Positions 1-27,665 of a stretch of 27,665 nucleotides of DNA are shown here, one piece after another (position 1 is the stretch's first letter; each line of letters starts with the position of its first letter). The DNA is taken from the IMG/VR virus record IMGVR_UViG_3300018068_000006, positions 1 through 27,665 of that record, one strand, 5' to 3'. Position numbers and translations under genes: made by a program. The notes under the pieces are model-generated. The model was not told the DNA's origin, did not search any database, and was given only the letters and a program-made list of their open reading frames with translations. The stretch comes from a virus (Duplodnaviria > Caudoviricetes).

Positions 1-123
1 ATCCAGATAAAGTAGTAGGTGTACCAGTAATTGATGTAGTAAAATCCCATGTTTTATTATCAACTTGCGTTTTAGTATAAGCATCAGTAATACCATATCC
101 AGATAAAGTAGTAGGTGTACCAG
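1..123. repeat. 27-bp coding direct repeat (GTPTTLSG fibre repeat)
   Basis: ATCCAGATAAAGTAGTAGGTGTACCAG at 1-27 and 97-123; a degenerate third copy lies at about 257-289. Confidence 0.9.
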
Positions 124-1561
124 ATGTTATTTTACTCCATGAAAGATTAGGAATATCAGAAGCTACCAAATCTACACCTCCTATTACTAATCCTTTACTA
201 TCATATGTTATCTTGGTATGGATAGCTCCTGTAATAGCTACATTACCTTGCATACCATCAGTAATACCATACCCAGCTAAAGTAGTTGGCTTATTGGTTA
301 CATTCCCCCAATGCACTAAAGAACTGCCGGATATTTGTAATTCTGTTTTAGTATAAACATTTGCGGATAAAGCATATCCAGCAGAAGCATGGTTTCCCCA
401 ACCATAAGCTGTCTGCCAATTTGTTATATTTGTAGCTGTTATAGCTGTAACACCAATATAGTTAATAAAATCAGATTTTAAAGCATATGTACCTGATGTT
501 AAACTATGATAAGAACCATCACCACCTAAGTAATCAGTATAACTACCAGATAATATAGGAGCCATACCTCCACTAGAAATAGTAGCTAAAGAAAATGATA
601 ATACTTGTGAAGAATTAATACTAACCCCTAATGCTGGAGAACTTATAGAAACGGGTGAATGAGATGATCCTCCTTGGCTATTTACAAAAGGAATTATTTC
701 TTCTGGAAATGTTATAGTAATATAATCACTTAATTCAGTAATAATATCGACCGTTCTTAAATAAGCTGTAGCTAAATCATTATAATATAATGCTAAATCA
801 TATTCAGTATAAGAAGTATCTATTTTAGTTAATGAAATCTGGATACGATAAGCAAGTTCTTTATTAGTAGCCCTAGAAGTATCAAATAATTGTTTAAATG
901 TTTCTATGTATCCCCTAATAACATTCATATCATTAAGATATGCTGTTATAGTTTCGGTAGCTGTTAATGAAGCATTTATAATAAGCCCATCACTTTCTAT
1001 ATAAACCAATACGGAAGTTATTTGACTAGTCCATATACCACTCCATATATTTGGAGAATAAGTTATAGCCTGGTTACTATTACTTACTATGGATAATGGG
1101 CTTCCCGATGGAGGAGTTACTTCATGGGTACTAACCAAACTACTATACGATCCATAACTAGTATTATCAGTAGATATAAATATAGAATTATATCCATCTA
1201 CAACTTGACTAATAGATATAGCTGGAACAATAAAAGAGTAAGTATATGAATTACTAACTGTAGATATAGAGCTATCGGATGAATTTAATACAGAATACTG
1301 GACAGTATAAGCCCCAGCCAGAACATAACCTTGTGCATTTGTAGGTAATGCAATATAACCAGAATATAGACTAGTACTTGGAGTAACATCTGGACTTGAA
1401 TAATTAGTATTATTATATGTTATTCCACGAGGAGTAGTTATTTTTATAACTCCTTTAATATTAGACAATAAAATTCCTTGAATAGAATATGATGAAGTAT
1501 CTTGGATTCTAAATTTCCTTTGATTAATATCTACATAAGTTAAAAAACTTATAGTTGCCAT
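1..1561 (-). CDS. Virion structural protein with fibre repeats (partial, runs off the window start)
   Basis: Not in the ORF track because there is no stop in the window. Manual translation from ATG 1561 (MATISFLTYVDINQRKFRIQD...) is in frame with the sequence at base 1. Ser/Thr-rich N-terminus, a helical segment, then fibre-type motifs (NWQTAYGWGNHASAGY, HWGNVTNKPTTLAGYGITD, KITYDSKGLVIGG, TPTTLSGYGITDAYTK). Preceded by TAACTTTG. Confidence 0.8.
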   Translation of the reverse strand, partial: MATISFLTYVDINQRKFRIQDTSSYSIQGILLSNIKGVIKITTPRGITYNNTNYSSPDVTPSTSLYSGYIALPTNAQGYVLAGAYTVQYSVLNSSDSSISTVSNSYTYSFIVPAISISQVVDGYNSIFISTDNTSYGSYSSLVSTHEVTPPSGSPLSIVSNSNQAITYSPNIWSGIWTSQITSVLVYIESDGLIINASLTATETITAYLNDMNVIRGYIETFKQLFDTSRATNKELAYRIQISLTKIDTSYTEYDLALYYNDLATAYLRTVDIITELSDYITITFPEEIIPFVNSQGGSSHSPVSISSPALGVSINSSQVLSFSLATISSGGMAPILSGSYTDYLGGDGSYHSLTSGTYALKSDFINYIGVTAITATNITNWQTAYGWGNHASAGYALSANVYTKTELQISGSSLVHWGNVTNKPTTLAGYGITDGMQGNVAITGAIHTKITYDSKGLVIGGVDLVASDIPNLSWSKITSGTPTTLSGYGITDAYTKTQVDNKTWDFTTSITGTPTTLSG

Positions 1562-1576
1562 ATCATTTTGTTTTCA

Positions 1577-1584
1577 CAAAGTTA
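1577..1584 (-). promoter_or_regulatory. Bacteroidota -7 promoter element (TAACTTTG)
   Basis: Matches the TAnnTTTG consensus, just upstream of the fibre-gene ATG and downstream of a terminator. Confidence 0.6.
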
Positions 1585-1611
1585 TAAAATTTTAATTATG
1601 CTTTTATAAAC

Positions 1612-1643
1612 AAAAAATCTCCTGATAAATACCAGGAGATTTT
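1612..1643 (-). terminator. Intrinsic terminator after the 344-aa gene
   Basis: AAAATCTCCTG / CAGGAGATTTT stem followed by a T-run on the minus strand. Confidence 0.75.
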
Positions 1644-1667
1644 AAAAAACCAAACCAAACTGAGAAA

Positions 1668-2702
1668 TTAACTAACTGTTCCTTTTAATGAATCCTGTTC
1701 CAATAATTCTTCGATAATTCTATCGGAAGTCATTGTTTTACTATTTATACCTCTTTCTTTGGCAAGTTTTTTTAATTCAGGCCAATTTAAATAATTATAT
1801 TTATTTTCAGGTTCACTGTGCATTAGACCTTTTAATGTATCAAATAATGATGCGTTAAGTCGTATGTAATCAATTAATATAGATTCCTTCTGAGATATAT
1901 TAGTAGCTGGAACAAAAACAATGGGTTGCGTAAGCATCCCGGTCGTAGAATCTACAAAATACCATCCTTTATCTTTGTTACTCCAACCAATAATATTTTT
2001 ATCAATAGATAATTGGACTATAGATCTAAATTCCGAAAATGGATCTTCTCCATTTACTTCGGATACAAATTCTTCAATACCTCTTTTTGTTACAGAATAA
2101 TTACGTTGACAAGAATATACTTTATCTAACAATAATTTTCTAAGGGTATTGATATGTATATTTTCAGTATTAGGTACACCCCAAGATGCACCAAGTTGTT
2201 TCAAACGTTTATCATCGTTATAAATAGGACTATATTTACTACATAAGAAAAATTCAAGTGTAGCACTTTCTCCTATTTTTTCAACATCTTCGGTGTTTTT
2301 CTTATCCAAATCCTCTATTTCATAGAGTCCAGATTTTAATAAACTACTAAGGTTAATAATAAAATAAGCTAAATCTGTTTCCTTTAAAACATCAAGATAT
2401 ATATCACCATGTTCAATAATGATAGACCTTTTAGTAAATTGAAGTTTCCCATTTTCTAAACGAGGAGTATTCTTAGTATAAACCCAAGTTTCGGATTCTC
2501 CATTTTTATTTATAACAGTAGCTTGTAGAGGCCACGCATGTGCAGAGAAAGGTTCTGAATGACCAGTTTTATTAATCTCAACTTTTTGAGTTGTTTTTAT
2601 TCGAACTGGATTTTTCATCTTCCTGATTTTTAAAAAATCAGATTCAATATATTTCCAGTTTTCATCTTTTAATCTAACTAATTCATCATTACAGTAAAGC
2701 AT
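1668..2702 (-). CDS. Capsid-adjacent protein (position of the crAss-like gene following MCP), with a C-terminal Rho_N/HeH-like motif
   Basis: 344-aa ORF directly after MCP; the C-terminus LNWPELKKLAKERGINSKTMTSDRIIEELL resembles a helix-extension-helix motif. Confidence 0.55.
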   Translation of the reverse strand: MLYCNDELVRLKDENWKYIESDFLKIRKMKNPVRIKTTQKVEINKTGHSEPFSAHAWPLQATVINKNGESETWVYTKNTPRLENGKLQFTKRSIIIEHGDIYLDVLKETDLAYFIINLSSLLKSGLYEIEDLDKKNTEDVEKIGESATLEFFLCSKYSPIYNDDKRLKQLGASWGVPNTENIHINTLRKLLLDKVYSCQRNYSVTKRGIEEFVSEVNGEDPFSEFRSIVQLSIDKNIIGWSNKDKGWYFVDSTTGMLTQPIVFVPATNISQKESILIDYIRLNASLFDTLKGLMHSEPENKYNYLNWPELKKLAKERGINSKTMTSDRIIEELLEQDSLKGTVS

Positions 2703-2743
2703 AATTTTAAATTTAAGTTAATATCTCTATGTTTTGGTTTATA

Positions 2744-2778
2744 ATAAAAAGGGGAAGCAATTAACCTCCCCCTTTTAT
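2744..2778 (-). terminator. Intrinsic terminator after major capsid gene
   Basis: Minus strand AAAAGGGGGAGG-TTAATT-GCTTCCCCTTTTT immediately after the MCP stop. Confidence 0.7.
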
Positions 2779-2780
2779 GA

Positions 2781-4241
2781 TTAAATTTTGTTAACAAGTA
2801 CCATTTTCTGAACACCAGTCGGAATAAACATATATTCTGACAACATCATACCTTTAGTAGTATCAGTAGATTGTGTGATAGGTAAATTTTGACCTGTCAT
2901 ACCATTTAAATATCCAACAACCCTAGCACGACTTTCACCGTTATGATTAGGATACCCAATCATGAGGCTAGATATTTTTACTTTTTTATCTACATTAGGG
3001 CCACCACCTTCAATGGTTACAGGATTTTCCCCCATAGGCACTATGAAACCCATTGACCGGTAACGATCATTATAAGCGGCAGCACCCATACCATTAGGAT
3101 TACTTAAATTACCAAATTCTTTAAGGATAAACCTAAAATTCTGTTTACGGAAAATCTGGAAATCGAGCCCAACTTCATCAAGCTTCTTCATAATATCAGT
3201 AGAACTAGAATTTTCTTTAATAAAGTTATATCCGGCATTTTCTAAATTACCATAAAGTTGATCACCCATACCAAATAACATTTCCTGGGCAGAAACTCCA
3301 ACAGAAATCATTAAAGATTTAATATCATCAAAGTCGGATACTTCAAAGTTATCTGAATAGGTTTTCTTTAATGCTAATTTTTGAAGCCACTGCATAAAAC
3401 CACGCTGAGCTTTAATAGGAACACTATTCCCAAAAGCATCATTCTGAACAAAAGTAGTATTATCAGCTTCCTGTCCTAACCATACATTATAGTTAATTCT
3501 TTTATTATGATCAAATTCTTGCTGAACAGAAGCGGCGTTAAATCTACCTACACCCATACCTCCTTTTAATGGTACATCATCTAAGTAGTTTTCTTGGTAA
3601 AGTAACCCACCAGCCATATCAAATGTAGATTTTGAAAGTGCAGTATAAAAATCACGTTGATACGAACCATTAGTTTTACCAGCAGGTTGATCAGTACCTA
3701 ACCCATAGGAGTCTCCAGCAATCATTAATTTAGTTCCAGCAGGAATAGCAGTAGTAATACGTGCGGCTGAAAAATTAGTACCTGCTTTATTGTGAGGCAT
3801 AGCAGTATATATTTTAGCTGATCCAACACCACCATTATCACTCATAATACGATACAGATAATCTTGCGAAGTATCGGCTGTATATAAACCTGGAATAAGT
3901 ATACTTTCCCCAATATTTAATGCTGCGTTATTTTGCGTATCATAATCAGCTGCAGCTAAACTAAAGGTAATAACTGCTCCTGTTGCTCCAGTAGTGATAC
4001 CTCCATTACCAATAGTGATAAGTTTTTCATAAGCATACTGTTCAAAAATCTTTAGATTATCACCTTTAATGTCTATTGTTTCGCCTATCAAATCAATAAA
4101 ATCAAACACATCAAACAAGTGTCCATACTGTTTGTATATTTTTTTCCATACTTGTGGAACTTTTTCAAAAGAATAAAGTGATTGCCATAGGTTCGTCCAT
4201 TGACCACTGGCGACATAACTAGTTGCGGGTGTTAAAGCCAT
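2781..4241 (-). CDS. Major capsid protein (probable HK97 fold, crAss-like size)
   Basis: 486 aa, Gly/Ala/Thr-rich; sits after portal and an acidic scaffold-like gene and has its own terminator. Segments EFDHNKRINYNVWLG and RGFMQWL are in the style of HK97-type capsids. Confidence 0.8.
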   Translation of the reverse strand: MALTPATSYVASGQWTNLWQSLYSFEKVPQVWKKIYKQYGHLFDVFDFIDLIGETIDIKGDNLKIFEQYAYEKLITIGNGGITTGATGAVITFSLAAADYDTQNNAALNIGESILIPGLYTADTSQDYLYRIMSDNGGVGSAKIYTAMPHNKAGTNFSAARITTAIPAGTKLMIAGDSYGLGTDQPAGKTNGSYQRDFYTALSKSTFDMAGGLLYQENYLDDVPLKGGMGVGRFNAASVQQEFDHNKRINYNVWLGQEADNTTFVQNDAFGNSVPIKAQRGFMQWLQKLALKKTYSDNFEVSDFDDIKSLMISVGVSAQEMLFGMGDQLYGNLENAGYNFIKENSSSTDIMKKLDEVGLDFQIFRKQNFRFILKEFGNLSNPNGMGAAAYNDRYRSMGFIVPMGENPVTIEGGGPNVDKKVKISSLMIGYPNHNGESRARVVGYLNGMTGQNLPITQSTDTTKGMMLSEYMFIPTGVQKMVLVNKI

Positions 4242-4264
4242 TTTTATAGTTTTAAAGTTTTAAA

Positions 4265-5461
4265 TTAAATCAGTCTCTCCATTTTACTCCAAACATCATT
4301 CTTATCAATTTGTGGTGCTGTCTTTTCTGATAAAGGAACATCATTATTTACTTTATGATGCCATTCATCATTGACTTGAGTAGAAACTTTTAAAGCATGA
4401 GATTTGATAATTTTAGGAAGTTCCTTTGCAATGTATCGACCTTTTATGGATTCAAGTACATTTGTAATAGTTTCTTCATTAATTGGCTGACCGGTATAAG
4501 CCAAGTAATCTACATAATTACTAACCTCTTTTTTAAAAGAATCATTTATCTCAGGATTGTATTTATACAACTCCTTACCATCTTCATCAGGAATGATTAA
4601 TTCAGTAAAATTAGAAATCATCTTGTCTACGATTGGCGACCATGCTTGTTTAGTCTGTTCGAATTGTGCTTTTTCTTTAGAGACAAACTCTTGTCTCACT
4701 TTTTCGACATCGACCGGGACAGGTAATTCGACATTTTGTAAAGCCTTAAATTCGTTTCGAATTTCTTTACCAGCTTTAGCAATTTTTGCCTTAGTTACAT
4801 TATCCCAAGAATCGGGATCGTTAAGATCAACACCTCCAAAATTATCAGCAATTACTTCCTTTACTTGGGAATCGTTCATTCCCTTAAAAATATCGGAATC
4901 ATCTAGTAATGCTTTTTTAACTAACAAATCAACGGTATCCGTTTTTTCTAAATCCATATTACTAATAGATGTCATAATGGAAATATCCTTATCCGGGTAT
5001 TTCTTTAACATCTCGTTAGTCTTATATAGACTATCGTTTGCAAAATATTTTTTTATATCAATAAATCTTAAAGAATCTTTTTCATTTTCACGCTGAATCT
5101 TTAAATCCTCTAACTCTTTTTTAGTTAGCCCATGTTGAGATTCTAAATCTTTCACTTTATTCTCATACTCAGAAACCTTACTTGGAGCAGAAAATATATC
5201 TTCTAACTCTTTTTCCTCTTTAATTTCACGACCAAATCTTTTGCCATATTTGGTATTAAAATCAGAAATATCAATAATCTGAGCATCCGGTTTAATATTG
5301 TTGACAGGATCACTACTATCACCAGGAGGAATAACTGGATTGGTAACAGTGGAATTATCAATAATAGAATTACCAACATCGGGAATACCATTATCAACAG
5401 TATTTGATTCTGTTTTTTTCTGAGGGAAAGCCTCTCTAAACGCATTAACAATTTCATCCAT
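4265..5461 (-). CDS. Putative capsid scaffold/assembly protein
   Basis: 398 aa, acidic low-complexity N-terminus and coiled coils, immediately upstream of MCP. Confidence 0.6.
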   Translation of the reverse strand: MDEIVNAFREAFPQKKTESNTVDNGIPDVGNSIIDNSTVTNPVIPPGDSSDPVNNIKPDAQIIDISDFNTKYGKRFGREIKEEKELEDIFSAPSKVSEYENKVKDLESQHGLTKKELEDLKIQRENEKDSLRFIDIKKYFANDSLYKTNEMLKKYPDKDISIMTSISNMDLEKTDTVDLLVKKALLDDSDIFKGMNDSQVKEVIADNFGGVDLNDPDSWDNVTKAKIAKAGKEIRNEFKALQNVELPVPVDVEKVRQEFVSKEKAQFEQTKQAWSPIVDKMISNFTELIIPDEDGKELYKYNPEINDSFKKEVSNYVDYLAYTGQPINEETITNVLESIKGRYIAKELPKIIKSHALKVSTQVNDEWHHKVNNDVPLSEKTAPQIDKNDVWSKMERLI

Positions 5462-5482
5462 AGTTATTATAATTTCTCAGTA

Positions 5483-5518
5483 CAAAATTAATATTATATT
5501 TTTTATGTTTTTAAACAT
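5483..5518 (-). promoter_or_regulatory. Promoter TAATTTTG (5490-5483) plus palindrome ATGTTTTTAAACAT (5505-5518)
   Basis: TAnnTTTG consensus upstream of the scaffold ATG; the palindrome recurs at other promoters with the same spacing. Confidence 0.7.
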
Positions 5519-5580
5519 GTTTTTTTATATAAAAAATATGAATATATATAATATATTATCATAATATATTTGATATTCAA

Positions 5581-6495
5581 TTATTTAGTAGATTCAATTT
5601 CTTCAACATATTTATTTTTAATATGAGATGGTAGATCATTAAACTTTCTCATAGTCATATAATCATTTTCTGAAATTTCTTCTTTAGTACCATCATCATA
5701 TACTTTATGAAACTTCCACCCAGGATTTTTAAATACAATACCATCTTCTGTACTAACCTGTGTTTTGCCATTATAAGATGGTACGACTTTAGATAATCTC
5801 TTTATATATGTCTTAGATACATTCTTAGAAGTATCTCCTGTATTAGTACTACTATAATATGTTTTTGTTTTAAATAAATCTTCCGATGTGGGATCATATT
5901 GTTCTGTTCTTTCAAAAGTACTTACATTCTTATTGTTTTGTGTGTCTGTTTTGGGTTTTATAATATCGGTATATTTAATAGGATTAAAAGCTACAGCATG
6001 CCTAGATCCTATTTTCCATTGTTCGGGTTTAGTAGGATCATCTCCTTCCCCTATTAAATTAAGTTCATTTCCATATTTACCCCTAAGATTTACATATTTA
6101 TCCCAATTTTCACCTAATGTCTTTTTTTGTTCTTCTGGAGATAAATAAAAATTAGGGTTTTTTTTACTATATTCTTCAGCTCCTGTTAACCTAGTTTTAG
6201 GAGATAATGGTTTATCTTCATTCCATCCATATTTAGATGTTAATTCTTTATATACATTAGGATTCTTTTTTTCTAATTCTTTATTTAAAGTATCACTTAA
6301 ATAATATAATTCAGCTTTTTCTTGTAATTTTTGCTCTTTGTTTTGTACATCTTGAATAAAAATTTCGTAATAAGGGTCTGATGTTACTTTACTTTCAGGT
6401 ATAGGATAGTTTTCAAAAAAATCCTGATAACCTGGATGTTCTTTTACAAATCTTTCTACCTGTGAATCTTTTTTAGTTGTTTTATTGTTCGGCAT
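5581..6495 (-). CDS. Hypothetical protein between portal and scaffold
   Basis: 304-aa Lys/Glu-rich ORF whose start overlaps the portal stop by 14 nt; no motif recognised. Confidence 0.7.
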   Translation of the reverse strand: MPNNKTTKKDSQVERFVKEHPGYQDFFENYPIPESKVTSDPYYEIFIQDVQNKEQKLQEKAELYYLSDTLNKELEKKNPNVYKELTSKYGWNEDKPLSPKTRLTGAEEYSKKNPNFYLSPEEQKKTLGENWDKYVNLRGKYGNELNLIGEGDDPTKPEQWKIGSRHAVAFNPIKYTDIIKPKTDTQNNKNVSTFERTEQYDPTSEDLFKTKTYYSSTNTGDTSKNVSKTYIKRLSKVVPSYNGKTQVSTEDGIVFKNPGWKFHKVYDDGTKEEISENDYMTMRKFNDLPSHIKNKYVEEIESTK

Positions 6496-8842
6496 TTTGG
6501 GTTTGATTTTGATTTTGTAATTCCATTTCTTTCATATCTCTATCTTGACCTTTTATATATCTTTCATGAAACTGTTTATGACTTTCAAGTTCCATATCAT
6601 TTTGATGCTGATTATTATCAGTAGCTATTTTAGCCTGAACCTGCATAGTTTGATTATCCTGCATAGCTTTAGCTTTCATTTGTTCAAGTTGAGCATTTTG
6701 TTGACCCTGGGCCTGTATAGCTGCTTGTTTTTCTTTTTCTTGTCGATCTATTTCTTTATCAATAGCATTTGATAGGTAAAGACGTATATCACTTAAATTA
6801 GCACCGTGCATTAATTTTTCTTTAATATAAAGTTTTACATCAAATCTTATTAATGGCTTACCGTCTTTTCCAGGCATAGAAGCTGTTTCTATATCTCTAT
6901 ATAAACTTTGAAGTTCTTCAGTAGTAGGTCTAGGGACTAATTTTATACCTAATTCCCTTGCCTCGTATTCACTTTGAACTAAAGTATCCACATCGTTTTT
7001 ACCTATAACCCTAGAATAAACTTCCCTACAATTTTCATCATTCCTTAGTGCTAACCTAATGGCCTCTGATTGAAATTCAGCAGATTGTTCTTTTACTCTA
7101 AAGATAGAATCTATAATTGGCCTTAGTATCTTAGTAGTATTTTGCATTGCTATTTCAGTAGTACCAAGTCCACTTTGTGTATTTGGTTGAGACCCTAAAG
7201 CTATTGGATTTATACCTGTAATCATTTCAACCATACGTAAAGAATTTTCAAATAACTTGATAGACTCATCTATCCTATTCATAATAGTAGAAGGAATTAC
7301 ATCTATCGGTTTAACTGCCCCTCCACCATACTTACCATTTACCGGTAAGGACCTAAATGGTAAAACATGAGTTCTTTTAGCATGTTTAAGAATCTTTAAT
7401 GTATCCCATGTTTCACCACCCATTTTGATTCTATCCAAAACAGATTGATCAAGTAATAATATTTCCCCAAATGATTCTATTAATGATTCTTGTAGTTTTA
7501 ACCAAGTTATTTGAAAACTATCAAAAATAGGAATCAATCTTTGTGTTATAGCTACTTCTGTACCATTATATATATGAAAAGACATTAATGGCCTTTTATT
7601 ACTTTTATTCCTTGGTTGGCTAGGGCTAATCTTATGACTATAAATAAGGTCAGAACCTATAACCCACTTAGCTTCATATTTTCTTTTTATAGTAGTAACC
7701 CTAGTTTTATTAGCTTCTGTATTTCTTATTCTCCCAAAATCTTGATCATAAATAGTCATAATACCTCTCTTACCTTCATGTATTGTTTTATATTCAAGAT
7801 CATTATCTATCCATTCTACTTCAAGAACTAAGCATTTATAAAAATCATACATCCAATTACCATACCTATCTTTCTGGTTAAAATCCATCCATTGAGATTG
7901 AAGGGGGTTACTTAACAATCCACCCCAATTTTGAGCTAATTGTCCTATTTCTTCTTCTGAATAACCTTCATCTTCTAAAAAATGGCGTATTTCGGATACT
8001 GTTTTTTCTCTTATAATACCAAAATAACAACTATCATGGTAATCTCTTTTATCAGAATATTGTCCTATAACCCTAGTAATATCTTCATATTGCGTTTTCC
8101 ATTTACATTCTTCTGCATCATAATAATCATGAAGACATACAGCATTAAAATTAACAACATCCCTAATTAACTTTTCTTTTATATCTTCCCAATTAGATAT
8201 TTCATATGTATGTTTTAATGCCTTTTCAAGAGATTTAGCGATACCTGTTTTAAATTCTCCCAAGTCCTGCATAAGTTGTAATTCATCCAAATCTTTAGGA
8301 TATTTGGTATCGCTTTGTGTTGGTATATTAGCTTGTCCTTTTATAAGATTTAAAAAATCAAGATGTTGTGATTCTGCATATAACTTACTTTTAGATCGCT
8401 CCTGTTCGTATCCTGAATCTGGATCAATTGTATCAGCTACCATATTATAATCAACATCTTTAAACGATCCTAATATAGCTTGCATGATACGTGGAGCAAG
8501 ACTTAATATGTCTCTATTTAAATTACCTAATCCTTTTCTTTTACCTTGTTTATTAGTCCAATTACCATCAATACTAGTCATTACCCGGTTGGGTTCTTGA
8601 GTATCTCTTGGATACAATATTTCTTCATATTTAGCTGGATCTTGCCTACCATCAGAATATTGTCTTATTTCATTGTAATAAGAAAGTAATGAATATGGAA
8701 AACTAGCTTTATCTCCAACATATGTAGTATATATGGCCTCACACATTCGTATGCCATAATCTTTTGTTAATTTTAATTTTGGGTCTATATTCCTACTTGG
8801 AAACATAACCGTTTCTCTTTGATATTTTTCTGCAAACTTCAT
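6482..8842 (-). CDS. Portal protein (crAss-like size, about 786 aa)
   Basis: Large helical ORF in the terL-portal-scaffold-MCP order with a Gln-rich C-terminal coiled coil. Start moved from 8893 to ATG 8842 (MKFAEKYQ) because the extra 17 codons overlap the promoter and palindrome. Confidence 0.8.
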   Translation of the reverse strand: MKFAEKYQRETVMFPSRNIDPKLKLTKDYGIRMCEAIYTTYVGDKASFPYSLLSYYNEIRQYSDGRQDPAKYEEILYPRDTQEPNRVMTSIDGNWTNKQGKRKGLGNLNRDILSLAPRIMQAILGSFKDVDYNMVADTIDPDSGYEQERSKSKLYAESQHLDFLNLIKGQANIPTQSDTKYPKDLDELQLMQDLGEFKTGIAKSLEKALKHTYEISNWEDIKEKLIRDVVNFNAVCLHDYYDAEECKWKTQYEDITRVIGQYSDKRDYHDSCYFGIIREKTVSEIRHFLEDEGYSEEEIGQLAQNWGGLLSNPLQSQWMDFNQKDRYGNWMYDFYKCLVLEVEWIDNDLEYKTIHEGKRGIMTIYDQDFGRIRNTEANKTRVTTIKRKYEAKWVIGSDLIYSHKISPSQPRNKSNKRPLMSFHIYNGTEVAITQRLIPIFDSFQITWLKLQESLIESFGEILLLDQSVLDRIKMGGETWDTLKILKHAKRTHVLPFRSLPVNGKYGGGAVKPIDVIPSTIMNRIDESIKLFENSLRMVEMITGINPIALGSQPNTQSGLGTTEIAMQNTTKILRPIIDSIFRVKEQSAEFQSEAIRLALRNDENCREVYSRVIGKNDVDTLVQSEYEARELGIKLVPRPTTEELQSLYRDIETASMPGKDGKPLIRFDVKLYIKEKLMHGANLSDIRLYLSNAIDKEIDRQEKEKQAAIQAQGQQNAQLEQMKAKAMQDNQTMQVQAKIATDNNQHQNDMELESHKQFHERYIKGQDRDMKEMELQNQNQTQNAEQ

Positions 8843-8857
8843 TAGAAAAATTTTTAT

Positions 8858-8923
8858 CAAAATTAATAAATTTAAAATTATGTTTTTAAACATGTTTTAA
8901 TATAAAAAAATATACTATCTTTG
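8858..8923. promoter_or_regulatory. Divergent promoters: TAATTTTG (-, 8865-8858) and TATCTTTG (+, 8916-8923), with palindrome at 8880-8893
   Basis: Two TAnnTTTG matches facing outward around ATGTTTTTAAACAT. Confidence 0.7.
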
Positions 8924-8940
8924 TCAGTAGAAAATTCATA

Positions 8941-9052
8941 GATCAATAGCAGTGATCGAGTTAAAATAAACAAGTATAAAAACTTGCCGTCTTTTGTTTC
9001 CAAATAATAAAAGATTTAACCCAAAAGCTGCTATCTTTTGGGTTTTCTTTTT
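8941..9052 (+). ncRNA. Structured leader / small RNA ending in a terminator, with complementary loops
   Basis: Hairpin GATCA-ATAGCAG-TGATC; terminator AACCCAAAAG-CTGCTAT-CTTTTGGGTT plus T-run. The two loops are exact reverse complements. Confidence 0.6.
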
Positions 9053-9059
9053 GGATTAA

Positions 9060-9335
9060 TTGGCGCGACATACCGAACAATGGATTCGGGGCACTAGGAT
9101 TACCAAAATAAGTTTACTAGGGGATTTGTACATAGACAAGTGTTAGAACTAAGGAATACGACACGTACAACAATCGGCTAAACGATTGAAGGAGGTTCCA
9201 AGCCAAAGGACTTTAGTGTTTCACTTTGGACACGAAACGATAGACCCGGCTCCGTCGGAATGACAAGCTGAATTGATTCGAATAGTGAGTTCTATCCTGG
9301 TGAATATTTTTTCACAAGGATAGAACTCACTATTC
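9060..9335 (+). ncRNA. Candidate multi-stem non-coding RNA ending in a long hairpin
   Basis: GC-richer ORF-free tract with stems CCGAA/TTCGG, TTGTAC/GTACAA, CAATCG/CGATTG and CCAAAG/CTTTGG, and a 19-bp perfect inverted repeat at 9280-9298/9317-9335. Confidence 0.5.
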
Positions 9336-9427
9336 ACTTTCACTCCTGAACCCTCACCGTTAGAATGTTGATATAAAAACTATAATATTAAACTAATTAA
9401 ATTATAATATATATCCTAATAAATTAT

Positions 9428-9733
9428 TTGACCGTGAAAAAAACAAACAGGGTACAATTTGACCTTAATGTAAAAAACAAAAAAGAAATCTTTAATATTT
9501 TTGCAGATCATTATGGATGGGACTTTGTATCATCTGATAAAATAAATGGAAGATTAACATATGAATGCGATATATTAAAAATAGATATTTATCCTTCAAA
9601 AATGTCCATTATGTTAGTTTATGAAGGAAAAGATTATTTTTGGATTAAAAATCAGACTGTAAATTCTATTGAAGAAATATTTAACAACCCTTATATATAT
9701 TATAATGAAAACAAAAGACTTAAGATTAGGTAA
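9428..9733 (+). CDS. Hypothetical protein
   Basis: About 100-aa ORF; start uncertain (TTG 9428 or GTG 9434); overlaps the next gene. Confidence 0.6.
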   Translation: MTVKKTNRVQFDLNVKNKKEIFNIFADHYGWDFVSSDKINGRLTYECDILKIDIYPSKMSIMLVYEGKDYFWIKNQTVNSIEEIFNNPYIYYNENKRLKIR

Positions 9734-10136
9734 TTTTATTAAATTAAGCAAAAATAATACTGTTTTTATAGTAGATTTTTTCGATGAAATAGGAATTGGA
9801 GTTCATAATGATAAAAAAAAGACGTGGATTGAAACTGATTTATTTGAACCAATAGAATTAACAAAAGAATGGTTACTTAAGTTTGAGTTTGAATACAATG
9901 AAAATAAAAAAATATATACTAAAAATATTGGAATATATATCAATCACACTAGGAAGATATGTGTAAATATAGATAATGGTTTTAATTATGTGTCATTAAT
10001 AGAATTAATAAATACTGAATTGCCTAAATATCATACTGATCATACAAATATCTTTGATAATGATTGGTATGGTCATAAATTATATGTTCATACTTTACAA
10101 AATATTTACTTTATATTAACTGAAAAAGAATTATAA
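9705..10136 (+). CDS. Conserved Bacteroidota-phage hypothetical protein
   Basis: Motifs LRLGN, EPIELTKEWLLKF and YVHTLQNIYFILTEKEL match a family I recognise from Bacteroidota (pro)phages. ATG 9705 preferred over TTG 9669. Confidence 0.7.
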   Translation: MKTKDLRLGNFIKLSKNNTVFIVDFFDEIGIGVHNDKKKTWIETDLFEPIELTKEWLLKFEFEYNENKKIYTKNIGIYINHTRKICVNIDNGFNYVSLIELINTELPKYHTDHTNIFDNDWYGHKLYVHTLQNIYFILTEKEL

Positions 10137-12449
10137 TTAAAATTCTTTCCACCAGTCAAAATTACATTTAGTATCATCTATAGATGCCATTGATTTAATA
10201 GCAATACTTTCAGAGCCAAGTAAAGCACATCCAGCGGCAGCCGCTAAATCTAATTTATTAAGATCGGAGAATTGTTTTAATTGAGATACTTCTTTCAATA
10301 TACTAGCATGCTTTTCTTTATGACATCTAAACTCTATATAATTTTGCCATAGTGTCCACATTTGTTCTTTAGATTTTTCTAATTGGAAAACTCCAGGTCG
10401 TGTTTTTTGATTACCAGTTGCTTGGTCAATATCAAAAAGAAGGTATCCATCATAATTGTTTAATAAACAATATTCCCACAATGTTCCAGCATTGGTTTCT
10501 GGATATATCATGAATCCAAAATATTGGGCACATTTAATTACATCTTCATTATATTCTTCTGATAAAGGCCTATTCCTATATGAAGCTACAAAACAAAATG
10601 TTTCCCATTCATAAATACTTTTTTCATCTGGATCAATTTTATAATCCCTTAATAATAAAGCAGCTATTCCACCATCTGATTGATAACTACCGGTGGATAT
10701 AGCCATTTGTTTGTCACCTTTAAATTTAAAAGCATCTGAACCGACTATCCCTTTTTGCGGTTGCGATGGCATCCATACCTCTTTATAATCTCCAGATATA
10801 TTATCTATAAGCGTAGTCTTTATCCTTTTATTAGCTTCATATGATGGTAATATTTTACTAACTTCAAATTTACCATCTACCCTTGGGATAAAAATAACAT
10901 TCCCAAATTTAATTCCATTTTCCCATTCAAAATTACCTTTTATAAAAGGATCTTTCATCCTTCTTAAATTGGCTAACCTTTTATCTATATTTTCTATATT
11001 CCAACTAGTGGAACCTACAGAAAGTTTAAAACATTCATCAAGATTAAACGGGTATTTAACAACTAATCGCCTATATTTAATTTGACTTTTTGGGTCTTTA
11101 CTGTTTAATAAAGCATCCCTATTACTTTGAAGATGTTTTTTGGAACCATATTTAAATTTAAATCCATCTTGTATTTGTTCTAATGTCGGATTGTTTATTA
11201 TAGATTCACCATACTTTCCTATAAATCCTTCCAATCCTTCATATCCAGGGAATAATAATCTAAATAAACCAGACTTAGTTTGACCAGTAACTTTATTTCT
11301 TTGATAAAAATTAGAATCATATATTAGTGATTGGTAATTAATGCCACCATCTTGATCCATATCTTCGACAGTGGATGGATGTATAGAAAAACCCACTATA
11401 TCTGCACCATCGCCAAGAGACATACCTTGCTTATGAGTAGACCAACGTTCGGTAACATCACATTCTGAACATTTTCCACTTTCATCAAAAACTGCAAATG
11501 TCACCCTTTCGCCGTCAAACTCTGCTCCGAATGCTGATTTAGCATATGTTATCTTGCTATTTAATTGGTTTCCTATAATTAAATTTTTAGGTCTTTTAAA
11601 ATCTATAGCTGTTTTTTCATCAAAATAACCAGTCCACATAGGTAGAAAAAAGAAAGGCATTTCAGCCCATGACTTAACTGTTTTACCAGTAAATAAAGCC
11701 GAAGCACTAGTTTCTGTCATAGAAAATATAACAGCTAAATCACCTATTTTTTTAGATGTATTTTCATATTGTGCAGCTTGCGACATATTAGTAGTGCCAC
11801 CACGCCTATTCTTTGGCTGGCATACACCGAAACAAACTTTTGTATTTCTTTCTTCCATTTCATACTCACCAAGTTCGTTTTTTAAAGCATTGCCATTATC
11901 GTCAATGTATTTAAAAGTTTCTTTAGTATTATAACAATACCACCAAAAAAGAAAATTTTTCCTATCCCTATCCCTATATTCTGGATATAATCTTCCTTCT
12001 ATTTTCCACCATGTTAAATAAAAATAATGCCATCCACATATATAAGTAGGTTTACCATTATTGTAAAACCAATATCCATATATACGATGCCACCATTGGG
12101 CTTTTATAAAATCTATTTCTTCTTTATAATAAACAGTATTATTTTGTATCCTAGTCCATATTTCTTCAAGTATTTTATATCCTGTTATCCTATCATTCTT
12201 GTTTAAATTAAACCTAAGTTCTAAATCTTTTTTAATATCTTTTTCTAACTGTATTAATTTTTGTGGCATTACTGGCCTTTTCCAATATTGATCTTTTGGT
12301 TCCAAACCATAATTAGCAATTAGCTTTTCATTTGGAGGTAATGGTAATGATATTTTTATTGGAATCAAAGAGTTATCTAATTCAGTTAAATCAGGTGAAC
12401 CACAATTGACTATAAAATAATTATCGGGTGGTTGATATTGATATTTCAT
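10137..12449 (-). CDS. terL: Terminase large subunit
   Basis: 770 aa; Walker A-like KNRRGGTT, Walker B FAVFDESGK, nuclease-domain acidic motifs (IVGSD, SDG, YPETN, DLAAA). Size and motifs are crAss-like. Confidence 0.9.
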   Translation of the reverse strand: MKYQYQPPDNYFIVNCGSPDLTELDNSLIPIKISLPLPPNEKLIANYGLEPKDQYWKRPVMPQKLIQLEKDIKKDLELRFNLNKNDRITGYKILEEIWTRIQNNTVYYKEEIDFIKAQWWHRIYGYWFYNNGKPTYICGWHYFYLTWWKIEGRLYPEYRDRDRKNFLFWWYCYNTKETFKYIDDNGNALKNELGEYEMEERNTKVCFGVCQPKNRRGGTTNMSQAAQYENTSKKIGDLAVIFSMTETSASALFTGKTVKSWAEMPFFFLPMWTGYFDEKTAIDFKRPKNLIIGNQLNSKITYAKSAFGAEFDGERVTFAVFDESGKCSECDVTERWSTHKQGMSLGDGADIVGFSIHPSTVEDMDQDGGINYQSLIYDSNFYQRNKVTGQTKSGLFRLLFPGYEGLEGFIGKYGESIINNPTLEQIQDGFKFKYGSKKHLQSNRDALLNSKDPKSQIKYRRLVVKYPFNLDECFKLSVGSTSWNIENIDKRLANLRRMKDPFIKGNFEWENGIKFGNVIFIPRVDGKFEVSKILPSYEANKRIKTTLIDNISGDYKEVWMPSQPQKGIVGSDAFKFKGDKQMAISTGSYQSDGGIAALLLRDYKIDPDEKSIYEWETFCFVASYRNRPLSEEYNEDVIKCAQYFGFMIYPETNAGTLWEYCLLNNYDGYLLFDIDQATGNQKTRPGVFQLEKSKEQMWTLWQNYIEFRCHKEKHASILKEVSQLKQFSDLNKLDLAAAAGCALLGSESIAIKSMASIDDTKCNFDWWKEF

Positions 12450-13111
12450 TTATGACCTTTATATTTTAAAGGAGATGGCTTATAATCTCCATATGGGCTA
12501 TCTCCTATTATTTCATCAAGTTCATTATCTCCTGCCATAGCTATATTTTCAGGTCTTAATTTAAGATTTTCTTTTTCAACACTTTCATAAAGAGCCTGGC
12601 GAATATCAGTTACTTCATTACCTCCAAAAAGAAATTCTATACATTCATTGATTTTAGTTTCTAGTTTCTCAATATTGGCGATTGTATTTTTAAAATCTTT
12701 AGAATCATTAACTTTTGTAACATTTTCAAATTCAGCAGAAAGTATAGACCAATAATATACTAATGATAAATATTTAGGAGATGCAAATAATCTTATATAT
12801 TTTGATATGGCTAAGTTAACTTTATCATTATTACCAATAAGTACTTTTTCGTATTCATCTTTAAATTTACCATCTTTATTTTTAACAAACCCAGAAAGTT
12901 CGGCAGATATAATTTTTCTTTGGTTAAAATAAGGTACTTCTTTCCTTAACTGTGTATTTAAATCATATGCTAGTATTATATAAGAGATTACTTTTGATTT
13001 TTCTATACCAAAATCCTCCTTAAATTCATCATATGACTCTAATTTTGAAACAGTATTTTCACCCCAAGGATCATACATTAATACATTTACATTAATATCT
13101 TCCCGTTTCAT
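12446..13111 (-). CDS. Helical protein coupled to terL (candidate small terminase subunit)
   Basis: 221 aa with an ATGA overlap with terL; call is positional only. Confidence 0.45.
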   Translation of the reverse strand: MKREDINVNVLMYDPWGENTVSKLESYDEFKEDFGIEKSKVISYIILAYDLNTQLRKEVPYFNQRKIISAELSGFVKNKDGKFKDEYEKVLIGNNDKVNLAISKYIRLFASPKYLSLVYYWSILSAEFENVTKVNDSKDFKNTIANIEKLETKINECIEFLFGGNEVTDIRQALYESVEKENLKLRPENIAMAGDNELDEIIGDSPYGDYKPSPLKYKGHK

Positions 13112-13991
13112 TTTTTTGCCAGTTTATAGTTAATTTTAATCCTTCATTTAAATCATAGTTCGGTTTCCATCCAAGTATTTTTTCAGCTTTAGATATATCT
13201 AAACATCTCCTGTTTATTTTATCTATAAATCTTTTATCTATAAATTCAATAATTGGATGTTTCCCAATTATACTCGATATTACAACCGGTAATTTAAGGG
13301 AAGATGTTTCTACTCCTGTCCCTATATTTATTTCAGTATTTACAGCATTAGACTCAATAGCTATGATTAAAGACCAAACAACATCATCTATATAAGTATA
13401 ATCCCTAGTATCCGTACCATCACCATTAATAGTTATAGTTTTATCATTAAGTATTTGATCTATAAACTTGCCAACTACACCACAATATTTATTTTCTGGT
13501 CGCTGATTTTTACCATATACATTACTAAGACGTAATGTTGTAAAATTACCCCTTAACTTTAAGTATTTTTCAACTATACATTTACTTTGATCATAAGCAT
13601 TTGTTAAATTTTCTGGACAATCTTCTTGTGTTGGTATCTCTTTAGCTTGTCCATAAATAGAACTAGTACTAGTATATATAACTTTACCATTAAATTTTTC
13701 TATCAATTTAATACTTTCGAAAGCATTTGTTTTAAACGTATCTAATTGATTTTCTTGTGCATAAATAATATTACTTGTGGCGCAATGAATTAAAATATCA
13801 TATTTATTTAACTCTACTTCGGATATATCTTTAAAATCTTTTTCTATCCAATTTATACCAGGTAGTAAATTTTTAGCATATCCAAATTGTAAATTATCAC
13901 AACCGGATACATAATTTACACTATGATCATATAATTTATTAGCTAAATTACTACCCACGAAGCCACATATACCAGTTATAAAAATTTCCAT
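13092..13991 (-). CDS. NAD-dependent nucleotide-sugar epimerase/dehydratase (extended SDR)
   Basis: TGICGFVG Rossmann motif, TSTSSIYG, catalytic YDQSK (YxxxK), LRLSNVYG, GDGTDTRDYTYIDDVV, NIGTG. Confidence 0.92.
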   Translation of the reverse strand: MEIFITGICGFVGSNLANKLYDHSVNYVSGCDNLQFGYAKNLLPGINWIEKDFKDISEVELNKYDILIHCATSNIIYAQENQLDTFKTNAFESIKLIEKFNGKVIYTSTSSIYGQAKEIPTQEDCPENLTNAYDQSKCIVEKYLKLRGNFTTLRLSNVYGKNQRPENKYCGVVGKFIDQILNDKTITINGDGTDTRDYTYIDDVVWSLIIAIESNAVNTEINIGTGVETSSLKLPVVISSIIGKHPIIEFIDKRFIDKINRRCLDISKAEKILGWKPNYDLNEGLKLTINWQKNETGRY

Positions 13992-14788
13992 ATAATTCCT
14001 TGTTTTTTATATTCCAAATATTTTTCTAAAGATATTTGTCCAAATTTATCAATATTATAAATAATAAAATTCTTCCATTCCCTAAGTAATTTAGATGTAC
14101 CAAAACTACCTTTTTCATAATCCGTATGCTCTACAATATAACCAGGTAGTATACACCATTTATACCCTAATTGCTCCATCATATATATCGAAGCAGCTTC
14201 AATACCTCCATAAATTGGATATGAATCTAAATTTGGTATTCCACCGACTTCATTTAAAAATTTTCCTGAAAACCCACCTTGTGCCCAATTTAAATTCTCA
14301 ATTATTTCCCAAATCCTTTCACTACCAACTATTTTTTCAATGGTATTATTTTTATTTAGTATAGGAAAATATTCTGGCATAGCCAAACTTACCCAAGCAT
14401 ATTTAGGGTCAGCCCTAATAACATTTCCAATAGCCCTTACCCAATTTTTATCTTTAGGATGTTCATCTGGATCGGCACAACATAAAATATCATTATCATC
14501 CATTTTAAAATAATCATAGACTATAGACCAATTTTGTGAAACTCCTATATTATTTATTTTTAAGTAACCTGATCCATATTTTTTTGCCATTTCTTTAAGG
14601 ATAATAGTATTATATTCTATAGAAGCATTAATATCTTTCGGTATACTATCATTTATCAAAGGGAATCCAAGATCAACTATTACATGATTAAAATCATTAC
14701 GATCATTTAAATCGTACAATAATTTAACAGACTTTTCTACTTCGGTAGTAAAGTTCCAGCAAAGTGTATGTACTAAATTCCTATTCAT
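13976..14788 (-). CDS. Putative GT-A fold glycosyltransferase
   Basis: VIVDLG, NIGVSQNW, DxD motif (CADPDE), later GG..E and VEH motifs of GT2-like enzymes. Confidence 0.65.
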   Translation of the reverse strand: MNRNLVHTLCWNFTTEVEKSVKLLYDLNDRNDFNHVIVDLGFPLINDSIPKDINASIEYNTIILKEMAKKYGSGYLKINNIGVSQNWSIVYDYFKMDDNDILCCADPDEHPKDKNWVRAIGNVIRADPKYAWVSLAMPEYFPILNKNNTIEKIVGSERIWEIIENLNWAQGGFSGKFLNEVGGIPNLDSYPIYGGIEAASIYMMEQLGYKWCILPGYIVEHTDYEKGSFGTSKLLREWKNFIIYNIDKFGQISLEKYLEYKKQGIIWKFL

Positions 14789-15446
14789 TATTTTCGTTTA
14801 TAAAAGGTTGAAATTCTCCTTTTGTATTATAATCAACAAATAATTGGCATGCAGTTGCGGCTATAGGATTTTCTAAACATATCCAAGTTTCAGCATTATA
14901 TCTATTAGATTTATCCAACGAATCAATAGGTGGCAACGTGGAAACATATTCCGAATTAAACCAAAAAAAGTTTCCAGAATAGTGCATTTTAAATGCTGGT
15001 GTATAACTTGAAGGAAGTAATTTAACTCCATAAGTATAATATCCAATGTCAAGATGTTTTATAGCATTTTTCCATTGTGTTAAGTTATAGTAATTCATGT
15101 AATCTAACCAATACTTTCCACCTTCATTACCAGGATAACTACATCCTTTTGTATGGATATAAAATCCATAAAACTTAGGTTCATTTATAGATAACCTATG
15201 AACTATTTCAAGAGTATGAAATTCATACTTTTTAATATTTACATCGTAAGAATATATTTCTATTTTTTTAAATTCAAAAATATATTCTTTTAATTTATCG
15301 TACCCTGATTTATTACCAAGACATCCAATATATATATTATCAACTCTTTTATACAAACCAGATGATACAATACATTCTATTTGACATTTTACAATGTCTA
15401 AAAAATCATTAATTAAACATACATGGTAAAATCCTATTATTTTCAT
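14781..15446 (-). CDS. Uncharacterised glycan-cluster protein (putative glycosyltransferase-like)
   Basis: Motifs YEFHTL, YIHTKG, HYSGNFFW and RYNAETW, which I recognise from viral glycosylation clusters; activity not established. Confidence 0.5.
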   Translation of the reverse strand: MKIIGFYHVCLINDFLDIVKCQIECIVSSGLYKRVDNIYIGCLGNKSGYDKLKEYIFEFKKIEIYSYDVNIKKYEFHTLEIVHRLSINEPKFYGFYIHTKGCSYPGNEGGKYWLDYMNYYNLTQWKNAIKHLDIGYYTYGVKLLPSSYTPAFKMHYSGNFFWFNSEYVSTLPPIDSLDKSNRYNAETWICLENPIAATACQLFVDYNTKGEFQPFINENNE

Positions 15447-16030
15447 TTTCTATAAACAATTAAAGCATTATCCCTAGTGTACATTATTGGATTAAGATCA
15501 TATAATTCATATGGGATACCTAGTTCATTAAATTTTAATTTCTTTTCCTGTGGATCAATAATATCTTCAATAATTAAAAGTCCTCCATCATTAATTATAG
15601 GAAGTATGTTATTAACAATAAATAATTGGGTTAATAGTAAATGATTGCTATCATCAATTACTATATCTGGAATAAAATTAATTTCTTCAAACCAATATCC
15701 ATTTAATTCATGTACATCTTGAATATAAGTTTTAACCCTATTTGTTTCATATTGCTTACCTTCATAAAAAGTAAGCCAATCATTATCCGATTGATCTATA
15801 CCTATTATTCTTGTCCCTGGATGAGTAAAATAATCATCAAATAATCTTAATGCTCCACCGGCAGAATGTCCTATTTCAAATATATTACATTTTTTATCTT
15901 TAAAAGGTGCAAATAATTGATCATAAACAGGCAGGTACGAATGATTATCACCTTTATCGGTAATATATTTACTTCTACCATACTTATTCCATAACTGTAC
16001 TAATGTTAAATCTTTATCATTTATTTCCAT
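15443..16030 (-). CDS. Class I SAM-dependent methyltransferase (sugar O-methyltransferase-like)
   Basis: TDKGDNHSY, FEIGHSAGG, IIGID, DIVIDDSNH, GGLLIIED. Confidence 0.8.
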   Translation of the reverse strand: MEINDKDLTLVQLWNKYGRSKYITDKGDNHSYLPVYDQLFAPFKDKKCNIFEIGHSAGGALRLFDDYFTHPGTRIIGIDQSDNDWLTFYEGKQYETNRVKTYIQDVHELNGYWFEEINFIPDIVIDDSNHLLLTQLFIVNNILPIINDGGLLIIEDIIDPQEKKLKFNELGIPYELYDLNPIMYTRDNALIVYRK

Positions 16031-16037
16031 AATTTAT

Positions 16038-17123
16038 TTATTTAAATACATTATTTCTTTGCCACACTTTCCTTCTTACTACAATAATATTACTTATAAT
16101 ATACTCATCTTTTAATTCTTTAATAATTTCATCTTGTAATTTTACAATAAAATCATCATCCATTACTATACCTTCTGTAAGATAACAAATATATTCACCC
16201 GTAACATTAAATCTTATATCATAACAGTAATTATCCACACTTATTGGAAGTGAATCATGTGTTATGACATTACACTTGGTATGATTTCCATAAGTAACTA
16301 TATTAAAATCATGTACTTTTTGTGAGTATAATTCCCATATATTACTTCTATAATTAGTAATAAAAGTAACTAATGGCCTAATTATAACATTATAATCATG
16401 AATCCATACTGTCTTAGGTACACACCAACTAGCTCCACTTAAATGAACTGTATATTTATCTACAGGATAATATCCTATATTTAGGTTTTCCATTTCGGCA
16501 TGAATCATATTTTTTGCACAAGGAGCACCATGATCTTCAAATGGTGTTAATATTTTATAAGTAGGTATACGATAAATAGAACAACACGGATGGGCGTATC
16601 TTAATATATCAGTAGAATCAAATGGAGTACCACAACCTTCATTTTTTCTAGTCACAAGCATTAAATTACCGGTAGCATATAAATTATTGTCATGTTTAAA
16701 TTGATCAAGCATACCCTCTATAAATCCATATCTCATTGTTATAACATCAGAATCCATAAGAAGAACATAATCGGTATCTATATAATTTCTTATAGCTTCA
16801 TCCATTGTTATGCCATGAGAGTTTAATCCATCTCTTTCCCACACCTTAACATTTGGATACATAGCAGATTTAACACGTAAATACATGATAGATTCATCCT
16901 GGGAATTACCATCTACAATTAAAACTGGTATATCTGGATAAAAAGATAATAAACTTTCTAAACAAAGTTTTATTTCATCCCTTGTTTTTCTTTGACAAAT
17001 AAGAACGGTAATATTATTTTCTTTCCATACTTCTTTGTGATATTCATCTCCAGTCCAAAATGGCCTAACCAAATCTACTACTGGATTTTTTTTAATTAAT
17101 TTATCGTATTCTTCCTGGGTCAT
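16038..17123 (-). CDS. Glycosyltransferase, GT-A fold (GT2-like)
   Basis: CLESL, VLIVDGNSQD, HG..MD, DxD motif LLMDSD; possible degenerate second domain at the C-terminus. Confidence 0.85.
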   Translation of the reverse strand: MTQEEYDKLIKKNPVVDLVRPFWTGDEYHKEVWKENNITVLICQRKTRDEIKLCLESLLSFYPDIPVLIVDGNSQDESIMYLRVKSAMYPNVKVWERDGLNSHGITMDEAIRNYIDTDYVLLMDSDVITMRYGFIEGMLDQFKHDNNLYATGNLMLVTRKNEGCGTPFDSTDILRYAHPCCSIYRIPTYKILTPFEDHGAPCAKNMIHAEMENLNIGYYPVDKYTVHLSGASWCVPKTVWIHDYNVIIRPLVTFITNYRSNIWELYSQKVHDFNIVTYGNHTKCNVITHDSLPISVDNYCYDIRFNVTGEYICYLTEGIVMDDDFIVKLQDEIIKELKDEYIISNIIVVRRKVWQRNNVFK

Positions 17124-18106
17124 AATAAGCTATTTATTAATTCAATTCTTTGTTTATTTACATTTGATAATAAATATTTTTCTTTTATTTTTAATACAGA
17201 ATTATACCTATAAGTATTTCTAATACCATCGTTATCTATTAATATTTGTAATTTATTTCCAAATTCATGTTTAGAATTATAATGTAACGATATAGTATCC
17301 TCAAAGTAATTTGGACAAAGACATGCAGCCCCGGATAAAGTTCCTTCAATCCATGATATATTTGATTTACACCTATTAAAATCATTATCTTGTAATGGTA
17401 CTATAAATATGGATGGATTAATATTACATATTAACCCAAGATAACTATGAATATCAAAATTATCAATATATTGATAATTACTTAAACCTTTTAATATCTT
17501 TATGTCATATCCTATACTTATAAAGTGCCAGTCAGGATTATTAATAAGTACTTTTTTTATCACATCATGATATTCCATTATATCGTATTCATGATTACTT
17601 CCACCCCTGTAAACTATTTGTTTATTACCTGATAACTCTTTAAATGAATACACGTAATCATTAATAGCATTAGGTATTATCTTAAACTTATCCACTAAAT
17701 TAGGGTAAAAATAAGAATAATATTTAAACATTCTTTCGTTTGTTAACGTAATAACATCAGCACAATGGAGTATTTTTTTAAATGAAAGTTCGTCAAAAGA
17801 TTTTTGGTATTCATCATACATTACGTGGTCTTTTGGACAATCCTTCCAATCATCTAAATCTATCCAAATTTTAAGACCTAAATCTTTGCATAAAAAAACT
17901 TGGTCTATACATTTTTTATGAATAGGTCTTTGAAAAAAAGCTATATCAAACATCCTTATATCTGGCCAATTTAAATTCCAATTAGATTCTTTTATTTCAA
18001 TTAAATCCTGTTTTGATAGTTCAGAGTTAGTACCACGACCCCTCCAAAAAGAGCAAGCAGAATCTACCTTATCATAATATTCTAGTATTTTTGGTTTACT
18101 TTTCAT
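17120..18106 (-). CDS. Glycosyltransferase, GT-B fold (GT4-like)
   Basis: FFQR, WIDLDD, ADVIT, IIPNAI, YRGGSNHEYD, VPLQDNDFNRCKSNISWIE pattern typical of phage GT-B enzymes. Confidence 0.8.
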   Translation of the reverse strand: MKSKPKILEYYDKVDSACSFWRGRGTNSELSKQDLIEIKESNWNLNWPDIRMFDIAFFQRPIHKKCIDQVFLCKDLGLKIWIDLDDWKDCPKDHVMYDEYQKSFDELSFKKILHCADVITLTNERMFKYYSYFYPNLVDKFKIIPNAINDYVYSFKELSGNKQIVYRGGSNHEYDIMEYHDVIKKVLINNPDWHFISIGYDIKILKGLSNYQYIDNFDIHSYLGLICNINPSIFIVPLQDNDFNRCKSNISWIEGTLSGAACLCPNYFEDTISLHYNSKHEFGNKLQILIDNDGIRNTYRYNSVLKIKEKYLLSNVNKQRIELINSLL

Positions 18107-18150
18107 TAATAAAATTTTATATATTTGTATAACTTTTAAAAACTATTATT

Positions 18151-18417
18151 ATGGCACTTACGACTGTATCTGTTTACAAAAAGGTTTTTGCAAATAATCT
18201 TGCAACTGACACGGTATCTTCACCGGTAACTGAGGGTTTTGAAACAACTAAAGTTGTTTGGTTTGGGCCATCTCTTTGCAATGTTGGAAATGGTCCAGAA
18301 GCAAGAGCGTCTGCTGTTAATAGTAAAATTATTATTGCTGGTGGTTCTAATGACAAATATTCCAAGATAACACTTTACACCAGTAGTACTGTTGCTCAAA
18401 TTGCTGCCCTTACTTAA
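18151..18417 (+). CDS. Small monocistronic protein, possibly virion-associated
   Basis: 88 aa, Ala/Ser/Thr/Val-rich, with its own TATATTTG (18120-18127) and terminator. Confidence 0.7.
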   Translation: MALTTVSVYKKVFANNLATDTVSSPVTEGFETTKVVWFGPSLCNVGNGPEARASAVNSKIIIAGGSNDKYSKITLYTSSTVAQIAALT

Positions 18418-18462
18418 AATATATTGCCATCTAGCCAATGGCAATATATTTTTTATTTTTTT
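18417..18462 (+). terminator. Hairpin terminator between convergent genes
   Basis: AAAATATATTGCCAT / ATGGCAATATATTTT stem followed by a T-run. Confidence 0.75.
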
Positions 18463-19226
18463 ATAATAGCATGTAAATTCCATCTTTGTTCATACCTAAG
18501 ATTAATATCTTCAAAAAATCTATGTTGTGAATTTTCTAAAAGACATTCAGAATTAGTTCTAAATACAACTTCATCACCTGGTTGTAAATCTGGATAATCA
18601 TATTTTTTAGGACTATTATAATTTCTATTACAACTACCTACATACTTAACAATACCTTTTGATTTATTTATCTTTTCATCCATGATAAGAAATTTAGAAG
18701 TTAAACCTTCGTTTATTTGTTCAAAAAGACAAAAACCATTTAATGGTATAATATCATATATTGTTTCATTTTTTAGAGGATAAGTAGTTATGGTAACTTC
18801 ATATTTTATTCTCTTGGCTACTATTAAACATTGATATTGAATAATCCAATATTCTTTATCTTCAACTCTTATTATTGGACAATGATGAAGATTATAATAA
18901 TCAGCCCAAACTAAATCTCCAAATTTAACTTCAATACCTGTTTCCCAGTCACATTTCCAATTAGAATTTTTACCTTTAGGTGTAAAATGTAGTTTTACAG
19001 GTACCTTAACAATTACACCCCACCTGTCAAGATGTTGGGATGTATCATATTCTTCTGCAGCTTTAATATCATGAGCTGTTAACATTGCCGGGTCTTGTAC
19101 TATAATAAGACCTGAATTTGTCTTATCATTAGCGTTTCGATGGATTATCTCTACTGCAACATTATTGTTAAGTAGTTTCATCCTATCAAATTCTTTAGCT
19201 GTTAATCTAAATATCTCGTTTGGCAC
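18453..19226 (-). CDS. GroES/Cpn10-like co-chaperonin with two tandem domains
   Basis: Domain 1: LLNNNVAVE..KTNSGLII..GVIVKVP..VKFGDLV. Domain 2: PLNGFCLFE..GIVKYVG..LQPGDEVVF. GTG start. Confidence 0.75.
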   Translation of the reverse strand: MPNEIFRLTAKEFDRMKLLNNNVAVEIIHRNANDKTNSGLIIVQDPAMLTAHDIKAAEEYDTSQHLDRWGVIVKVPVKLHFTPKGKNSNWKCDWETGIEVKFGDLVWADYYNLHHCPIIRVEDKEYWIIQYQCLIVAKRIKYEVTITTYPLKNETIYDIIPLNGFCLFEQINEGLTSKFLIMDEKINKSKGIVKYVGSCNRNYNSPKKYDYPDLQPGDEVVFRTNSECLLENSQHRFFEDINLRYEQRWNLHAIIKK

Positions 19227-19230
19227 AATT

Positions 19231-19449
19231 TTATTTATTAATTAATAAATCAAGTTTATCATTTACTTTTTCCAATTCTTCTAGTATTTTGTTTTTTGGA
19301 GCTATGTTATACTTTAAATTATTACATTTTTTACAAATATTGGCATAACCATCAGCGTAATTTCTGTGTTTAACAAACTCTTTTAATGGAACTAATTGTC
19401 CATTATGGAGTTCTCCTTTACAAGCTTTATATTTAATTTCTTTTTTCAT
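19231..19449 (-). CDS. Small zinc-finger-like protein
   Basis: CKG..H...PLKEFVKHRNYADGYANICKKC resembles the Zn-finger found N-terminal to phage HNH/EndoVII-type nucleases; no nuclease domain present. Confidence 0.55.
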   Translation of the reverse strand: MKKEIKYKACKGELHNGQLVPLKEFVKHRNYADGYANICKKCNNLKYNIAPKNKILEELEKVNDKLDLLINK

Positions 19450-19688
19450 TAGTTTAGTACTAACTTTTTTAAAATACGTAAAATACGAAAGTATATATCT
19501 TCACTTCCATCATCATAATGAACAATAACGGATAATACCCCAAGGGATAAATCTTCATCTATAGATGTAACAAATTTACTACCACCTTTATCGTCAGGGT
19601 ATTCTTCATTAACTATCCTAGTGTCACATAAAAGACAGTCAGGTGTTTCTATTTGATCAAAATCTACTTGGTATATTATTTTATTCAT
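19449..19688 (-). CDS. Hypothetical protein
   Basis: 79-aa ORF overlapping both neighbours. Confidence 0.65.
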   Translation of the reverse strand: MNKIIYQVDFDQIETPDCLLCDTRIVNEEYPDDKGGSKFVTSIDEDLSLGVLSVIVHYDDGSEDIYFRILRILKKLVLN

Positions 19689-19929
19689 GGTTAATTAAGT
19701 TTTTTTTCCAAATTTCATCTCTTATATCGTCTAGTAGTTTATTTTTTTTTTCTTCTATTGTTTTATATATTTTCATAGTTGATTTTTTTATTGTTTTTTG
19801 ACAATCTTGAAATCCTTTTTCGAATCCATCCGAATGCCAATAATTTTTATATTCATGAAGTAGTTTTAATTTCATATCAGGAGCTATCCCATTTTGTAAA
19901 TTTTTTAACAATAAATCTTCATTTATCAT
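19681..19929 (-). CDS. Hypothetical protein
   Basis: 82-aa ORF, first gene after promoter TATATTTG (19956-19949). Confidence 0.65.
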   Translation of the reverse strand: MINEDLLLKNLQNGIAPDMKLKLLHEYKNYWHSDGFEKGFQDCQKTIKKSTMKIYKTIEEKKNKLLDDIRDEIWKKNLINHE

Positions 19930-19948
19930 AAGTGGTAAATTAATAATG

Positions 19949-20015
19949 CAAATATAATAATTTTTTAATTATGTTATAAAACATATTGCATTTTTATTTT
20001 TTATTAGTATATTTG
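19949..20015. promoter_or_regulatory. Divergent promoters at the main strand switch, with palindrome ATGTTATAAAACAT (19971-19984)
   Basis: TATATTTG on minus (19956-19949) and on plus (20008-20015, with TTG 19 bp upstream). Confidence 0.7.
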
Positions 20016-20050
20016 TTCCGTTAAGTTCATTGAGGTATTTAAGAAAGTAT

Positions 20051-20084
20051 GTAAGACGGGGGTTCGATTCCCCCCAACTCCACA
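20051..20084 (+). ncRNA. tmRNA-like 3' fragment (T-arm plus acceptor strand)
   Basis: GAC-GGGGG-TTCGATT-CCCCC-CAACTCC-A-CA: GAC before the T-arm, U70 and discriminator A as in tmRNA. No matching 5' strand found. Confidence 0.65.
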
Positions 20085-20187
20085 TGTAGGTATCTTCTTA
20101 GCAAAAGATTTAATGGGTAGCTAAATCCTCGGAAATAATCCCACCTTCGCCTTAGAATGTTTCACATGGATAAGTAGTTGATTATAT

Positions 20188-20220
20188 ATCGCCTCACCTG
20201 TGAAGCGCGGGCGATTTTTT
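20188..20220 (+). terminator. Intrinsic terminator with CT-GTGA-AG apex
   Basis: ATCGCC / GGCGAT stem plus T-run. Confidence 0.65.
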
Positions 20221-20238
20221 AAAAGTTCTTTGATTAAT

Positions 20239-20376
20239 GATGGTATGGCGGAATTGGTAGACGCATAGACTTACGACATCGGTGCAATTCCATGAGGCGA
20301 CTTCGGTAATGGGCGAAGTAGAATCGAGCACAGTATCGGCCATGTAAAACTCCGGGTTCGAATCCTGGTACCATCA
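20239..20376 (+). tRNA. Non-canonical tRNA-like RNA (tRNA-Leu-type body, about 85-nt insert replacing anticodon and variable arms)
   Basis: Acceptor GATGGTA/TACCATC plus A; D-arm GCG-GAATTGGTAGA-CGC; T-arm CCGGG-TTCGAAT-CCTGG; no closable anticodon stem; CCA not encoded. Confidence 0.75.
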
Positions 20377-20386
20377 TATATAACAT

Positions 20387-20436
20387 GCTTACCCCGCTTC
20401 CCATAAGAACAGCGCGCTTAGGGTGAGCTTTTTTTT
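20387..20436 (+). terminator. Intrinsic terminator after the tRNA-like RNA
   Basis: GCTTACCC / GGGTGAGC stem, inner CGCT/AGCG, T8 tail. Confidence 0.7.
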
Positions 20437-20564
20437 AAAATGACTCCTCAATCGCTTAGAGCGGTTGCTTAGTCGACCCGAAAGGGTAAGTAAAACAACT
20501 TGGTTGAATAATTAAAGGGGTTTAAGCTATTTATACCAAGTTGTTTTTAATTAAAAAATAAATT

Positions 20565-20987
20565 ATGATATATATAGGTATAGACCCTGACACTATTAAA
20601 TCTGGAGTAGCATATTATAATAATAAAGATAAGTCACTTGAATTATCAAACCTTTCTTTTTTTCAACTATTTGATTATTTATCATGGTGTATGGAAACCA
20701 AACTTGAATTTAAAATATTCTTAGAAGCTGGTTGGTTTAATAAAAAATCAAATTGGCATGATGAAAAAAATGGGGCATATATAGCTTCGAGAATAGGAGC
20801 TAAGACAGGGGCTAACCATGAAACAGGGAAAAAAATAGAAGAAATGTTACAGTATTTATCTATACCTTATGAACTTAAAATACCTAAAACGAGTAAAGTT
20901 GGTTCTAAGTATTTTACTTGTTTAACAGGAATGAAAAAATCAAATCAAGATCAACGTGATGCAGCAATGTTAGTTTGGGGATATTAA
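20565..20987 (+). CDS. RuvC-like (RNase H fold) nuclease, putative Holliday junction resolvase
   Basis: N-terminal YIGIDPD..SGVA, central FLE, C-terminal DQRDAA acidic motifs. Confidence 0.7.
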   Translation: MIYIGIDPDTIKSGVAYYNNKDKSLELSNLSFFQLFDYLSWCMETKLEFKIFLEAGWFNKKSNWHDEKNGAYIASRIGAKTGANHETGKKIEEMLQYLSIPYELKIPKTSKVGSKYFTCLTGMKKSNQDQRDAAMLVWGY

Positions 20988-20998
20988 AAATTCTACTT

Positions 20999-21694
20999 AT
21001 GAATGAAATGATGGAATTAATAAATCATATTCACAATATAACAAGTTCTATTCTTTTAAAATATCATACCGGTATAGAACTTACTGAGGATGAAGAGGAA
21101 GTTATGTCACAATTATACATATGTGAAGAAAAAGGTGATATTAAAGCGATTGAAGATATTCCACATAAAAATAATAACTATATAAATACAATAATTATGT
21201 CACGTACTAAAGGAGCTAAAAATAAAAATATTGCCCTTTCGAATATAGCTATATCAGCTACGGAAGAATTTAAAAAAGAAGTAATTACTTTAAACAATGA
21301 AAATATGAATAAAAATTTTGATCTAAACGAAGTAGTATTAAATCTTAACAATGTACCTTTTGGTTCAGCAGATTCTCCTTATAATGAAATTATAAAAATC
21401 ATCATGACCCAGGGGTCTACTCTTGAAACTGTTTATAAATTTTGCCAGTCTCAATTAAGTAAAGAACCGATGACGGTAAAGAAAGCTATTAAATTTGCTA
21501 TACTTAATTCTAAAGAAAATAAAAATACACCGGAAACTAGTTATGAATCGTATAAACTAGCTATGAAAATTGAATCCGGTAATACTGAATTTTCTACAGA
21601 AGATTTTGCTTTTTTTAAAAAAGTTGTAGGAGAAGTTTTTAAAGAAACTCCAGAAGTTATGGGTTTTATTTGGGATGCAATCGAAAACAAATAA
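20999..21694 (+). CDS. Hypothetical protein (possible internal starts)
   Basis: ATG 20999 preferred over TTG 20975; in-frame ATG 21197 (MSRTKGAKNK) follows an A-rich tract. Confidence 0.6.
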   Translation: MNEMMELINHIHNITSSILLKYHTGIELTEDEEEVMSQLYICEEKGDIKAIEDIPHKNNNYINTIIMSRTKGAKNKNIALSNIAISATEEFKKEVITLNNENMNKNFDLNEVVLNLNNVPFGSADSPYNEIIKIIMTQGSTLETVYKFCQSQLSKEPMTVKKAIKFAILNSKENKNTPETSYESYKLAMKIESGNTEFSTEDFAFFKKVVGEVFKETPEVMGFIWDAIENK

Positions 21695-21710
21695 TTTATA
21701 GTATATTTTT

Positions 21711-22142
21711 ATGAATTGTATAAAATGTAAAGAAAAATCCACTCATTCTATAAAAGTTGAATATGAAAATATTGACTTAATATATACATGTGATAACTGC
21801 TTTAAAGAAGTTAAAAAAGATTTTAATATGGCATTTATACATTATGATAGTGGAGATATGCTTTTTGTGAGAAAGATTCATAAAAAATATGGTATAGGAG
21901 ATTTTAACAGATCAAATCAAAACTGTGGACCAGAGATCGAGGAACTTGAGCAATTTTTTTCAGGTAAAACGTTATTTCCTGAAAAAATAAAACTGGATTT
22001 ATGTACTACCATACACAATGTTCAATTGTTCCTCGATTCTCATTTTAACATAATAAAAAATACTAATGGTAACAAATATTCTTTACCATATCTTGATAGG
22101 CTAAAAAAATTAAAAAATATTTTAGAAAATGAAAAATATTAA
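21711..22142 (+). CDS. Zn-ribbon protein with a C-terminal helical domain seen in Bacteroidota phages (DUF6965-like, from memory)
   Basis: CIKC...CDNC; C-terminal ELEQFF...FLDSHF...PYLDRLKKL. Confidence 0.55.
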   Translation: MNCIKCKEKSTHSIKVEYENIDLIYTCDNCFKEVKKDFNMAFIHYDSGDMLFVRKIHKKYGIGDFNRSNQNCGPEIEELEQFFSGKTLFPEKIKLDLCTTIHNVQLFLDSHFNIIKNTNGNKYSLPYLDRLKKLKNILENEKY

Positions 22143-22383
22143 ATATGAAACAAAAAAATTAATTAACATATCTATAAACCTAGTTACTACTACTAAGCCT
22201 ATAAGTGACGAATACATTAAAAATAAAAATATTAATTTTTTATTTAGTAAAACCATCCATAGTATGAAAATATGTATAGATACATATGATAAATGTTTTA
22301 TGGCTTATGAAGATGAAAAAAAATCTATTGAAGAAAATCACAAAGTGGCATTTAATGCAGCATATTCATTATTAACAGAATAA
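22129..22383 (+). CDS. Hypothetical protein
   Basis: 84-aa ORF tightly packed between its neighbours. Confidence 0.6.
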   Translation: MKNIKYETKKLINISINLVTTTKPISDEYIKNKNINFLFSKTIHSMKICIDTYDKCFMAYEDEKKSIEENHKVAFNAAYSLLTE

Positions 22384-22384
22384 T

Positions 22385-22912
22385 ATGAAGACATTTGAAG
22401 ATTATTTAAAAGTTATTTTTTTACACGAAGGAGGATTAGTGGATAATCCGAATGATCCTGGGGGAATAACTAATTATGGCATATCGTTAATGTTCTTAAA
22501 TGGTATACCATTGCCAATGGCAGATATAGATCATGATGGAGATTTAGATGGAGATGATATTAGGAAAATGAGTAAAGATGAAGCAAGTGAATTGTATAAA
22601 AAATATTTTTGGGACAATATAGGTTTAGACAAAATAAAAAATGAACTTTTAAGATTACACTTATTTGATATGGGTATTAATGCTGGTAATAAGACCGCCA
22701 TAAGACTTTTACAAGGATTGTTAAGTATAACACAAGATGGGATTATTGGTCCAGTTACTATAAGTAAAATTGACAAGTTTGATAAAAATATTTTAGAATA
22801 CTATGCCAGTAAACGTAAAGGATACTATTCTTCATTGGCTGCTAATAATCCTAAATTAAAAGTATTTTTAAATGGATGGTATAACAGGGTTGATTCAACT
22901 AATTTTATTTAG
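22385..22912 (+). CDS. Endolysin, glycoside hydrolase family 108 with peptidoglycan-binding C-terminus
   Basis: HEGGLVDNPNDPGGITNYGI catalytic motif, FDMGINAG, DGIIGPVT, FLNGWYNRV. Confidence 0.92.
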   Translation: MKTFEDYLKVIFLHEGGLVDNPNDPGGITNYGISLMFLNGIPLPMADIDHDGDLDGDDIRKMSKDEASELYKKYFWDNIGLDKIKNELLRLHLFDMGINAGNKTAIRLLQGLLSITQDGIIGPVTISKIDKFDKNILEYYASKRKGYYSSLAANNPKLKVFLNGWYNRVDSTNFI

Positions 22913-23048
22913 ATGAACCAGAAGCTTAACCATGTAATCATATAGAAGAATTAAATTTAATTACATCAATTTTAAGACGTGAAGGAATTGCTCCACAAAT
23001 TTTTAGTTATAAAAAATATAAGAATGACATTGTCTGTTAAAATTTACA

Positions 23049-23198
23049 ATGAAAAAAGTTTGGTTTAAAATAAGTAATTGGCAATGTAAGGTAGGATACA
23101 TTATAGATGGATTTTATGACGGTCTCTTACAGGTCCAAGAGGAAGAAACTGGAATTATATACATTTGTTCATTGGACGAAATAACACAAATACAATAA
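23049..23198 (+). CDS. Small hypothetical protein (49 aa, not in ORF track)
   Basis: MKKVWFKISNWQCKVGYIIDGFYDGLLQVQEEETGIIYICSLDEITQIQ; A-rich upstream region; fills the gap before 23209. Confidence 0.5.
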   Translation: MKKVWFKISNWQCKVGYIIDGFYDGLLQVQEEETGIIYICSLDEITQIQ

Positions 23199-23208
23199 TG
23201 GTTATAAT

Positions 23209-23430
23209 ATGAATATATCTAAAGAAATACTAGATTCAATCGAATGGGAAAGTTACCCCAAAAAAGAAAAACCAGGTGGCCAAATAACCTATAATATTAT
23301 ATATGGCGTAACACTTAAAATAAATGGTCTTTTTGAAGTATCTATAAATGAATATAAAAGCCAAATTAAAAATAAACAATTGTGCATGGATATACTTGAA
23401 TGGTATTTGATATTAACAAATAGTAATTAA
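23209..23430 (+). CDS. Hypothetical protein with a GGQ motif reminiscent of release-factor domains
   Basis: 73 aa containing KPGGQ...GVTL...SINEYKSQIKNK. Confidence 0.55.
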   Translation: MNISKEILDSIEWESYPKKEKPGGQITYNIIYGVTLKINGLFEVSINEYKSQIKNKQLCMDILEWYLILTNSN

Positions 23431-23464
23431 ACTATAATATTAATGATAATAATTAATAAAAAAT

Positions 23465-23752
23465 ATGGAAATAAATAATACTATTAAATCTAAAAACTTA
23501 CTTATGCCACCTATTGAACTTATTAAAATAGTATATAAGTTTTTAGAAACAACTGATTTTAGTAAATGCAAGACCAATAAAGTATATACTATGCACGGTT
23601 TTATGGTTGGATATATTTTTTGTGAATGGTTATCTTTAGATTGGTTTTATAATGGTTCGGGTTGGATAAAAGGTTTACCTCTAGTACCAAGTCAAAAAGA
23701 AATATCTACCGAAGAACTTTGGAGTTTATTTTTAGAAGAAACTAAACTATGA
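23465..23752 (+). CDS. Hypothetical protein
   Basis: 95-aa ORF in a co-oriented run. Confidence 0.6.
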   Translation: MEINNTIKSKNLLMPPIELIKIVYKFLETTDFSKCKTNKVYTMHGFMVGYIFCEWLSLDWFYNGSGWIKGLPLVPSQKEISTEELWSLFLEETKL

Positions 23753-23902
23753 AAAGATGTTTATTAAAGATGACGTTCTTATTACCGGTATAAAAGGAGA
23801 AATATATCCTTATTTTATCTTAATGTTTTACAACATAAAATATTTGATAAATAAATTATTTAATTATCTTTGTTTCATTAAATAATAAATATTTTTTGAA
23901 AA

Positions 23903-24106
23903 GTGAAAAATGTTCCTCAAATAAAAATTGTAACATACCATAGAGGCCAAAAAAAGGTCCTTAGCAGGGATGATGCTAACCATGTTACTTTTTTAATTAA
24001 TGACAACAATAATATCGAATACTTTACTTTTCACAAATCTATATACAACACAATTAAAAATAAAAAACCTACAAAATCATGGAGTGAATTACCGGAAATT
24101 ATTTAA
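23903..24106 (+). CDS. Hypothetical protein
   Basis: 67 aa, GTG start, downstream of TTTG-N18-TATCTTTG (23843-23872). Confidence 0.55.
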   Translation: MKNVPQIKIVTYHRGQKKVLSRDDANHVTFLINDNNNIEYFTFHKSIYNTIKNKKPTKSWSELPEII

Positions 24107-24225
24107 TATTATTATGAATACTAAAAAAAAATCTGGGGAAAACATATAGGTAAAGATCTCTTTCTCAGAAGCAGCACTTTTGATTTTATACATAGAGATG
24201 CAGAAAAATCTAAAAACTTCTAAAT

Positions 24226-24447
24226 ATGAAAACCAAAGAAGAGATTTTAAACAAAATTGAATCAGAACAAAATCGTATCGAAGAACTTGAACATCTTATA
24301 TCAGAAGCTGAACTATCTATTAAAATGCACCAGAAAGAACTAAATAATAAAAATATTTGTATCAATATATTAACATGGTGCACAAAAGATATAAAAGATG
24401 AAAAATTAAATTTAGAACCAAAACAAACTAAATATTACAAAGATTAA
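24226..24447 (+). CDS. Small coiled-coil hypothetical protein
   Basis: 73 aa with a heptad pattern, followed by a terminator. Confidence 0.6.
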   Translation: MKTKEEILNKIESEQNRIEELEHLISEAELSIKMHQKELNNKNICINILTWCTKDIKDEKLNLEPKQTKYYKD

Positions 24448-24471
24448 ATAGTTCATGTATTAATAATTTTT

Positions 24472-24507
24472 AGCCAATCTGTCTGCGAAGATCGATTGGC
24501 TTTTTTT
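24472..24507 (+). terminator. Intrinsic terminator with CT-GCGA-AG apex
   Basis: AGCCAATC / GATTGGCT stem plus T-run. Confidence 0.8.
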
Positions 24508-24906
24508 ATTTGTTAAATAATAAATTAATGAAAAATAAGACCACTGTTTAATTATTTGAGTGAATGTGAATGATTGGGGTTACTGATTAGATTGAGGGGG
24601 CCTATACGAAACGCAACCACATAAAAAGCCGAAACCCCCCCATACGACAATTCATATTTCATATACACATGTGGAAAAGTGATCATTACTTATACGTGTA
24701 GGACACATAAAGCTATTACATAGCACTAAAAAACACATTACAAATGATAAAACATGACTTTAATCATGTCCTGGGGGTCATATTTACATTATACATGTGT
24801 GTATGGGTGTAATAATGATAACATAAACATGTTAAACAACATACTAATACATAATGTATATATCAATTGAATTAGTATATTTGAATAGTTTATTAGGTCT
24901 AGGTTG

Positions 24907-24940
24907 AGCTCTGTATACTGTGAAGTATGCAGAGTTTTTT
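24907..24940 (+). terminator. Intrinsic terminator with CT-GTGA-AG apex
   Basis: GCTCTGTATAC / GTATGCAGAGT stem plus T-run, about 25 nt after TATATTTG (24876-24883). Confidence 0.75.
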
Positions 24941-24951
24941 ATTTGTGTACT

Positions 24952-24979
24952 TTGTCTTATAATATGTATTATGTTCAAT
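24952..24979 (+). other. dif-like XerC/XerD recombination site
   Basis: TTGTCTTATAA-TATGTA-TTATGTTCAAT in 11-6-11 layout; the right arm differs by one base from the E. coli XerD arm TTATGTTAAAT. Confidence 0.6.
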
Positions 24980-25007
24980 AGAATTACATTGAACTATCAT
25001 ATAACAC

Positions 25008-25043
25008 AAAAAGAGTAGTGACAATATGTCATTACTCTTTTTT
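25008..25043. terminator. Bidirectional hairpin terminator
   Basis: AAAAAGAGTAGTGACA-ATA-TGTCATTACTCTTTTT, downstream of the 78-aa minus-strand gene. Confidence 0.75.
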
Positions 25044-25356
25044 ACATTAAACTAATCGCAGTATGCTGTAAAAACTATACCTTAAAACTTGGTTTTGTTT
25101 TTCTATACTTAGATGGATTACGAGCTGAGGGATAATGTATAGTAACTCTTGATAGGATATACTTATACGGTTCATGATATAAGTCTTTATACCTCAACCT
25201 ATAAACTAAATTTTCATAAGGCTTATTAACTGCTAAACTAATTGCTTTTAAGTCGGCCCCTGTATAGACCTCTCCCTTCTCTAAGTCAATATAAACAAAA
25301 TTTACGGTCATAATTAGATTGTTTTACATTAAACTATTCATTGTATGCTGTAAAAA
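25040..25356. repeat. Two 34-bp direct repeats with internal dyad symmetry flanking the 78-aa gene
   Basis: TTTTACATTAAAC-N8-GTATGCTGTAAAA at 25040-25073 and 25322-25355. Confidence 0.85.
25075..25311 (-). CDS. Small putative DNA-binding protein (NUMOD1/HTH-like)
   Basis: YIDLEKGEVY..DLKAISLAVNKPYENLVYRLR resembles the beta-hairpin plus HTH pattern of NUMOD1-type domains; basic C-terminus. Confidence 0.5.
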   Translation of the reverse strand: MTVNFVYIDLEKGEVYTGADLKAISLAVNKPYENLVYRLRYKDLYHEPYKYILSRVTIHYPSARNPSKYRKTKPSFKV

Positions 25357-26121
25357 TAACTATTTTTAAGATTAAAAACAATAAATAAAACTAGCTGCGC
25401 GACTTTATATTACTCAGCTAACCCCAAAAAATATATATCCTCAAACCTCTTCTTTATCACTAGTAATAAACATTTTACAAAAGTAGGTCTACCTTATTAT
25501 TTATTTTAAATCGTTTTAGTATCACTATTTTGTATTATTAGGTTATTTTAAACGAGAGGCTTTTAGAATAGGTTTTATTGTAAAGGATATTTAGGTTATT
25601 GGGTATATATACAAGCGCACATCTCTTATATTTATTCCAGATTTGTGTTTAACTTTTAATAAAAAACTCTTAACATTCATCCCTGATTTATATTTAACAC
25701 CTTATTACATATAACGTTTAATACTTCGAATATACAAAACTTTTTAGTAATATCCAACTATTTTAGTAAAAAACATGACTTTTATCATGTCTACAATCGA
25801 ATATTTGCACAAAGCTGTACAGTTACTCGTAAATATGATTATAATATGTATGTTGTAAAACATAAAAAAAAACACAAAACATAACATAAGTCATATTTTT
25901 TTGGATTTTATCAGCGTATATTTACATAACGAAACACAAAAAAGTTTTTCTCTTAAAATGTTTCACACGTTCTTTATGGTTTTGAAGTTTTACCAGAAAA
26001 TTTCGGTTCACGGGTTTTGGAAGTTTTACCCGCTTAAAAAAAAGGCAACATGTTTGCAGGTAGTAAGTGTTACAGCTACCAAACTTCAAAAGTTTAACAC
26101 CAACGCAGGTATCGTTACTAG

Positions 26122-26292
26122 TTCCTTCTTAAAAAATGGTGCTAAACTGCCGGAGGTTTTTGCTAGTTATCTCCAAAAAGTAAACTAGCTAATTTCCCAA
26201 ATAGGGATGAAAAGAAAACATACAAGAAAGTAGGAACAGTGATATTCGTTTACTAGTTCCTACTTTCTTTCCTTCTTAAAAAATGGTGCTAA
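26122..26292. repeat. 24-bp direct repeat around a 14-bp perfect hairpin
   Basis: TTCCTTCTTAAAAAATGGTGCTAA at 26122-26145 and 26269-26292; AAGAAAGTAGGAAC/GTTCCTACTTTCTT at 26224-26237/26256-26269. Confidence 0.85.
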
Positions 26293-26364
26293 GGGATTAG
26301 CCGTGAAGCCCGGCAAATGAAAAATACTTCATTCCAGTTCAAACCATTTTAAACTTAGAAAAAC

Positions 26365-26532
26365 ATGAAAACTTGTATAGCAATCACAGCTTTGTTTTTT
26401 ACAGCTCTTTTAGTTTGTATTTTTATTTCATTCAGTACTCCTGTTGCTTTCTGCATTTTTTTAACATGTACTATTAGCTTTTTGAGTGCATTAGTTAGTA
26501 CTTTTATTTTCTTTTATCTTAAAAACATTTAA
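26365..26532 (+). CDS. Small two-helix membrane protein (55 aa, not in ORF track)
   Basis: MKTCIAITALFFTALLVCIFISFSTPVAFCIFLTCTISFLSALVSTFIFFYLKNI; its upstream CTTAGAAAAAC is similar to CTTAGGAAAC before the next gene. Confidence 0.6.
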   Translation: MKTCIAITALFFTALLVCIFISFSTPVAFCIFLTCTISFLSALVSTFIFFYLKNI

Positions 26533-26544
26533 TCCTTAGGAAAC

Positions 26545-26766
26545 ATGAAAACGCAAATAAACGAACAAAAAGTAAATGAAGTAAATAATATTATAAAAAA
26601 CAATAAACTTTTAAAAGATCGTTTCAAAGCTCTCGAAAATGCCGGATTTTCTATATATGAAAAAGCAATGGGCAATGGTGGTACCAGTCAGATCAAAAAA
26701 AATATGATGCAAGTTGGATCGGGAAAAGGGCGTTATAACTATGCCCCTATTGTTTATATTAATTAA
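26545..26766 (+). CDS. Hypothetical protein (probable early gene)
   Basis: 73-aa ORF followed by the hairpin module. Confidence 0.65.
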   Translation: MKTQINEQKVNEVNNIIKNNKLLKDRFKALENAGFSIYEKAMGNGGTSQIKKNMMQVGSGKGRYNYAPIVYIN

Positions 26767-26834
26767 CTATACCTACCACATACCCTAAACCGGTATGTGG
26801 TTTTCCCATTATAAACAATTAATACATTTTAATT

Positions 26835-26918
26835 ATGGCAACAATAGTAATAATATTCGTAGTTAGTTTTATTTCCATTAGTTTTTTAACCCGGAATATA
26901 ACTTTTTCCAAAAAATGA
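26835..26918 (+). CDS. Single-pass membrane peptide (27 aa, not in ORF track)
   Basis: MATIVIIFVVSFISISFLTRNITFSKK; ATG 25 nt from the start of the TATAAACAATT motif, as for 27022 and 27599. Confidence 0.45.
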   Translation: MATIVIIFVVSFISISFLTRNITFSKK

Positions 26919-27021
26919 ATTCTTTTCTAAGTTAATTTGTTTTAAATGTTAGTTAGTATGAGGCCCGCTACTGTGAAGTACCGGGCTTTTAGTGGTATAA
27001 ACAATTTAACTTTTTTCAATT

Positions 27022-27312
27022 ATGAAAACAAATAAGAAAACCGAACAAGAATTATGCAAAAAAGAAGTAAAACAAACTGCTTTATTAAGTAAAAAAAATA
27101 AAACTAAAAAAGTCAAACCGAAACTTAACGAAGCAGTTTTAAAAATAAATTTAGATAATGCAGCATTTACGAAAGAAAATGATGGGCCTATTGATGAATT
27201 AAGCCGTATTTTCAATGATTTGGCAGAGCGTATTCATCATGGCAACATCAATCATCCTTATATTATCCGGGATACTAACGGCAATAAGATAGGAGAATTT
27301 AAAATTTTATAA
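27022..27312 (+). CDS. Hypothetical protein (probable early gene)
   Basis: 96 aa; basic N-terminus, then LDNAAF...ELSRIF...IRDTNGNKIG. Confidence 0.7.
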   Translation: MKTNKKTEQELCKKEVKQTALLSKKNKTKKVKPKLNEAVLKINLDNAAFTKENDGPIDELSRIFNDLAERIHHGNINHPYIIRDTNGNKIGEFKIL

Positions 27313-27348
27313 TTTACCTTATTATTCACATTTTAAAAAATAGAAATC

Positions 27349-27522
27349 ATGAAAAAATTCATAGAAATAGAACCCGAAGAAATGATTCGGAACGAAGAGA
27401 ATAACAGGAAACAACACCGGTTTAATCCTTTCACTTCAATTATAGGTATTTTAGTTGTCCTTGCCTTCGCTATAGTAATCGCAAGAGTTTTTATAGCTCT
27501 TATACAAATAATACTCTATTAA
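27349..27522 (+). CDS. Small protein with a C-terminal transmembrane helix (57 aa, not in ORF track)
   Basis: MKKFIEIEPEEMIRNEENNRKQHRFNPFTSIIGILVVLAFAIVIARVFIALIQIILY. Confidence 0.6.
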   Translation: MKKFIEIEPEEMIRNEENNRKQHRFNPFTSIIGILVVLAFAIVIARVFIALIQIILY

Positions 27523-27598
27523 AACTTTGTACCAATACACCTCTTACCATAAACCGGTAAGGGGTTTTGGCAGTATAAACAATTTAATTCCTATTATT

Positions 27599-27665
27599 AT
27601 GAAAAAATTATTAAGTAAAAACAGTGCAAGTGTATATTACTTTGATGAAAAAGGAAATAAACACG
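27599..27665 (+). CDS. Partial hypothetical protein (runs off the window end)
   Basis: MKKLLSKNSASVYYFDEKGNKH..., after the hairpin + TATAAACAATT module. Confidence 0.5.
   Translation, partial: MKKLLSKNSASVYYFDEKGNKH

Follow-up and report, generated by a model that had tools for sequence, protein, structure and literature searches.

Sequence analysis of a leucine tRNA frame with an orphan insert, from a widespread and unannotated class of phage RNA genes

The stretch of DNA analysed here, called the window below, is a whole virus record of 27,665 bases, the open reading frames (ORFs) of which include portal, large terminase, tail fibre, resolvase and endolysin genes. The best cultured matches of the terminase were Flavobacterium and Cellulophaga phages, at ~27% identity, and the resolvase, which adjoins the RNA gene studied here, had named relatives from Tenacibaculum and Sphingobacterium, so that the host is likely to be a Bacteroidota bacterium, as judged from these protein relatives. 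Among the DNA runs listed, 24 contained the stretch, 7 of them with a flag as possible source, and their habitats were freshwater and sediment; no RNA run was listed with it, which says nothing either way about expression. A block of glycosyltransferase, methyltransferase and NAD-dependent epimerase genes adjoining the terminase (12446-18106, minus strand) suggests glycosylation of DNA or capsid, and a region of about 2 kb (24450-26500), in which long ORFs are sparse, short palindromic words recur and the AT skew switches, may be a genome end or an origin region.

Within a 635-nt non-coding gap where gene direction switches lies a gene of 138 nt (20239-20376, plus strand), built of the outer frame of a leucine tRNA around an 87-nt insert (Table 1). 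The candidate promoter word upstream follows the Bacteroidota sigma-A consensus TAnnTTTG given in the consulted portion of PMC9723704 and has a mirror copy on the minus strand (19949-19956); such words are not enriched in the window, with 53 found and 49.9 expected. The hairpin just 5' of the gene could act as a stop for upstream read-through, and no promoter word lies between it and the gene, which counts against the scaffold reading that is set out below. The terminator-like hairpin on the 3' side is absent from the list returned by the consensus terminator scan. Between that terminator and the resolvase there is a further, very stable set of hairpins (20440-20560, plus strand; z -6.1), including a long stem followed by T runs, and Rfam gave no match for it.

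Table 1. Features at and around the leucine-type frame, in window positions.
Feature	Position	Strand	Basis or remarks
TAnnTTTG word (Bacteroidota sigma-A -7 box), candidate promoter only	20008..20015	+	at the strand switch
tmRNA-type T arm and 3' strand of acceptor	20055..20083	+	partial matches to RF00023 and RF04321, below gathering
Hairpin and run of 6 T	20188..20220	+	18 nt 5' of the gene; consensus scan; fold z -1.36
Acceptor stem, 5' strand	20239..20245	+	7/7 Watson-Crick with 20369-20375; G1-C72, U3-A70, no G3.U70
U8, G9 and leucine-type D arm	20246..20264	+	sequence; RF00005 alignment
87-nt insert in place of anticodon and variable arms	20265..20351	+	ends in U48 (20351)
6-bp terminal hairpin, 8-nt loop	20300..20319	+	pair probabilities of the stem 0.87-1.0
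T arm, 5 bp (one G.U), canonical 7-nt loop (U54, U55, C56, A58)	20352..20368	+	RF00005 alignment; constrained fold
Acceptor stem, 3' strand, and discriminator A73 (20376)	20369..20376	+	sequence
Terminator-like hairpin and run of 8 T	20387..20436	+	10 nt past A73; fold z -2.34

The tRNA family RF00005 matched exactly 20239-20376 at 37.8 bits (gathering 29), with 77 nt falling outside the model, and ARAGORN at default settings called neither a tRNA nor a tmRNA for the gene. All 15 frame pairs were intact in the sequence and in the constrained fold (acceptor 7/7, D stem 3/3, T stem 5/5), the D stem being formed by 20248-50/20262-64 and the T stem by 20352-56/20364-68, and A14, A15, G18G19 (20256-57), U20, A20a, G21 and A22 were present. 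The D arm is diagnostic for leucine, because all 45 canonical tRNAs sharing its motif in the loci that we fetched ourselves carry Leu anticodons. These results bear out a preliminary description of the gene, made from the sequence alone, in which the acceptor, D and T arms were seen as intact and tRNA-Leu-like. The 3' CCA is unencoded, as TAT directly follows A73, and C74 is missing, though kept in 51 of the 57 clusters of similar genes described below, which counts against the scaffold reading.

The complete set of E. coli identity elements for leucyl-tRNA synthetase (LeuRS) was found in the gene (A73, A15:U48, G18G19, A20a, G19:C56, U54:A58), although these are the rules of E. coli and may not match those of the host LeuRS, which is probably a Bacteroidota enzyme. 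According to the parts consulted of a review (PMC9976931), the identity of tRNA-Leu in E. coli resides in A73, A15-U48, G18G19, A20a and the D/T contacts, and variants without both the anticodon and the variable arm are still charged there, with Larkin et al. 2002 cited for a minimal tRNA-Leu lacking both. The same parts of that review agree with the earlier statement that LeuRS relies on A73 and tertiary shape more than on the anticodon.

The insert, which had been put at about 85 nt between the D and T arms in place of an anticodon arm, was measured at 87 nt (20265-20351) and has a GC content of 47%, compared with 29% for the window. No canonical 5-bp anticodon stem with a 7-nt loop was found, the best in register having 3/5 pairs, and the 5' end of the insert still resembles the beginning of a Leu anticodon arm with one base missing. 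The insert's minimum free energy of -19.4 kcal/mol gave z values of -0.39 and -0.55 in two shuffle tests, a stability at chance level. With the shell (the tRNA frame) enforced, the best fold reached -37.4 kcal/mol, compared with -27.1 for the four nested stems proposed earlier, and consisted of one long irregular hairpin (20271-75/20343-47, 20279-85/20333-39, 20293-95/20324-26 and 20300-05/20314-19). All four proposed stems exist as complementary words, and TTAC/GTAA and ACTTCG/CGAAGT are part of the best fold, but GTGC/GCAC and ATTC/GAAT are displaced in it by 20279-85/20333-39 and 20293-95/20324-26. The words proposed to form a pseudoknot, loop ATGG (20309-20312) with CCAT (20290-20293), are likewise complementary, but the loop could pair just as well with another CCAT, at 20340-43 immediately ahead of the T stem, and among 2000 shuffles a 4-bp Watson-Crick partner for the 8-nt loop arose in 63%, compared with 8.6% for a 6-bp hairpin; a pseudoknot in the insert is thus possible but unsupported. 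By eye, part of the insert is like the core of the HDV ribozyme, a likeness that we rejected because no Rfam match at E up to 10 backed it.

Genes built like this one are widespread among viruses. A pattern of the D-arm motif, a gap of 72-102 nt and a T loop matched an estimated ~650 viral stretches, and 120 fetched viral loci yielded 86 single shells (at least 6/7 acceptor pairs, at least 4/5 T pairs and no second arm), 80 of them distinct, in 57 insert clusters. As this filter demanded paired stems, nothing independent can be read from the stem counts in the class, nor can leucine dominance be read from its numbers, the search patterns having been designed for leucine-type frames. At positions left free by the pattern, U8 was found in 56/57 clusters, A14 and A15 in 57/57 each and U48 in 56/57. 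At the 3' end A73 was present in 43/57, C74 in 51/57 and CCA in 3/57, compared with 45/45 for A73 and 24/45 for CCA in canonical Leu tRNAs. With A73 relaxed and the elbow bases almost invariant, the common purpose of the class seems to lie in shape and processing more than in charging. The insert boundaries, after C25 and up to U48, recurred across the 57 insert clusters, and the gene shares this layout: its D arm is of the Leu type, its acceptor and T stems are paired, and its insert begins after C25 and runs to U48, with no anticodon arm.

The set was enlarged to 235 distinct frames, of which 45 canonical, 13 nested and 13 tandem artefacts were dropped before class counts, giving 163 frames other than the gene itself, in 86 insert clusters. 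A loose test left a possible anticodon stem in 14/86 clusters, which could be loop-insertion tRNAs. The acceptor 5' strands had 64 distinct sequences in the 86 clusters, yet pairing was kept, and two-sided swaps of acceptor pairs occurred in 9 of the 10 families of three or more. Conservation of the insert exceeded that of the acceptor stem in 6/10 families (e.g. 0.78 compared with 0.24, and 0.88 compared with 0.60) and fell below it in 4/10, the latter counting against the scaffold reading. Class inserts were only modestly stable (mean z -0.96, with z <= -2 in 12/84) and were GC-richer than their own locus in 36/73, i.e. without enrichment; these figures count against the scaffold reading, as does the chance-level fold of the 87-nt insert. 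Rfam, run over 20 class loci, matched the frames as tRNA only or left them unmatched, and long shells in the Leu-biased loci numbered 100 with the Leu motif and 18 without, several of the 18 being Leu variants or loop-insertion tRNAs. In the flanks, which for the most part spanned 300-1200 nt, no partner gene recurred among 127 ORFs beside the shells (HNH was seen in 4), so that no target is suggested, and this too counts against the scaffold. The earlier idea of a class of non-decoding tRNA-Leu mimics gains from the estimated ~650 matches, the fetched shells and the acceptor swaps, but a single conserved insert structure is not supported, as the inserts fell into 86 clusters, none of them like this insert.

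Two cultured phages, SPP1 (L522, 1196-1305, equivalent to NC_004166 about 6647-6756; U73) and Leuconostoc phage Ln-9 (L523, about 596-720; A73), have frames of this plan that are unannotated and differ in a 6-bp T stem and a variant T loop. The word 'tRNA' is absent from the main text of the SPP1 re-annotation (PMC6316719), and no published account of a class of Leu shells with inserts was found in the literature searched, which was mostly open-access. A shell family with U1-A72 and G73 is present in bacterial genomes, seen in Pedobacter (L402, L415, L426, L429, L431 and others) and Hymenobacter (L403, L414); Pedobacter has two shell copies close together, with inserts of ~57 and ~90 nt, and related sequences also occur in phages (L037, L088). 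In another phage family (that of L033) and in L212 (1302-1412), the loop of an insert hairpin is complementary over 6 bp to the sequence immediately preceding the T stem, which suggests a recurring pseudoknot on the basis of base complementarity; in the seven aligned sequences of the L033 family the pseudoknot columns are nearly invariant, hence there is no covariation signal. An intergenic stretch of Cellulophaga phage phi10:1 (L525, about 1500-1550) is 79% like part of an insert of this family and lies outside any tRNA frame, and some inserts may therefore also exist as free motifs.

The 87-nt insert itself had no homologue in anything searched, so that selection on it lacks support, which counts against the scaffold reading. 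A hairpin-plus-T-arm pattern gave 51 viral matches, none inside a tRNA frame, a 3'-end pattern gave none at all, and a D-arm-plus-insert pattern returned from metagenome contigs only the window's own sequence (L282). Aligned with the 163 other inserts, its best local score was 20, compared with 21.3 for shuffles; cultured phages gave one 19-nt match only (E 2), and Bacteroidota genomes gave 0/401 in a search run without positive control. Three DNA runs covered the gene without a difference and a fourth, covering the gene start, held no variant. For positional relatives, a terminase-based search found one locus, at 27%, and the two nearest resolvase loci (65-66%) had no tRNA-like gene within 3 kb. 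Leucine-type shells stood beside the resolvase in 2 of 80 related loci (L205, L212), with other inserts of ~60 nt, which counts for the scaffold reading. A normal tRNA-Leu in relatives, named beforehand as the result that would speak for a pseudogene, was called beside the resolvase in none of these 80 loci, which are distant relatives only (32-66% protein identity).

Set beside known systems, the gene has in common with bacterial tRNA-Leu (RF00005) the 7/5 acceptor branch, the leucine D arm, A73, A15:U48, G18G19, A20a and the canonical T loop, but at 138 nt it is without anticodon and variable arms, carries the 87-nt insert and leaves CCA unencoded. The tRNA-like domain of tmRNA (RF00023, RF04321) likewise joins acceptor and T arm to a large RNA that replaces the anticodon arm, but tmRNA has G3.U70, no D stem and a tag reading frame, where the gene has U3-A70 and a 3-bp D stem, and the tmRNA families gave no match above chance over the gene. 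Engineered tRNA scaffolds graft their cargo onto a kept anticodon stem or variable arm, whereas in the gene both lower arms are replaced. Foreign RNA inside a tRNA frame, the principle that we propose here, is also theirs, and RNAs inserted in these man-made scaffolds are stabilised, according to parts of PMC3753655 and PMC5397188.

Among phage genes, species 1 RNA of T4 (rnaC, NC_000866 70908-71046) is, as compared by sequence, a precedent in kind with a different layout. It has 139 nt, a near-identical T arm and a tRNA-like 3' end, but neither the leucine D motif nor an RF00005 match, and at its annotated 5' end only 4/7 acceptor pairs form, the strand that pairs 7/7 with the acceptor 3' strand being found at position 46; the RNA is described in portions of PMC9697503 and PMC12685909 as expressed late and of unknown function. 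T4 rnaD has no T loop. The intron-bearing tRNAs of Lak megaphages are phage tRNA frames that are likewise interrupted (79-141 nt), with neither an Rfam match nor a known splicing route in the consulted part of PMC6784885 (Table S6), but they are given there a full anticodon stem and an anticodon (Tyr, Phe, Thr or Gly), whereas no excision restores such an arm in the gene. Allo-tRNAs and selC* tRNAs are irregular tRNA-like genes too, some of which translation does not use, but have 8/4 or 9/3 branches and anticodons in the sections consulted of PMC5389517; an allo-tRNA identity was rejected for the gene, with its 7/5 branch and no anticodon arm, on comparison with what those sections and PMC7609411 present. 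The gene is thus distinct from canonical tRNAs, from intron genes of the group I or Lak type, from tmRNA and from allo-tRNAs. Its leucine-tRNA frame is real and intact, its insert is an orphan, and it belongs to a widespread and unannotated phage class.

The tmRNA-type piece upstream of the gene has no 5' acceptor partner on the plus strand of the window. It looks like a remnant or an att-like piece, and 20008-20180 (plus strand) is possibly a decayed permuted tmRNA or a piece of an attachment site. Since the piece looks like a remnant, the odds are raised that the locus holds decaying RNA genes, and this neighbour counts against the scaffold reading. A short frame downstream of the piece reads GNNPTFALEC..., faintly like a tag peptide. 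In another phage locus (L074, 289-735) an intact permuted tmRNA (RF04321, 55.9 bits) directly precedes a leucine-type frame, the insert of which has 98 nt, in the same order as in the window. That locus was the only one of 109 viral shells with a tmRNA-type 3' end within 600 nt upstream, so that there is no general link between tmRNA and shells.

The explanation that we prefer, tentatively and at somewhat less than an even chance, is that the gene encodes a stable, non-decoding RNA in which the tRNA-Leu frame would be a natural scaffold for a lineage-specific RNA module. Transcription would proceed on the plus strand and end at the hairpin beyond A73. Release of the RNA by host RNase P and 3' trimming is proposed because neither the acceptor stem nor the D/T elbow is damaged, and completion of the 3' end would fall to the CCA enzyme of the host. 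Leucylation by the host LeuRS would be probable, since all of the E. coli identity elements are present and both missing arms are dispensable in that organism. The RNA would be incapable of reading codons, and the insert, shielded from exonucleases, would have a protein or an RNA of the host as its binding partner, with counter-defence or translation control as the most plausible purpose; this binding is the least supported step of the proposal. The scaffold is favoured by a frame that has kept every one of its 15 pairs and its invariant bases, although no residue of an anticodon or variable arm is left. Among the three options first raised, i.e. a nuclease decoy, an aminoacyl carrier and a scaffolded functional RNA, the last fits best and a decoy for anticodon nucleases is the weakest, as no anticodon loop is present.

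The working part could instead be the frame itself, luring away or competing for host proteins that bind tRNA at its acceptor end or elbow, with the insert merely blocking use by the ribosome and by anticodon nucleases; tRNA-modifying or CCA-attacking defence toxins, EF-Tu and synthetases were considered as targets. We regard this as unlikely. It agrees with a frame that is invariant while inserts are unrelated across the 86 clusters, and with an 87-nt insert that is not specially stable, but not with the 6/10 families in which inserts are better conserved than acceptor stems; anticodon nucleases, moreover, are offered no anticodon loop, and the phrase 'tRNA mimic' was not found in the literature searched on it.

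That the gene is instead a dead tRNA-Leu gene, which lost its anticodon and variable arms to a recent insertion or replacement and the frame of which has so far not decayed, seems distinctly unlikely to us. Against such decay stand the 15/15 intact frame pairs, the identical boundaries (after C25, up to U48) in 57 insert clusters and the finding of no canonical tRNA-Leu beside the resolvase in the 80 related, albeit distant, loci (32-66% protein identity). A dead gene would nevertheless accord with an insert that has no homologue and folds at chance level, with an end that has neither CCA nor C74, with the tmRNA remnant 155 nt upstream and with the insert's 5' end, still like the start of a Leu anticodon arm though one base short.

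A dedicated leucine carrier for a non-ribosomal transferase, serving aminoacylation of protein, cell wall or glycan, is improbable. The full LeuRS identity set in an RNA without decoding ability, and the glycosyltransferase and epimerase genes of the window, are what such a carrier would lead one to expect; an aminoacyl-transferase, however, is absent from the window and from the 127 flanking ORFs of the class, and A73 is missing in 14/57 class clusters.

Splicing of an intron-bearing gene to a normal tRNA is very improbable. ARAGORN, when introns were allowed, called a tRNA-Val(TAC) with a 62-nt intron, but the stem in that call has only 3/5 pairs, and no excision with its junction in the anticodon loop gave at least 4/5 stem pairs together with U33 (six such stem-restoring excisions lie elsewhere in the insert), in line with the earlier remark that no excision restores a canonical anticodon stem. 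Although the loose test left a possible anticodon stem in 14/86 clusters, the gene itself fails it, and although intron-bearing tRNA genes exist in Lak phages, those retain the full anticodon stem. No intron or ribozyme family in Rfam matched the gene at E up to 10, and a group I intron in a tRNA-Leu was rejected on that ground and for want of an arm-restoring excision. An archaeal BHB motif is a 4-bp helix with a 3-nt bulge 3' of the helix on each strand. Here, 20273-79 and 20339-45 can be arranged as 3-4-3, but on inspection the bulges are 5' of the helix, the opposite hand, and an archaeal-type intron was likewise rejected. Within the class, L087, L102 and L115 do resemble tRNA-Leu with a loop insertion, which is to that extent in favour of splicing. 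Together with L084 and L355 they are phage tRNA-Leu genes that keep the anticodon stem and variable arm and have short anticodon-loop insertions (44-62 nt according to ARAGORN in L084, L087, L102 and L115), and the five form a separate, possibly spliced subclass.

A role at the DNA level, as an attachment or recombination site such as the tmRNA piece nearby may be, is the least credible reading, for although tmRNA 3' pieces serve in attachment sites and one lies upstream, the long-range acceptor pairing is kept by two-sided swaps, which is selection at the RNA level, and no integrase was among the 34 window ORFs scanned (the contig is partial).

Returning to the scaffold, the gene is likely to be one of hundreds of unannotated phage RNAs in which a tRNA frame would be the stable carrier of a lineage-specific RNA module. 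A bolder extension is that phages would have repeatedly turned tRNA-Leu, the synthetase of which disregards both lower arms, into a general natural RNA scaffold, a leucylated, EF-Tu-bound and nuclease-proof frame delivering dozens of unrelated effector modules, anti-defence or ribosome-directed, with the 87-nt insert as one independent invention; we consider this doubtful. What this single gene adds is modest, as its insert is a singleton within the class. For the class, tRNA finders miss such genes or call them intron-bearing tRNAs with arbitrary anticodons, by which phage tRNA counts are distorted, and, since Bacillus phage SPP1 is in standard laboratory use, its unannotated frame makes the class accessible to experiment. 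Should the class prove functional, it would add a large set of unannotated members to the non-coding RNAs of phages and be nature's equivalent of the engineered tRNA scaffold.
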